Assembly: GCA_041640635.1 (NCBI GenBank)
Contig: JBEPZX010000001.1
Coordinates: forward strand, 96,001 to 160,000
Length of the DNA stretch: 64,000 nucleotides
Source of the DNA: Aquificaceae bacterium
Lineage (GTDB): Bacteria; Aquificota; Aquificia; Aquificales; Aquificaceae
Direction of reading: 5' to 3'
Below, piece after piece: positions 1-64,000 of the stretch. The notes beneath the pieces are model-generated. The model was not told where the DNA came from, made no database searches, and saw only the letters and a program-made list of their open reading frames with translations. The position numbers were made by a program, and so were the translations under genes. How positions within the stretch are numbered: position 1 is the first letter of the stretch; each line of letters begins with the position of its first letter.

Positions 1-165
1 TGCTCCTTTTTTACCACCGTACTCTGTAGCTTTTTTAATTATTTTATCGATACCAAGCTTCGAAAGTTTATGCAGATCTTTGTATCCGTCGATGAGTGCA
101 GCACGATGTATTAATACAGACTCCCTTTCTATGGCTTCTGCAAGAATTCTAAGTTTATCGCTCAT
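1..165 (-). CDS. Partial CDS running off the window start, function unknown (MSDKLRILAEAIERESVLIHRAALIDGYKDLH...)
   Basis: Open frame from ATG at 165 (alternative in-frame ATG at 174) to base 1; ATGA overlap with the stop of the upstream DUF59 gene. Confidence 0.7.
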   Translation of the reverse strand, partial: MSDKLRILAEAIERESVLIHRAALIDGYKDLHKLSKLGIDKIIKKATEYGGKKGA

Positions 166-473
166 AGATTCCATCCCATACTCCTTAATTTTTCCTTTCC
201 TTCTTCAGATATTTTATCCTTATTCCATGGTGGCTCAAACACAAAGTTTACCACTACATCTTTTAGATGAGGAAAGCTATCTAAAATGTACTGTTTGATA
301 TGTTGTGCAAAATAGTTTTTAGCAGGGCACCCCTGGACAGTAAGCGTCATATCTATGTAAGCTATATCATCCCTAACTAATACACCATATATCAATCCTA
401 AGTTAACTATATCCAGTGGTATCTCTGGATCTCTTACTCCTTTAAGTTTTTCTAATATATCAAGCTCTATCAT
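162..473 (-). CDS. DUF59 / SufT-like Fe-S cluster assembly protein
   Basis: DPEIPLDIVNLGLIY, TLTVQGCP and PPW motifs. Confidence 0.88.
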   Translation of the reverse strand: MIELDILEKLKGVRDPEIPLDIVNLGLIYGVLVRDDIAYIDMTLTVQGCPAKNYFAQHIKQYILDSFPHLKDVVVNFVFEPPWNKDKISEEGKEKLRSMGWNL

Positions 474-492
474 AGTTGTATAAAAATATAAC

Positions 493-1482
493 TCATAAAT
501 CCCCTTTTAGCTGATTTTGTTTTAGTTCCCACTTCCATGCAGTTTCTACGATGATATCTAAGCTATTGTATTGAGGAACCCATCCAAAAAGTTGTCTAAT
601 CTTTGTGTTACCAGATACTAAGTTTGGTGGATCTCCTTCTCTTCTTGGGGAATGTCTTACCTCAAAGTTTACTTTCGTAACTTCTTTAACTTTTCTTATA
701 ACTTCTAAAACAGAATAACCGTGACCATAGCCTACATTTAGTATTTCACTTTTACCACCTTTTATTAAATAATCCAGCGCATCTGTGTGAGCTTTAGCTA
801 AATCCATTACGTGTATATAGTCTCGGATACATGTTCCATCATGTGTTGGGTAATCAGTTCCGTAAATTTCCAAATAGGGAAACTCTCCTTTTGCTGTTTT
901 TACTGCTCTTAATATTAAGTGAGTTGGGTTTTTGCTAACCTGACCTATTTTTAAGTCTGGATCTGCTCCTGCCACATTAAAGTATCTTAGGATTATGTAC
1001 TGAAAACCTTTTGCGTTTGCTTGATCCATTATTATTCTTTCCGAAAAGAGCTTGCTCCATCCGTATGGATTTATTGGTACAGTTGGGTCTTCCTCCTTTA
1101 CTGGAACCTTCTGAGGAATTCCATAAACAGCAGCTGTTGAGGAAAATATGATGTAGTTAATCCCTAATTCCTCCATGGCTTTTAAAAGGTTTAGAGTACC
1201 CATGGTGTTGTTTTCGTAATACATCAAAGGTTCTTTAACGCTTTCTGGAACTACCACTTTTGCAGCAAAGTGCATAACGGCATCTGGTTGAAACTCTTTC
1301 ATAGCCTTCTTTAGGCTTTCATAGTCCAGCATATCTCCAACTACGAGCTTCCCATACAGGACTGCCCACGGATTACCGGTGGATAGGTTATCGTAGGTTA
1401 AAACTTGGTGCCCTAACTCTCCCAAAAGTTTTACAACATGAGAACCTACGTACCCTGCTCCTCCGGTTACAAATATACGCAT
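493..1482 (-). CDS. galE: UDP-glucose 4-epimerase
   Basis: TGGAGYVG, SSTAAVYG, YGWSK, LRYFN, DGTCIRDYIHV. Confidence 0.95.
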   Translation of the reverse strand: MRIFVTGGAGYVGSHVVKLLGELGHQVLTYDNLSTGNPWAVLYGKLVVGDMLDYESLKKAMKEFQPDAVMHFAAKVVVPESVKEPLMYYENNTMGTLNLLKAMEELGINYIIFSSTAAVYGIPQKVPVKEEDPTVPINPYGWSKLFSERIIMDQANAKGFQYIILRYFNVAGADPDLKIGQVSKNPTHLILRAVKTAKGEFPYLEIYGTDYPTHDGTCIRDYIHVMDLAKAHTDALDYLIKGGKSEILNVGYGHGYSVLEVIRKVKEVTKVNFEVRHSPRREGDPPNLVSGNTKIRQLFGWVPQYNSLDIIVETAWKWELKQNQLKGDL

Positions 1483-1507
1483 GCAAGTATTATATATAGC
1501 TTTTTAC

Positions 1508-1580
1508 TCGGGGTGAGGGGACTCGAACCCCTGACCTTCGGCTCCCGAAGCCGACGCTCTACCACCTGAGCCACACCCCG
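1508..1580 (-). tRNA. tRNA-Pro(CGG), CCA not encoded
   Basis: Cloverleaf CGGGGTG...CACCCCG-A, anticodon arm TCGGC-TTCGGGA-GCCGA, T-loop GTTCGAGT. Confidence 0.95.
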
Positions 1581-1581
1581 T

Positions 1582-2865
1582 CTAGTTTTTACTAAGAAAA
1601 TCCGTTATTTTCTTAGCCCATTTGTTGGCTACGTGCTTTACTTCCTGCATATCTATGGTTTTTAGTTCCCTTTTCTCCATAAGGACTCTTCCCTTGCACA
1701 CGAGGGTGTCTATGTCACAGGATTTAGCCGAGTAAACCACTTGCGATACAGGCTCATACAAAGGTTGCAAGTGCGGTTTGTCCAAGTCTATCAAAATTAT
1801 ATCAGCTTCAAAGCCTTCCTTTATCATACCTGCCTTTATGTTGCATGCTGAGAAACCATTGTAAGTAGCTATTTCCAGAGCTTTTCTTGCATCCATGGCT
1901 TTGGCATCTAAAGATGCACCTTTTTGAAGTTTAACCATTGTGGAGAGTTCCTCCAACATATCGAGGTTATCGTTGGATGCTGGTCCATCTGTGCCTAAGC
2001 ATACGTGTATTCCGTGCTTTATGTAACGGCTTATTGGTGCAATACCTGAGGCTAATTTTAGGTTACTTTCTGGACAGTGAATAACTTTGGTGTTTCTGTG
2101 TTTGATTATTTCAAATTCTTCGTCCGAAAGCCAAACCATGTGAGCGCACAAAACCTTTTCTGACAAAAAGCCAATTGATTCCAAGTGCATTATTGGTGTC
2201 TTGGAGTAGGTTTCTTTTATTCTTTCCACTTCGCCTTTTGATTCTGCTACATGTGTGTGTATTAATACGTTTTCTTCATCAGACAGTTCCTTTACCATCT
2301 TTAGTGTATTTGGTGAACATGTGTAAGGGGCATGAGGGCACAAGACTGGGAAAACCAAGGGATCATTTTTGAAATCTCTTATAAATTCCTTTGCTCTTTG
2401 TATGTACTCCTTTGGAGTTTTTGCCACCTTTGTGGGAAAGTCTAAAATACCAAATCCAAGACCCACCCTAATACCTGCATCCTTTGCTACCTTTGCCACT
2501 TCTTCTTCAAAAAAGTACATATCCATAAGTAAAGAGGTTCCAGATAGTATACTTTCTGCTATTCCAAGGAGCGCTCCATCTCTAACAAACTCCTTAGAAA
2601 CAAACTCGCTCTCTAAAGGCCATATGACTTTTTGTAACCAATCCATCAAGGGAAGATCGCTTCCTAAGCCTCTCAGAAGTGTCATAGAAATGTGTGTGTG
2701 CATATTGGCAAAAGCCGGTAATGCCAATTTACCGTTGGCGTGTATTATCTCTCTTGCATCCTCTTCCATTTGATCTACATAGATAATCTTTCCATCCTTT
2801 ATACCTATGTTACTACGCTTACCCGTATCAAATATCAGCGCATCCTTTATCAGCAGATCTAACAT
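1582..2865 (-). CDS. mtaD: Amidohydrolase, 5-methylthioadenosine/S-adenosylhomocysteine deaminase family
   Basis: HTH metal motif, PHAPYT, HVAE, HCPESNLKLASG, GTDGPASN. Confidence 0.85.
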   Translation of the reverse strand: MLDLLIKDALIFDTGKRSNIGIKDGKIIYVDQMEEDAREIIHANGKLALPAFANMHTHISMTLLRGLGSDLPLMDWLQKVIWPLESEFVSKEFVRDGALLGIAESILSGTSLLMDMYFFEEEVAKVAKDAGIRVGLGFGILDFPTKVAKTPKEYIQRAKEFIRDFKNDPLVFPVLCPHAPYTCSPNTLKMVKELSDEENVLIHTHVAESKGEVERIKETYSKTPIMHLESIGFLSEKVLCAHMVWLSDEEFEIIKHRNTKVIHCPESNLKLASGIAPISRYIKHGIHVCLGTDGPASNDNLDMLEELSTMVKLQKGASLDAKAMDARKALEIATYNGFSACNIKAGMIKEGFEADIILIDLDKPHLQPLYEPVSQVVYSAKSCDIDTLVCKGRVLMEKRELKTIDMQEVKHVANKWAKKITDFLSKN

Positions 2866-2885
2866 AGGTTTATATTATAAAGTTT

Positions 2886-3584
2886 ATGGTAGTAGAAGAA
2901 ATACTAAAGCTTCAAGAAAAGGAACAGAGAATATACAATTTGGAAAAAACATTGAAAGTTTTAGAAAAAAGTAAGCAAGAAATTCTGCTTAATATTGATG
3001 CTATAGATCAAGCAGAACAAAAATTAAAATCTCAAATACAGTATTTAGAGAAGCACATAAAAGGGCTAGAGGAAAATATACAAATATGTAAAGAAAAAAT
3101 TAAAAAAGCAGAAAGAAACCTTGCTTTGGTTAAGAGAGCTGATGATTACAAGAAAGTATTAAGAGAAAAAGCAAACAATGAAAACTGTGTTATAAAGCTT
3201 TCCAATCAGCTCCAAGAAGCAAAAAAAAACAAGGAGACTCTAAGAAAACAATTGGAAAACTATTCGATGGAAGTACAGAAGAAACGACAGCATCTTACCC
3301 TTGAACTTCAGGAAATAAATGCTGATACAGATAGGATACAGAAAGAACTTAAAGAAACCTACCAAGAAGTGCAGAGGTTAAAGGAAAGTATGGATAAAAA
3401 TGTTTTATCCGAATACGAAAAACTGAAAGCTCAAATGGGACTTCCAGTAATGGTGAAGGTTGATGCCTTTAGAGCTTGTGGTGGGTGTGGCATGGTTCTC
3501 CCTTCTTCTTTATACTTAAACTTAATAGCAGGTAAGGTAATTAAATGCCCCAGCTGTAAACGGTTAGTCTATTATGAAGCTTGA
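2886..3584 (+). CDS. Coiled-coil protein with C-terminal C4 zinc ribbon (DUF164/CT398-like)
   Basis: Long coiled coil followed by CGGC...CPSC. Confidence 0.85.
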   Translation: MVVEEILKLQEKEQRIYNLEKTLKVLEKSKQEILLNIDAIDQAEQKLKSQIQYLEKHIKGLEENIQICKEKIKKAERNLALVKRADDYKKVLREKANNENCVIKLSNQLQEAKKNKETLRKQLENYSMEVQKKRQHLTLELQEINADTDRIQKELKETYQEVQRLKESMDKNVLSEYEKLKAQMGLPVMVKVDAFRACGGCGMVLPSSLYLNLIAGKVIKCPSCKRLVYYEA

Positions 3585-4674
3585 TTTAAAGAATTACGAC
3601 TTAAAACTCCTGGTTATATTGTCAATTATTCAAATTGTAAGTTTATTTGCTATCTACAGTGCTACCTATAAATCTGTGCTTAACGTTATGTTTTTTAAGC
3701 ATGTCGTGTACTTATTACTTGGGTGGTTAGTAATTCTGTTCCTTTCCCGTATAAACTATAAATCTTTACATGATATATCCCTTTTCGTATTTATGTTAAA
3801 TTTATTTTTATTAGTACTTGTACCTATAATAGGAAAAACCGTTTACGGAGCAAAGCGGTGGATAGATATAGGACCAATAAATTTACAGCCCTCTGAATTT
3901 ATGAAGTTTTCTCTCATACTCTTTCTTTCTTCTTTCCTGAGCCGCGCTTCAAGACTTCTCAGTAAAGAAACGGGTATTATGCTTTTGGGGCTTTTGATGG
4001 CTAGTGTATTGACACTAAAGCAGCCTGACCTTGGAACTACTATAACTTATTGGGTGATATTTGTGAGCCTGCTATTTTTGTATGGTGTAAGGATAAGGTA
4101 CTTTGTTTTTTCTGCTATAGCTTTTGTGGTGGCTTCCCCCTTCTTGTGGCATTTTTTGAAAGACTACCAAAAAAACCGGATACTTGCTGTAATAGATCCT
4201 TACAAAGATTATCTAGGAAGCGGTTACCAGATAATACAGTCCATGATAGCCATAGGATCTGGTGGTTTAATAGGTAAAGGCTTTCTGAAGGGAACACAGG
4301 TGCATTTGCTTTTCTTACCAGAAAAGCACACAGACTTTATCTTTGCTACTGTAGCGGAAGAGTGGGGCTTTTTTGTTAGCTTTTTGCTGGTTTCCTGTTT
4401 TTTCGGTATTTACTTTTTACTCATAGATTACGCCAGAAAGGTTCAGGACAGAACCGCTAGCCTGATACTGGCAAGCTCTGCGCTTCTCATACTCTTTCAG
4501 TCTTTTACCAACGTAATTATGACCATGGGTATGGCTCCTGTTGTAGGTATACCCTTACCCTTTGTAAGTTACGGAGGAAGCGCAATACTTACCTTTAGCC
4601 TTATCCTAGGAATGTGCTTTTCCATAATAAGAGAATACAAGCTAAGTCCCATAAAGTTTCATCAAAATGATTAA
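3574..4674 (+). CDS. rodA: Rod shape-determining protein RodA (SEDS)
   Basis: GAKRWI, QPSEFMK, QPDLGT, LPEKHTDFIF, PFVSYGGS. Confidence 0.9.
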   Translation: MKLDLKNYDLKLLVILSIIQIVSLFAIYSATYKSVLNVMFFKHVVYLLLGWLVILFLSRINYKSLHDISLFVFMLNLFLLVLVPIIGKTVYGAKRWIDIGPINLQPSEFMKFSLILFLSSFLSRASRLLSKETGIMLLGLLMASVLTLKQPDLGTTITYWVIFVSLLFLYGVRIRYFVFSAIAFVVASPFLWHFLKDYQKNRILAVIDPYKDYLGSGYQIIQSMIAIGSGGLIGKGFLKGTQVHLLFLPEKHTDFIFATVAEEWGFFVSFLLVSCFFGIYFLLIDYARKVQDRTASLILASSALLILFQSFTNVIMTMGMAPVVGIPLPFVSYGGSAILTFSLILGMCFSIIREYKLSPIKFHQND

Positions 4675-5782
4675 AGGACTTTATATCCACATACCTTTTT
4701 GCCATTATAAGTGCCCTTACTGTGATTTTGTCTCCTTTACCAATGACTTTCCCTATGAGCTTTACCTTAAATACATTTTGCAAGAAGCTAATTTATACAA
4801 AGACGTGGATATGGATATAAAAACCATCTACTTGGGTGGTGGAACTCCGTCTATTTTGGATACGAAGCTTTACAGAAGCTTTCTTGCTCAACTATCGAAG
4901 GTGTTTGACACCTCTGGTGTAGAAGAAATTTCCATCGAATGCAATCCAGAGGACTACAGAGAGAATGACTTTAAGGCTTTGTTGGACGTGGGATTTACAA
5001 GAATTAGTATAGGTGTCCAGAGTTTTACAGAAAAAGGTCTTTTAAACTTAGGTAGAAATCACTCTCCAAAGGAATCTATTGAAAGTGTGCACAGTGCATA
5101 CAAGGCTGGCTTTGATAACATAAATGTAGATATCATTTACGGCTATCCTCACCAAACCTTAGAAGATCTAAAGAAAGATTTAGAAATGGTAAGTAGCCTT
5201 CCCGTAAAGCACGTTTCCTTTTATCTTCTCACACCTTACGAGGACACCCTTTTTGGTGAGCTCTTTCAGAAAAAGATGCTGAAAATACCAGAGGAAAAGG
5301 AAATTGAGGAGATGTTTCTTCTTATACACGAAAGTATGGAAGACTTAGGATTTGAGCATTACGAAGTATCCAACTACGCAATAGAAGGCTACCAATGCAA
5401 GCATAACCTCATATACTGGAATCAAGAAGAATTTTTAGGTTTAGGTGTGAGCGCTTGGAGTTTCTATGAAAATTTAAGGTTTGGTAATGTAAGAAACTTA
5501 AGTGTGTATATGGAAACTTTAAGGAAAGGGGAAAAACCTGTAGCTTACGAGGAAAAACTGGAAGGTCTAGAGCTACTAAAAGATTACGTGTTTTTAAAGC
5601 TTAGAACCTCTGAAGGTATTCCTAAGCTGAAGGAAATCCCGTGGGATAAGGTGTTTGAGGAATTGGGTGAGTTTTTGATAGACGAGGGAGAAAGGGTTGC
5701 CTTAAATCCAAAGGGTATGCTTCTTATAAATGAGGTTCTTCTTAGGTTATTCAAACTTATAGAACATCCACATGTGGTTTAA
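4667..5782 (+). CDS. hemW: Radical SAM heme chaperone HemW
   Basis: YIHIPFCxxxCxxC, GGGTPS, HNLIYW (HNxxYW). Confidence 0.88.
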   Translation: MIKGLYIHIPFCHYKCPYCDFVSFTNDFPYELYLKYILQEANLYKDVDMDIKTIYLGGGTPSILDTKLYRSFLAQLSKVFDTSGVEEISIECNPEDYRENDFKALLDVGFTRISIGVQSFTEKGLLNLGRNHSPKESIESVHSAYKAGFDNINVDIIYGYPHQTLEDLKKDLEMVSSLPVKHVSFYLLTPYEDTLFGELFQKKMLKIPEEKEIEEMFLLIHESMEDLGFEHYEVSNYAIEGYQCKHNLIYWNQEEFLGLGVSAWSFYENLRFGNVRNLSVYMETLRKGEKPVAYEEKLEGLELLKDYVFLKLRTSEGIPKLKEIPWDKVFEELGEFLIDEGERVALNPKGMLLINEVLLRLFKLIEHPHVV

Positions 5783-6547
5783 GGGTCCATGCCCTTTTCC
5801 TATTTTGAGGTTGTTCTCTATTGCCTTTTGTATGTAGTCTTTGGCTTTTTTTATGGATGTCTTTAGATCCATTCCCTTTGCAAGGAAAGCGGTAATGGCA
5901 GAGGAGAGTGTGCAACCAGTCCCATGCGTATTTTTTGTCTTAACAAACTCACCTTTAAGATACTCAAAGTTTACACCATCGTAAAAGACATCCACGTTTT
6001 CTCCACTTTCAAGATGCCCGCCTTTTACAAGCACGGCTTTGCATCCAAGAGATAACAGAAATTTACAAGCCTTTTCCATATCCTCAACGGATCTTATTTT
6101 GAAGTTGCACAATCTTTCAGCTTCCGGAATGTTTGGTGTGATTAGAGCGGCTAATGGGATGAGTTTTTCAATAAGTGCTTTTTGCGCTCTCTCCTCTAAG
6201 AGTGGATACCCCGATTTACTGTACATCACCGTATCTACAACCAACTTCTCTATGGAAAAGTCTTTTACGGCTTTTGCCACAAATTCTATGATGTCTTCTC
6301 TATGTAACATACCCGTCTTTACAGCATCCACACCTATGTCTTCCATTACTACTTTTATTTGCTCATAAACCATCTGAGGGGGAACGTCCAGAACACCGTA
6401 AACACCTTGCGTGTTCTGAACGGTGACAGACGTTATAGCAGACATTCCATAAACACCTAAAGCGGTAAAAGTTTTCAAATCGGCTTGAATACCTGCTCCA
6501 CCGCTACTGTCGGATCCAGCTATGGTCAAGGCTCTTGGTATGTGCAT
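5747..6547 (-). CDS. thiD: Hydroxymethylpyrimidine/phosphomethylpyrimidine kinase
   Basis: TIAGSDSSGGAGIQADLKT, HGTGCT. Confidence 0.95.
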   Translation of the reverse strand: MHIPRALTIAGSDSSGGAGIQADLKTFTALGVYGMSAITSVTVQNTQGVYGVLDVPPQMVYEQIKVVMEDIGVDAVKTGMLHREDIIEFVAKAVKDFSIEKLVVDTVMYSKSGYPLLEERAQKALIEKLIPLAALITPNIPEAERLCNFKIRSVEDMEKACKFLLSLGCKAVLVKGGHLESGENVDVFYDGVNFEYLKGEFVKTKNTHGTGCTLSSAITAFLAKGMDLKTSIKKAKDYIQKAIENNLKIGKGHGPLNHMWMFYKFE

Positions 6548-6567
6548 AAAACTATAAGATAATTCCT

Positions 6568-7233
6568 TTAGCTTACTAGTGTAAGGTATTTGGTTTTGTA
6601 GTAATCACAATACTCGGAAATTTTACAAAGGTGACAGTCAGGCTTTATAGGTTTACATATGGTTTGCCCAAAAGCCACAAGTATTTTGTTGTAGTCAAGC
6701 CAATACTCCTTAGGTAAAACCTTTTCCAAGGCTTTTTCCGTTTCCTCAGGTGTTTTCGTTTTAACAAGCCCCCACCTGTTGGATATCCTATGAACGTGCG
6801 TGTCTACACATATAGCTGGTTTTTTGAAAGCATCAGCCAAAACCAAGTTGGCTACCTTTCTACCTACACCAGGCAGTTTTAAGAGGTTTTCCAAAGTATC
6901 CGGGACATTTCCGCTAAATTCTTCCACTACTTTTTGCGCTAAAGCTTTTAGTTGTTTGGCTTTGTTTCTGTAAAAGCCTACAGGATACAAAAGTTCCTCG
7001 AGTTGCTCAACATCTAAAGCCAAAATATCCTCAAAGTTTTTGACTTTGCTCAAAAAATGCTTACACACCTGTGAGGTTGTAGTATCCTTTGTTCGTGTGG
7101 AAAGTAAAGCACAAACTAAAACCTTGAAAGGGTCGTTACTTTTCTGGGCTATCAGACTTACAACGGGTGCGTTCCAGTTTTTGAACTCCTCCTTTAGAAT
7201 TTTCATAACTTCATGTATGTGTTCTCTCTTCAT
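6568..7233 (-). CDS. nth: Endonuclease III (HhH-GPD, 4Fe-4S), paralog 1
   Basis: LPGVGRKVAN, VDTHVHR, C-x6-C-x2-C-x5-C. Confidence 0.9.
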   Translation of the reverse strand: MKREHIHEVMKILKEEFKNWNAPVVSLIAQKSNDPFKVLVCALLSTRTKDTTTSQVCKHFLSKVKNFEDILALDVEQLEELLYPVGFYRNKAKQLKALAQKVVEEFSGNVPDTLENLLKLPGVGRKVANLVLADAFKKPAICVDTHVHRISNRWGLVKTKTPEETEKALEKVLPKEYWLDYNKILVAFGQTICKPIKPDCHLCKISEYCDYYKTKYLTLVS

Positions 7234-7945
7234 CCTCCAGAACCTTTAGTATTTCTTTTTTAATTTCCTCATCAACTTTGTAATTGATATCCTCTATACT
7301 CTCCACACTTACGCAACCTATCAATGAGTTTACAATAAAAGCTCCATCGAAGGCGTCAAGATTTTTTATCTTCTCTTCTCTTATGTCCAACTTTTCGGAA
7401 AGGGAAGCAAGCGTTGTCCCATACAAAAGGCCACATTCTCTGTGGGGTGTGAAGATCTTGGAACCTTTAAAGAAAAGTATATTAGACGAAGAGGTTTCAC
7501 AAACAAGGTCTTGTTCATTTAAAATGAGTGCGTCGTAAAAGCCTCTCTTGATAGCTTCCCTTTTTACCAGTATGTTGAAAAGGTAAGATGTAGTTTTGTA
7601 TTTACAAACGGGGTCTCTGGAGTGCCTTCTACTTTTGCTTATACAGAGTTTTACCTTGCTTGGTGGTTTTGGCAAATCCTTTACTATTACGCTGTAGCTG
7701 TATTGGTTGGGGTAATCGGCAAAGTAAGAGGAACCTTCAAAGGTTAATAAAAACTTAACGTAAACCTTTTTATCCTTTGCTACCTCATTTATAGCATTTA
7801 GAAATTCCTCATAGGATGGATAGGGGTATCCTAAATCTATGCATGAAGATTTTAGTCTTTCGTAATGCCTCTTGAGTTTCCTATTTTCTCCAACCCACTT
7901 TATGGTTTCAAAGAAACCTTCCCCAAAAAGTAAAGACCTATTCAT
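7211..7945 (-). CDS. Class IV aminotransferase family, probable 4-amino-4-deoxychorismate lyase
   Basis: FGEGFFET, YKT (PLP lysine), ETSSSN, LYGT, NSLIG. Confidence 0.75.
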   Translation of the reverse strand: MNRSLLFGEGFFETIKWVGENRKLKRHYERLKSSCIDLGYPYPSYEEFLNAINEVAKDKKVYVKFLLTFEGSSYFADYPNQYSYSVIVKDLPKPPSKVKLCISKSRRHSRDPVCKYKTTSYLFNILVKREAIKRGFYDALILNEQDLVCETSSSNILFFKGSKIFTPHRECGLLYGTTLASLSEKLDIREEKIKNLDAFDGAFIVNSLIGCVSVESIEDINYKVDEEIKKEILKVLEDEERTHT

Positions 7946-8585
7946 ATAGCATGGATCTAAGTTTTACCATCTCATCCAAAGGTAGCTGTCCAGGTGCTAC
8001 AGATTGACCTATATAGGAGTAGGTGATGACAGAGCCAAATGCAAAGGCACATATGCGTGAAAGCTTTCCGTAGCTACCCATGGCTATGAGTATCTTGTCT
8101 CCATCGTCATCTCTTCCAACGCACAAAAGTTTTGCCACATCTTCATAAGAGTTAGCCATTACCGCAAGCTTTACTATATGTGCTCCTAAGCGTCTGGCTT
8201 CTCTGATTATCTCCTTTAGCACCCATTCAGCAGGTGTTATTTGAAAGTTGTGGTAGGAAATGATTAACTTTCTTGCCAAAGGTTTTATTTTTGCAAGTAG
8301 ATCTTTCGAAGATAACTCTATATCTGTGTAGTCACTTATAGGTGCACATTTTGTAAAGATTTTTTCTCTGTTTTCCACAAAGGACCCACCTTCCCTTTCG
8401 GACCTTACCGTAAGTATAGTTTCCAAACCTAGAGAGTGGGCATAGTCTATCAGGTATTGGACTTTTTGAATGCTTCTGTCTTGGAACATATCCACCCTCA
8501 GTTCTACGATGTCAGCACCTTTTTCTTTACAGAGCTTGGTATTCTCCTCAAAGTTTACGTCTGTCAGAGGAACAGCTATTTTCAT
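7938..8585 (-). CDS. aroD: Type I 3-dehydroquinate dehydratase
   Basis: ELRVD, TVRSEREGG, SYHNF, VKLA, APGQ. Confidence 0.93.
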   Translation of the reverse strand: MKIAVPLTDVNFEENTKLCKEKGADIVELRVDMFQDRSIQKVQYLIDYAHSLGLETILTVRSEREGGSFVENREKIFTKCAPISDYTDIELSSKDLLAKIKPLARKLIISYHNFQITPAEWVLKEIIREARRLGAHIVKLAVMANSYEDVAKLLCVGRDDDGDKILIAMGSYGKLSRICAFAFGSVITYSYIGQSVAPGQLPLDEMVKLRSMLYE

Positions 8586-9781
8586 CTTCTGCTGACCCTT
8601 GCGTAAACTTTCAGTGGTAATCCGTAAACCTTGGTAAACATTCCACCCGCTTTGTGGTCGAAACTGTCCTTTTCCGAGTAGGTAGCAAGATCTTCCACGT
8701 ATAGTGAGCGAGGGGAGCTCCTGCCAACAACCTGAACGCTACCTTTATAAAGCTTTAACTTTACCTTCCCTTCCACATCCTGCGCTACTTTTTCCACAAA
8801 GGCATCCAAAGCTTGCTTTAGCTTACTGAACCACAAACCTTCGTAAACAAGCTTTGCATAGTTATGAGGTATGTAATTCAAAAAGTAATGAAAAGTGAAC
8901 CTGTCTGTAACTAAGGAGAGAAGGTCTGAGTAAGCTTGGTATAGAATTGTAGCTGCAGGGGCTTCGTAAACTTCCCTGCTTTTTATTCCTACGAGCCTAT
9001 TCTCTACCATGTCTATTCTTCCTATTGCGTGTTTTCCACCAAGTGCGTTTAGATCCATAATCAATTGACTCAAAAGTTGGTATCTTTTTCCATTGATAGA
9101 TACAGGTTTCCCCTCTTCAAACTCTATCTCTATATACTCAGGTTCCTCTGGAGCTTTTTGGGGCGATACTGTCCATTCAAAAGCGTCCTCTGGTGGTTCT
9201 TGCCACGGATCCTCCAAAGGACCACACTCTATGGAAATACCCCACAGGTTTTTATCTATGGAGTAAGGTTTATCCCTTGTGACTTTAACGGGGATACTGT
9301 GCTTTAGAGCGTAATCCACTTCCTCCTCTCTAGATTTAAACTCCCACTCTCTTACTGGAGCTAAAACTTCCAAATCTGGGTTTAAGCTCCATGCGGAAAG
9401 TTCAAACCTCACTTGGTCGTTCCCTTTTCCGGTAGACCCATGAGCTACGTAGTCAGCGCTAAACTTTTTTGCATACTCTACCAGCTTTTTGGAAATTAAG
9501 GGTCTCGAAAGTGAAGCGCTTAAAGGATACTTTCCTTCATACAGAGCCAAAGCTCTCAATACGGGAAGGCAATATTCCACAGCAAACTCTTCCTTTAGAT
9601 CTTCCACGATAGCCTCAACAGCACCAGATATTGTAGCCTTTTGTGGAATTTCAGAGAGTTCTTCACCCTGTCCCACATCGGCTGTGTAGGTTATAACTTC
9701 AAACCCTCTATCGGTGAGCCACCTAACGATAACCGATGTATCCAAACCACCTGAATATGCAAGTACTACCCTTTTAGCCAT
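8582..9781 (-). CDS. argG: Argininosuccinate synthase
   Basis: LAYSGGLDTS, GKGNDQVRFE, ENRLVGIKSRE. Confidence 0.97.
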   Translation of the reverse strand: MAKRVVLAYSGGLDTSVIVRWLTDRGFEVITYTADVGQGEELSEIPQKATISGAVEAIVEDLKEEFAVEYCLPVLRALALYEGKYPLSASLSRPLISKKLVEYAKKFSADYVAHGSTGKGNDQVRFELSAWSLNPDLEVLAPVREWEFKSREEEVDYALKHSIPVKVTRDKPYSIDKNLWGISIECGPLEDPWQEPPEDAFEWTVSPQKAPEEPEYIEIEFEEGKPVSINGKRYQLLSQLIMDLNALGGKHAIGRIDMVENRLVGIKSREVYEAPAATILYQAYSDLLSLVTDRFTFHYFLNYIPHNYAKLVYEGLWFSKLKQALDAFVEKVAQDVEGKVKLKLYKGSVQVVGRSSPRSLYVEDLATYSEKDSFDHKAGGMFTKVYGLPLKVYARVSRR

Positions 9782-9806
9782 AAAAAAATTATAATCATAA
9801 AGTATT

Positions 9807-10334
9807 ATGAAAAATCTAAAAGCACTTAAACAGAAGGCTCAAAATGTAAGATTTTTTTTGATGGATGTAGACGGAGTACTAACGGATGGGAAACTATACT
9901 ATACGGAAAGGGGGGAAGAAATAAAGGTTTTTAATGTTAAAGATGGTTTGGGGATAAAGCTTCTTCAGATGGCAGGAATACCAAGCGGCGTGATATCTGG
10001 GAGAAAATCAGGTGCTTTGGAGAAACGTTTAACGGAACTGGAAGTAGATGAAATTTATCTAGGGCACAATGAAAAGCTCAGTATATTGGATGAGATATTA
10101 AGAAGAAGAAACATAGGTTACGAGAATGTGGCTTACATAGGAGATGATTACGTGGATTTGCCCATTTTAAAGCGTGTAGGATTCCCTATGGCTGTGAAGG
10201 ATGCCCATCCCGTAGTTAAAAAACATGCTCTGTACGTTACCAAAGCCAGAGGTGGTGAAGGAGCTCTGCGAGAAGCTATAGAGTTCTTTCTTGATTTATC
10301 AGGATTTTTAAGTGCTTTGGTTGATGGAGTTTAA
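9807..10334 (+). CDS. kdsC: KDO 8-phosphate phosphatase (HAD)
   Basis: DVDGVLTDG, KDGLG, GDDYVD, GGEGALRE. Confidence 0.93.
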   Translation: MKNLKALKQKAQNVRFFLMDVDGVLTDGKLYYTERGEEIKVFNVKDGLGIKLLQMAGIPSGVISGRKSGALEKRLTELEVDEIYLGHNEKLSILDEILRRRNIGYENVAYIGDDYVDLPILKRVGFPMAVKDAHPVVKKHALYVTKARGGEGALREAIEFFLDLSGFLSALVDGV

Positions 10335-10840
10335 TGGTTAGAACAGTCCTTTTTAGCTTGTTTATTATTTTTGTAGGTTTTTTGCTAAACATGTTTGTGC
10401 AGAGTAGATACAAAAGTATAAAGTCTGTATCCGAAGACATCGGCAATAGAAGCTTGTTTGAAAACACACAAGTAAAGGTGTACGGTAAATCTGGTGTTGA
10501 ATGGATTGTTAAGGGTAACATTCTTGAAATGGAAAAGGATTGGGTCAAATTGCAGAACCCAGTTTTTGTCTCAAATAAGGGTGAAACAATAAAAGCAGAC
10601 AAAGGTATATTGAACAGATCTACAGGTTTAGGAAAATTGGAAGGAAATGTATTGCTAGAATCACAGGATATTTACATAGAAACTGATGTAGCTGATGTAG
10701 ACCTTAAGAATAACTTAATAAGTGGAGAAGGCTATGTATATGCAAAAAATGAAGATAAGATTATTCGTGGGAAAGGTTACGTTATATATCTTAGATCCCA
10801 AAAGGTTATAATTAAGAATGTAGATACGGAGATAAGATGA
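10334..10840 (+). CDS. lptC: LPS export protein LptC
   Basis: N-terminal TM anchor plus beta-rich domain, located between kdsC and lptA. Confidence 0.75.
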   Translation: MVRTVLFSLFIIFVGFLLNMFVQSRYKSIKSVSEDIGNRSLFENTQVKVYGKSGVEWIVKGNILEMEKDWVKLQNPVFVSNKGETIKADKGILNRSTGLGKLEGNVLLESQDIYIETDVADVDLKNNLISGEGYVYAKNEDKIIRGKGYVIYLRSQKVIIKNVDTEIR

Positions 10841-11292
10841 GAATCCTTATATTTCTTTATGTTTTGCTTATAGGTTTATCTTTTGGTCAACAAGGGATAC
10901 TTGTAGAAGCAAATAAAATGGAATATGAGAAAAATACCATAACTTACATAGGTAATGTGAAGGCTACACGTGGTCAAGCTTTATTAAAAGCAGATAAGGT
11001 AATTGTATACCTCGATGAAAATAAAAAAGCAAGTAAAATAGAAGCTATAGGCAATGTGTCTTACGTGGAAGGAATAAGAAAGGGTAAAGCGGATAGGGCA
11101 CAGTACGATTTGAAGTCAGAAATTCTAATCTTAATAGGAAACGCTAAGATTGAAGAAGGAACAAACTTTGTGGAAGGTGACGAAATTGTTTACTACAAAA
11201 GGGAAGATAGGGCAGTTGCAATAGGGAAAAACGGCAGAGTTAGGAGTTTCTACATAGAGGAAAAAGATGACAAAGTCAGAAATAATAAATAG
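10837..11292 (+). CDS. lptA: LPS transport periplasmic protein LptA
   Basis: Signal peptide and OstA-like GNV repeats. Confidence 0.85.
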   Translation: MRILIFLYVLLIGLSFGQQGILVEANKMEYEKNTITYIGNVKATRGQALLKADKVIVYLDENKKASKIEAIGNVSYVEGIRKGKADRAQYDLKSEILILIGNAKIEEGTNFVEGDEIVYYKREDRAVAIGKNGRVRSFYIEEKDDKVRNNK

Positions 11293-11548
11293 GCTTTCAA
11301 GTGATTACCAAATAGATGTAAAGCTTGCTGCAAAAATAGTAAACATGGTGTTTGACGAAATATTAAATCTTACAATAAATCACGGTAAATTAGAGATTAG
11401 GGGTTTTGGAAACTTTAAACTTAAAAAGAAGAACGGTAGGTTTATAAAGAATCCAAAAACTGGTGTGGAAATGTTTGTAAACAGTAGATACACTGTTGTA
11501 TTTAAACCTTCAGAAATTTTAATAAGGAAGATAAATGGAAAAGTTTGA
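11267..11548 (+). CDS. HU/IHF family DNA-binding protein
   Basis: MTKSE, IRGFGNF, NPKTG, FKPS. Confidence 0.9.
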   Translation: MTKSEIINRLSSDYQIDVKLAAKIVNMVFDEILNLTINHGKLEIRGFGNFKLKKKNGRFIKNPKTGVEMFVNSRYTVVFKPSEILIRKINGKV

Positions 11549-12575
11549 CGTAGTTATAATAGGTGGAGGTCCCGCTGGATCCACATGTGCTTATAAGTTA
11601 GCCAAAGCAGGAGCTAAAGTTCTGGTTGTGGATTTCAAAGTTCAAATTGGGAAACCTGTCCAATGTGCAGAGTTTGTGCCTATACAACTTTTTCATCAAT
11701 TTAAGGAGTTTTTTCCCAGGGAAGTGATAGCTCAGAAAGTAAAAAATATGGTTCACTATACACCTTGGAATCAGTTAGTAGACATGTGGTCGGAAGGCTT
11801 TGTTCTTCATAGAGAAAGGTTTGATTCAAACATCGCTCAGCTTGCCGTAAATAAAGGTACCAAGTATATGCTGCGAACCATCTTCTTAGGCTTTGAAGAT
11901 GGTAGGGTTCTATTGGAAGAGATACCTACAAGAAAAAGATTTAATCTAAAGGCTGAAATAATTGTAGGTGCAGACGGTCCAAGGTCAAAGGTGGCTAAAC
12001 TAACTGGAAGGCATACAAAAAGTTTTCTAACCACGGCTCAGTATACCATGAAGCTTAAGAAAAAACTTGAAGACTTAATAATTTACTTTAGGGAATATAT
12101 ACCTGGAGGGTACGGATGGATTTTCCCAAAGGGGGAATGGGCAAATGTAGGTGTTGGCATAGATCCGGAATATTCATACAACGTAATGGATGTGCTCAAA
12201 AGATTCGTTAATGAAGTTGTCTCAGATGGTTGGGTAGAAAAGAAAGTGATAAAAAAAACGGGTGGTTGGATACCTGCGGATGGTCTCTTGGATGTGAGAA
12301 GAGGTAGAGTTTTGCTGATAGGTGATGCGGGTGGTTTTTGTCATCCCATAACCGGTGGAGGAATAGCAAACGCAGTTTTATCTGGAGACGCTTGTGCCGA
12401 GGCTATAATAGAAGGGGACTTAGAAATTTTTCAGGAATATGCTTACGACACCTTTGGTACCACCCTTTCAAGGGCAGCTAAAAAACGCAAAATGCATATG
12501 AAGAAATGGGACAACTTAGAAAAAATCATTCCAAAAACGTGGATAGCTTTCAAGGAGTATTGGGAAACTTTATAA
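11535..12575 (+). CDS. Geranylgeranyl reductase family FAD oxidoreductase
   Basis: GGGPAG, GADG, GYGWIFP, GDAGG...PITGGGI. Confidence 0.85.
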   Translation: MEKFDVVIIGGGPAGSTCAYKLAKAGAKVLVVDFKVQIGKPVQCAEFVPIQLFHQFKEFFPREVIAQKVKNMVHYTPWNQLVDMWSEGFVLHRERFDSNIAQLAVNKGTKYMLRTIFLGFEDGRVLLEEIPTRKRFNLKAEIIVGADGPRSKVAKLTGRHTKSFLTTAQYTMKLKKKLEDLIIYFREYIPGGYGWIFPKGEWANVGVGIDPEYSYNVMDVLKRFVNEVVSDGWVEKKVIKKTGGWIPADGLLDVRRGRVLLIGDAGGFCHPITGGGIANAVLSGDACAEAIIEGDLEIFQEYAYDTFGTTLSRAAKKRKMHMKKWDNLEKIIPKTWIAFKEYWETL

Positions 12576-12580
12576 ACAAA

Positions 12581-12865
12581 TTATCCGCCAGCTATTGCTG
12601 GTACTATTGAAAGTGTATCTCCATCTTTTAGTTCGGTATTTGCTCCGTTTAAAAACCTAATATCTTCATCGTTTACATATAGGTTAACAAAACGTCTGAC
12701 TTCTCCATTTTCGTCCAGAATTCTTTCTTTAATACCTGGATACATGGAATCTAATTTCTCTATCAAAATAGATAATTTTATGCTACCTTCTGTATCAACA
12801 TTTATTTCCCCTTGTCCGTTAGTCAGTCTTCTGAGTGGCGTAGGTACTCTTACCACTATACCCAT
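12581..12865 (-). CDS. MoaD/ThiS/CysO-like ubiquitin-fold sulfur carrier
   Basis: RRFVNLYVNDEDIR and C-terminal PAIAGG. Confidence 0.9.
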   Translation of the reverse strand: MGIVVRVPTPLRRLTNGQGEINVDTEGSIKLSILIEKLDSMYPGIKERILDENGEVRRFVNLYVNDEDIRFLNGANTELKDGDTLSIVPAIAGG

Positions 12866-12903
12866 TTTTTACCTCCGAAAAAAAAGTGATTAATAATTAT
12901 AAC

Positions 12904-13341
12904 ATGGAACCTTATGAAGTATGTATTAATCTAGCGAAGCAGTCGTATCGTATGGGTGAGGTACCCGTAGGATGCGTGATAATAAAAAATGGTCAAATTT
13001 TAGCTGCTACGCATAATCTTGTACAGACTCTAAAAGACCCCACAGCTCACGCAGAAATACTCGCTATAAGGGAAGCAAGTAGTAAACTAAATGAGAAATT
13101 TTTGTTGGATTGTGAAGTCCATGTTACGATAGAGCCATGTATAATGTGCACTTACGCCCTACTACTTGCTAGAGTCTCAAAGATAATTTTTTATGCACCA
13201 GATCCAAAACATGGGGGAGTTATGAGCCTTTACAACATTTTAGACGATTCTCATCTAAACCACAAAGTTAAGTGGGTATATAAACCCAAAGAGGAGGCAA
13301 AGGAATTAATGAAGGCTTTCTTTAGGGAAAGAAGAGTGTAA
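12904..13341 (+). CDS. tadA: tRNA adenosine(34) deaminase (start probably ATG 12904; track gives 12886)
   Basis: GEVPVG, AHAE, EPCIMC, LNH, FFRERR. Confidence 0.9.
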   Translation: MEPYEVCINLAKQSYRMGEVPVGCVIIKNGQILAATHNLVQTLKDPTAHAEILAIREASSKLNEKFLLDCEVHVTIEPCIMCTYALLLARVSKIIFYAPDPKHGGVMSLYNILDDSHLNHKVKWVYKPKEEAKELMKAFFRERRV

Positions 13342-14199
13342 GCAGCCATTTTTAAGAAAGCAATCGGTATTTGCTTCTTCTACTTGGATAGTAGTATGTT
13401 TTATTCCATACTCATTCAATATAGTGTTTATTCTCTGTATAGCTTCTGTAGAGTTTTTTATGTCATTTACTACTATGTGAGCTGTAAAGATGTGATCTTT
13501 TGGTGTTAGTGACCAAAGATGAAGGTCATGTAAATCTTCCACATAAGGCAAGCTTCTTATTTTGGCTTCTATTTTTTCCAACGGGATGTGTGAAGGTGCA
13601 GTTTCTAAAAATATTTCAATGGATATCCTTAATATGTTGTAAATTTGAGGTATTATTAGAAGAGTAAGTCCTAAACTCACAAACAAATCAGCTACGTAAG
13701 TTTGCGTTAAGAGTATAACTATACCAGCTATCAAGGTAGAGATGGATCCTATAGTATCAAATATAACGTGAAGAAAAGCAACTTTTAAGTTTATGTTTTC
13801 ATGCGCATGATTGTGTAAAAGAAAAACCATAATAAGGTTTAGGATTAAACCTATAAATGCTACAGTCAACATAGGAATTGCCATGATTTCAACGGGACTG
13901 AAGAATCTGTTTATGAATTCGTATAAAATGTAACCTATCAGGAAAATAAGAAATATAGCATTTATAAAACTGGATAAAACTTCAGCTCGCTTGAGTCCGT
14001 AAGTCATTCTATTAGTACCATTTTTTGAAGCCAAGTAGCTACCTATGAACGCTATAAGCAAAGCAGCAGAATCTGTGAACATGTGACCAGCATCGGAGAC
14101 CAAAGCCAAACTGTTGGTGTAAATACCTGTTAAGAATTCGATTATCCCAAACCCGAATGTTATTAGCAAGGCTATGCCTAATACCTTTTTTTGCTCCAT
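13306..14199 (-). CDS. Cation diffusion facilitator (Zn/Co/Cd efflux, CzcD-like)
   Basis: SLALVSDAGHMFTD, HVIFD, HDLHLW, HTTIQ. Confidence 0.9.
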   Translation of the reverse strand: MEQKKVLGIALLITFGFGIIEFLTGIYTNSLALVSDAGHMFTDSAALLIAFIGSYLASKNGTNRMTYGLKRAEVLSSFINAIFLIFLIGYILYEFINRFFSPVEIMAIPMLTVAFIGLILNLIMVFLLHNHAHENINLKVAFLHVIFDTIGSISTLIAGIVILLTQTYVADLFVSLGLTLLIIPQIYNILRISIEIFLETAPSHIPLEKIEAKIRSLPYVEDLHDLHLWSLTPKDHIFTAHIVVNDIKNSTEAIQRINTILNEYGIKHTTIQVEEANTDCFLKNGCLHSSFPKESLH

Positions 14200-14250
14200 G
14201 ATTACTGTTAATATTTAAATTATGATACTAAAGTATGAAAGCAATAAAAA

Positions 14251-16626
14251 ATGAGCACAGAGAAGCTTGAAAAGGCAAAGTCTTTAATAAAATCTCTAAA
14301 AGAGAAAAACTATCTAAAACTTAGAAGAAGTATAGGTACAGGTATGTACCTTTTTAATCTTCTGAAAGATTATTTGAGTATTACCTATCTAGATCTTTTA
14401 AAAGAGTTTGATAGATTGCCCATCCAAAAACGAATAGCGATTCTTGAACAGGTAGAAAAAGTTGTAGAAAGTGCTAGTAGTAACATCGTTGTGTTTTATA
14501 ACTTTGACAACATACCTAAAAAGACTATAGAAAGCTTTTTCATAGATGTAGACAAGCTCAGTGTTTTGAGTGAAAAGGAGAAAAAACTTTTGAAAGCTTT
14601 TGGAATAAGAGATCTTTACTCTGCTCTATGGTTCTTACCTATAAGGTATGAAGATAGAAGGATAAATACTAGCATAATAACTGCCAAAGCAGGAAAGAAA
14701 GTAACTTTGAAGGTAAGTGTTTTAGAAAGTGGTTACAATGCTAACGAAAAGTATCCGGCGTTTGTAAAAGTCAAAGATAGCACAGATACTATGTATCTGA
14801 AATTTAGGTTTAAAAGTCCAAAAGCTTTAATACCTTTCAAAGTAGGATCAACTCTTATAGTTTATGGAACACTGAAAGAATTTAATAAACAGAAGTATAT
14901 GGTGCATCCAAAAATACTAAGAGATTACGAAGTAGGAAACATATTGCCTTTTTATAACGTACGTGGAGATGTAGGGATAAAGTCCGTAAATACTAAACAC
15001 AAGAAGCTTAGAGAAACCCTATCTAAACTCGTAGAGTATGCCAAAAGCATTAAGGAGTATCTTCCAAATGAGGTATTGCAAAAGCATAACTTTCCAAAAA
15101 TAGGTGAGTCACTGTACTTTTTACACAAACCCCCACCTATTGATATAGTGGACGAGTTAAACAACTTTCAAAGCATCTATCAAAAGCGTCTAATATACGA
15201 AGAGTTATTACTCTTTCAATTAGCATTGAGACTAAGGAAACTAAAAGTAGAAAGCTTACCAGCTATAGTAATAGGTTCGGATGCACAGGAGCATCTAGAG
15301 AATTTTAAGTCTAGATTACCCTTTAAATTAACGCTTCCTCAGGAGAAGGTGATACACGAAGCTTTAGAGAGTATGAGCTCTGGTAAACCAATGAATAGAT
15401 TACTGCAAGGTGATGTAGGAAGTGGCAAGACTGTTGTCGCTATGGCATTATCTTACATACTTGCCAAACATGGTTATCAAAGTGCTGTGATGGTACCTAC
15501 GGAAATACTGGCTTTTCAACACTATAAGAACTTTGAAAGCTTGCTATCACCTATGGGAATAAAGGTTGGACTTCTGGTAGGTTCAGTAAAAGGAGTCAGA
15601 CGAAAGTCTCTATACAAACATGTGAAGGATGGGGATATAGACATCGTTATAGGAACCCACGCTCTAATTCAGGAGGGCTTAGAATTTAAAAAACTTGGAC
15701 TTGTAATTATAGATGAGCAACACAGGTTTGGTGTCCTTCAAAGAAAGATCCTTATGGAGAAGGCAAAGGGTGTATATCCCCACTGTCTCGTAATGAGTGC
15801 TACACCTATACCTAGAACTTTGGCATTGTCTATATATGGTGACTTGGATGTTTCTATAATAGATCAGCTACCGCAAGGAAGGAAACCCGTTATAACACGA
15901 TTGATGTTCGATAGTGAGTTTGAAAGGGTGTTGGAGTTTGTAAAAAGGGAAATGCAACAAGGAAACAAAGTTTACGTGGTATATCCTCTTATAGAAGAGT
16001 CGGAGAAAACAGACCTAAAGGCTGCAACTGTGGAGTATAAAAGGTGGCAGTCCTTGTTTCCAGACAGAAACGTTATTTTGCTGCATGGAAAAATGAAAGA
16101 TGAGCAGAAACAAGAAGTTCTAAAAGAGTTCAAAGAAAAGGGACATATTTTGGTGTCAACTACCGTAATAGAAGTAGGGATAGATATACCGGAAGCCACG
16201 GTTATGGTGATAGAATCCGCTCATAAGTTTGGTCTGTCTCAACTGCACCAGCTAAGGGGTAGGGTAGGCAGATCAGACAAACAAGGTTTCTGCTTTTTGG
16301 TTGTTCCAGATAACATAAAGAACCAAGACAGCGATACATTAAAGAGGTTAGGAATCTTGGTCAGAACCAACGATGGGTTCAAGATAGCAGAAGAGGACCT
16401 GAAGATAAGAGGTCCAGGTGAGCTTTTGGGAGCCTCCCAATCAGGATACTTTGGTTTTAACATAGCGAATTTAAATAGGCTTTTAGACACAAAGCTTTTG
16501 CAAGTAGCTAAAGAGGATGCTCTATTCATCTTAGAAAAGGATTCCAAGCTAGCCAATTTAGTAGACCTTAAAAAGGTTATTCTTAAAAGGTACTCACAGA
16601 AGTTGGATCTAGGACATATAGCTTAA
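14251..16626 (+). CDS. recG: ATP-dependent DNA helicase RecG (long N-terminal form)
   Basis: QGDVGSGKT, DEQHRFG, SATPIPRT, QLRGRVGR, DLKIRGPG. Confidence 0.96.
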   Translation: MSTEKLEKAKSLIKSLKEKNYLKLRRSIGTGMYLFNLLKDYLSITYLDLLKEFDRLPIQKRIAILEQVEKVVESASSNIVVFYNFDNIPKKTIESFFIDVDKLSVLSEKEKKLLKAFGIRDLYSALWFLPIRYEDRRINTSIITAKAGKKVTLKVSVLESGYNANEKYPAFVKVKDSTDTMYLKFRFKSPKALIPFKVGSTLIVYGTLKEFNKQKYMVHPKILRDYEVGNILPFYNVRGDVGIKSVNTKHKKLRETLSKLVEYAKSIKEYLPNEVLQKHNFPKIGESLYFLHKPPPIDIVDELNNFQSIYQKRLIYEELLLFQLALRLRKLKVESLPAIVIGSDAQEHLENFKSRLPFKLTLPQEKVIHEALESMSSGKPMNRLLQGDVGSGKTVVAMALSYILAKHGYQSAVMVPTEILAFQHYKNFESLLSPMGIKVGLLVGSVKGVRRKSLYKHVKDGDIDIVIGTHALIQEGLEFKKLGLVIIDEQHRFGVLQRKILMEKAKGVYPHCLVMSATPIPRTLALSIYGDLDVSIIDQLPQGRKPVITRLMFDSEFERVLEFVKREMQQGNKVYVVYPLIEESEKTDLKAATVEYKRWQSLFPDRNVILLHGKMKDEQKQEVLKEFKEKGHILVSTTVIEVGIDIPEATVMVIESAHKFGLSQLHQLRGRVGRSDKQGFCFLVVPDNIKNQDSDTLKRLGILVRTNDGFKIAEEDLKIRGPGELLGASQSGYFGFNIANLNRLLDTKLLQVAKEDALFILEKDSKLANLVDLKKVILKRYSQKLDLGHIA

Positions 16627-17874
16627 CTAAAGCTTGAGTATGTAATCAGCTTTTTCTACCGCATCTTTTACGAGATTTAATATTTCATCCTTTTCTATTT
16701 GTGTTTGCTTTTCTAAACTATCAAGAAGGGGATCTGAGTAAGGATTACTAGATGATAGTATGGCATTAGATGCTTCCTCAATCAAAACTGCTTTATTGAG
16801 TATTGAATTTAAAACTTGATTTTTACCTGTAAAACCATCTATTATATCTTGCGATACATTTACCTCTTTTAAAAAGACAATCTTATCTTCCCCTACTATT
16901 TGATCTATCAAAGAAAACAGCCCCATCATGTAAGCTTTAGATGAAATGTCCTTTGCATGTGAATTTGCTATCCTTTCAGCTATTATAGCCCTTACTAAAG
17001 ATTTTTTCCATAAATTGGGATCTTCTATGGTTAGGTAATCGTTTATAGAAAATACCATTAAAAAGTTCCTTAGGTTTCTGAGACCTAGCATAGCGCATGC
17101 TTGCTCTATGTTTGTTATCTCTTTAACTAAAGAGAAATACGCAGAATTGACCAATTTTAAAATTTTAGCACTCATTCCTACATCTGTGGATATCACTTTT
17201 GCTATTTCCTTTGTGCTTTCCGCAGTGTGAATTATGGCTAATAGTCTTAGTAACGTGCTCTTTAAATACTGTGTTATATGTATCTCTTTCTGGATTAGCG
17301 GAGGCCCCAGGAAATTTCCTTCAAAAAACATGCCTACTTCTAAGGCTTTATTGTATTCCTTTTCTGTTTCAATTTGCGTTATTATTAAAGCTTTATTATC
17401 AGCTTTTGATTTTAGTTCTAGTTCCTTACTTAGTTTATGGATGCTGGTAGTAATAAAGTGTGCTTTTTTATACATTTCTTGATAGAAGCTGTCTTGTATC
17501 AAATCTTCTGATATAGAAAACCTGGTTCCACTATTCGTCATATTGTCCATGACCTTTAAAATATTTTGATAAACTATCTGACCTATACTTATCTGAGGAT
17601 GAATGATTTCTATAATTAACTTGCTAGGTTCTAGCAAATTTAGAGCTTTGTTCATGAGAGAATCTACAGATACATTCAATATGATCTTTTTCCCTTCCCC
17701 CACTCTTTCTAGACCATATTCGGAAATTATTTCCAGTATTATAAAAGTAGCTCTGTTGTATGGAACTTCCTTTGGATACTCTTTCATACTACTCTTTTTT
17801 CTTAAATAAACTTCAAAGGCTACTAAATTCCCCTTTTTGTCAAATACTGGTTGTTTGGCTATAACAAAACTCAT
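16627..17874 (-). CDS. Degenerate EAL plus HDOD domain protein (YuxH/PdeH-like architecture)
   Basis: N-terminal IAKQPVFD..AFEVYLR and C-terminal KILKLVNSAYF...AYMMGLFS. Confidence 0.8.
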   Translation of the reverse strand: MSFVIAKQPVFDKKGNLVAFEVYLRKKSSMKEYPKEVPYNRATFIILEIISEYGLERVGEGKKIILNVSVDSLMNKALNLLEPSKLIIEIIHPQISIGQIVYQNILKVMDNMTNSGTRFSISEDLIQDSFYQEMYKKAHFITTSIHKLSKELELKSKADNKALIITQIETEKEYNKALEVGMFFEGNFLGPPLIQKEIHITQYLKSTLLRLLAIIHTAESTKEIAKVISTDVGMSAKILKLVNSAYFSLVKEITNIEQACAMLGLRNLRNFLMVFSINDYLTIEDPNLWKKSLVRAIIAERIANSHAKDISSKAYMMGLFSLIDQIVGEDKIVFLKEVNVSQDIIDGFTGKNQVLNSILNKAVLIEEASNAILSSSNPYSDPLLDSLEKQTQIEKDEILNLVKDAVEKADYILKL

Positions 17875-17881
17875 GTCCCCC

Positions 17882-19162
17882 CTATTTATGAAGCTTTATT
17901 ATATCATCTACTACTTCTTCTCTTAATTCAGGATACAAGGGAAATTGCTCGCATATTTGTGCCACTTCCTGTTTTACTTCTTCTATTAAATTCTCATTAT
18001 CTATGTTTTTTATAACTTTGGCAATAAGTTTCGCTGTGATTCTGCTTTCATATTCCTTCATACCTCTCGTGGTTATGGCGGGTGTTCCTATCCTTATTCC
18101 GCTGGTCTTGGTGGGTGGTAGCGGATCAAAGGGCACGGCGTTTTTGTTGACTGTTATATTGGCTCTTCCAAGAGCTTCCTCTACTTGCTTACCTGTGAGT
18201 CCCTTGTCCCTGAGGTCCACCAAAACTATGTGACTGTCCGTCCCACCTGTTACTATCTTGAAACCTTCCCTTGAAAGCTCATCAGCCATGGCTTGTGCGT
18301 TCAGTACCACCTGTTTGGCATACTCCTTAAATGCGTCGGTCATGGCTTCTTTGAAAGCAACGGCTTTTGCCGCTATGACGTGCATCAAGGGTCCCCCTTG
18401 TATTCCTGGAAATACCGCCTTGTCTATGTCCTTGGCAAACTCAGCTTTGCAGAGTATAAAGCCGCTTCTTGGTCCCCTTAGTGTCTTGTGGGTTGTAGAG
18501 GTCACAAAGTGAGCGTAAGGCACGGGATTAGGATACACGCCACCTGCGATGAGTCCAGAGTAGTGCGCCATATCTACCATAAATAAGGCGCCTACCTCAT
18601 CCGCTATCTCTCTCATCTTTGCCCAGTCTATAACTCTTGGGTATGCAGAAGCTCCACCCACTATGAGTTTGGGTTTGTGCTCCTTTGCCAACTTGTACAT
18701 CTGGTTGTAGTCTATCCTTTCTGTTTCTGGATTTAAACCGTAATACACAGCGTTGTATACTTTGCCTGAGAAGTTCACCTTTGCTCCGTGGGTTAAGTGT
18801 CCACCGTGGGCAAGATCCATTCCCATTATGGTATCACCTGGTTTTAGGACAGCCATGTACACAGCCATATTGGCTTGGCTTCCAGAGTGTGGTTGCACGT
18901 TGGCATGCTCTGCACCATAAATAGCCTTTACCCTCTGAATTGCTAAATCTTCCGCTATGTCTACAAACTCACATCCGCCGTAATACCTTTTATGTGGTAG
19001 TCCTTCGGCGTATTTGTTGGTAAGGACTGATCCTTGAGCTTCCATAACGGCAAGGGATGTAAAGTTCTCAGAAGCTATAAGCTCAAGATGATAAAACTGC
19101 CTCTGGTACTCTCTAACTATTACTTCGTAAATTTCTCTGTCTACTTCTTTAATGTGTCTCAT
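17882..19162 (-). CDS. glyA: Serine hydroxymethyltransferase (start probably ATG 19162)
   Basis: [32 protein letters not shown]. Confidence 0.97.
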
Positions 19163-19205
19163 TTCTAACAATTATAATGCCTAAAACTTCATGTGACAAT
19201 TTGTG

Positions 19206-19234
19206 TTGCATATATGACATATTTGACATATAAT
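19206..19234 (+). promoter_or_regulatory. Sigma70-type promoter of moaE-moaA, predicted leaderless
   Basis: TTGCAT-17 nt-TATAAT, 7 nt before the ATG, no SD. Confidence 0.6.
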
Positions 19235-19241
19235 TTGATTT

Positions 19242-19664
19242 ATGGTTCCTAAGTTATATCTCGGAGTGGAGTGGATAGGTTTGGAGAGGGTATTGCCTGA
19301 TTATCAAGTGCCACCTGAGTGTGGTGCCAGTGTTAGCTTTTTGGGCATAGCGCGTAGCGCTCCGGAGGACGGAGACGTTAAGGAACTCCATTACGAAGCT
19401 TTTCCCGAAATGGCGCTAAAGGTTATGCAGGAGATAAGACAGGAGGCTATACAGACGTTCAACGTCAAAGAAATATATATACACCACCGATTGGGAGTGG
19501 TCAAGGTAGGTGAACCTTCCTTTTTGGTGGTGGTCTTTGGTGGACACAGGGAAGAGACTTTCAAAGCCTGTAGATACGTTGTAGATGAGGTAAAAAAGAG
19601 AGTTCCTATTTGGAAAAAAGAGGTCTTCTCCGATGGAAAGGGAGAGTGGGTCCTTGGTGGATAA
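19242..19664 (+). CDS. moaE: Molybdopterin synthase catalytic subunit
   Basis: [26 protein letters not shown]. Confidence 0.93.
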
Positions 19665-20643
19665 ACTCTACAGACCCTTAAAAGATCTGAGAATTTCGGT
19701 AACGGATAGGTGTAACTTTAGGTGTAACTTCTGTATGCCTGCGGGAGAACCTGTTGAGTTCTACCCAAGAAATGAGATACTGAGCTTTGAGGAAATTCTG
19801 AAAGTAGTGAAAGCTTGTATGGAGCTGGGAGTAAAAAAGGTAAAAATAACAGGCGGTGAGCCTCTGCTCAGAAGGGACGTGCATAAACTCATAGGAATGA
19901 TAAAAAACATAGGTATGGACAATATTACACTCACAACAAACGGGTTTTTACTCAGAGAAAGGACTCATAAGCTAAAAGAATCGGGACTGAAGAGGGTTAC
20001 CGTAAGCGTGCATTCTTTAAGGGATGACGTTTTTTCAAAGATTGTTGGCAAAAGGGTTTACGTGAAAGATATTTTAGCGGGAATAGATGCTGCCATTGAT
20101 GTAGGATTAACACCTGTAAAGGTAAACGTGTGTGTAATTAAGGGTGTGAACGACTTGGAAATACTGGATATAGCTAAGTTTTTTAAAGAAAAGGGCTGTG
20201 TTGTGAGGTTTATAGAGTTTATGGATGTGGGCACGCTTAATGGCTGGTCCTTGGACAGAGTGGTAAGTTACGATGATATTTTGAGTATACTTTCTAAAAG
20301 CTTCAAGTTTAAACCTCTGGGGAAGGACTATACGGAAACTTCTTTTAAGTTCACCTATGAGGATGATGGATTGGAGTTTCACGTAATACCTTCTGTGACA
20401 AGACCTTTTTGCACTGACTGTAGCAGGCTCAGACTCACAGCGGATGGTCACCTTTACACATGCCTCTTTGCAAGCTATGGATGGAACGTAAAGGAGCTAA
20501 TAAGAAAAAGAGCAAGCACAGAAGATATAAAAAACTTCATAATCAACGTATGGGCACAGAGACAAGACAAATACTCTCAGGAGAGATTGGAAAAACTAGA
20601 CTTAAAGAGTAAAAAAGTGGAGATGTTTAAGCTTGGTGGTTAA
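19633..20643 (+). CDS. moaA: GTP 3',8-cyclase (start uncertain)
   Basis: [23 protein letters not shown]...C, C-terminal GG. Confidence 0.95.
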
Positions 20644-20673
20644 GTTAATTTGTAGAAATCCTATACAGGAGGT

Positions 20674-21519
20674 GTGGACATGTTAAAGCTACTTGCCTTT
20701 TTACTTTTTGGCTTCTTATCTTTGCAAGCTTTTGCGGAGCAACGTCTTTTAATCTTTGCCGGTGCTGCCAGTAAGCCACCTCTGGAAGAAGCTGCTAAAC
20801 TTTTCGAAAAGAAAACAGGTGTCAAAGTGGACATAACCTTTGGTGGCTCAGGTTACGTTCTATCCCAGATGATCCTAAGCAAAAAGGGAGACCTATACTT
20901 TCCAGGTTCATCAGACTATATGGAAGTAGCCAAAAGGCAAGGAGTAGTATATCCAGAAACAGAAAGGTATGTGGTGTATCTTGCACCAACAATCAACGTG
21001 CAAAAGGGAAACCCAAAGAACATAAAAACGCTAAAAGACCTTACAAGACCTGGTATAAGAGTCGCCATCGCCAATCCTGAAGGTGTGTGTGTTGGAGCTT
21101 ACGCTGTGGAGATAATCGAAAGGCACTTTACACCGGAAGAAAAGGAGCGCTTCAGAAAGAATTTAGTCAACTACACCGAAAGCTGCGAAAAAACGGCAAC
21201 GGTGGTATCCCTAAAAGCGGTAGATGCTGTCATAGGGTGGCATGTATTCGAGTCCTGGGATCCGCAAAACATAGAGAACGTCCCATTGAAAAAATCGGAA
21301 ATCATTCGTGTGGGTTACATACCCATAGCTGTGTCTAAGTTCACAACCAACAGAGAACTGGCGCAAAGGTTTATAAACTTTTTGCTATCTAAGGAAGGTC
21401 AAGACATTTTCAAAAAGTATCAGTACTTTGCAACTCCAGAGGAAGCTTTTGCTTGGATAGGTGAGAAAAAACCAGTAGGTGGTGAGTATGTAGTGCCAGC
21501 GGACTGGATTAAGAGATGA
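20674..21519 (+). CDS. modA: Molybdate/tungstate ABC transporter substrate-binding protein
   Basis: Signal peptide, FAGAAS, FGGSG, IANPE; follows moaA. Confidence 0.85.
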   Translation: MDMLKLLAFLLFGFLSLQAFAEQRLLIFAGAASKPPLEEAAKLFEKKTGVKVDITFGGSGYVLSQMILSKKGDLYFPGSSDYMEVAKRQGVVYPETERYVVYLAPTINVQKGNPKNIKTLKDLTRPGIRVAIANPEGVCVGAYAVEIIERHFTPEEKERFRKNLVNYTESCEKTATVVSLKAVDAVIGWHVFESWDPQNIENVPLKKSEIIRVGYIPIAVSKFTTNRELAQRFINFLLSKEGQDIFKKYQYFATPEEAFAWIGEKKPVGGEYVVPADWIKR

Positions 21520-22295
21520 GCTTTAAAGCTCTTTGTATAGCTTTTGCTTTTTCCATTTTTTTGTTCTATGTGGGACTGACTTTGTCCCTTTTTTACTTTT
21601 TCGAAGGTGAGACATTTCTTGAAACCCTTCTTTCAGAGAGAACCTTGTTTTCCATAAAGATAAGTCTTTTGGCGGCTACTGTTGCCACCATCACCTCTGT
21701 TATCCTTGCCTTACCTGCCGCTTACGCTCTTTCGAGGTTTGAGTTTAAAGGTAAATACATTGTGGATACTATACTGGAACTTCCCATGGTTGTTTCTCCA
21801 TCCGCTATAGGTGCCATGCTTCTCATATTTTTCAGTAACCCTTTGGGGTCTTGGATTCAGGAAAATTACATCCAGGTAGTTTTTACCTTTTACGGTATAA
21901 TCGTTGCACAATTTGTAACTACATTGGGTATTGCTACTAGGTTGATCAAAGCATCCATGGACGAAATACCCACAAGGTTTGAAAGCGTGGCTCAGTCCTT
22001 GGGAGTTTCACCTTTTAAGGTTTTTTTGACTGTCACTTTACCCCTTTCCAAAAAGGGGATAGTAGCTGCATCCATACTCACGTGGGCAAAGGCTATAGGA
22101 GAGTTTGGAGCCACTATCACTTTGGCTGGTTCTATGGCAATGAAGACAGAAACGCTCCCTATAGCCATCTTTATGAGGCTAGCAACGGCGGATATAGAAG
22201 GCACAGTGGCGCTTATTTTGATCCTAATATCCGTGGGACTTTTTACCTTATACGGTGTTAGATTACTAACAAAGAAAGACTACACCTATGATTGA
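21516..22295 (+). CDS. modB: Molybdate ABC transporter permease
   Basis: LPMVVSP, WAKAIGEFGAT, TETLPIAI. Confidence 0.88.
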   Translation: MSFKALCIAFAFSIFLFYVGLTLSLFYFFEGETFLETLLSERTLFSIKISLLAATVATITSVILALPAAYALSRFEFKGKYIVDTILELPMVVSPSAIGAMLLIFFSNPLGSWIQENYIQVVFTFYGIIVAQFVTTLGIATRLIKASMDEIPTRFESVAQSLGVSPFKVFLTVTLPLSKKGIVAASILTWAKAIGEFGATITLAGSMAMKTETLPIAIFMRLATADIEGTVALILILISVGLFTLYGVRLLTKKDYTYD

Positions 22296-23376
22296 ACTAA
22301 GGGAGATCACCGTAGAAGTCAGAGGTCAACCTTTGATAAAGGACGTGTCTCTGGACATTCAAACACCATCCTTTCACTGCCTGATTGGACCTACCGGATG
22401 CGGAAAAACTACACTGTTGGAAACAATTGTGGGACTAAGAAAAGTAAAAAAAGGAAAGATACTTTTGGATGGAAAAGATATAACTCACTTGCCCACATAC
22501 CTTAGAGGCTTTGCCTATGTGCCCCAAGACGCTGCCCTTTTCCCACATCTCACCGTAGAAGAAAACATCATGTATGGTATAAGGCACGGATCTGTTTCTG
22601 ACAAGCAAAGCCGATACAAAGTTGCTATGGAAATTGTAGAGATCTTGGGTATTTCTCACTTGCTCAAAAGAAAAGCCGTAAACCTTAGCGGAGGTGAACG
22701 TCAAAGGGTAGCATTAGCCCGTGCTTTGGCTCCAGGTTATAAATACATACTCTTAGATGAACCGCTATCCGCACTACATAAAGGAATGAAAAAAGAGCTT
22801 TGGTTTTTACTTAAGGATTTACAAAAAAGGTATAACCTTACCTTTTTGATGGTTAGCCATGACTTGGAGGAAGCTTTCTTTTTGGCGGATACCATCAGCG
22901 TTATGATAGATGGCAGGATACACCAAACGGGTACTAAGGAAAGCATATACAGCAAGCCTAAGACAGAAGAAGTGGCACGCTTTTTGGGTATTAAAAACAT
23001 CTTCAGCGCACAAATAACAAAGGTGGATAGCAATCGGGTTTCTGTTTACTGTCCTGAACTTTCCCAAACTTTTACCTTGCCTTGTGAAAAAAGCCTTTTG
23101 AATAACACTTTTGTGAAAATAGGGATACATCCCGAAAGTGTAAAAGTAGAAAAGGATACTGTTCAAGAAAACGGAAAAAAGCTGAGTGGAAAAGTAGAAA
23201 GGATTTTTGAGAAGGCGTCTTCTTACTTGGTTGTTTTTAGACCTTACAATTCAAGGGTAACAATGGAGGTGGAAATTCCCAGTATGGAGTATAAGGAGCT
23301 TGGTATTGGCGAGGGTTCCCATGTATCTTTAGTCTTAAAGGAAAGTTCCATTTTCCTGCTTGATGGTTCGCAATAA
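22288..23376 (+). CDS. modC: Molybdate ABC transporter ATP-binding protein with TOBE domain
   Basis: GPTGCGKT, LSGGERQR, DEPLSAL. Confidence 0.85.
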   Translation: MIELREITVEVRGQPLIKDVSLDIQTPSFHCLIGPTGCGKTTLLETIVGLRKVKKGKILLDGKDITHLPTYLRGFAYVPQDAALFPHLTVEENIMYGIRHGSVSDKQSRYKVAMEIVEILGISHLLKRKAVNLSGGERQRVALARALAPGYKYILLDEPLSALHKGMKKELWFLLKDLQKRYNLTFLMVSHDLEEAFFLADTISVMIDGRIHQTGTKESIYSKPKTEEVARFLGIKNIFSAQITKVDSNRVSVYCPELSQTFTLPCEKSLLNNTFVKIGIHPESVKVEKDTVQENGKKLSGKVERIFEKASSYLVVFRPYNSRVTMEVEIPSMEYKELGIGEGSHVSLVLKESSIFLLDGSQ

Positions 23377-23385
23377 AATACACTT

Positions 23386-24318
23386 ATGAACCCTTACAGC
23401 CTAATTGTAAAGCTTAGAAACTTTTTATACGATAAAGAAATACTTAAAAGCTTTAAGCTTGATATTCCAGTTATAAGCGTGGGTAACCTGTCTGTAGGTG
23501 GAAGCGGTAAGTCCTCTCTGGTTACCTTTTTAGCAAAACACTTTCAAAACTTTTTGCATGTATGTGTTCTTTCAAGGGGATACAGAAGAAAGACAAAAGG
23601 AACTTTTTTGGTTTCTTACAAAGGTAATATCAAATGCTCTTGGCAAGAAAGCGGAGATGAGCCCTATATGATGGCTACTCTTTTGAAAAAATCCAGCGTG
23701 GTTGTAGATGAGGACAGATACAGGGGAGGCGTTTTCGCTTTTGAAAAACTCGGAGCGGATATCATTATACTGGATGATGGATTTCAACACAGAAGACTTA
23801 AAAGGGACGTGGATATCGTAGTTTTAAAGCAAAGAGACCTAAAGGATAAACTTTTACCTTTTGGGAGACTGAGGGAACCGCTTTCTTCTTTAAAACGTGC
23901 TCACTGCATTGTTTTGTCATATCAAGACGTTACGCAATGGGATATGCATTTGGGTAAACCTACATTTAAGATGTGGAGGGAAAATTGGAGAGTTTTAGAT
24001 GCTTTTGGAAATGAAGTAAACCCAAAAGGTATGAAGTTTGTGGCTTTTGCGGGACTTGGGGACAATGAACAGTTTTTCCAAACCCTTGAAAAACTCGGTA
24101 TAGAGCTAATTCAAAAAATAAGCCTTCCAGACCATTACGACTACCAAAACTTTACCCTTTCACCTGGAAAAAACTACATCACCACGCTTAAGGACTTTAT
24201 TAAACTTCCCCGTAAAGAAAATCTCTTTTACTTAGACTTCGATGTAAAGGTAGAAGGCTTGATGGATTTCATCGAAAGCAAACTAAGATACACAAGAAAC
24301 AATTTCAAGACTCTCTAA
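23386..24318 (+). CDS. lpxK: Tetraacyldisaccharide 4'-kinase
   Basis: VGNLSVGGSGKS, SRGY, DDGFQH, GRLREP. Confidence 0.94.
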   Translation: MNPYSLIVKLRNFLYDKEILKSFKLDIPVISVGNLSVGGSGKSSLVTFLAKHFQNFLHVCVLSRGYRRKTKGTFLVSYKGNIKCSWQESGDEPYMMATLLKKSSVVVDEDRYRGGVFAFEKLGADIIILDDGFQHRRLKRDVDIVVLKQRDLKDKLLPFGRLREPLSSLKRAHCIVLSYQDVTQWDMHLGKPTFKMWRENWRVLDAFGNEVNPKGMKFVAFAGLGDNEQFFQTLEKLGIELIQKISLPDHYDYQNFTLSPGKNYITTLKDFIKLPRKENLFYLDFDVKVEGLMDFIESKLRYTRNNFKTL

Positions 24319-25536
24319 ACGCACATTAACCACCTTCCCAGGTTTTTCGTCAATGGATAAGTTAAGCTGTATGTAGTTCTCCGTTAATACTTTATCTTCT
24401 GTTAACACGGTGGCTCTCAGCGTTTGATTTAGGTTCTTTTCGTAAAACTCTTCCCTTTTCCTTTTGTCTAGTTCTTTTAGTATATGAACACGTTGCTTTT
24501 TCACCTTTTCTGGAACCTTTGGATTTAGCTTGCTTGCTTTTGTGTTTGGTCTATCTGAGTATGGGAAAATGTGCAAGTAACCTAAAGGTAAGTCCTTTAT
24601 TAAGTTGTAAGTTTGTTCAAAGTCTTCTTGGCTTTCCGTAGGGAAGCCTACTATTACGTCTGTGCCTATATTGGCTAATGGTCTTTTGCTTAGTATTTTG
24701 TCAATTAAGGATACGTAATCCTTTACCGTGTATCTTCTATCCATCAATTTTAAAATCCTGTCTGAACCACTTTGTAGGGATAAATGGAAGTGGGGAGCTA
24801 TTTTTTCTTCAGATACAATAAGCTCCAAAAGGTTTGCATCTATTTCCGAAGGATAAAGGGATGAAAGCCTTATAAGTTTTAGCCCTTCTATCTTGACAAG
24901 CTCTTTAAGTAAGTTATAAAGACTTGTGTTTATATCCCATCCATACTGTGTAAGCTGTGTCCCGCTTAAAACGATTTCTTCAAACCCCAAGGAAGCTAAG
25001 GCTTTTGCTTCTTCCACAACTTTTTCCATAGGAACGCTTCTACACTTTCCCCTCGCGAAAGGAATAACACAGAAGGTGCAAAACTTATTGCAACCTTCCT
25101 GCACCTTTAGGAAAGGTCTCGATTTTTCAAAGTAAGTTACCAAATCAAATTCCACGTTTGGCATTCTGAATACTTCACCCACGTATACTTTACCCGTTTT
25201 TCTTTCCATGTATTCTTCGAGTATCTGGATTATTTGGTGTTTGTGAGTGTTCCCTATCACCAAATCTGCCGTATGGGCTAGTTGGTTGGGATTTGTTTGT
25301 GCATAACAGCCTGTGGCTACAACGATGGCGTTTTTATTTCTTCTTTTTGCTTGGTATATGGCTTGTCGTGAAGACCTATCAGCTCCATGGGTAACTGTGC
25401 AGGTGTTTATTATATAAACATCTGCCACATCTTCAAACTCTACCAACTTGTAACCTTTTTCCATAAACTTTTGCGCCATCAATTGGGTATCAAAGACGTT
25501 GCTCCTGCAACCTAAGGTAAAAAAGGACACTTTCAT
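24283..25536 (-). CDS. mtaB: tRNA t6A37 methylthiotransferase
   Basis: TLGCRSN, INTCTVT, GCYAQ, CNKFCTFC, HIFPYSDR. Confidence 0.9.
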   Translation of the reverse strand: MKVSFFTLGCRSNVFDTQLMAQKFMEKGYKLVEFEDVADVYIINTCTVTHGADRSSRQAIYQAKRRNKNAIVVATGCYAQTNPNQLAHTADLVIGNTHKHQIIQILEEYMERKTGKVYVGEVFRMPNVEFDLVTYFEKSRPFLKVQEGCNKFCTFCVIPFARGKCRSVPMEKVVEEAKALASLGFEEIVLSGTQLTQYGWDINTSLYNLLKELVKIEGLKLIRLSSLYPSEIDANLLELIVSEEKIAPHFHLSLQSGSDRILKLMDRRYTVKDYVSLIDKILSKRPLANIGTDVIVGFPTESQEDFEQTYNLIKDLPLGYLHIFPYSDRPNTKASKLNPKVPEKVKKQRVHILKELDKRKREEFYEKNLNQTLRATVLTEDKVLTENYIQLNLSIDEKPGKVVNVRLESLEIVSCVS

Positions 25537-25561
25537 GGAATTACAAAATATAATTAAAAGT

Positions 25562-26392
25562 ATGGAATTTGCAAAGCTTCAAGGCTCGGGCAACGATTTT
25601 ATAGTTATAGACAACAGGGATGCAAAGGTGGAAAGGTTCTTGGAAAAAAAAGGTATTAGCATTAAGGATTTTGTAGTGAAGCTCTGCGCTTTTCATACAG
25701 GTATAGGAGCCGATGGATTGATTCTTATAGAGAATCCAGAAAATACCGAAAATCATTTTAAGTGGCGTTTCTTTAATTCGGACGGCTCGGTTGCCGAAAT
25801 GTGTGGCAATGGCTCTCGGTGTGCTGTAAGGTTTGCTTACCAAATGGGTATATGTCCAGAGGAAGCAAGGTTTGAAACATTGGCTGGGGTTATTAAGGCT
25901 ACCGTAAAGGAAGGAGGGAAGCGTGTAAAGGTTAAGCTCACTAAACCTCATGGACAAAGAGAGTTGAGTTTAGAAGTAGACGGTAATGTATTTAATGGGT
26001 TCTTTTTAAACACAGGTGTTCCACACTTTGTGAGTGTAGTTGAAGATTTGGAAAGCTTAGATGTGGTTAAGTACGGAAGAGCTATAAGATTTCACAAGGC
26101 TTTTGAACCTAAAGGTAGTAACGTAAACTTTATAAAAGTTGAGGACGAAAAATCTGTAAAAATTAGGACTTACGAGAGGGGAGTAGAGAGCGAAACATTG
26201 GCTTGTGGAACTGGAGCCACAGCATCCGCTATAGTTGCTTTCTTAGCTGGACTTGTAAAACAAAAACCTGTGCAAGTTAAAACAAAAGGTGGAGAGGTGT
26301 TAAGTATAGACTTTGATGAGAGCTTAGAAGAGGTTTACTTGGAAGGTGATGTGTATTGGGTTTTTGATGGATACTTGAGAGAAATTGTATGA
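25562..26392 (+). CDS. dapF: Diaminopimelate epimerase (start ATG 25562; track start 25499 overlaps mtaB)
   Basis: GSGNDF, EMCGNGSRC, GVPH, ERGVESETLACGTG. Confidence 0.95.
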   Translation: MEFAKLQGSGNDFIVIDNRDAKVERFLEKKGISIKDFVVKLCAFHTGIGADGLILIENPENTENHFKWRFFNSDGSVAEMCGNGSRCAVRFAYQMGICPEEARFETLAGVIKATVKEGGKRVKVKLTKPHGQRELSLEVDGNVFNGFFLNTGVPHFVSVVEDLESLDVVKYGRAIRFHKAFEPKGSNVNFIKVEDEKSVKIRTYERGVESETLACGTGATASAIVAFLAGLVKQKPVQVKTKGGEVLSIDFDESLEEVYLEGDVYWVFDGYLREIV

Positions 26393-26793
26393 GAATTTTG
26401 TTTTTGTGTACTGGAAACTCTGCAAGAAGTCAGATGGCTGAGGCTTTGACAAAGCAGATGGCTAAAGAGCGTCAACTTGAACTTGAAGTTTGGTCCGCCG
26501 GTTCTAAACCAGCGGGTTACGTGCACCCTTTAGCTATACAGGCGATGAAAGAGCTGGGAATAGACATATCCCATTACAGATCCAAAGGTTTGGACCAAGT
26601 GTCTCAGGATGTGGACTTGGTAATTACCTTATGTGATTCGGCAGCCCAAGAGTGTCCCTACATACCAGGTGCAAAAACAGTTCACATAGGCTTTCCAGAT
26701 CCTGCTGAAGAAAACACCCTTGAAGCCTTCAGAAAAGTAAGGGACCAGATAAAGCAAACCCTTGAGAATTTGATGGATAGCCTTTTGAGATGA
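26389..26793 (+). CDS. arsC: Thioredoxin-dependent arsenate reductase (LMW-PTP fold)
   Basis: CTGNSARSQMAE, TLCD..A.ECP, DPA. Confidence 0.85.
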   Translation: MRILFLCTGNSARSQMAEALTKQMAKERQLELEVWSAGSKPAGYVHPLAIQAMKELGIDISHYRSKGLDQVSQDVDLVITLCDSAAQECPYIPGAKTVHIGFPDPAEENTLEAFRKVRDQIKQTLENLMDSLLR

Positions 26794-26999
26794 AAGGTAA
26801 AGACTTTTTTGCTTTGAATGTAGGCTTAAATATTGTAGGAGGTGTGGTCGCTGGGATTTTGGTAGGTTTTGCCTTCGATCTTTGGCTTATGGAAGGTCTT
26901 TTTAGGATAAAAACCTTTCCCTTTGGTATGCTTTTCTTCTTTGTCATAGGTATAATCTCAGGCTTTAGAAACGCTTACAGGGACCTAAAGAAATTATGA
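26790..26999 (+). CDS. AtpZ/AtpI family small membrane protein
   Basis: Two TM helices, G..FD..., GIISGFRN signature. Confidence 0.75.
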   Translation: MKGKDFFALNVGLNIVGGVVAGILVGFAFDLWLMEGLFRIKTFPFGMLFFFVIGIISGFRNAYRDLKKL

Positions 27000-27625
27000 G
27001 TGTGGATATTCAAAGCAAGGTTCAAGAGATTATAAAAAGGTTGGAACAGGTGTATCCAAACAAAATAGAACTGGAGTTTTCTACAGACTTTGAGCTTTTG
27101 ATAGCTATCATTTTGTCAGCGCAAACAACGGACAAAAAAACCAACCAGGTGACAAAGAAGCTCTTTAGTGTGTATAAAACACCTCAGGACTTTGCCAATG
27201 CTTCCCTTGAGGCAATTCGAGAACTTATAAAGAGTATAAACTACTCTCGCAGAAAATCCCAGTTCATAAAAGAAGTAAGCAAAAAAATAGTGGAACTTGG
27301 ATATATTCCAAAAAGCATAGACAAACTTGTAGAGTTTCCCGGTATTGGAAGAAAGTCAGCTGCTATGTTTTTATACAACGCATACAGAATCAACGAAGGT
27401 ATAGCTGTAGACACACACGTAAAAAGGGTTGCCAATAGACTAGGACTTTCCAAATCAGAAACACCTCAGGCTATAGAAGAGGATTTGATGAAAATTACAC
27501 CTCAGCAAGATTGGGGAAAGCTATCCAACCTGTTAATCTTACACGGTCGTTATACATGCACAGCTAATAAACCCAAGTGTAATGTGTGCCTTTTGAGGGA
27601 TATGTGCCCATACTATGGTGCTTAA
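26996..27625 (+). CDS. nth: Endonuclease III, paralog 2
   Basis: LSAQTTD, PGIGRKSA, VDTHVKR, C-x6-C-x2-C-x5-C. Confidence 0.9.
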   Translation: MSVDIQSKVQEIIKRLEQVYPNKIELEFSTDFELLIAIILSAQTTDKKTNQVTKKLFSVYKTPQDFANASLEAIRELIKSINYSRRKSQFIKEVSKKIVELGYIPKSIDKLVEFPGIGRKSAAMFLYNAYRINEGIAVDTHVKRVANRLGLSKSETPQAIEEDLMKITPQQDWGKLSNLLILHGRYTCTANKPKCNVCLLRDMCPYYGA

Positions 27626-28364
27626 AAAGTGGTACGGTCAGCACCTTCTACTTTCAAAAGGTGTAATATCCAAAATAGCCCAAGAAGCATATTTCACACC
27701 GGAAGATATCGTTGTAGAGATAGGTCCGGGAACGGGAAATTTAACGGAGGAAATTTTGAAATACCCTATAAAGCAGCTTCATCTGATAGAAATAGACAAG
27801 GACATGGTAGAGGTTCTCAATAAAAACATAAAGGATGATAGAGTTTTTATTTACAATCAGGATGCAACCAAGTTTAATTTATGTAGCATAGGAAAACAGA
27901 TAAAGGTTGTGGGTAATCTACCTTACAACGTAGCAAGCTTGATAATAGAAAATGTAATCTTTCATAAGGAATGTGTGATAGTGGCTTTGTTTATGGTTCA
28001 AAAAGAAGTAGCTCAAAAGATCCAGAAAGGTCCTTCCTGGCTTTCCACCTTTGTCAGAACCTTTTACAGCGTAGACTACATTATGAGCGTGCCAGCCAAG
28101 TTTTTTGTTCCTCCACCGAAGGTTCAATCAGCTCTAATAAAGCTTTCACGTCTTACACAAGCACCCAACTTTGACCTAAAAGCCTACAAAAGCTTTCTTA
28201 CAAGGATTTACGCCAACAAAAGGAAAGCACTGAAAAACAAAGTGGATATTGAGATACTCAAGCGTTTAAACATAGATCCTATGCAAAGGGTTGACCAACT
28301 ATCCTTGGATCAAGTTAAGGACTTATTTTTGGAACATGGGAAAACATTTAAGGCGGAAGTATAA
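27615..28364 (+). CDS. rsmA: 16S rRNA m6(2)A dimethyltransferase
   Basis: GQH, EIGPG.G, GNLPY, MVQKEVA, F.PPPKV.S. Confidence 0.95.
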   Translation: MVLKKWYGQHLLLSKGVISKIAQEAYFTPEDIVVEIGPGTGNLTEEILKYPIKQLHLIEIDKDMVEVLNKNIKDDRVFIYNQDATKFNLCSIGKQIKVVGNLPYNVASLIIENVIFHKECVIVALFMVQKEVAQKIQKGPSWLSTFVRTFYSVDYIMSVPAKFFVPPPKVQSALIKLSRLTQAPNFDLKAYKSFLTRIYANKRKALKNKVDIEILKRLNIDPMQRVDQLSLDQVKDLFLEHGKTFKAEV

Positions 28365-28380
28365 ACCAGTTTGCCGCTGG

Positions 28381-28424
28381 CTTAACCAATTTTTAACTAA
28401 TACTTAACTTCTTTTTAACACTTA
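28381..28424 (+). promoter_or_regulatory. Four tandem 11-bp direct repeats (YTTAAC), Pho-box-like
   Basis: TTAAC at 28382, 28393, 28404 and 28415, directly upstream of phoX. Confidence 0.7.
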
Positions 28425-28457
28425 AAGCTTAGATTTTCATTTCAGGAGGGTGACCAA

Positions 28458-30323
28458 ATGAGACTTGCGTTGCTGAGCGCCATACTAAGCTTGGGTGTAA
28501 TTGCCATGCCCAGTAGCTATGCAAAAGAGACACAAAAGCAAAAATCCAAAAACCAAGTGGTAAAGGTTGAATTTACTCCAACACCTGCACCAAAGGATAT
28601 AGACAAAATAACGAGCGTTTACACAGAATCAAAGATAAGGTTTGTATACTCTAACGGAAAGGTAAAGGAGTATCCCTTGCAGTATAACGTCCTGTTTAGC
28701 GTATTGGATAGGGTAGGTAACAATCCCTTTGCCGCTGGACAAGCTCTCAACTACAAGATGGAACCCATAAAAGACCCTCACGGAAAGGATGTAATATTTG
28801 AAACGCCTGATGCCAATAGCCTTCTTAAGGTAGGAAACAAAATCTTTTTGGTCACCCACTACGAGTACGATTGGTTGCTTTCCAATGGAGAGGAAGGCAA
28901 GAAATCAAAGGGTTGGTACACAAGAGTTCCATCTCCACTTACCCTAACTGAACTGAAACAAGACAGAAAAACCGGAAAGCTTTTTGCGGTTAATCAGAAA
29001 CATATAGACACTTCAAAAGCAAAGGGAGTTTGGATAACGTGCTTTGGTTCTCAAACTCCATGGAACACTCACTTGGGCGGAGAGGAAGACTATGATCTTT
29101 TACACAATCCTCTCTCTCCTAATTATGAAAAGAAAACCATCGCAGGCTTAAAAGCTATAACCGATCTGTACTTCAAAGGTGAGAAGCAAGCGAATCCATA
29201 TCACTACGGAAGAATTTTTGAGGTTTTTGTAAAGAAGGATGGCTCTTACACTATAAAAAAGCACTACGCTATGGGAAGGGGAACCTTTGAACATGCAATA
29301 GTTATGCCAGATGGGAAAACAGCTTATTTTGGTGATGATGGAACTTACACCATGCTCTTGATGTTTGTGGCAGACAAATCTGGAAATTTGTCCTCTGGAA
29401 CTTTGTATGCTGCCAAGTGGATACAAGAATCGGCAGAGAATGGTGGAAGGGCAAGACTTGAGTGGATTAAGCTTGGGCATGCAAACAACGATGAGGTACT
29501 AAGGCTTATAGAATCTGGAATAAGCTTTGATGACATATGGGATAACGCTCCTTTTGATAAGAACACAAAGTCCTGTCCAGTCGGCTACAAGCACATTAGA
29601 GCGGGATCAAGCTTCGATGAGTGTTTAAAACTAAAACCAGGTATGGAAAAAGCGGCGGCTTTCTTGGAAACAAGGCGATACGCAGCTTACTTAGGAGCAA
29701 CCACAGAATTTGAAAAAATGGAAGGTATAAGCTTTAACGCAAAGGATAAGAAGTTATATATAGCTATGAGTTACATAGAGAATGGGATGCTGGACCAAAA
29801 AGATGAACCAGCAAATCATATAGCTCTGCCAAAGCTCAAAGCTGGCGCTGTGTATACTTTAGACTTAGGCAAGGACAAAGTCATAGGTTCTGGTTGGGTA
29901 GCAAAAAATATGTATGTTGAGTCTCCTCTCTTGCTTGGTAAGGACTTACCGAATCCTGACGAAAAGGGGAATACTGCAGATGAAGATCATATCGCAAATC
30001 CTGATAATCTCTTTTTCTCGGAGAGATTGCGCACCTTGTTTATTGGAGAGGACTCATCAAAGGGTCACGTAAATAACTACTTATGGGCTTACAATGTGGA
30101 TACAAAGGAGTTGGTGCGTATCTTATCTCTTCCAGCAGGAGCAGAAGCTACAGGGTTACAGGTTGTGGAAGATCTAAATGGTTACACCTATATATTAGCC
30201 AACAGCCAACACTGGGGAGACATACCGCAAACGGTACCAGATAGGCTCAAAGAAGACATATTGAAATCAATAAACAGGTTTTACGCACCAATTGGTTACA
30301 TAGGACCAATACCTAAGTTTTGA
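28458..30323 (+). CDS. phoX: PhoX family (DUF839) alkaline phosphatase
   Basis: Signal peptide, C.GSQTPWNTHL..EE, GR..FE, GDD, K.EG, NPDN, IGED, GAEATG, N.QH. Confidence 0.85.
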   Translation: MRLALLSAILSLGVIAMPSSYAKETQKQKSKNQVVKVEFTPTPAPKDIDKITSVYTESKIRFVYSNGKVKEYPLQYNVLFSVLDRVGNNPFAAGQALNYKMEPIKDPHGKDVIFETPDANSLLKVGNKIFLVTHYEYDWLLSNGEEGKKSKGWYTRVPSPLTLTELKQDRKTGKLFAVNQKHIDTSKAKGVWITCFGSQTPWNTHLGGEEDYDLLHNPLSPNYEKKTIAGLKAITDLYFKGEKQANPYHYGRIFEVFVKKDGSYTIKKHYAMGRGTFEHAIVMPDGKTAYFGDDGTYTMLLMFVADKSGNLSSGTLYAAKWIQESAENGGRARLEWIKLGHANNDEVLRLIESGISFDDIWDNAPFDKNTKSCPVGYKHIRAGSSFDECLKLKPGMEKAAAFLETRRYAAYLGATTEFEKMEGISFNAKDKKLYIAMSYIENGMLDQKDEPANHIALPKLKAGAVYTLDLGKDKVIGSGWVAKNMYVESPLLLGKDLPNPDEKGNTADEDHIANPDNLFFSERLRTLFIGEDSSKGHVNNYLWAYNVDTKELVRILSLPAGAEATGLQVVEDLNGYTYILANSQHWGDIPQTVPDRLKEDILKSINRFYAPIGYIGPIPKF

Positions 30324-30348
30324 GGGTTAAATGTTAGTAGGTGCGAAT

Positions 30349-31197
30349 ATGAGAGGTTTATGGAACGATAGGTTCCTTCTGGGGATTGAGGAAATTGATA
30401 AACAGCATAAAACACTTGCAGAAATTTTAGAAAAGTTTGGTCAAATTGTGGCGGATGGTAATCACCAAGCAGCTAAGGACTTTCTTTTAACCAAGATAAA
30501 GGAATACATAGAATTTCATTTTTCCTACGAAGAGGCATTCCAGGAATCCATAGGTTATCCTGAACTGGAACAACACAGAAAGACCCATCAGGTATTTGTA
30601 AAAGAGTATGAAAAGGTTTTAGAACTTTTGGATAAGGAAGATAAAAGTGCAATTGATGAGCTAAATAACTTTCTAATAGGTTGGTTGTTTACACATATAG
30701 ATAAGACAGATAGAAAGTATGCAGAATTTTATTTTGAGAAAAATAAAAGTAAAGAACAAAAGTTTTATAAGGTAGATGTTGCGAAAAGTTTATGGAATGA
30801 TAGGTTTCTCCTAGGAATCGAAGAAATAGAAATTGATAACCAACACGAAGGTTTTGCACGAATGTTAGAGGAGTTTTTGCATATGGTAGCACAAGAAAAT
30901 TACGAAAAAACTAAGGAACACCTATTAACCAAAGTTAAGGAATATATAGACCTTCATTTTCCCTATGAAGAGGCTTTTATGGAATCCATCGGCTATCCTG
31001 AGCTAGAGCAACATAAGAAGGCACATAAACTGTTTATAAACGAATATAACAAAGTTTTGCAACTCTTAAAGGAAGAAGATTCAAAAGAAAGAATAAGAGA
31101 ATTAAGCAGTTTCTTAATTGGTTGGCTTTTTACACACATTGATAAAACAGATAAAAAATTCGCAAAGTTTTATCACGAAAAGAATAAAGCGCCATAA
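30349..31197 (+). CDS. Tandem two-domain bacteriohemerythrin (start 30349 or 30331)
   Basis: Two copies of W...GI.EID.QH...HF.YEE...H...H...WL..HI...D. Confidence 0.9.
   Translation: MRGLWNDRFLLGIEEIDKQHKTLAEILEKFGQIVADGNHQAAKDFLLTKIKEYIEFHFSYEEAFQESIGYPELEQHRKTHQVFVKEYEKVLELLDKEDKSAIDELNNFLIGWLFTHIDKTDRKYAEFYFEKNKSKEQKFYKVDVAKSLWNDRFLLGIEEIEIDNQHEGFARMLEEFLHMVAQENYEKTKEHLLTKVKEYIDLHFPYEEAFMESIGYPELEQHKKAHKLFINEYNKVLQLLKEEDSKERIRELSSFLIGWLFTHIDKTDKKFAKFYHEKNKAP
30358..31185 (+). repeat. Internal tandem duplication of the hemerythrin domain (~30358-30745 and ~30790-31185)
   Basis: Recognisable at DNA level, e.g. ttatggaaYgataggttYct and acacaYatWgataaRacagata. Confidence 0.85.
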
Positions 31198-31204
31198 AAC
31201 ATCC

Positions 31205-31549
31205 TTATTCCCAATACTCAGCTCCACCATGCTGAGTTTCCCATACCACTACTTTTCTTAAGGTGGGGTATTTGGATTTTAGTTGTTTATACAACCACTG
31301 GGCTACGTTTTCTGCGCTTGGAGAGAAATCGAAAACCTCGTTTAGACAAGTGTAATCTGGTAGAAGCTCGCTCAGGTGTTTGTCTATTTCTATAAAATCG
31401 TAACCCATTCCTCCTTTGTCCACTTGGTCTGCCTCTATAAAGACTTCCACCGTCCAAGTGTGACCATGCAAAGGTTCGGGCTTTCCGTGGTAATCGGTAA
31501 GAAAATGAGCAGCGTTGAACTGTTTTTTTACTCTCACCATCCAGGGCAT
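31205..31549 (-). CDS. PTPS/QueD (COG0720) family protein with PTPS-III-type ExxHGH motif
   Basis: FNAAH...PEPLHGH, SAENVA, VWET; GGAGG SD favours start at 31549. Confidence 0.85.
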   Translation of the reverse strand: MPWMVRVKKQFNAAHFLTDYHGKPEPLHGHTWTVEVFIEADQVDKGGMGYDFIEIDKHLSELLPDYTCLNEVFDFSPSAENVAQWLYKQLKSKYPTLRKVVVWETQHGGAEYWE

Positions 31550-31550
31550 A

Positions 31551-31784
31551 TCAGTCCTCCAAACTTTCACCTCTTAAAAGCCTTTGTGCGTAATTTACAC
31601 ATGCCAAAACAGTGAACATAAGAGCGTGATTTTCCATTTTATCGAAAGTCTCTTTGACTATAAGACTACCATCTTCCTTCTCCACAAGTTTTATGTATTC
31701 CAAAGCTTTAGCACCCAAGTATTTATTTTGAATCTTTTCCAAAATTTTTTCCTTCATCCATTGAGGAAGTTCCATCTCCTTCAT
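31551..31784 (-). CDS. Hypothetical protein
   Basis: GGAGG SD, coupled to both neighbours in the operon. Confidence 0.7.
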   Translation of the reverse strand: MKEMELPQWMKEKILEKIQNKYLGAKALEYIKLVEKEDGSLIVKETFDKMENHALMFTVLACVNYAQRLLRGESLED

Positions 31785-32808
31785 CTTCTACCTCCGCAGT
31801 AGTTATAAAAAGAGGTTTCATGCCAAAATAAAACCTTCCTATTTTAAAGGTATACAAATAACCATAAATTACAAAGTGCGGTGAGCCATTAATTTTTAAA
31901 TTAAGCATAGAGCCTTCATAAATCCTTTCTTCATCCCTGTTTTTTAGAAAGATTAAGGAATTTTTGTAAGGGGAAATAACTATTAAGTTCCTTTTTTGAC
32001 TATAAACTATGGAAGGTTTTTTATCAAAAGAAACTACTATTTGTTCTTTTTTCAGTGCCTCTATAAACTCTCGTTTACTATTTATGCTGCTTTCCGAAAT
32101 TAGAAAGTTTCTCATCATCTGAAAAGAATGCCTATAATGGGGAAACAAAAACCTTATACCCACTTCTCTTATGTAAATCTTTACATGATGGTCCAGACCG
32201 CCAAATACTTTGTTATTCCAGCCAGAGTTTATATATCTATTAGCAAAAAGCTTCAAATCTAAAACTCTTTTTAACAAAGAAAGCGCCCTTTGGGAAGAGA
32301 AGATGTATAGAAAAACCACTGCTGGTAAATACAAAAACAACAAGCCCTTTTTTAGCAAAAGATCATCCTTTAGATCTACAATCTCTACCAGCAAATCCTT
32401 CGATTTCTCCAGTTTCCAAGCGTATTTCTTCTTGAAGGGATGAGCTACCATACGAATACCATCAACAGTAAGAGCATCGCCTAAGATTTTACCCTCTTTG
32501 TCCGTTATTTTCTTTTCAATGCCTGCTACTATTTTTTCGTTGCTAAAGTACTTTATGTGATCATTATCGTGATCAGTAACTATAATGTAATCTATTTCTA
32601 AGTCTTGTGCAGCTTTATGTACATCTTCAGGCTTTCCAAGGGAATCGTACGAAAACTGAGTGTGCACGTGCGCTTGAAAGGAGTATATAAATACATCAGG
32701 TGGAACTACAGTTTCCTTTTGGGGTTGAACTTTTGGTAAATAAAAAATAGGTCTCGCAATTATGTATACCACATACAAAATAAAAATTCCAAGAATAAGC
32801 CACAGCAT
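31723..32808 (-). CDS. Membrane-anchored PHP-domain metallophosphoesterase
   Basis: HVHTQFSYDS, VTDHD, AHP, GLDHH; N-terminal TM. Confidence 0.75.
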   Translation of the reverse strand: MLWLILGIFILYVVYIIARPIFYLPKVQPQKETVVPPDVFIYSFQAHVHTQFSYDSLGKPEDVHKAAQDLEIDYIIVTDHDNDHIKYFSNEKIVAGIEKKITDKEGKILGDALTVDGIRMVAHPFKKKYAWKLEKSKDLLVEIVDLKDDLLLKKGLLFLYLPAVVFLYIFSSQRALSLLKRVLDLKLFANRYINSGWNNKVFGGLDHHVKIYIREVGIRFLFPHYRHSFQMMRNFLISESSINSKREFIEALKKEQIVVSFDKKPSIVYSQKRNLIVISPYKNSLIFLKNRDEERIYEGSMLNLKINGSPHFVIYGYLYTFKIGRFYFGMKPLFITTAEVEDEGDGTSSMDEGKNFGKDSK

Positions 32809-32811
32809 TAA

Positions 32812-33999
32812 TTAGTAAGTTAAACTCATTTTTTCTCTTACTTCTTCCAATGTAGCTTTAGCTATTTCTTGTGCTTTCTTGGAACCTTCGTAAAAAACAT
32901 CCCAAATCTGAGCTACGTTATCTTTTACCTTATTTCTCTTGTTTCTTATAGGTTCTAGAAAATTCTCAAGGTTTGAAAGCATTATTTTTTTACACTCTAC
33001 ACATCCAAGCTTGCCACCTTTGCAATCCTCTTCTATTTGGCTTACAACTTCCTCGGATGTAAATATCTTATGGTAAAAAAATACAGGGCATATTTGGGGT
33101 CTTCCTGGATCTCCTTTACGTAGTTTTTGTGGGTCCGTAAAAAACTTTATTACTTTTTGCTGAACTTCTTCTTTTGAATCTGCAAAGTATATGGCGTTAT
33201 TGTAAGATTTACTCATCTTTCTGCCATCTATACCTGGAAGTTTTGGTGTTTCTGTCAAGATAGCGGATGGTTCAGGGAAGGTTTCTCCGTACAAACTATT
33301 AAAACGTCTGGCGATTTCTCTCGTTAATTCTACGTGTGGTAACTGATCCTCTCCTACCGGTACACCTTGAGCCTTATAAATTAGTATGTCTACGGCTTGC
33401 AAAACAGGATAACCCAAAAAACCGTAGGTGTCCGTATCGTAAAAATCCTTCTTTGAAACGTTTAGTTCCTTTAGTAGGTCCTTTTCTATATGACCTTCAA
33501 AAGTTGAACGTATAAGGGAATCGCTTATGTCCTCCAAAAGACTTTCTTCCAGAGCTTCTACATCTTCTATCTTATAAGGTAACCTACCTATAAACTCTTT
33601 AAGTACGTCCCTAATACCTGCTCTAAACATAAGGTTAATATCAACTAGCTTAAGGAGGTTATACTTTAGGTCTTTGTAAGTAGGGTTCCACTCTAGCCAG
33701 CTCTTTGGTGTAATCATACTAAATAGCAAGAAAAGCTCTGCATGCTCTTTAACTTTGGATTGTAGAAAAAGAACACTCTTTTGAGGATCTAACCCTAAGG
33801 TAATCCAGTCTATCATCAGCTCTTGAATGTTTTCCTTGAGATGCTCAGTGTTTTTATAACCTGTTGTTAATGCATGCCAATCGGCTATAAAGAAAAAAGT
33901 TTCATGTTCTTCTTGAAGTGATACCCAATTTTTTATGACTCCAAAGTAGTGCCCCAGGTGCAGCTTACCAGTGGGGCGCATTCCACTCAATACTCTCAT
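32812..33999 (-). CDS. trpS: Tryptophan--tRNA ligase with internal insertion and 4-Cys motif
   Basis: HLGH, GYPVLQAVDIL, PVGEDQ, KMSKS. Confidence 0.96.
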   Translation of the reverse strand: MRVLSGMRPTGKLHLGHYFGVIKNWVSLQEEHETFFFIADWHALTTGYKNTEHLKENIQELMIDWITLGLDPQKSVLFLQSKVKEHAELFLLFSMITPKSWLEWNPTYKDLKYNLLKLVDINLMFRAGIRDVLKEFIGRLPYKIEDVEALEESLLEDISDSLIRSTFEGHIEKDLLKELNVSKKDFYDTDTYGFLGYPVLQAVDILIYKAQGVPVGEDQLPHVELTREIARRFNSLYGETFPEPSAILTETPKLPGIDGRKMSKSYNNAIYFADSKEEVQQKVIKFFTDPQKLRKGDPGRPQICPVFFYHKIFTSEEVVSQIEEDCKGGKLGCVECKKIMLSNLENFLEPIRNKRNKVKDNVAQIWDVFYEGSKKAQEIAKATLEEVREKMSLTY

Positions 34000-34418
34000 A
34001 CCATCTCTAAGTTAGAAAAGATAAATGAAATTTCATACTTGGCAGATTCTAAGGAATCGGAAGCGTGAATTGCGTTTTTCCCTTTATCTGTACCATATAA
34101 AGCTCTGATAGAATTTGGTGCTACTTTTCTTGCTTCTTCGCTATCAGTTGGACCAATGATTTCTCTAACTCTTGCTATGGCATTTTCACCTTCCAATACA
34201 CAGGCTACAATGGGACCAGAGGTCATAAACTCTACAAGCTCTTGGTAAAAAGGTCTTTCTTTGTGGACTATGTAAAAGTTTCCTGCTTGTTCTTTTGTGA
34301 ACTTTAAAAGCTTCATAGCTCTTATCTTAAAACCTTCCTGAATAAACCTATCAATGATTTTCCCAGTAGCGCCCTTTTCAAAAGCATCAGGCTTAACAAT
34401 TATCAAAGTCCTTTCCAT
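33996..34418 (-). CDS. ndk: Nucleoside diphosphate kinase
   Basis: ERTLIIVKPDA, NAIHASDS. Confidence 0.97.
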   Translation of the reverse strand: MERTLIIVKPDAFEKGATGKIIDRFIQEGFKIRAMKLLKFTKEQAGNFYIVHKERPFYQELVEFMTSGPIVACVLEGENAIARVREIIGPTDSEEARKVAPNSIRALYGTDKGKNAIHASDSLESAKYEISFIFSNLEMV

Positions 34419-34419
34419 C

Positions 34420-34947
34420 TTAACCTCCTAGTCTTTCCATAGATCTCTTTATTGAAGCGTCTATAACAAAGGATGGTGTTTTCACTATAAATCCACCTAT
34501 TATGCTTGGGTCTTCTTGAACCTCAAGGCTTATGTCTCTACCGAGCATTTTAGATACTTTCTCTCTTATCCTTTCCACTAGCTCTTTATCTACCGGTGTA
34601 GCCAAAACCAAGAATCCTTTGGAAAGCTTGAGAACTTTTTCCATTTCGTACTGAAAAGCTCGCCTAATCTCATTTATGAGAGGTATGAGATTAAGTTCAA
34701 CAAGTTGTTTAAGTATGTCTACAGCTTCTTTAGGTAAATTGAAACGTTCAGCCAAAGCTTTAATATAACTTACCTTTAAATCGTTGCTTACCAAAGGATT
34801 GAGAATGAAGTCCTTTACTTCCTTTTCCTTTTTATAAAGTTGTGAAAAGAAGGTAAGAAAATCTAAAGCGTTTTCTAAGGTTTCCTTATCCTTTGGCAGC
34901 TTGTTTATCAATAACTTTGCAGCTCTTATAGCGTTTTCCTTTTTCAT
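34420..34947 (-). CDS. atpH: ATP synthase F1 delta subunit
   Basis: DPSIIGG..V....VIDASI; follows the two b subunits. Confidence 0.88.
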   Translation of the reverse strand: MKKENAIRAAKLLINKLPKDKETLENALDFLTFFSQLYKKEKEVKDFILNPLVSNDLKVSYIKALAERFNLPKEAVDILKQLVELNLIPLINEIRRAFQYEMEKVLKLSKGFLVLATPVDKELVERIREKVSKMLGRDISLEVQEDPSIIGGFIVKTPSFVIDASIKRSMERLGG

Positions 34948-35438
34948 TGCTTTTCCTCCAATACCTTCAAGGACTTCTCAATGTAAGACTTTTGAATTTC
35001 CGTATTTTGGAAGCTTTTCTGAAGTTCTTGAACAGCTAACTCCTTTGCCCTTGCTAATGCGTACTGGTAAAGTTCTTGTTTGGCTTTCTTGGTTTCTATC
35101 TCTATAGCTTCTTTGGCTTTTGCGCGAACCCTTTGAGCTATTTCTTCTAGTCTTTTTTTCTCTTCTTCTTCGTTGACTTTTACCATATTCTTAACCATCT
35201 TTAATTGCTCAGCATACCTTCTTTTTGCATCTTCGTATGCAGCTTTCGATTTTTCGTAATGTTCACGGGCTTTCTTCAGCTCCTCTTCGGATGTATCTAA
35301 CTTTTGAGTTAAACTCTGAAAAAAGTTATTGAATGCTTGGGATATGGGCTTTCTTCCAAACCAGTAAACAATTAGCAAAAATAAGAGTATATTGAATCCT
35401 TTCCAAACTAACTCTAAAGTATGATGCCCTTCACTCAT
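34944..35438 (-). CDS. atpF: ATP synthase F0 subunit b
   Basis: N-terminal TM (WKGFNILLF...KPI) plus charged coiled coil. Confidence 0.85.
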   Translation of the reverse strand: MSEGHHTLELVWKGFNILLFLLIVYWFGRKPISQAFNNFFQSLTQKLDTSEEELKKAREHYEKSKAAYEDAKRRYAEQLKMVKNMVKVNEEEEKKRLEEIAQRVRAKAKEAIEIETKKAKQELYQYALARAKELAVQELQKSFQNTEIQKSYIEKSLKVLEEKQ

Positions 35439-35875
35439 GCTGCTTCCTCCAGAATTCTCTTCACTATAAGCTGCGCTATATGTTGTATATGCGTCTCCAT
35501 CTTTGCTTTTTCTTCTTCGAGAGACTTTCTTATTTCTTGAGTAGCCTTTTCTGTTTCTCTCTGAGCTTCTTCTTCAGCTTTAGCAAGTATTTCAGCTTTT
35601 ATTTTCTCTATGTTTTTCCTTGACTCATTCAATATGTCGTTGGATTCCCTTTTTCCCTGTTCTAGAATCTTGGATGCTTCATTCAAAAGCTTAGATGATT
35701 CTTCCTGGAGTTTCTTTATTTCCTCTTCCATTCCCTTTATGGTGCTTTCTCTTTCTTCAATAACTTTTCCATAAGGTTTTACCAACACAGAGCTTACTAC
35801 AGCTACAAATATTAGAAAAAGTATCAACTGGACAAACAGAGTGATATTGGGATACATAGCTTGCTGTATTTCCAT
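35435..35875 (-). CDS. ATP synthase F0 subunit b'
   Basis: PNITLFVQLILF...KP...IEER. Confidence 0.85.
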   Translation of the reverse strand: MEIQQAMYPNITLFVQLILFLIFVAVVSSVLVKPYGKVIEERESTIKGMEEEIKKLQEESSKLLNEASKILEQGKRESNDILNESRKNIEKIKAEILAKAEEEAQRETEKATQEIRKSLEEEKAKMETHIQHIAQLIVKRILEEAA

Positions 35876-35892
35876 ACCGTACCTCCGAAATC

Positions 35893-36339
35893 TTATTTTA
35901 TCATACTTTCTATGTCTTTGATCAGGTGTACTCTTCTTTCGTGTCTTCCACCTTCAAATTCCGTATTTAACCATGCGTCTACTATGGCAATAGCCAGATC
36001 TTCACCTATAATTCTATCGCCTAAACAAAGTACATTTGCATCGTTGTGTTTTCTGCTCATACGAGCCATATACTCATTTAAACAAAGTGCAGCACGTATG
36101 CCTTTGAATTTGTTAGCAACTATAGACATTCCTATTCCAGTTCCGCATATCAGTATCCCTTTTTGTGCTTCTCCTTTTTGCACAGCCAAAGACACCTCTC
36201 TTGCAAAATTGGGATAATCTGTAGAATCTTCTGAGTGTGTACCAAAATCGAGAACTTGGTATTTATTTTCTAAAAGATAGTTTTTTATCTTCTCCTTGAG
36301 GTGGTATCCGGCGTGGTCTGAACCTACCGCAATTATCAT
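35893..36339 (-). CDS. rpiB: Ribose 5-phosphate isomerase B
   Basis: GSDHAG, CGTGIG, HNDAN, FEGGRH. Confidence 0.96.
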   Translation of the reverse strand: MIIAVGSDHAGYHLKEKIKNYLLENKYQVLDFGTHSEDSTDYPNFAREVSLAVQKGEAQKGILICGTGIGMSIVANKFKGIRAALCLNEYMARMSRKHNDANVLCLGDRIIGEDLAIAIVDAWLNTEFEGGRHERRVHLIKDIESMIK

Positions 36340-36371
36340 TTTGTAAATTCCTCCTTTTGTCTAATTATATT

Positions 36372-36899
36372 TCACCTTTGCAATAGATCTTTCATCATGT
36401 CAGATACAACTATCCTATCTTTTTCTACTTCCAGTACTATCTCCTTTACAAAGGGAACGTATAGTTTGTCTTCATCCAAAACTAAAAAAACATAAGGTTG
36501 TGATTCGTAAATGCCAGTTACTTTGCCAAGCTTTGTGCCATCTTTTGTGTAAACATCTAAACCCTCCAATTCAAAGTAGTAATACTCCCCTTTTTTCTTT
36601 TTGGGTAGATTTTCTTTTGGCAAAAAAACCCTAGCAGAAGCTACTTTTGAAGCGCTCTCAATAGAATCTATATCGTGCAGCTTTATGATCAAATCCTTTC
36701 CGTGCGATTTTAGTGATTCTATACTAAAAGTTACAAATTCACCTGTCTTCTTTTGCAAAAAGATGTTTTTTATTTTTTTCCAATGTCTCTTGTCCAAGTA
36801 AGGTTCAAGTCTTATCCATCCACTCAAGCCGTAAGTGCCTTTAAACTTTCCAACAATCACCATTTGAGATTGGTCATATTTTGCTTCGCCTTTTTGCAT
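36372..36899 (-). CDS. rimM: Ribosome maturation factor RimM
   Basis: VGK...YGLSG, EYYYFELEG, PRC barrel with VPFV. Confidence 0.88.
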   Translation of the reverse strand: MQKGEAKYDQSQMVIVGKFKGTYGLSGWIRLEPYLDKRHWKKIKNIFLQKKTGEFVTFSIESLKSHGKDLIIKLHDIDSIESASKVASARVFLPKENLPKKKKGEYYYFELEGLDVYTKDGTKLGKVTGIYESQPYVFLVLDEDKLYVPFVKEIVLEVEKDRIVVSDMMKDLLQR

Positions 36900-36937
36900 A
36901 GTTTAATTTAAATTAATACATTTTAAGGAGGAAAAAT

Positions 36938-37213
36938 ATGCAAGAACAAGAAAGAATGCCTACTTGGGAAGAAGTAGAAGCGGTATTGGATGAGATAAGA
37001 CCAGCTCTTAGGTTTGATGGTGGAGATGTAGAACTTGTAGATATAAAAGATGATGGCACTGTTCTTGTTAGAATGGTAGGTGCTTGTTCTGGCTGTGGCA
37101 TGTCTGTTCTTACTCTAAAAGCGGGAATAGAGAGAGCTTTAAGAAATAAGTTTCCTCAAATAAGAGAAGTAAAGGATGTCAACATGGACGTCCCTATGAG
37201 CTTCGGATTTTAA
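36938..37213 (+). CDS. NifU/NfuA C-terminal domain Fe-S carrier
   Basis: IRPAL..DGGD, GACSGC, TLKAGIE. Confidence 0.93.
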   Translation: MQEQERMPTWEEVEAVLDEIRPALRFDGGDVELVDIKDDGTVLVRMVGACSGCGMSVLTLKAGIERALRNKFPQIREVKDVNMDVPMSFGF

Positions 37214-37641
37214 TGCCCGTGATGCATTTTCATCATACCAGTACCCTTTTTGACGGGTGCTGTTATCTTCATCTCTCCGGACTTTTCAAACTTTAAGGTT
37301 ATATCCACGTTTTCACCTTCTTTGAGAGGTTTGTTCAAGTCGATGAGCATGATGTGAAGACCACCTGGTTTCAACTCAGCTTTCCCGTTAGCCGGAATAT
37401 CTATTGCCTTTACCCTTCTCATTTTACCATCTACAGTTTCATGAAGCTCTGTTATTTTGGAAGCATTGTTGGATGCATCTATTAGTCTGTCTGGTTCATC
37501 GCCAGTATTTTCAATAACCATGTAAGCTGCTGACATTTTCGAGGTTGGTGGCACTTCTCTGACCCATGCATCTTTAACGGTGATTTTAGGTGCTGCAAAG
37601 GCTATACTTGCAAGTAGAATACCAAACAGTGCCTTTCTCAT
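37210..37641 (-). CDS. Periplasmic copper chaperone PCu(A)C
   Basis: Signal peptide, ELHET...M, LKPGGLHIML, Met/His-rich tail. Confidence 0.92.
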   Translation of the reverse strand: MRKALFGILLASIAFAAPKITVKDAWVREVPPTSKMSAAYMVIENTGDEPDRLIDASNNASKITELHETVDGKMRRVKAIDIPANGKAELKPGGLHIMLIDLNKPLKEGENVDITLKFEKSGEMKITAPVKKGTGMMKMHHGH

Positions 37642-37737
37642 GGCAACCTCCTAAATAAAGAATTTTAATTATTAATGATATTCACGTTAATTTAAAAGAC
37701 AATAAAAAATAAATTCAGCATGACATCTGTTTTTCTA

Positions 37738-37811
37738 CCGGTCCGGCGGGAGTCGAACCCGCAACCTTGGGATCCGTAGTCCCACGCTCTGTCCAGTTGA
37801 GCTACGGACCG
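37738..37811 (-). tRNA. tRNA-Arg(ACG), CCA not encoded
   Basis: CGGTCCG...CGGACCG-G acceptor, anticodon arm TGGGA-CTACGGA-TCCCA, GTTCGACT. Confidence 0.95.
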
Positions 37812-37842
37812 TTATACTATAATATTATAAACTTTTAGGAGG

Positions 37843-38379
37843 ATGAGCATGGACGTAAGTAAGATACCCGCAGGTAAAAATCCACCCACAGATATTTACG
37901 TAGTGGTAGAGATTCCACAAGATAGCTCCATCAAATACGAACTTGATAAAGAAAGTGGAGCTGTATTTGTAGATAGATTTTTGTTTACAGCTATGCATTA
38001 TCCCTTTAATTATGGCTTTATACCTCAGACGCTAGCGGATGATGGAGATCCTGTAGATGTTTTGGTTGTATCTAGATATCCTGTAGCTCCTGGAAGCGTA
38101 ATAAGGTGTAGACCTATCGGTGGTTTACAGATGAAGGACGAAGAAGGAGTAGACACAAAGTTAATAGCCGTCCCTCACTCCAAAGTAGACCCTACTTACG
38201 ATAAAGTAAACTCTGTAACAGATTTACCAGAGATTTTGTTAAACAGAATAAAGCACTTCTTTGAACACTACAAAGAGCTAGAACCAGGTAAGTGGGTGAA
38301 GGTAGAAGAGTTTAAAGGAGTAGACTTTGCACTAGAAGAGATAAACAAAGGTATAGAGAATTTTAGAAACACTAAATGA
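37843..38379 (+). CDS. ppa: Inorganic pyrophosphatase (family I)
   Basis: [24 protein letters not shown]. Confidence 0.96.
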
Positions 38380-39338
38380 CAAACATTATAGAAAAAGCCA
38401 AAAAAGTAATAGATATACAAATAGAGGAAATTTCAAGGCTCAGAGATAAGTTAGATGAAAATTTCGAAAAGGCTGTTAATTTTATACTCAATTGTAAAGG
38501 TAAGGTTATAACTACAGGTATTGGTAAATCGGGTCACATAGCACGTAAAATTGCTTCAACTTTTGCGAGTACTGGCACACCTGCCTTTTTCCTACATCCT
38601 TCTGAGGCTCTTCATGGCGATCTTGGTATGGTAGACGAAAAAGATATAGTCATAGCACTATCCAACAGTGGAGAATCGCAAGAAGTTTTGCAAATAATCC
38701 CTTATCTGAAATTTTTGGGTGTTCCCCTCATTTCTATAACCAATAACCCTTCTTCTGAGCTTGCAAAAAGATCTGATGTGCATATGAGTTTACATGTAAA
38801 AAAAGAGGCTTGTCCTTTAAATGTAGCACCAACGAGTTCTACAACCTGTGCTCTGGTTTTGGGAGATGCTTTAGCGATGGTTGTTTTGGAACTAAAAGGT
38901 TTTACTCAAGAAGCTTTCGCATTGAGACATCCAGGCGGAGCTTTGGGAAGAAAGCTGAAGAAGGTCATAGATCTTTACCATACTGGTCAAGAAATACCTT
39001 TGGTTGGAGAGTTGGATAGTATGCCTCAAGTTATACTGGAAATGACAAGTAAAGGTTTTGGTTCTGCTATTGTGGTAGACCAAGATGGTAAACTCAAAGG
39101 CATAATTACAGATGGGGACCTTAGGCGTTTTATAAACAAAGGTGGGGATATAAACAAAAGTAAAGCTTTGGATGTTATGACAAAAAACCCAAAAAAAGCT
39201 TATCCCGATGAGCTGGCAATGGAAGCTTTAAAGAGAATGGAGGACCACAAAATTACCGTTTTGCCTGTTGTAGATAAAGAGGATAAGGTTATAGGTATAA
39301 TCCATATGCACGATATTCTAAAGGCAGGTATAGTATGA
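38376..39338 (+). CDS. kdsD: Arabinose-5-phosphate isomerase (KpsF/GutQ, SIS plus CBS)
   Basis: [26 protein letters not shown]. Confidence 0.93.
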
Positions 39339-40486
39339 GAAAATTAGCCATATTTGGAAGTACAGGTTCTGTAGGTTCTCAGACTATAGAAGTTATAAGA
39401 GAATACAAATCAGACTTTCAAATAGTAGCTTTGTGCGCAAAAAGATCTTCTAAGGAGCTTCTGCAACAGGTTTTGGAATTCAAACCTAAGTACGTTCTTA
39501 CAGTGGAAGAGCCATCAAGAGAGTGGTTAGAGAGTTTGCCAAAGGAAACGGTATTTCTTAAGTTCGAGGAAGGGTTACAAGAGGTAATACAAAACTCCAG
39601 ATATGTACTAAACGCTATAGCTGGTGTAGATGGTTTACAAGTAACTTACGAGACACTTATAAGAGAGGGGAAAATACTTCTCGCATCCAACAAAGAGTCT
39701 ATAGTTTGTTTACCTAAGCTTGTCAAAGAAAATAGAGAAAGGGTTATCCCAGTAGATAGTGAACATAATGCACTCTTTCAACTTTTACAGATCGTTAGAG
39801 AAAAAGGTCTTCAGGATTTCGTAAAACGCATATATCTAACTGCTTCAGGTGGTCCCTTTAGGTCCAAAACTCTGGAAGAGATAGAGAATGTTTCTGTAGA
39901 GGATGCATTAAACCATCCTACATGGAAAATGGGAAGCAAAATTAGTATAGACTCTGCGACATTGATGAATAAAGGAATAGAGATTTTAGAAGCTTTATCT
40001 CTTTTTGATATAGAATTGGACAAAATAGATGTGGTTATTCATCCTCAAAGTGTTGTGCATGGAATTGTAGAACTAAAAGATCAATCTTTTATATTTCACG
40101 TATCTCAAGCTAACATGAAAATCCCTATACTCCACGCTCTTTTCTACCCAGAAAGAAAACCTTATCCTTTTGAAAGCAAAAATATACTAGATATGTCACC
40201 TATTACCTTTGAAAAAGTGGACGTTGATAAATTCCCGGCTATTTCTCTGTGTAAGTGGGTAGCTCAGATGTCTGGAGCCTATGTTCCAGTTTTGCTAGGT
40301 GCTGACGAAGTAGCTGTAGAGCTTTTCTTGGAGGGGAAAATAAAATTCACACAGATATACAAGATAGTGGAAGAAGTATTAAGTAGGTTAAACATTAAAG
40401 ACCCAGAGAATGTAGAGCAAATAAAAGCGGCTATAAACTGGGGCAAAGAGAAAGCTATGGAAGTTTACAGAGAGCTTTTGCAATGA
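39335..40486 (+). CDS. dxr: 1-deoxy-D-xylulose-5-phosphate reductoisomerase
   Basis: [33 protein letters not shown]. Confidence 0.96.
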
Positions 40487-42228
40487 GGGAAATTTTGATA
40501 GCCTTAGGATTCTTCTTTTTCTCCTTTTATATATTTCATGTCTTCTCCTCTCCTTCTTCTTTGAGAGTGAACTTTGAAAAACTAGATATTGAAAAAGCCC
40601 AGCTTTCAATAGGAACGTCAGGTGGAACACTCAGTTTTATCTTAAATGGTGATCCAAAAACCTTAAATCCAGCTTTAGCTCAAGAAACTACCTCAACTGC
40701 TGTTATAGGAGATCTATTCACAGGTTTAACCAAGGTGGATCTAAAGAGTATGAAAGTCGTTCCAGATTTGGCTCAAGAATGGACAGAGTTAGAAGGTGGG
40801 AAAAGATACGTATTTAAGCTAAAGAGTAACTTAAGGTGGTCCGATGGGACACCAATAACCGCCGATGATGTAGTCTTTACTTACAGAGATATCTACTTAA
40901 ATAAGGAGATTCCCAATTCTACTGGTGATATGCTCATGGGTATTTTGAAATCTAAAGAAGATATCCAAGGATTTGTAAAAAAAATAGATGATTTAACAGT
41001 AGAGTTTAATTTATCTTCTCCCTTTGCTTCTTTTTTACAAGCCCTTTCGGCGCCTATACTGCCAAGGCATAAACTCCAAAAGCATGTAAAGGATGGCACT
41101 TTTATGACAGCATGGAACGTAAATACAGATCCAAAAGAGATAGTAGGTTCAGGTCCTTACATAATAAAACGTTACATAAAAGGACAGCTTGTAGAGTATG
41201 AGGCAAATCCTTACTATTACGAAAGGGACGAAAAAGGAAATCAACTGCCTTACATAAAAACCAGGATAGGTTACATTGTTCAAGATCCAGACACTGCTCT
41301 TATTAAGTTTTCGGATAAAAGAGTTGATTACATAGGTGTTAGAGCACAGGATGTTCTGTATATTTCTAAACTAAAGGATGCCAAGCTTCTGGATATGGGA
41401 CCTACACCATCTACAACTTTTTTGGTCTTTAACCAAAACCCAAAGGCGAAAATTCCACAGTATAAAATCAAGTGGTTCACAAAAAGAGAATTTAGACTCG
41501 CCTTATCCCATGCAATAGATAGGGAAGGTATATGTTATCTTGTATACAATGCCATGGCTACGCCTCTTTACTCACCAATAACTCCAGCCAATAGACCTTA
41601 CTACCAAGAAGGAGTTTTCCCAGTTTATGAATACAATCTGGAAAAAGCAAGAAAATTGCTACTCTCAGCTGGCTTTAGATACAACCAAAAGGGAGAGTTG
41701 TTAGATGAAGAAGGCAACAAAGTAGAAATAGTGCTGCTCACCAATGCAGGAAACAAAGAAAGAGAAACTATAGGGAATATAATAAAAGAGGACCTAGAAA
41801 AGCTAGGTATAAGTGTTGTTTTCAGGCCTATAGACTTCAATACATTAGTCTCCAAACTTACATCATCATATGACTGGGAAGCTGTTATTATAGGTCTAAC
41901 TGGTTCTTTGGATCCGCACTTCGGTAGAAACGTTTGGCACTCTTCTGGTACACTTCATATGTGGAATCCAAGACAAGAAAAACCAAGTACTCAATGGGAA
42001 AAAGAAGTTGATCGTCTTTTTGATCTTGGCGCCATCACCACTGATCAAGAAAAGAGAGTAGAGATTTACAGGCAAGCCTATAAAATAATAGCACAAGAAC
42101 AACCTATGATATTCATAGCTACTCCCAAAAGTATGTTCTCATACAGACCAAAATTTATGAATTTCTATCCAACGGTTTGGGGTTGGTATGAAGAAAATCG
42201 AATTTCGCTCAGTCCTCAAATTCAATAA
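40483..42228 (+). CDS. ABC transporter substrate-binding protein, family 5 (peptide/nickel)
   Basis: DPKTLNP, PDLA, WSDG.PITADDVVFT, GSGPY. Confidence 0.9.
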   Translation: MREILIALGFFFFSFYIFHVFSSPSSLRVNFEKLDIEKAQLSIGTSGGTLSFILNGDPKTLNPALAQETTSTAVIGDLFTGLTKVDLKSMKVVPDLAQEWTELEGGKRYVFKLKSNLRWSDGTPITADDVVFTYRDIYLNKEIPNSTGDMLMGILKSKEDIQGFVKKIDDLTVEFNLSSPFASFLQALSAPILPRHKLQKHVKDGTFMTAWNVNTDPKEIVGSGPYIIKRYIKGQLVEYEANPYYYERDEKGNQLPYIKTRIGYIVQDPDTALIKFSDKRVDYIGVRAQDVLYISKLKDAKLLDMGPTPSTTFLVFNQNPKAKIPQYKIKWFTKREFRLALSHAIDREGICYLVYNAMATPLYSPITPANRPYYQEGVFPVYEYNLEKARKLLLSAGFRYNQKGELLDEEGNKVEIVLLTNAGNKERETIGNIIKEDLEKLGISVVFRPIDFNTLVSKLTSSYDWEAVIIGLTGSLDPHFGRNVWHSSGTLHMWNPRQEKPSTQWEKEVDRLFDLGAITTDQEKRVEIYRQAYKIIAQEQPMIFIATPKSMFSYRPKFMNFYPTVWGWYEENRISLSPQIQ

Positions 42229-42357
42229 GTCGTTGTAAGTTAAATGCATTATGCAAAAATCAGCACTCAAGTAAAAAGGGATTTCGACCCTATTATTTCT
42301 CTAGCCTTTTGTTACTTTTAAAGGTTATAAATGATTCAAATTGTGATTTTAATTTCC

Positions 42358-42906
42358 TTAACTTGTTAAAGTTTTCGAAAACTGTATAAACTCATCTAGA
42401 GAGTACCATTTGTTAGAGGATTTATCGTATACTTCTTCTACGTGAATTATACTAAGTTTCCTGAGAACCTTGTAATCATCAAAATTTTCTATAAATTTTT
42501 TGAAATGATCAATACTATCAAAGTAAACTAAGTCCTTACCTTCTCTTGCTACTAAATAATCATCCGTTTTCTTCACAAAAACACTGCACACGGGACAACG
42601 ACATTCTTTAGGTATAGGGGGAGGCTTAAATCTGCTTTTTTTTGTATATATAAATCCGTAGCAAGTAATGAATAAAGCTAGGATAGCTCCTACAATATCT
42701 ATAGCGAAAGATAATGATATTGGTACCCTTCCAGTAAAAAAACTATAGATTGATGTGGTCATAGCGGTGATTGTTGTGCCAGTAACACCAAGTATGAATC
42801 TCATAGCTATACCCTTAAAAACCATTAAAAGAACAAGAAAAAAACCAAACATTTCAAGAAGGCGTGCGAGTATTAATAAGACATACCTTATGTCTAAGGA
42901 ATCCAT
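42358..42906 (-). CDS. Membrane protein with C-terminal YHS/TRASH-like domain (start probably ATG 42906)
   Basis: About 3 TM segments then CRCPVC...EGK..YFDS..H. Confidence 0.7.
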   Translation of the reverse strand: MDSLDIRYVLLILARLLEMFGFFLVLLMVFKGIAMRFILGVTGTTITAMTTSIYSFFTGRVPISLSFAIDIVGAILALFITCYGFIYTKKSRFKPPPIPKECRCPVCSVFVKKTDDYLVAREGKDLVYFDSIDHFKKFIENFDDYKVLRKLSIIHVEEVYDKSSNKWYSLDEFIQFSKTLTS

Positions 42907-42910
42907 AAAA

Positions 42911-43090
42911 CTACTCTTTTTTTCTGTGAGGAGAGAACACGCTTTCCTTTCTTGCGTTCTTAAGCTTGTTAAGGAAATAGTCTCTATTTTCTTGTGACAG
43001 AAGCATCCCAAAGAATCCTAAGGAAAAACTACCAAGTGCTATTAGTGCTACTAAGATACCAGCAATTTTAGTTTTTAAGTCCTCATTCAT
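42911..43090 (-). CDS. Small single-TM protein, 59 aa, not in ORF track (MNEDLKTKIAGILVALIALGSFSLGFFGMLLSQENRDYFLNKLKNARKESVFSPHRKKE)
   Basis: GAGGT SD, ATG 43090, TAG 42911, one hydrophobic helix; ends 4 nt before the next ATG. Confidence 0.7.
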   Translation of the reverse strand: MNEDLKTKIAGILVALIALGSFSLGFFGMLLSQENRDYFLNKLKNARKESVFSPHRKKE

Positions 43091-43104
43091 TTTGTTACCT
43101 CATT

Positions 43105-43125
43105 AAAAAAAGCCCCGCAAGGGGC
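43105..43125 (-). terminator. Intrinsic terminator after oxidase subunit I
   Basis: GCCCC-TTGC-GGGGC followed by T7 on the minus strand. Confidence 0.8.
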
Positions 43126-43138
43126 AGTTTGAAAAAAT

Positions 43139-44782
43139 TTAGAAATGAGCATGGTAACCTTTGTAGTAAGCATAAGGATGCCAATCCTTAGGAACTTCTA
43201 CAGGGTACTTTTTGAAATTATGAGGTGCGACTGGTGTATCCGTAGCTGACCATTCCAAAGAAGGAGATTTCCATGGATTATCTTCTGCTTTGGGTCCTTT
43301 TAGACTCTTAATCCAATTTATAAGGTGTATCAAAATACCTATGGACAACAATACAGCGCCTACTGTTTGTATTTGCATTAAGTTTACCCATTCAGGAATT
43401 GGTGGATAATCTGGATATCTTCTTGGCATGCCCATTAATCCAATAACCATTTGGAAGAAGAACATAATGTTTGCACCGATAATCATTAACCAGAAACCTA
43501 GTTTACCAAGCCCTTCAGAGTACATTTTTCCAGTAACTTTTGGATACCAATAATATATACCACTAAATGCAGCAAAGGTAAGTGCCATTCCTAAAACGTA
43601 GTGAAAGTGCCCTACTATAAACAAAGAGTCGGATACACCAAGATCTATAGATACCATAGCGTTAGGGATTCCAGTTAGCCCACCTATGAGGAACATAAGT
43701 ATACCACCCAACGTAAGAAGCATAGGTGTGTTATAGATTATTGCACCCTTATATAGTGTTGCTACCCAGTTAAATATCTTGATACCAGTAGGTACTCCGA
43801 CCAAAACTGTAGTGTAAGAGAATAATACTCTTAACCAATCAGGTACTCCAGAAACGAACATATGATGCACCCATGTTTCAAAACCTATAAAAGCTATAGC
43901 GTATATGGCAAATACCATAGATATATAACCGAAAATAGGTTTTCTGGAAAAAGTTGATACAACTTCGGAAAATACTCCAAAGGCTGGTAATATCATTACG
44001 TAAACCGCTGGGTGGGAATAGAACCAAAATATATGTTGGTACAACAGTGGATCACCACCAAGCTCTGGATTAAAGAAATTCATACCAAAGTACCTATCGA
44101 GGATCAAAAGATTTACGGAAGCCAAAAGTGCAGGTACACCAAATAGTTGTATGAGACTTGCAGCCATTACAGTATGAACAAACAGGTTGAGGTTTGTCCA
44201 ACCGATTCCTTTAGTTCTCATTCTTATGATTGTAGTTATCATATTTACAGAACCTGCCGTTGCAGATATACCATAAAGGTTAACAATTAACACGACCAAA
44301 GAAGTAGGACCAGCATTTTCATTTAGCGAGTATGGAGGATACGCTGTCCACAACATCTTTATCCAGTTGCCCGGTATGAGTGTCAAAAGAACAAGTATAC
44401 TAGCACCTAAGAAGGCCCAGTAAGAGAAAGCATTCAATCTCGGGAAAGCAACATCTCTAGCTCCTATCATAATAGGCACTAAAAAGTTAGCAAAGGCACC
44501 AGTCCATATAGCTACAGCCCACCAAAGTAACATAACAGCTCCGTGTCCAGTAAGGAGATAGTTATAGAGATCAGTACCTTCTTGACCGAAAAGTGCAGGA
44601 AGTTGAATACCAGGCATGCTTTGCTCGAATCTTATAAGCATACCAAAAAGGCCTGCTACCACAAAGAATAAGAGAGAGGTAACAAAGTAAAGCATACCTA
44701 TCTTTTTGTGGTCTGTAGTAAAGATCCACTCTTTCAAATTAGCACCAAACCATGTTCCAGCGGGTGCATGAGCTACAGCCAT
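43139..44782 (-). CDS. coxA: Heme-copper oxidase subunit I, family A (A2 type)
   Basis: TTDHKKIG, D-channel DVAFPRLN, WFYSHPAVY (YS motif), WVHH, HFH, MPRR. Confidence 0.95.
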   Translation of the reverse strand: MAVAHAPAGTWFGANLKEWIFTTDHKKIGMLYFVTSLLFFVVAGLFGMLIRFEQSMPGIQLPALFGQEGTDLYNYLLTGHGAVMLLWWAVAIWTGAFANFLVPIMIGARDVAFPRLNAFSYWAFLGASILVLLTLIPGNWIKMLWTAYPPYSLNENAGPTSLVVLIVNLYGISATAGSVNMITTIIRMRTKGIGWTNLNLFVHTVMAASLIQLFGVPALLASVNLLILDRYFGMNFFNPELGGDPLLYQHIFWFYSHPAVYVMILPAFGVFSEVVSTFSRKPIFGYISMVFAIYAIAFIGFETWVHHMFVSGVPDWLRVLFSYTTVLVGVPTGIKIFNWVATLYKGAIIYNTPMLLTLGGILMFLIGGLTGIPNAMVSIDLGVSDSLFIVGHFHYVLGMALTFAAFSGIYYWYPKVTGKMYSEGLGKLGFWLMIIGANIMFFFQMVIGLMGMPRRYPDYPPIPEWVNLMQIQTVGAVLLSIGILIHLINWIKSLKGPKAEDNPWKSPSLEWSATDTPVAPHNFKKYPVEVPKDWHPYAYYKGYHAHF

Positions 44783-44800
44783 ATCTCACACCTCCTTAAT

Positions 44801-45559
44801 TTATTTTTGTGATACTTGAGAATTTTCTTGTGTTTGTTCCTTTTGTTCCATACCAGCGTTGAGCCATTTGTTGAATTCCTCTTCGGGCACTACCTTTAAT
44901 ACTGCGAACATTCTAGAATGCCAGGTTCCACAATACTCCTTACAAAATACAAAGTACTCACCTGGTTTGTTTATTTGAAACCAAAGTTTTGTTATCCTAC
45001 CCGGTAGTGCATCTTCTGTAATCATAGCTGGATGTACAAAAAATGAATGTATAACATCTCTCGATGTTAGGTAAACCTGTATAGGTTTACCTGCAGGTAT
45101 GTAAGCTTTTTGTTCTTCTGGCGCATCGTAACCCTGGGAATTGAAAAATGCATAAACCTTTTTACCATTTGGATACTCAAATTCCCATCCCCACATAAAG
45201 CCAACCACTTTTATCTCCATGGCACCTTCTGGTGCGTTTCTTTGTTTTACAAAGTTGGCAAATGAGTAAGTTGCTAAGAACAACACCAATATGATAGGAA
45301 TAACAGTCCAAACGATTTCTAAAGCTGTATTACCTTCTATATGGGCTCCCTCTTCATTGACACCTTTTCTATACTTGTATCTTATCATAAAGAATATAGT
45401 AGGAATAGCTACAATAAGGTATATGATAACGGCAACATAAAGCCATACAGTATAGCTGTTTTCCCAATATATTCTCGGGTAAGCTAGTATATCTTCGGCA
45501 AAAGATAAACTATTGATTGTAATAAAAGATATTAAAGAAGCTAAAAAAACCTTCATCAT
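44801..45559 (-). CDS. coxB: Cytochrome c oxidase subunit II (CuA)
   Basis: LEIVWT, DVIHSF, CKEYCGTWHSRM. Confidence 0.95.
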   Translation of the reverse strand: MMKVFLASLISFITINSLSFAEDILAYPRIYWENSYTVWLYVAVIIYLIVAIPTIFFMIRYKYRKGVNEEGAHIEGNTALEIVWTVIPIILVLFLATYSFANFVKQRNAPEGAMEIKVVGFMWGWEFEYPNGKKVYAFFNSQGYDAPEEQKAYIPAGKPIQVYLTSRDVIHSFFVHPAMITEDALPGRITKLWFQINKPGEYFVFCKEYCGTWHSRMFAVLKVVPEEEFNKWLNAGMEQKEQTQENSQVSQK

Positions 45560-46329
45560 AAAACCTCCTTCTTAGGTTTTAGCAAAGCATAGACCACTGT
45601 GGAGCCTACTAAAACAAAACCGGCTAATGCAACATAGATGACAGGATTAACTCCATATTTGCCCGTCTTAGGATCGTACCTATAACATGCAAGAAAAGCT
45701 AAATCTACAATAGCGTTTTTTGTAATTCTCATTTCTTCAGCTTCCGCTAGAGCTAGATACATATCCCTCTGCGACGGCGAAACACCATACATGTAACGTG
45801 TTATTTTCCCACTAGGAGATAAGAACACAATTACGTTAGGATGAACAAACACCTTATCTTGTCTGGAGTAGAAAAACTTGTAACCTATAGCGGATGTTAA
45901 TTTATTTATGTTTTCTTCATCCATTACACCAAAGGTCCACGCCTTAGGAAAGTTATCACCTATTTGACTTTTGAATTTTTTCAAAGAATCTAAGTTGTCA
46001 TATTTGTCAAAAGAAAGGACGAGTAAGTTGTAGTCCCTGTTTAAGAACTTGCTGGCTCGCAGAGCACCACTCACTATTAAAGGACAAGCAGAATCACAAG
46101 TGTAGTAAGCCAAAATTAGAGCAGTAGGCTTTCCCTTTGTAAATTCCTCAAAGTTATACTGCTTTCCATCTTCAGCTGTGAAAATAATATCAGAGGGAAT
46201 TTTTCTTCCTAAATACTTAGCTTCTTCAATTGTTAGAGATGATGCATCAAAGAAACCTATGTTATCAGCAGGTACTTTTGGTGTAGCCCAAACCATATTT
46301 AGAATAAGAAAAAGCAATGTTAACAGCAT
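45556..46329 (-). CDS. SCO family copper chaperone
   Basis: YYTCDSACP, FVHP. Confidence 0.9.
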   Translation of the reverse strand: MLLTLLFLILNMVWATPKVPADNIGFFDASSLTIEEAKYLGRKIPSDIIFTAEDGKQYNFEEFTKGKPTALILAYYTCDSACPLIVSGALRASKFLNRDYNLLVLSFDKYDNLDSLKKFKSQIGDNFPKAWTFGVMDEENINKLTSAIGYKFFYSRQDKVFVHPNVIVFLSPSGKITRYMYGVSPSQRDMYLALAEAEEMRITKNAIVDLAFLACYRYDPKTGKYGVNPVIYVALAGFVLVGSTVVYALLKPKKEVL

Positions 46330-46332
46330 GGC

Positions 46333-47109
46333 TTAGAAATTACCGTAAGCTCCGACTATATAAACTGTGCCTGCAACTAAAAGCCACGCTAAATCAACAA
46401 AATGCCAATAAAAACTTGCAGCTTTTATCGGTGTTAACTTTCCGAGTGCTTTGCCGCTGTTTATTAAAAGAATAAGCTGGGTTAGGATACCTAGTAGAAC
46501 GTGAGAAGCGTGTACACCAGTTAAAGAATAAAAGCCTGTACCATACATATTTGAGCTAAATGTAAAACCGGATTCCCATAGATGAGTCCACTCCCATGCA
46601 TGTAGTACTAAAAATGCTGAACCTAGAATCATAGTTGATATGAGCCACATTCTGTAGGCACCTACATCCTTTTGCTCTAAAGCATGTTCAGCTCTCCAAA
46701 TTGTGTAGCTGGATGCCCAAAGAATAATGGTAAGGAGTGCAACAAGTTTGAGGTTCATACCACCTTCAGGTATCCATTCTGGCCATTTGTCTGCAAAATT
46801 GGCTCGTGCTGCCCAAAACGCTGCAAACAGACTACCGAAGATGATTATTTCTGCAAAGACAAAGTAAATAATACCCTGAAAGCCATGCCCTTCATCATGC
46901 CCCTTTGAGAAGTACTCGTTGGCCCAACCAGCAGCTCCTACTGCTAAAAGTGCAAGTCCTAAGCCTCCGCTCAAAATAGCCAATAAAGGCAAATGCCAAT
47001 CGGAGTAGGCTATAAAGCCTATAGATAAGAATAGGACAGATAGTCCTGTAGGTAAACCCCACAAACTTACTTCGTGGTGCCCTGCATGGTGCGTTCCCTC
47101 GTGCGCCAT
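46333..47109 (-). CDS. coxC: Cytochrome c oxidase subunit III
   Basis: FAE, FYSLTGVHASHV, YWHFVD. Confidence 0.93.
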   Translation of the reverse strand: MAHEGTHHAGHHEVSLWGLPTGLSVLFLSIGFIAYSDWHLPLLAILSGGLGLALLAVGAAGWANEYFSKGHDEGHGFQGIIYFVFAEIIIFGSLFAAFWAARANFADKWPEWIPEGGMNLKLVALLTIILWASSYTIWRAEHALEQKDVGAYRMWLISTMILGSAFLVLHAWEWTHLWESGFTFSSNMYGTGFYSLTGVHASHVLLGILTQLILLINSGKALGKLTPIKAASFYWHFVDLAWLLVAGTVYIVGAYGNF

Positions 47110-47153
47110 TTTACCACCTCCTAGTGATTATTGATATTTTCTTACATTATATG

Positions 47154-47182
47154 ATTATACTCACTGCAATATGATTTGTCAA
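47154..47182 (-). promoter_or_regulatory. Consensus sigma70 promoter of the A-type oxidase operon
   Basis: TTGACA (47182-47177), 17 nt, TATAAT (47159-47154). Confidence 0.8.
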
Positions 47183-47292
47183 GGTAATTATTATTTCTTT
47201 AAGTCTTGCTTCTTATAAAGTCTGTGTAACTAAGAATTTAAAGATCTACGTTAACTCCAAAGAGGCTCGGATTTAGGAAAATACTTAAATTA

Positions 47293-47320
47293 TTGCAAGT
47301 TTCGAATTTTCGAATATAAT
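47293..47320 (+). promoter_or_regulatory. Sigma70-type promoter of the ba3 operon with a palindromic spacer
   Basis: TTGCAA-16 nt-TATAAT; the spacer holds TTCGAA-TT-TTCGAA. Confidence 0.6.
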
Positions 47321-47363
47321 TAACACTTATGGTTTTATAATTAAAACTTATAGGAGGTGTACC

Positions 47364-47492
47364 ATGCAAGGGAATGAGTCCTTCAAACCAAAGGGAGCAA
47401 TTGCCTTTTTTGTAGCGGTGGCTGTGGTCTATTCTGTGGTGTTTCTAACGCTGTATGCGATTTTGGTTTCGAGAGGATCAACAACACCATAA
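47364..47492 (+). CDS. ba3-type oxidase subunit IIa, 42 aa, not in ORF track (MQGNESFKPKGAIAFFVAVAVVYSVVFLTLYAILVSRGSTTP)
   Basis: AGGAGG SD, KPKGA...Y....RG single-TM signature, directly upstream of subunit II. Confidence 0.88.
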   Translation: MQGNESFKPKGAIAFFVAVAVVYSVVFLTLYAILVSRGSTTP

Positions 47493-47504
47493 GGAGGAGT
47501 TGCT

Positions 47505-47954
47505 ATGTTAGGTGAATTAGAAAAGAGCGAAAAAGCCGCTTTATCTATAGCTGTGGGATTTTTACTATTCTTTTTTGGTCTTTTAGTCTACGCAGCTAAG
47601 GGAATGAATATCGATGTTCCTACCTGTATAACCGATGTAAAACCGTTTACTGAAGGAAGAGTTATACAACACTCCCCTGATAGGTACGAGGTTCATTATC
47701 TGGCTTATATGTGGGCATTTGATCCTATGGAAATAGAAGTGCCTAAAGGTGCTACAGTAGACTTTTATTTAACATCAAAGGATGTTATACACGGTATGCA
47801 CATAGAAAAAACAAATGTAAATATGATGGCTATTCCAGGAACTGTAGCATATGCCAGGTATACATTTACGAAACCTGGAGAATATAGGGTAATATGCCAT
47901 GAATACTGCGGTATAGGTCACCAAGATATGATGGCAAAGATAATAGTTAAGTAA
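47505..47954 (+). CDS. cbaB: ba3-type oxidase subunit II (one TM, CuA)
   Basis: DVIHG, CHEYCGIGHQDM. Confidence 0.9.
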   Translation: MLGELEKSEKAALSIAVGFLLFFFGLLVYAAKGMNIDVPTCITDVKPFTEGRVIQHSPDRYEVHYLAYMWAFDPMEIEVPKGATVDFYLTSKDVIHGMHIEKTNVNMMAIPGTVAYARYTFTKPGEYRVICHEYCGIGHQDMMAKIIVK

Positions 47955-47966
47955 GGAGGTATTATT

Positions 47967-49712
47967 ATGAAACCTGAAAGCAGTGTAAAAACGATCATTA
48001 TTTTGGAGATAATTTTGCCGGTAGCGTTATTAGTTTTTGGTGTTTATCACGGTGTTCTTCAGGTTCTCTATAGGGCTGGAATAATAAAGGATATGTCTTT
48101 TTTAGGAATAGAGTACTATCAAGGATTGACACTGCATGGGGTAATAAATGCTATAGTGTTTACTACTTTTCTAATAGTAGCCTTTGGTAATATCATGTTT
48201 TGGTATCTTCTTAAAAAGCCATTAAGGGTAGGAGTTCAATGGATTTCTTTTCTTCTGATGCTTGTAGGCACCTTAATGGCTGCATGGGCTATGTTTACGG
48301 GTAAAGCCAACGTTTTGTATACTTTCTATCCACCTTTGCTTGCACATTGGACCTTTTACTTAGGTGCGGCTCTTTTGATTGTAGGCTCCATTATTCCACT
48401 GTTTTTTGATTGGTTACCTAACTATATAGCTTGGAAGAGAGAAAATCCAGATAAGAAAGTTCCGATAGGTGTGTATGGAGTATTTGTAAACCACATAATG
48501 TGGGTTATTATGATCGTTCCTGTTGTAATAGAGGTTCTCTTTCAACTCTTACCACTTTCTCTTGGTATTGTAGAAGAGATTAATCCATCTTTGGCTAGAA
48601 CACTATTTTGGGCTTTTGGACATCCTGTGGTTTACTTTTGGCTTTTACCTGCTTACACCATGCTTTATCAGATTCTTCCTAAATTAGTTTCAGAAAAAGG
48701 TGCTCTCTTCTCAGATGGAGCTGCACGACTTGCTTTTATACTTTTCTTAATCTTTTCTTTCCCTGTAGGTTTACACCATCAATTTACAGAGCCAGGTATC
48801 ACCGACAACTATAAACTTATACATGCACTATTTACTTTTGGAGTTGCCGTTCCTAGCTTCTTGACAGCTTTTAGTGTAGCTGCATCTCTCGAATACTCTA
48901 TAAAGGCCCAGTACCCTCACCTAAAGGATTCTCTTTTCGCTTGGTGGGCAAAGATCCCATACATATCTACACAAGGTGACAAATGGGTCGTTTCCTACTA
49001 CATGGCTGGTTTATTTATGTTCCTTATAGGTGGAATAACAGGCATAATAAATGCTTCTTACAATCTCAACCTGGTAGTTCACAATACGGCATGGGTACCT
49101 GCTCACTTTCATACGACAGTTGGCGGTCTAGTTACACTCATATTCCTAGGTATGTCTCTATTTTTCATATCAAGACTTACAGGTAAAGAAGTAAAGCTTA
49201 AAGGAGTAGCAGCTTTAGCTCCATGGCTTTGGCTAATAGGTTTTGCTATTTTCAACGTAGCTTATTCAATAGCAGGAGTAGAAGGTATGCCAAGAAGGAC
49301 TAATATGGGACCTAGTTACTCCAATCCTGAATCTCCAATATTTGCAATGGAATGGATGCCAGAAGCTGTAGCTGGTGCTATAGGTGGTACCATAGCTGGT
49401 ATAGGTTTTGTATTCTTCTTGGTATCCTTTATAGTTACGCTGTTTTCTCCAAAGACAAAGGAGGAAACCTTAGAGTTCCCAGTAGCTTCAGCGTATCATG
49501 ATGAAAAAATGCCAGCACTCCAAAAACTTACTCCATGGGTTGTTTTCTCATCCTTACTCTTCTTAATTGCATATATACCTCCTATCTATGATGTGGCAAA
49601 GCGTGGAGTATTTTTCGATTCCCCAGGCTACAACGACAAGAGCCCTATACCGGTTACTAAACCTCAATCTGCTAAGGAAGAAGTGGAAAATAAGGAAGCT
49701 TCGATTAAATGA
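47967..49712 (+). CDS. cbaA: Heme-copper oxidase subunit I, family B (ba3-type)
   Basis: YYQGLTLHGV, LYTFYPP, FWAFGHPVVYFW, GLHHQF, HNTAWVPAHFH, MPRR. Confidence 0.93.
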   Translation: MKPESSVKTIIILEIILPVALLVFGVYHGVLQVLYRAGIIKDMSFLGIEYYQGLTLHGVINAIVFTTFLIVAFGNIMFWYLLKKPLRVGVQWISFLLMLVGTLMAAWAMFTGKANVLYTFYPPLLAHWTFYLGAALLIVGSIIPLFFDWLPNYIAWKRENPDKKVPIGVYGVFVNHIMWVIMIVPVVIEVLFQLLPLSLGIVEEINPSLARTLFWAFGHPVVYFWLLPAYTMLYQILPKLVSEKGALFSDGAARLAFILFLIFSFPVGLHHQFTEPGITDNYKLIHALFTFGVAVPSFLTAFSVAASLEYSIKAQYPHLKDSLFAWWAKIPYISTQGDKWVVSYYMAGLFMFLIGGITGIINASYNLNLVVHNTAWVPAHFHTTVGGLVTLIFLGMSLFFISRLTGKEVKLKGVAALAPWLWLIGFAIFNVAYSIAGVEGMPRRTNMGPSYSNPESPIFAMEWMPEAVAGAIGGTIAGIGFVFFLVSFIVTLFSPKTKEETLEFPVASAYHDEKMPALQKLTPWVVFSSLLFLIAYIPPIYDVAKRGVFFDSPGYNDKSPIPVTKPQSAKEEVENKEASIK

Positions 49713-50452
49713 GGTGTTCCCTCGTGCGTTTAGTGTTGTTTTTGGGGCTTTTGCCCCTGCTTTTTATAATACCAACTTCGGTAAAGGCTCAAAACTCAGG
49801 CACAGGCATCCCACCTAATGAATCGAGGACTTTAAATAAACCATTACCCAACGTAAAATTGGTAGATCATACAGGTAAGGTCTTTAACATATACGAGCTA
49901 AGGGGTAAGCCCTTAATAATCAGTCCAATATATACGCATTGCCAATCTGCTTGTCCATTAATAACAGATTCCCTAAAATCAGCTATCTATAAACTTGGTA
50001 CACCTGGGAAGGATTTCTTTGTAGTATCCTTCACCTTTGACCCAGAAGATAAGATCGATGATTTGAAAAAATTCAGAATAGAAAAAAATATATATGACGA
50101 TGGGTGGCTTACAGTTAAGGCTTACAGTAAAGAAGATCTTTTTAAACTAGTAGATGCTCTTGATTTTAGATTTATGACAGTCTACGAAACTAGAGATTTT
50201 ATACATCCCAATTTAGTAGCCTTCATATCATCAGATTTAGTTTTGAAGAAATATGTATATGGAGTTGTATTTAAAGAAGAAGATTTGGAAAAAGCACTAA
50301 GGTATACAAAAGGAGAGGTAAGTATAGCTGAATACCTAAGACCATATATATTTTTCATCAGCCTCGTTGGTATAATTGCTATATCCCTTTTTATCTTAGT
50401 TAAGCTCTTTTCGAGATCTTCCCAAAAAATAAAAGCTGCTAAATATCTGTAG
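49709..50452 (+). CDS. SCO family copper chaperone
   Basis: YTHCQSACP, FIHP, C-terminal TM. Confidence 0.9.
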   Translation: MRCSLVRLVLFLGLLPLLFIIPTSVKAQNSGTGIPPNESRTLNKPLPNVKLVDHTGKVFNIYELRGKPLIISPIYTHCQSACPLITDSLKSAIYKLGTPGKDFFVVSFTFDPEDKIDDLKKFRIEKNIYDDGWLTVKAYSKEDLFKLVDALDFRFMTVYETRDFIHPNLVAFISSDLVLKKYVYGVVFKEEDLEKALRYTKGEVSIAEYLRPYIFFISLVGIIAISLFILVKLFSRSSQKIKAAKYL

Positions 50453-50466
50453 TTTTATAATAAGCT

Positions 50467-50488
50467 AAAAAAAAAGGGCAAGAAGCCC
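50467..50488 (-). terminator. Probable intrinsic terminator of glnA
   Basis: GGGC-TTCTT-GCCC followed by T9; the stem is short. Confidence 0.6.
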
Positions 50489-50495
50489 GCAAATA

Positions 50496-51905
50496 CTAAA
50501 TGTCAAAGTAGAGTTCAAATTCTCTTGGATGAGGAATGAATCTTAATGCATCTACTTCCTTTTTCTTTGATGATATCCATGAGTGTATTATGTCTTCTGT
50601 AAATACACCGCCCTTTAGTAAGAATTCGTAGTCATTTTCCAATGCCTTTAAAGATTCTTCTAAGGAACCTGGTAATTGTGGTATATCCTTTAATTCCTCT
50701 GGTGGCAGAGAGTATATATCCTTGTCAAAAGGTTCTCCTGGGTGAATTCTGTTTTCTATGCCATCAATAGCTGCCATAAGTATGGCTGAAAATGCCAAAT
50801 ATGGATTACATGTAGGGTCTGGAAATCTTATTTCTATTCTCTTTGCTTTTTTGGATTGAGAGTACATAGGTATTCTAATTGCTGCTGATCTATTTCTTGC
50901 AGAATACGCAAGTCTTACAGGTGCTTCAAACCCTGGAACCAGCCTATGGTAAGAGTTTATTGTTGGGTTTGTGAAAGCTGTTAGAGCAGGTCCGTGCTTC
51001 AATATACCACCTATAGCATAAAGGGCTAATTCCGATAGTCCTGCGTATTCAGAGCCTGCAAAAAGGTTTTCTCCGTTTTTCCATATAGAAAAGTGAGTAT
51101 GCATACCGGATCCGTTGTCATCTGGGAGCACTTTTGGCATAAAGGTTGCATACTTTCCATACCTTGCTGCAACGTTTCTTACTACGTATTTGTACAAAAA
51201 CATATTGTCTGCCTGCTTTAGCAAAGAGTCGTATCTAATATCTATTTCTCCTTGACCAGCTGTTGCAACTTCGTGGTGATGAAGCTCAACTATAATTCCA
51301 AGCTCCGACATTATCGAGACCATTTCATTTCTGAGATGGTGAGTTTTGTCGAGAGGAGGTGCTGGGAAGTACCCTCTTTTGTTTGGAATTTTGTAACCAG
51401 AGGAAGTAATTTCTCTATTCCACCATCCTTCTTCCGAGTCTATCTTCCAAAAAGCATAGTTGGATGCTGTTCCAAATTCCACAGAATCAAAGATGAAAAA
51501 CTCTGCTTCTGGTCCATAGTAAGCCACATCACCTATGCCAGTTTGCTTTAAGTATTGCTCAGCTTTTTGAGCTACGTATCTGGTATCTCTTTCGTATCTT
51601 TCACGTGTTATAGGATCATATACATCACAGATGATAGCCAAGGTCTTTGGTTCTAAAAAAGTGTCAACAAATGCTGTTGATGGGTCAGGTATCAGTATCA
51701 TATCTGACTCGTTTATGGATTGCCAGCCTCTTATAGAAGAACCATCGAATCCTCTTCCACTTTCGAAAGTGTCCATAGAAAACTCGTAAGCAGGCACGGT
51801 CAGATGCTGCCACTGACCAAAGAGGTCAGAAAACCTGAGGTCTACATATTGCACATCTTCCTTTTCGATAATGCTTAGTATTTCCTCAGCTGTGTACTTA
51901 GGCAT
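50496..51905 (-). CDS. glnA: Glutamine synthetase type I (beta-like)
   Basis: FDGSSI, HHHEVA, NGSGMH, RLVPGFEAP, RNRSA, DKDIY.LPPEE. Confidence 0.97.
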   Translation of the reverse strand: MPKYTAEEILSIIEKEDVQYVDLRFSDLFGQWQHLTVPAYEFSMDTFESGRGFDGSSIRGWQSINESDMILIPDPSTAFVDTFLEPKTLAIICDVYDPITRERYERDTRYVAQKAEQYLKQTGIGDVAYYGPEAEFFIFDSVEFGTASNYAFWKIDSEEGWWNREITSSGYKIPNKRGYFPAPPLDKTHHLRNEMVSIMSELGIIVELHHHEVATAGQGEIDIRYDSLLKQADNMFLYKYVVRNVAARYGKYATFMPKVLPDDNGSGMHTHFSIWKNGENLFAGSEYAGLSELALYAIGGILKHGPALTAFTNPTINSYHRLVPGFEAPVRLAYSARNRSAAIRIPMYSQSKKAKRIEIRFPDPTCNPYLAFSAILMAAIDGIENRIHPGEPFDKDIYSLPPEELKDIPQLPGSLEESLKALENDYEFLLKGGVFTEDIIHSWISSKKKEVDALRFIPHPREFELYFDI

Positions 51906-51922
51906 TTTTTACTCCTCCTAAT

Positions 51923-52010
51923 TCTAGATACCTAGATCTAGATTGGGGTATTTTTATCCCGCCTTTGTAATAAGCTGTTCTTTCCCCAACAGGCGGTTTT
52001 AGAACAGCTT
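51923..52010 (-). promoter_or_regulatory. Structured element in the glnA 5' leader (candidate cis-regulatory RNA)
   Basis: Perfect 10-bp stem AAGCTGTTCT/AGAACAGCTT, loop complementary to downstream segments, second hairpin next to the SD. Confidence 0.55.
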
Positions 52011-52128
52011 TAAGATAGTGAAAACTTGGTTTATTTAGGGATTTTAAGAGCTTTTTAACATGGATAACATAAATTTTTAGAAACGGCTCACTTTCACCAG
52101 CTAACATCTTTAACAGTAAACAGGTTAT

Positions 52129-52157
52129 ATTATAGTACCTTTATTAATTTATGTCAA
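52129..52157 (-). promoter_or_regulatory. Consensus sigma70 promoter of glnA
   Basis: TTGACA (52157-52152), 17 nt, TATAAT (52134-52129). Confidence 0.8.
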
Positions 52158-52224
52158 CTATTTATCTTTACCTAAGATAGGTAATTTTGTACTAGATGAC
52201 AAAAAGCTTAAATTTAAAAATAGT

Positions 52225-54216
52225 ATGATAAAGGAGAAAACCTTTGAGTTGGTAACTTCGCTTAAACCATCAGGTGATCAACCAAAAGCTATAGAAAGTA
52301 TTTTACAGAATTTGGAAAAGGGTACAAAAGTTCAAGTTCTCTTAGGTGCTACAGGAACAGGTAAAACTTTTACTTTAGCAAATGTTATAGCAAAACACAA
52401 TAAACCCACCTTAGTTTTGGCACATAACAAAATATTGGCTGCACAGCTTTATCGAGAATTTAAGGAGCTTTTTCCTAATAACGCTGTAGAGTATTTCATA
52501 TCTTATTATGATTATTACCAACCGGAAGCTTACATACCTGAGAAAGATTTATACATAGAAAAAGATGCATCAATAAACGAAATACTCGAAAGATATAGAC
52601 ACTCGGCCACGGTCTCTGTACTGGAAAGAAGAGATGTTATAGTAGTTGCTTCTGTGTCTTGCATTTATGGACTTGGTTCACCAGATCACTATTGGAATTT
52701 GAGAATTCCTGTGAGTATAGGTGACAGAATCAGCATTAGCAAACTTGTTAGGAAGCTTGTAGAGATAGGATATTCCAACAACAATTATGCTTACAAGCGC
52801 GCAACCTTTTCCATAAAAGGCAATGCTTTAGAAGTAGTCCCGTCTGATTTGGAAGATCAGATTGTAAGGTTGGAATTTTGGGATGACGAAGTAGAGAGTA
52901 TAACTCTTATGGATGAGTTAAACAGACATATTATAAAAGAACTAAACAAAATTACCTTCTTTCCTGCCTCTCACTACATAGCGCCAAGAGAAATAATAGA
53001 ACAAGCAATAGAGCAAATAGAAAGAGACTTAGAAGAAAGAGTTAATTACTTTAAGAACGAAGGAAAGCTTGTAGAAGCCCAAAGGTTATATCAAAGGACT
53101 ATGCACGATATAGAGATGATAAGAGAGCTGGGACATTGCAAAGGTATAGAAAATTATTCACGCTACTTTGATGGTAGAAAACCAGGAGAACCTCCTTTTA
53201 CGTTGCTTGATTACTTTCCAGATGACTTTTTACTTATAGTTGATGAGTCTCACGTAACTATACCACAAGTTAGAGCCATGTATAACGGAGACAGATCCAG
53301 AAAAGAAAAGCTTGTAGAGTACGGTTGGAGATTACCTTCTGCCCTGGATAACAGACCATTAAAGTTCGAAGAGTTTCTAGAAAGATTAAATCAAGTTATT
53401 TTGGTGTCTGCTACACCTTCCCAATGGGATTTGGATTTTTCACAGAATGTGGTTGTAGAACAGATAGTCAGACCTACAGGTCTTTTGGACCCAATAGTAG
53501 AAGTTAGGCCTACCAAAGGACAACTGGAAAACTTAGTATGGGAAATCCAGAAGGTAAAAGAGAGAAAAGAGAAAGCCATAGTGTTAACAACAACCAAGAG
53601 ACTTGCTGAAGATGTAGCAGAGTACTTCAACGAAAGGCAGATAAAAGCGAAGTATATGCATTCAGAACTAGATGCTATAGAGAGAGCCAAAATAGTCAAG
53701 GAGTTGAGAGAAGGATTCATAGATGTTATTGTGGGTGTTAACTTGCTAAGAGAGGGTTTGGATCTACCAGAGGTCTCATTGGTTGCTATCTTGGAAGCTG
53801 ACAAGGAAGGATTTTTGAGAAGTACCACATCCCTGATACAAATAATAGGTAGATGTGCAAGAAATGTTAATGGAAAGGCTATTTTGTATGCAGATAATAT
53901 AACCCAATCTATGAAAAAGGCTATTGAAGAAACAAATAGGAGGAGAAAATTGCAAGAAAAGTACAATAGGGAACATAATATAACACCAAAAAGTGTGGTA
54001 AAACCTGTAAAGGACTTACTAGCCATAGAGGAGTTGGATTATGTAAAACTTCCCACTAAATTACCAAAAGGTGTAAAAAGTGAAGGAGATATAATAGAAC
54101 GTATAAATAAGTTAGAAAGGGAGATGTGGGATTTGGCAAAGAGGTGGGAGTTTGAAAAAGCTGCAAAAATAAGAGATGAAATTAAAAAATTGAGGGATCT
54201 TTTGAACTTAGTATAG
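52225..54216 (+). CDS. uvrB: Excinuclease ABC subunit B
   Basis: [31 protein letters not shown]-terminal UVR domain. Confidence 0.97.
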
Positions 54217-54227
54217 GAGGTGAAGTT

Positions 54228-54854
54228 GTGCACAAGTTTGATGTAAATAAATTAAAAAAATTGGATGATCCAGAAAGGTTAAATCTTTTCGATCCAGAGA
54301 AACTTCTCAAAGATTTTGGAATAAGACAAGGTATGAAAGTTTTGGATGTAGGAACCGGAGCAGGTTTCTACTTACCATACCTTTCAAAAGCTGTAGGAGA
54401 AAAAGGGTATGTTTATGCTATAGATATTCAACCTTTGGCTGTTGAATACGCAAAAAACAAAGTCTCTCAATTGGGACTTTCCAATGTAGAAGTTCTTTTG
54501 AGCGTTGAAAATGGAATTCCATTGGATGATAATACCGTAGATTTCGTATTCATGGCATTTGTATTTCATGAGTTGGAAAACCCTTTGGAGTTTCTGAAGG
54601 AACTGGAGAGAGTGAGCAAGCCCTTTGGGTATTTATGCATAGTAGATTGGAAAAAAGAGGAGAGAGATAAGGGACCTCCACCTGAAGAAGTGTATTCAGA
54701 ATGGGAAATAGGGCTAATTCTTGAGGATGCCCAAATAAGAGTTGGTAGGATGGTGGAAATAGGCAAGTACTGCTTTGGAGTGTATGCCATGTTTCCCGAT
54801 AGAAATTTAGAAAGCAAATTCAATTCTCCTATAAAAATACCACCTGGGCTATGA
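54228..54854 (+). CDS. Class I SAM-dependent methyltransferase
   Basis: VLDVGTGAG, AIDIQ, FHE, DWKK..GPP. Confidence 0.85.
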   Translation: MHKFDVNKLKKLDDPERLNLFDPEKLLKDFGIRQGMKVLDVGTGAGFYLPYLSKAVGEKGYVYAIDIQPLAVEYAKNKVSQLGLSNVEVLLSVENGIPLDDNTVDFVFMAFVFHELENPLEFLKELERVSKPFGYLCIVDWKKEERDKGPPPEEVYSEWEIGLILEDAQIRVGRMVEIGKYCFGVYAMFPDRNLESKFNSPIKIPPGL

Positions 54855-55294
54855 AAGAAGAAAGGGTTCTAGAGTACTTAATTAAGGAGAAGGGAATAGA
54901 TAAGGAAAAACTAAAAAAAATACTAGAAAATAAACCGAAAAGCGAAGATATAGTTTCCTTTTTAATTGGAGTAGGTCTAATTTCATATGAAGATCTGAAT
55001 GCTCTTGCCGAGTTTACTTTCTCTAGACAGCCAATAAATAAAAATATATTGGAAAAACAGGGTATAACTTTTGAAGATGCTTACTTTCACTATATTAGGT
55101 GTGATGGTGTCTTGTTTACGGTACCATACTACCATATAAGAGCCATAGAAAAATGTAAAAATAATATAAACATATATACTGGGGGGATTGAAAAAATAAG
55201 CATAGAATTGGAAGATGAGGATTCAGCTGAGGCTTTTTTGGATATAGTTCTTTTGTATATAGATAAAATATTTTTACAAAGGCTCAGTATTTGA
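54851..55294 (+). CDS. Hypothetical protein, N-terminus weakly like MshEN/T2SSE_N
   Basis: ATGA-coupled ORF with L...G.I....L helix pairs. Confidence 0.65.
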   Translation: MKEERVLEYLIKEKGIDKEKLKKILENKPKSEDIVSFLIGVGLISYEDLNALAEFTFSRQPINKNILEKQGITFEDAYFHYIRCDGVLFTVPYYHIRAIEKCKNNINIYTGGIEKISIELEDEDSAEAFLDIVLLYIDKIFLQRLSI

Positions 55295-55312
55295 ACTTTA
55301 AAAGTAGTTGAT

Positions 55313-55699
55313 TCACACCCATTCTTCCTTAAGAAAGCTTATTGGTTTTCTACCTGCAAAACCTTCGTCCAGCTCATGCCAATACATAATAGTGTCTTCA
55401 TCCTCTTTCCAGCAATACCAAATATATCTATTTTCGTAAAATCCAAGAAAATCTACAAGTATTGGATCTATACCTTTTATTACACCTCCTAAAGCTTCTA
55501 TCTTCTCAAAGTGTCTGCGTATTTGTTCATCCAACTCTTTTATTTGTGTCTCTTTGTACATTTTCTCTAACATATCCGTTTCTTCCTGAATTTCTTCAAG
55601 CACATTGTAGATTTCCTGTCTTTTTATGTTTATAGCTTCCACGAGAGGTTTAATCAAAACTAAAGCTTCTCTTGCACCGTCTAAGTCAAAGACCTTCAT
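55313..55699 (-). CDS. DUF2203 family protein
   Basis: F....A..L, GVIKG...LVDF, CWK.DE....WH...GFAGRKP. Confidence 0.85.
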   Translation of the reverse strand: MKVFDLDGAREALVLIKPLVEAINIKRQEIYNVLEEIQEETDMLEKMYKETQIKELDEQIRRHFEKIEALGGVIKGIDPILVDFLGFYENRYIWYCWKEDEDTIMYWHELDEGFAGRKPISFLKEEWV

Positions 55700-55714
55700 G
55701 ACTTTAAAATTTAG

Positions 55715-56611
55715 TTAATCTATACAGAGGGTCAAGCCATCCGCTAACTTCAAAGCATTGTTATATTCGCTGGAAGTTATTTTGCGACTTAATTCAGGAT
55801 AATTGAGAGCCTTATACATGGGATAATATTGATTCATTATATTTACCGCTAATTTCCCATCGATTGTTTTTAGAAAAGATAGTGCATTCTCTGTTTGAGA
55901 AATACTGTTGGGCAAGATAAGGTGTCTGACCAGTAACCCCCTATACGCAACTCCTTTATCATCTAATTTTAGGGTTCCCACTTGTTTATACATTTCTTTT
56001 ATTACTTCTTGAGCTGTGTTCCAGTAGTTCTTTACTTTGGAATATTTTCTTGCTAGGTCGTTGCTTGCATACTTTAAGTCAGCAAGATAAATATCGACTA
56101 TACCATCTAATAGCTTAATAGAATCTAAGCTATCGTATGAAGATGTATTGTAAACCACGGGTATTCTAAGACCGTCTTTCACTGCCAAATACAATGATTC
56201 TATGATTTGGGGAACTACGTGAGACGGGGTGACTAGGTTTACATTGTGGCAACCCATACTTTGAAGCTTTAGGAACATACGAGACAATTCATATGGTGTG
56301 ACTGATGTTCCTTCTCCTAATTGACTTATTTGATAATTCTGACAGTAAACACATTTCATATTGCACCATGAGAAGAACACAGTACCACTGCCTCTTATAC
56401 CGCGAATAGGCTTTTCTTCCCCAAAGTGAGGAAAATAAGAATCTACTACCGCATATCTGCCAGTTTTACAAAAACCCTCTTCATTTTTCAATCTATTTAC
56501 ACCACATTTATGGGGACATACATAACAACTTTCAAGCATAGAGAGAGCTTTTTCAATTTTTTCCTTCCACTGTCTATCACTCAAGTTTAAATAACTTGGA
56601 ACTCTCTCCAT
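55715..56611 (-). CDS. Radical SAM protein, PflX-like
   Basis: CYVCPHKC, HFGEE, GSGTVFF, CNMKCVYCQN, RHLILP. Confidence 0.88.
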   Translation of the reverse strand: MERVPSYLNLSDRQWKEKIEKALSMLESCYVCPHKCGVNRLKNEEGFCKTGRYAVVDSYFPHFGEEKPIRGIRGSGTVFFSWCNMKCVYCQNYQISQLGEGTSVTPYELSRMFLKLQSMGCHNVNLVTPSHVVPQIIESLYLAVKDGLRIPVVYNTSSYDSLDSIKLLDGIVDIYLADLKYASNDLARKYSKVKNYWNTAQEVIKEMYKQVGTLKLDDKGVAYRGLLVRHLILPNSISQTENALSFLKTIDGKLAVNIMNQYYPMYKALNYPELSRKITSSEYNNALKLADGLTLCID

Positions 56612-56638
56612 CAGTTTTATAATTTATTCTTTGGAGTT

Positions 56639-58848
56639 ATGAAGAAAAAAAATATCTTAATGTTAGCTGGAATTGTATTTATTCCCCTTGTCTTGTTAAT
56701 ACTTTATGTGATTGTGCTTATTCCAAATCTTCCATCTGTAGAGTCTTTAAAAGACTGGCATCCCCCAGAAGCTACGGTAGTATATGACTACAAAAATAGA
56801 GTTTTTGGTGATGTTGCCCTGCAGAGACGTTATTATGTAGATATTGAAAACATTCCTCCTCATGTGAGAAATGCTTTCATATCTGCCGAAGATAGAAACT
56901 TTTATCGCCACTTTGGCATAGACCCTATAGCCATAGTGAGAGCCCTGATTGTCAATCTAATCAGTAGAGATGTAACTCAGGGTGGATCCACTATAACCCA
57001 GCAGCTAGCTAAGAATTTATTCCTAACACCAGAAAAAAGCATTACACGCAAAATTAAGGAAGCCATATTAGCTATCAAAATAGAAAGAACCTTCCAAAAG
57101 GATAAGATTTTAGAAATGTATCTCAATTATATATACCTAGGTCAAGGTGCTTATGGTGTAGAAGCTGCATCCCGTGTGTATTTTGGAAAAAGTGTAAAGG
57201 AACTTTCTGTAGAAGAAGCAGCAGTGCTTGCGAGTCTCCCTAAAGCTCCGTCTAGGTTTAATCCTTTTAGAAACCCTGATAGATTAAAGGAGAGGAGAGA
57301 TTACATACTTTACAGAATGTACGAAGATGGCTATATATCAAATGAGGAATATGAAAGGCTCATCCAAAAACCCATAAAGGTTAATATTGAGAGTAGATAT
57401 TACGGTATGGATTACTTTCTAGATTACCTAAAAGATTACTTGGTAGAAAAGTATGGAGAGCAAATACTAAGAGGTGGTTATAAGGTCTATACTACCATAG
57501 ATAGAGATCTTCAAAATCATGCTCAAGAAGTTTTAAAAAGGGGTGTTCTTAGAGTAGCCAAAGCGAATGGAATACCCATACTGCCTGAGGATCCTTATCA
57601 AGCTGAGAAAATGTATCAGCAACAGGTAGTGGAAGAAAAACCTGGGAAGGTTTATATATCCAAAGTATTAGGCTTTATGGGAAATGAAGTGAAAATTTCA
57701 CTAGGTGATAAAGAGTTTATATTGCCTAGAAACAATTTGACTTTGGAAAAAGGTGATTACGTATTTGTAAGATTTTATAAAAAAGGGAAAAGTTTAAGTT
57801 TGGACATTTTGCCTGATTTACAAGGTGCTTTAGTTAGTTTAGACGCATCTACTGGAGCAATAAGGGCAATGGTTGGAGGCTACTCATATCTTAGAAGTCC
57901 ATACAATAGAGCTGTTTATGCTAAGAGGCAACCTGGTTCTGCTATAAAACCCATAATATACCTTGCTGCCTTGATGAAAGGTTATACTCAAGTTTCCTTA
58001 ATAGATGCTACACCCAGAAGCTTTTATGACCCTTCGACCGGGAAAGATTGGACACCATCCAACTATGAAGGTGCAGAGTATGGTACCCTGACATTAAGAC
58101 AGGCTTTGGCAAAGAGTGTAAACACAGCAACTGTAAATCTTTTGGCTGATATTGGATTTGATACTCCTATAGAAATTGGTAGGCTTTTAGGCATAGAGCT
58201 AAAACCTTACTATTCTATGGCCTTGGGAAGTATCGAAGTTACACCAATGGAACTAGTTTCTGCTTTTCAAGCTTTTGCTAGCATGGGGAACTACTGTAAA
58301 CCTTACTTTATACAGAAGATTGTTGCTCCTGATGGAAGTATACTAGAAGAACAATCACCTCAATGTCAAGTTGTATTACCTGCTCAAGAAACAAGAGTTT
58401 TAGTTGATATGCTTAGAGCTGTTGTTTTAGAAGGAACAGCTGTAGCTGCTAGTTCTATGGATAGAATAGTAGCAGGTAAAACGGGAACAACTAATGATTA
58501 TGCTGATGCTTGGTTCATTGGCTTTTCCCCTAACATAGTGACAGGTGTGTGGGTTGGTTTTGATCTAAGGAAGAGTATGGGGAAAGGAATGGCAGGTGCA
58601 AGGGTAGCCCTTCCTATATGGATAGATTTTATGTCTGTAGCTGCTTTTATGTATCCAAAGGAAGATTTTCCATTGTTAGATGGTACAGTCATAGTAGATT
58701 GCCCTCAGCCTATGGTCTTCGTTGAAGGAACTCAGAGTGTATGTAACAAGCAACTCCAAGAATCCAAGGAAAAAGGGAATGAGCTAGAAGGAATCGTAGA
58801 TCCTAAGTTTCTAAAAAATCCTGAAGGACCGAAGATTAAAGAAGTACC

Positions 58849-58852
<4 letters not shown>
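56639..58852 (+). CDS. mrcA: Penicillin-binding protein 1A
   Basis: EDRNF..H.G, GGSTITQQ, RKIKE, SAIK, SVN, KTG. Confidence 0.93.
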
Positions 58853-60248
<1,396 letters not shown>

Positions 60249-60303
60249 TATTCAATGATTTGTACGTTTATGCTCGATACAATAAAACTAAAGTCTAAAA
60301 CAC

Positions 60304-60927
60304 TCATACCTTTATAGGAAGGGATTTTAGTGGTCTTTCTTGATAAGGTTTAGTAAGCTTTAAGAACGCTAATGCAGTCATGTAAGCATCATCCAGGGCA
60401 TTGTGAAATGTAGACTTAGGAAGTTTTAACTCTTCGAGTAGCTCTTCGAGGGTTGGGATCTGATGTGGCTTTTTGGGTGTGTAAAGATCTAATACATCTA
60501 AGGTGTATGGGAAAAAGGATCCTTTGCATCCATCTTTTACTATTTTCCTGAGCATGCTTACATCTATATGCACAAAAAAACCTACAAGAAGGCATCCTTT
60601 TGCGTATTCAAGAAATTTTTTGCAAACAGCTTCCACACTTATACCTTCTTGCAAATCCATAGGTGTTATTCCATGAACCTTTATAGACTCCTCGAACTTT
60701 CTAGGAACTCTTACCTTCTCGTAAAAAGTTTCAGAAAAACTCAAGCTCAGATTTTTTATTTTTACGGCACCTATAGATATAGGATAATCTTTTTTCAAAT
60801 CCAAACCTGTAGTTTCTGTATCGAAAACAACAAAGCACGTATCTTTTATTTTCTTATTAAAATCTATATCCCAGTTAAAAAAATCAAAGTTTTTACTGTT
60901 AAGTAATTTATAGATTAGTCTTTTCAT
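60304..60927 (-). CDS. DEDDh 3'-5' exonuclease family protein coupled to the DUF294 nucleotidyltransferase
   Basis: FDTETTG, VHGI, HNALDDA; ATGA overlap with the upstream gene. Confidence 0.88.
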   Translation of the reverse strand: MKRLIYKLLNSKNFDFFNWDIDFNKKIKDTCFVVFDTETTGLDLKKDYPISIGAVKIKNLSLSFSETFYEKVRVPRKFEESIKVHGITPMDLQEGISVEAVCKKFLEYAKGCLLVGFFVHIDVSMLRKIVKDGCKGSFFPYTLDVLDLYTPKKPHQIPTLEELLEELKLPKSTFHNALDDAYMTALAFLKLTKPYQERPLKSLPIKV

Positions 60928-62783
60928 TGTGTAAAATATCTAAGGTTATAGTGATTGTATAGGAAATCTTGAAAACTTTCTACCATTTTAAACACATCCT
61001 TAAGCAGCGTTCTTTCCGTCTTACTCAATCTGTCAGGCCTTATGTAGTTATCTGGGCTTTTGCCTTCTTTTATTTGCATAGCTTGAGACTTAAGCCTCAA
61101 ACGGCTCAAAAACCTATAAGATTCTTGAATGTCATTTGAGAACTCTTTGCTTAGTATATTTAATTTTTCCAATGCTTTAATTCTATCAAAAGTATTAGTC
61201 TCTCTTATCTTGTGTTCAAGGGACAAAACTCTTATACCCTGCGATATAGGAAATATACCACCTTTTTTTATATCAAATGCTCCTTTGTGATCTCCTGTCT
61301 TTTCCACTACAAAATTACCAAAAAATCCTATAGGTGGCTTGAACTTGACAGCTTGAGCTGCTAGGAAAGGTAAAAACATTTTATTATCATCTATATGGTT
61401 AAAAACCACATTGGATAGTTTCTCTATTAATGAAGAAGAACCAAAAACGTTTCTAAAATCGAAAAATATGGACATATTTAAAACATTTTCTGGTTTTGGA
61501 TTGTTTATCCAGGAAAGAATTTCCGCCTCCCAATCCTGAAAGCTCCTTCTCCAGTAAGGATTAGATATCATAACATTACCTGGACATGGGGGGAAACCGA
61601 TTTCCAGAAGCACTTTTATGTATTCTTGCGAAAACATTTTGAAATATTCCTTTACATCTATATCCAGCATAGGCATCTCTTCATATATAAGCGCATTGTC
61701 TTGATCGGTATTTAAGCTCTGTTCCATCCTACCTTCGCTTCCTAAAACCATGATACTAAAGGGAACCATAGGTTCTTGCTTTAGTCTTTGTATGGTTAAA
61801 TACACTGCTCTTTTCATGAACTTATCGTTGAGTTCTGATATATATTTGCCTACACGTTCAGGGTCAGTATGATTTAATACCATTTCTAATGCTGTTTCCT
61901 TCATTAATTGAAACAAGTAAGCAAGCTCCTGAGTAGTTTTGCTCTTTTCTATTTCCTTTATCATAAAGATTAGGTTTTTACTTTCAAAAGCTATTATGTT
62001 TCTATCTTCTAAAACTCCTATTGGTTTGTTTCCTTCAAAGGCTACTACTTTTCTTATTCCGTGTTTTCCCATAAGTAACATGGCATCTATAACCAAGGAA
62101 TCAGAACTTACACCAATCACTGGATATGTGGCTATTTGTTCTAATGTGACATCCTCTGGTTTTAATCCTTTAGATAGGACCTTTTTTAATACATCCCTTT
62201 CTGTAACTATTCCGTAGTGGTCATTAAGTTTAATTAGAGCATAAGTATAATCTTGCTCAACCATAAGTCTTACAGCTTCGCTTACGGAAATTGTTTTATC
62301 AATTATCAAAGGTTCTTTAACCAATAGTTGTCTTACTGCAACGTTAGAAAACTTATCTAAACTTGTTTCCTCTTCTTTAATTGACGCTTTTTGTAATCTA
62401 CTAGCTAGAGCCTTGGTGAAATAGTTACCAAAATCTGGGTATTCCTTTATGAGATTTTCAAAAATCTTTTTTTGAAGTAAGAAGATAACAGAATCTTCCT
62501 GTGCTACAGCTGTAGAAGTTGGAGGAGTTGATCCTATAAGGGATAAAAAACCAAAATGCTCTCCATCATGGAGATACTCTATTACTCTGCTATCTTTTTT
62601 TAGTACAACGACCCCTTTTCTAATGGTATATAAGAAATCAAGAGGTGGTTCTCCTTCTGTGAATATAACTTCACCTTTGGAAAATACCTTTACTACTAAG
62701 TTATGAGCAATCCTTGTTATTTCCTTTTCTGGTAATAAGCTAAACGGAGGACATTCTTTTAAAAATCGTTCAGCATCGAGCAT
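60924..62783 (-). CDS. cNMP-binding + CBS pair + DUF294/DUF294_C putative nucleotidyltransferase
   Basis: N-terminal cNMP beta-roll (IRKG.V...GEHFG), CBS (GIVTERD), GSEGRMEQ..TDQDN, CPGNVM, DIKKGG. Confidence 0.9.
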   Translation of the reverse strand: MLDAERFLKECPPFSLLPEKEITRIAHNLVVKVFSKGEVIFTEGEPPLDFLYTIRKGVVVLKKDSRVIEYLHDGEHFGFLSLIGSTPPTSTAVAQEDSVIFLLQKKIFENLIKEYPDFGNYFTKALASRLQKASIKEEETSLDKFSNVAVRQLLVKEPLIIDKTISVSEAVRLMVEQDYTYALIKLNDHYGIVTERDVLKKVLSKGLKPEDVTLEQIATYPVIGVSSDSLVIDAMLLMGKHGIRKVVAFEGNKPIGVLEDRNIIAFESKNLIFMIKEIEKSKTTQELAYLFQLMKETALEMVLNHTDPERVGKYISELNDKFMKRAVYLTIQRLKQEPMVPFSIMVLGSEGRMEQSLNTDQDNALIYEEMPMLDIDVKEYFKMFSQEYIKVLLEIGFPPCPGNVMISNPYWRRSFQDWEAEILSWINNPKPENVLNMSIFFDFRNVFGSSSLIEKLSNVVFNHIDDNKMFLPFLAAQAVKFKPPIGFFGNFVVEKTGDHKGAFDIKKGGIFPISQGIRVLSLEHKIRETNTFDRIKALEKLNILSKEFSNDIQESYRFLSRLRLKSQAMQIKEGKSPDNYIRPDRLSKTERTLLKDVFKMVESFQDFLYNHYNLRYFTQ

Positions 62784-62784
62784 T

Positions 62785-63033
62785 TTACAAATATTTTATA
62801 GCTACAAGTCTAAGTACAAATATAAAAATTATTATCAATAATGTTTTACAACAAGGTAAGAACTTAAATATGTTGTAAAGCCATTGAGTAGATCTATAAA
62901 AAAACACATATACAGGATTTTTCATAGGATCAGGCACAGCAAATATGGTATTTAGTAAAAAGTTCAAGATGGCTCGCCCGATGACGAGCCACATAAAGAA
63001 GGCAAGTGTATAGTTGATTATTTCTTTCATCAT
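62785..63033 (-). CDS. Small membrane protein, YggT-like
   Basis: Hydrophobic, R..L......NP.Y.F..R.T pattern, coupled to both neighbours. Confidence 0.7.
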   Translation of the reverse strand: MMKEIINYTLAFFMWLVIGRAILNFLLNTIFAVPDPMKNPVYVFFYRSTQWLYNIFKFLPCCKTLLIIIFIFVLRLVAIKYL

Positions 63034-64000
63034 TCTTCTGCTTTAATATGCGCTACCTCTCCTTTTGGATACTTTAGACTATCCACAAATTCCTGAATTT
63101 CCTTGCTTGGTGGTGGGGTTATTCTAGAAACGATCAATGCTACAATGAAGTTTGCAGGAATACCAAATATACCAGCTGCAATAGCCTTTATACCATATAT
63201 TTCAAGTCCATAAAACCTGTTTCCTATTATGTATATAAGTGCCACAGAGAGACCTACTACCATACCAGCTATCGCACCGTGTTTGTTCATTCTCTTATCC
63301 CATATACCTAAAACCAATGCTGGGAAGAAGGAAGAAGCAGCTATAGAGAAGGCCCAAGCTACTATATCTACTATAATTGCCAGTCTAAAGCTTGCTATAT
63401 AAGCAGCTATTAATGCTACTACCAATAATAAGGCCTTTCCAATTTTAACTCTCGTAGATGGAGAAATATTAGGATTTATGATTTTGTAGTACAAGTCGTG
63501 AGATATAGCATTTGATATGGTTATCAAAAGACCATCTGCTGTGGAGAGTGCTGCTGCAAAACCGCCAGCTGCTATAAAAGCAGATATAACATAAGGTAGA
63601 CCGGCAATTTCAGGTGTTGCTAGAACTACTGCGTCTGGATGGATTATTATTTCGGAAAACTGTATTATACCATCACCGTTTATATCTTGGATTTTAACTA
63701 ACCCTGCACTGCCCCATTTAGCAACCCATGCTGGAAGTTCCGAAAAAGCTTTGCCTACTAAGTTAGTTAGAACTTCATTCCTACCTAATGCAGCATACGA
63801 AGGTGCTGTTATATACAGAAGTAGTATGAAGAATAGAGCCCAACCCGCTGATGTTCTTGCTTCTCTAATTGTAGGAGTAGTATAAAATCTCATTAGCACG
63901 TGTGGTAAACCAGCTGTACCAACCATCAAGCAGAAAGTCAGAGCCAGAAAGTTTACCATGCCTTTAACATCTGTAGGTGGAGCTACGTAAGATTTAGGTG
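63030..64000 (-). CDS. Sodium:solute symporter, ActP (cation/acetate)-like, 5' end outside the window
   Basis: MVGTAGLPHVLMRFYT, AAALSTADGLL, AWAF..AASSFFP; frame stays open to 64000. Confidence 0.9.
   Translation of the reverse strand, partial: PKSYVAPPTDVKGMVNFLALTFCLMVGTAGLPHVLMRFYTTPTIREARTSAGWALFFILLLYITAPSYAALGRNEVLTNLVGKAFSELPAWVAKWGSAGLVKIQDINGDGIIQFSEIIIHPDAVVLATPEIAGLPYVISAFIAAGGFAAALSTADGLLITISNAISHDLYYKIINPNISPSTRVKIGKALLLVVALIAAYIASFRLAIIVDIVAWAFSIAASSFFPALVLGIWDKRMNKHGAIAGMVVGLSVALIYIIGNRFYGLEIYGIKAIAAGIFGIPANFIVALIVSRITPPPSKEIQEFVDSLKYPKGEVAHIKAEE

Follow-up and report, generated by a model that had tools for sequence, protein, structure and literature searches.

A probable solo fragment of an IS607-type guide-RNA scaffold in the glnA leader of an Aquificaceae bacterium

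The leader of glnA in an Aquificaceae bacterium contains a pseudoknotted RNA module (52010-51914, minus strand) that is probably a selected, solo copy of the guide-proximal part of the reRNA, or omegaRNA, of an IS607-type TnpB transposon, and that would act as a constitutive leader rather than as a nitrogen sensor. It was found in a window of 64,000 nucleotides, the whole stretch of DNA that was analysed. The module is uncatalogued, and the retention of such a guide-RNA scaffold fragment as an mRNA leader is the interpretation that we favour, with some reservation. An earlier note on this DNA had proposed a nitrogen- or glutamine-responsive element tied to glnA. That proposal is not supported, as the module stands before dozens of unrelated genes and its intact copies belong to the guide-RNA scaffold of TnpB. 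A tempting “new glutamine riboswitch” is replaced by a testable account of a transposon remnant.

The gene glnA is transcribed away from uvrB, and the two divergent genes are separated by a spacer of 319 nt (51906-52224). The features of the locus are as follows.

50496-51905, minus strand: glnA, type I glutamine synthetase of 469 amino acids (TIGR00653, 687 bits)
52225-54216, plus strand: uvrB (TIGR00631)
52129-52157, minus strand: sigma-70-type promoter, TTGACA / 17-nt spacer / TATAAT, matching at 12 of 12 positions
Near 52121, minus strand: predicted glnA transcription start, from the position of the promoter
52011-52121, minus strand: upstream part of the glnA leader, conserved relative to the sister species

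The hexamers occupy 52157-52152 (TTGACA) and 52134-52129 (TATAAT) on the minus strand. The perfect promoter reported in the earlier note is thus confirmed in all 12 bases, one base away from the positions implied there. In the sister species (G001, the sole other species of the genus in the comparison set) the hexamers are retained as TTGACT and TATAAT while the sequence between them has diverged, and the whole segment is 72% identical. Retention of the hexamers around a diverged spacer is consistent with a functional promoter and with a leader some 215 nt long, counted from the predicted start.

The module itself is about 88 nt long and consists of a stem, P1, two pseudoknot helices, PKa and PKb, an A-rich linker, and a hairpin, P2. 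All of its parts lie between the predicted start and the glnA initiation codon.

51972-52010, minus strand: P1 stem with its 19-nt loop, which carries the 5' strands of both pseudoknots
51992-51996, minus strand: PKa 5' strand CCGCC, in the P1 loop, partner 51963-51959
51959-51963, minus strand: PKa 3' strand GGCGG, partner 51992-51996, with covariation across copies
51984-51989, minus strand: PKb 5' strand UUGGGG, in the P1 loop, partner 51948-51943
51943-51948, minus strand: PKb 3' strand CCCCAA, partner 51984-51989, with covariation
51949-51958, minus strand: A-rich linker GAUAAAAAUA, from alignments of copies
51923-51942, minus strand: P2 hairpin of 7 bp with a 6-nt loop (51942-51936 / 51929-51923), with covariation across copies
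51914-51922, minus strand: AUUAGGAGG, which contains the glnA Shine-Dalgarno sequence and aligns with the terminus (A)ACCAGG of intact copies

The two arms of P1 (52010-52001 and 51981-51972) form ten perfect pairs around the loop. PKa can be lengthened by one pair, with CCGCCU (51996-51991) of the loop facing AGGCGG (51964-51959). The A-rich linker, which separates the 3' strands of PKa and PKb, is near-invariant across all copies with one position free, and may have a role in tertiary contacts. The Shine-Dalgarno sequence AGGAGG (51919-51914) precedes the glnA ATG (51905-51903), stands 3-10 nt clear of P2, and has no partner in the fold predicted for the module.

Several lines of evidence support this fold. 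Folded by itself, the 92-nt module has z = -3.66, and none of 200 shuffled sequences folds as well; the whole 223-nt leader is unremarkable (z = -0.07). A covariance model built from nine copies, with a structure limited to P1 and P2, scores the glnA-leader copy at 98 bits (E 4e-21). Among 39 distinct copies, the proposed partners pair in 92.2% of cells versus 69.7% in shuffled alignments, a level that 0 of 500 shuffles reach, and the covariation score is 0.519 versus 0.129, although the shuffle figure is overstated because the copies are related to one another. Two other measures do not depend on kinship. When the partners are slid by one column, pairing in the 39 copies drops to 47-50%, and there are changes on both sides of a pair: all eight modelled pairs of P1 change in this way across copies, and P2 pairs covary at six of six positions in one alignment (the 39 distinct copies) and at five of six in another.

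The pseudoknot columns are absent from the structure of the model, so that the alignment was not fitted to them, and yet both helices covary. In the 39 copies one PKa pair is C-G in 29 and G-C in 10 and is never unpaired; in PKb one pair occurs as U-A (17 copies), C-G (16) and G-C (3), and a second as G-C (20) and U-G (10). In the second alignment the first PKb pair is mostly C-G (28 copies), with U-A in three, and those three are the glnA leader of the window genome, its orthologue in the sister species, and the copy before rplY in the window genome. The earlier note had located P1, both loop-to-tail pairings, the UCUAGAU/AUCUAGA hairpin and the AGGAGG Shine-Dalgarno sequence correctly, and its description of a structured, conserved, pseudoknotted element in the glnA leader is borne out by the folding score and by covariation in related copies. 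Its suggestion that the two loop pairings might act as a switch fares less well. Both pairings are present and covary, but the comparative data fit their forming together, and a double pseudoknot in which the two loop-to-tail helices are conserved side by side would fit better than a switch.

The module is not confined to glnA. BLAST comparison of the spacer with 148 genomes of the order shows that only leader positions 215-281, which are exactly P1 plus the tail, recur, and that they do so many times per genome. Matches to the covariance model at E≤0.01 occur in 111 of the 148 genomes, with 29 copies in G010 (a complete genome), 20 in G143 and 10 in G140; four genomes of the same genus as G010 (G019, G096, G097 and G101) have none. 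In a sample of the phylum, 99 of 151 genomes have a match at E≤0.001, including four from other families of the class, and four thermophilic Firmicutes have 7-19 copies each. Two strong copies occur in the window genome: the one in the glnA leader scores 98 bits, and the other, at 72 bits, lies before rplY/ctc on contig C4.

A scan with a degenerate pattern, one genome per species, returned at least 123 stretches. By title, the 80 listed ones comprise 40 from Aquificota, 29 from Firmicutes, five from Thermodesulfobacteriota or “Delta” metagenome-assembled genomes, one from Thermodesulfovibrio and five others, of which at least one looks like a chance match. The listed thermophilic Firmicutes include Thermovorax, Caldanaerobacter, Thermoanaerobacter, Fervidicola, Carboxydothermus and Caldicoprobacter, and the hosts that we recognise among the listed stretches are, we take it, all thermophiles.

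The motif is absent from Rfam despite hundreds of copies in Aquificota alone, and without a model such copies will go on being taken for gene-specific riboswitches. A search of the whole window with Rfam 15 at gathering score returned two tRNAs only, with the module not represented, and a cmscan at E≤10 over 51700-52400 produced three matches at chance level, all to unrelated families. The glutamine riboswitches include the glnA RNA motif and the Downstream-peptide motif. The module resembles them as a pseudoknotted RNA upstream of a nitrogen gene but differs in that no Rfam model for them matches at E≤10 and in that its gene association is not nitrogen-specific. The earlier note had itself recognised no glutamine riboswitch here, and the Rfam search that it called for agrees, with no family matched.

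The genes that follow the module are diverse. In 70 of 71 matches (32 of 32 and 38 of 39 in two sets) a reading frame of at least 50 amino acids has its start codon no more than about 33 nt beyond the modelled end, the one further match having no such start codon; five of these start codons lie 2-8 nt inside the modelled end. A Pfam scan, which covered 58 of the 71 downstream frames, found no nitrogen-metabolism family among those 58. The genes behind the module include some for stress and protein quality control (Hsp20, HtpX, HPF, FtsH, thioredoxin and its reductase), for RNA and translation (Hfq, L25, S13, S14, S18, S20, S21, L32, IF3, RpoA and Rho), and for metabolism (MetE, GlyA, IMPDH, Adk, Ndk, pyrophosphatase, IlvC, PFOR subunits, ATP-citrate lyase and others). 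A stress or heat-shock regulon, suggested by the first 32 copies, was set aside when the copies of G010 and G140 showed a much broader set of genes. Among the copies examined, those that precede glnA are two of the 72 aligned (the window genome and the sister species) plus one in an Aquificaceae metagenome-assembled genome (L175). Since the module stands before so many unrelated genes, it is probably a general aid to expression and not a nitrogen sensor.

The breadth of this gene set bears also on a wider sensing role. A riboswitch or sensor of some global signal (temperature, Mg2+, polyamines or an alarmone), with the double pseudoknot as aptamer or sensor and with the G-rich Shine-Dalgarno sequence and the loop UGGGG as alternative partners of the CCCCA strand, seems very unlikely. 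Some 40 nucleotides are near-invariant across phyla while the stems vary freely in sequence and remain paired, as in riboswitch aptamers, and the downstream genes are rich in translation, nucleotide and stress functions, in hosts that are presumably thermophiles wherever we recognise them among the listed copies. The invariant core is, however, equally explained by origin as a protein-bound guide-RNA scaffold, and the gene set is without metabolic coherence and follows the insertion-site choice of a transposon. Nor is the Shine-Dalgarno sequence part of the conserved pairings, and no Rfam riboswitch matches the module. RNA thermometers of the ROSE and fourU types hold the Shine-Dalgarno sequence in a weak, heat-labile helix; in contrast, the glnA Shine-Dalgarno sequence is predicted to be unpaired, outside P2, and the conserved helices are G+C-rich. 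Within the partial coverage of the literature, nothing relevant was found on RNA thermometers of Aquifex, and the main text consulted of a differential RNA-seq study of Aquifex aeolicus (PMC4227106) does not describe the motif among the noncoding RNAs of Aquificales.

The origin of the module is seen in “long” copies, of which there are many among those from the pattern scan and in which a conserved, helix-rich sequence extends at least 150 nt further upstream and the downstream end is (A)ACCAGG, after which the copies diverge. One covariance model matches both solo and long-form copies. At four of the eight loci with long flanks (L247, L248, L250 and L252) the long form directly follows, on the same strand, an open reading frame of 406-515 amino acids that matches TIGR01765 and TIGR01766 (TnpB-related) and partly NF040570 (guided_TnpB); Pfam gives this frame a weak match to the Cas12f1-like TNB domain only. 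The module of intact copies thus lies between the tnpB stop codon and the end of the transposon, where the equivalent of P2 adjoins that end. At L248 a frame of 197 amino acids with MerR-HTH and Resolvase domains (956-1546) lies upstream of tnpB, and the genome to which this locus belongs (G175) has several resolvase matches 1.5-1.9 kb upstream of motif matches on the same strand. The order of putative MerR-HTH/resolvase gene, tnpB and module is the layout of IS607. In G140 and G143 the copies have tnpB alone, no resolvase having been detected there.

Within a single genome, long-form copies share one sequence across the module as far as ACCAGG, beyond which they diverge. In G140, five copies agree almost completely over a stretch that begins just ahead of the tnpB ATG and runs through ...ACCAGGT, and differ beyond it; their left flanks, where the boundary is clear, read AGGAGG or AAGAGG, tentatively, in these five, which puts GG at both junctions. 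Of 29 long-form loci, 26 have an open frame whose start codon comes 0-15 nt after ACCRGG. This placement suggests that the transposon sits between a host ribosome-binding site and its start codon and puts its own AGG-ending terminus there. According to the portions of the sources available to us, IS607 elements recombine at GG dinucleotides (PMC10711439), the motifs (TAMs) recognised by IS607 TnpB are AGGAG in 18 of 22 strains and GAGGG in four of 22, and the IS607 reRNA has a 187-nt scaffold with two pseudoknots and a RAGATH-18 motif at -51 to -122 (PMC11061315). A term search of these two papers found no mention of ribosome-binding sites or of start codons.

Comparison with the characterised IS607 reRNAs, those of ISFba1 (PMC11061315) and ISXfa1 (PMC10711439), shows both agreement and departure, as far as the accessible text of these papers goes. 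In both cases the genes tnpA (MerR-HTH plus serine recombinase) and tnpB precede the RNA, which is pseudoknotted, runs to a terminus ending in GG, and has a distance from the guide about that of RAGATH-18 (-51 to -122); the left flank of intact copies is AGGAG-like, as is the published TAM. On the other hand, the TnpB of the module's parent has 406-515 amino acids versus about 390 and bears the TIGR01765 N-terminal domain, the glnA copy lacks both tnpB and the upstream scaffold, and Rfam models including RAGATH-18 do not match the module. The RAGATH-18 model had no match in the window region (E≤10), nor did any Rfam model, RAGATH-18 included, match in ten long-form loci spanning 150 nt upstream of the core (E≤0.1). 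Because RAGATH-18 has no match, the homology to characterised IS607 reRNAs is positional and not by sequence. The omegaRNA of the IS200/IS605 element ISDra2, in the part of PMC10097598 at hand, follows the same plan, with several stems, a guide-adjacent pseudoknot, a triple-helix element and a guide-adjacent hairpin. The likeness is of general plan only: the target of ISDra2 is the position after TTGAT rather than GG or AGGAG, and two loop-to-tail helices like those of the module are not described for it in that part.

At glnA the copy is solo. It lies between divergent uvrB and glnA with no adjoining tnpB, and the part that it retains is homologous to the scaffold of intact elements. A complete guide-RNA scaffold was sought in the leader, and an nhmmer profile of the upstream scaffold matched nothing in the leader of the window genome or in that of the sister species. 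After P2 the glnA copy reads AUUAGG where intact ends have ACCAGG and then runs directly into the glnA Shine-Dalgarno sequence, the homology of AUUAGGAGG to the transposon terminus being judged by eye. A search for homologues of the cognate TnpB was negative in the window genome, an assembly that is 98% complete in 52 contigs and from which repeats may be missing. A full-length homologue of this TnpB is absent also from G010, which has 29 copies, and G016 (15 copies) and G002 (three copies) have no TIGR01766 match at all.

These observations bear on the possibility that the module is a docking site for a trans-encoded TnpB-like protein or a nuclease-dead derivative of TnpB, the leader acting as a guide-bearing RNA or its translation being repressed. 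Such a role would accord with the place of the module in the TnpB guide-RNA scaffold. The window genome does encode one canonical TnpB elsewhere (C8:25871-26926), and TnpB-derived RNA-guided repressors have been described, in the parts of PMC10705468 and PMC13622181 available. Missing from the solo copy, however, is the upstream stem-loop that, in intact scaffolds, pairs through its loop with the nucleotides beside the guide, and such a pseudoknot is a requirement in TnpB scaffolds, according to the accessible portions of PMC10711439 and PMC10097598. In addition, the CC of ACCAGG has decayed to UU, the window genome has no detected cognate TnpB, and modules are present in the two genomes devoid of TIGR01766 matches. 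Docking is, on balance, highly improbable.

The solo glnA copy is nevertheless well preserved. The module is identical to that of the sister species at 85 of 90 positions (94%), versus 75.4% (n=179) and 76.3% (n=131) at the four-fold sites of glnA and uvrB (P = 2e-6), and the uvrB side of the spacer is 76.5% identical. The Shine-Dalgarno stretch (51920-51906) is identical at 15 of 15 positions. The five differences within the module comprise one compensatory P1 pair, the outermost, which is A-U in one species and G-C in the other, together with single bases in the loop, in the linker and in the P2 loop. The copy in the rplY leader is identical at 81 of 88 positions (92%), versus 72% at four-fold sites. 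Judged from these comparisons, which cover one species pair and two loci, the solo glnA copy is under purifying selection and is conserved far above the neutral level.

Conservation of this kind speaks against an inert transposon scar, in which the module would persist without doing anything. Derivation from a mobile element would make such a scar natural, as would the swings in copy number between close relatives, from 29 in G010 to none in four genomes of its genus. Against it, two loci show identities of 94% and 92% where four-fold sites reach 72-76%, with every change at an unpaired or compensated position, and in one genus six genomes have htpX leaders in which the arms of P1 differ and yet pair (in this set two of the six frames were assigned to htpX by size only). 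An inert scar is therefore considered unlikely.

A protein encoded in the leader, with its translation coupled to that of glnA, would be a quite different source of constraint.

51898-52107, minus strand: mechanical open reading frame of 69 amino acids, unsupported as a gene

The frame is open in both species and overlaps the start of glnA by 8 nt. It has no NCBIfam match, however, and its differences from the sister species fall 8, 4 and 4 by codon position, with no enrichment at the third, and ten changed codons are non-synonymous versus three synonymous. The 3' half of the frame is the RNA module, the conservation of which follows base pairing. A coding role for the leader is exceedingly improbable.

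Solo copies share one 5' boundary, at P1, where random deletions would be expected to end at various places. Some of the copies in G010 are near-identical to one another, and this similarity, together with the common boundary, hints that the short unit may spread by itself. By eye, many solo copies have a TATAAT-like box ending 5-9 nt before P1. A recent mobile repeat or MITE was rejected for most of the copies in Aquificota, in which P1 and P2 differ between copies and covary; it may yet apply to some of the near-identical copies in G010.

The favoured interpretation, a selected scaffold fragment serving as a constitutive leader, may be framed as follows. An ancestor of the genus would have acquired an IS607-type element at the ribosome-binding site of glnA; IS607 recombines at GG, and its TnpB recognises AGGAG-like motifs. 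The body of the transposon would later have been lost, with the compact knot and its terminal AGG kept in the leader. The leader, by its self-contained fold, could keep the Shine-Dalgarno sequence free of upstream pairing, and the knot could protect the transcript. These two properties may be what the end of a transposon needs if it is to be tolerated before essential genes. Judged only by its position and conservation, the module is most likely a constitutive leader that would present the ribosome-binding site and stabilise the mRNA.

Related leader elements are known. The Correia elements of Neisseria are leader elements derived from transposons or MITEs that alter expression or stability, and the leaders of ompA and aprE carry 5' stabiliser stem-loops. 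Like Correia-type remnants, the module would be a relic of a mobile element turned part of a 5' untranslated region. It differs from them and from the stabilisers in being a specific piece of a guide-RNA scaffold, with a conserved double pseudoknot that is kept by selection, and from Correia-type remnants also in having been placed at the ribosome-binding site by the target choice of the transposon itself. Since the glnA promoter lies about 118 nt upstream, the module is not at the 5' end of the mRNA, unlike a simple 5'-end stabiliser. In the literature covered, which is partial, solo reRNA modules are not described as selected leaders.

It is possible to go further and to regard the solo knots as a phylum-wide post-transcriptional regulon, in which the scaffold fragment has been exapted as a sensor or docking module and one global signal or one RNA-binding protein co-ordinates the translation of ribosomal proteins, chaperones, hibernation factors and central metabolism (including glnA in this genus) in hyperthermophiles. 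Such a regulon, taken as a whole, seems quite unlikely. The favoured reading asks for less. IS607-type TnpB transposons of thermophiles would land at ribosome-binding sites and leave a selected, double-pseudoknotted piece of scaffold before core genes. If solo modules do aid expression, they provide an example of guide-RNA scaffolds exapted as mRNA leaders, and also a natural, heat-stable “RBS insulator” part.

The upstream part of the leader raises a separate question. Between 52128 and 52011 the sequence is identical to that of the sister species at 103 of 118 positions (87.3%), versus about 75% at four-fold sites (P = 0.001). The upstream leader proper (52011-52121) has no similarity to the upstream scaffold of intact transposon copies that nhmmer can detect, with a positive control at 7e-35. 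The 87% conservation of these 110 nt between the promoter and P1 is unaccounted for by the transposon-module explanation.

The setting of glnA in the genus is also unusual. In relatives from other genera of the family, glnB, the PII gene, lies 13-36 nt upstream of glnA in 22 of 22 genomes, one of these PII genes having been confirmed as PF00543. The spacer of the window genome was considered as a decayed glnB, and six-frame reading shows no PII-like frame in it; PII genes are found elsewhere in the genome. Sigma-54 promoters carry -24 and -12 elements, and a scan for their familiar consensus finds a sigma-54-like motif upstream of glnB in 18 of the 22 relatives and none in the window genome or the sister species. 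The genus would thus have lost the glnB-glnA operon of its relatives with its sigma-54-like promoter, and glnA would now be expressed from a sigma-70-type promoter through the module-bearing leader.

The divergent glnA/uvrB spacer of the window (51906-52224) was compared with 22 relatives from other genera (loci L003-L024). All 22 have glnB, the PII gene, 13-36 nt ahead of glnA, and in 18 of them glnB is itself preceded by a sigma-54-like -24/-12 motif. This glnB-glnA arrangement is lost in the window genus, where a sigma-70-type promoter is found instead. The window genome, G000, carries the following PII genes.

G000:C5:86699-87016, PII gene
G000:C10:30287-30562, PII gene

The part of the glnA leader that lies upstream of the double-pseudoknot module (window 52011-52121, minus strand) is 87% identical to its counterpart in the sister species, versus about 75% for neutral sequence. 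An nhmmer profile of the upstream transposon scaffold detected no similarity in this same segment.

The parent TnpB transposon family, represented by long-form copies (among L124-L203 and, from genome G140, L255-L259), has its ACCAGG terminus 0-15 nt before a host start codon at 26 of 29 long-form loci. Its left flanks, seen in the five G140 copies where the left boundary is clear, are tentatively Shine-Dalgarno-like, AGGAGG or AAGAGG; in G140 the family is present even within the ribosomal spc/alpha operon region, before adk. The window genome has one canonical RNA-guided TnpB gene, which is unrelated to the TnpB of the long-form family.

G000:C8:25871-26926, minus strand, canonical RNA-guided TnpB gene (NF040570, 320 bits, 391-aa frame)

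Thermovorax (L249 and L253), a member of the thermophilic Firmicutes, likewise has solo copies of the short form, which carry P1 and P2 sequences of their own as well as promoter-like boxes; the solo module is therefore retained outside Aquificota too. Copy number is uneven within genus g10, from 24-29 in G010 to zero in G019, G096, G097 and G101, among others (E<=0.01). Many solo copies of G010 (L085-L113, judged by eye) have a TATAAT-like box whose end lies 5-9 nt ahead of P1, which would make the module the extreme 5' end of the mRNA there; other copies, also by eye, begin directly behind the upstream gene's stop codon.
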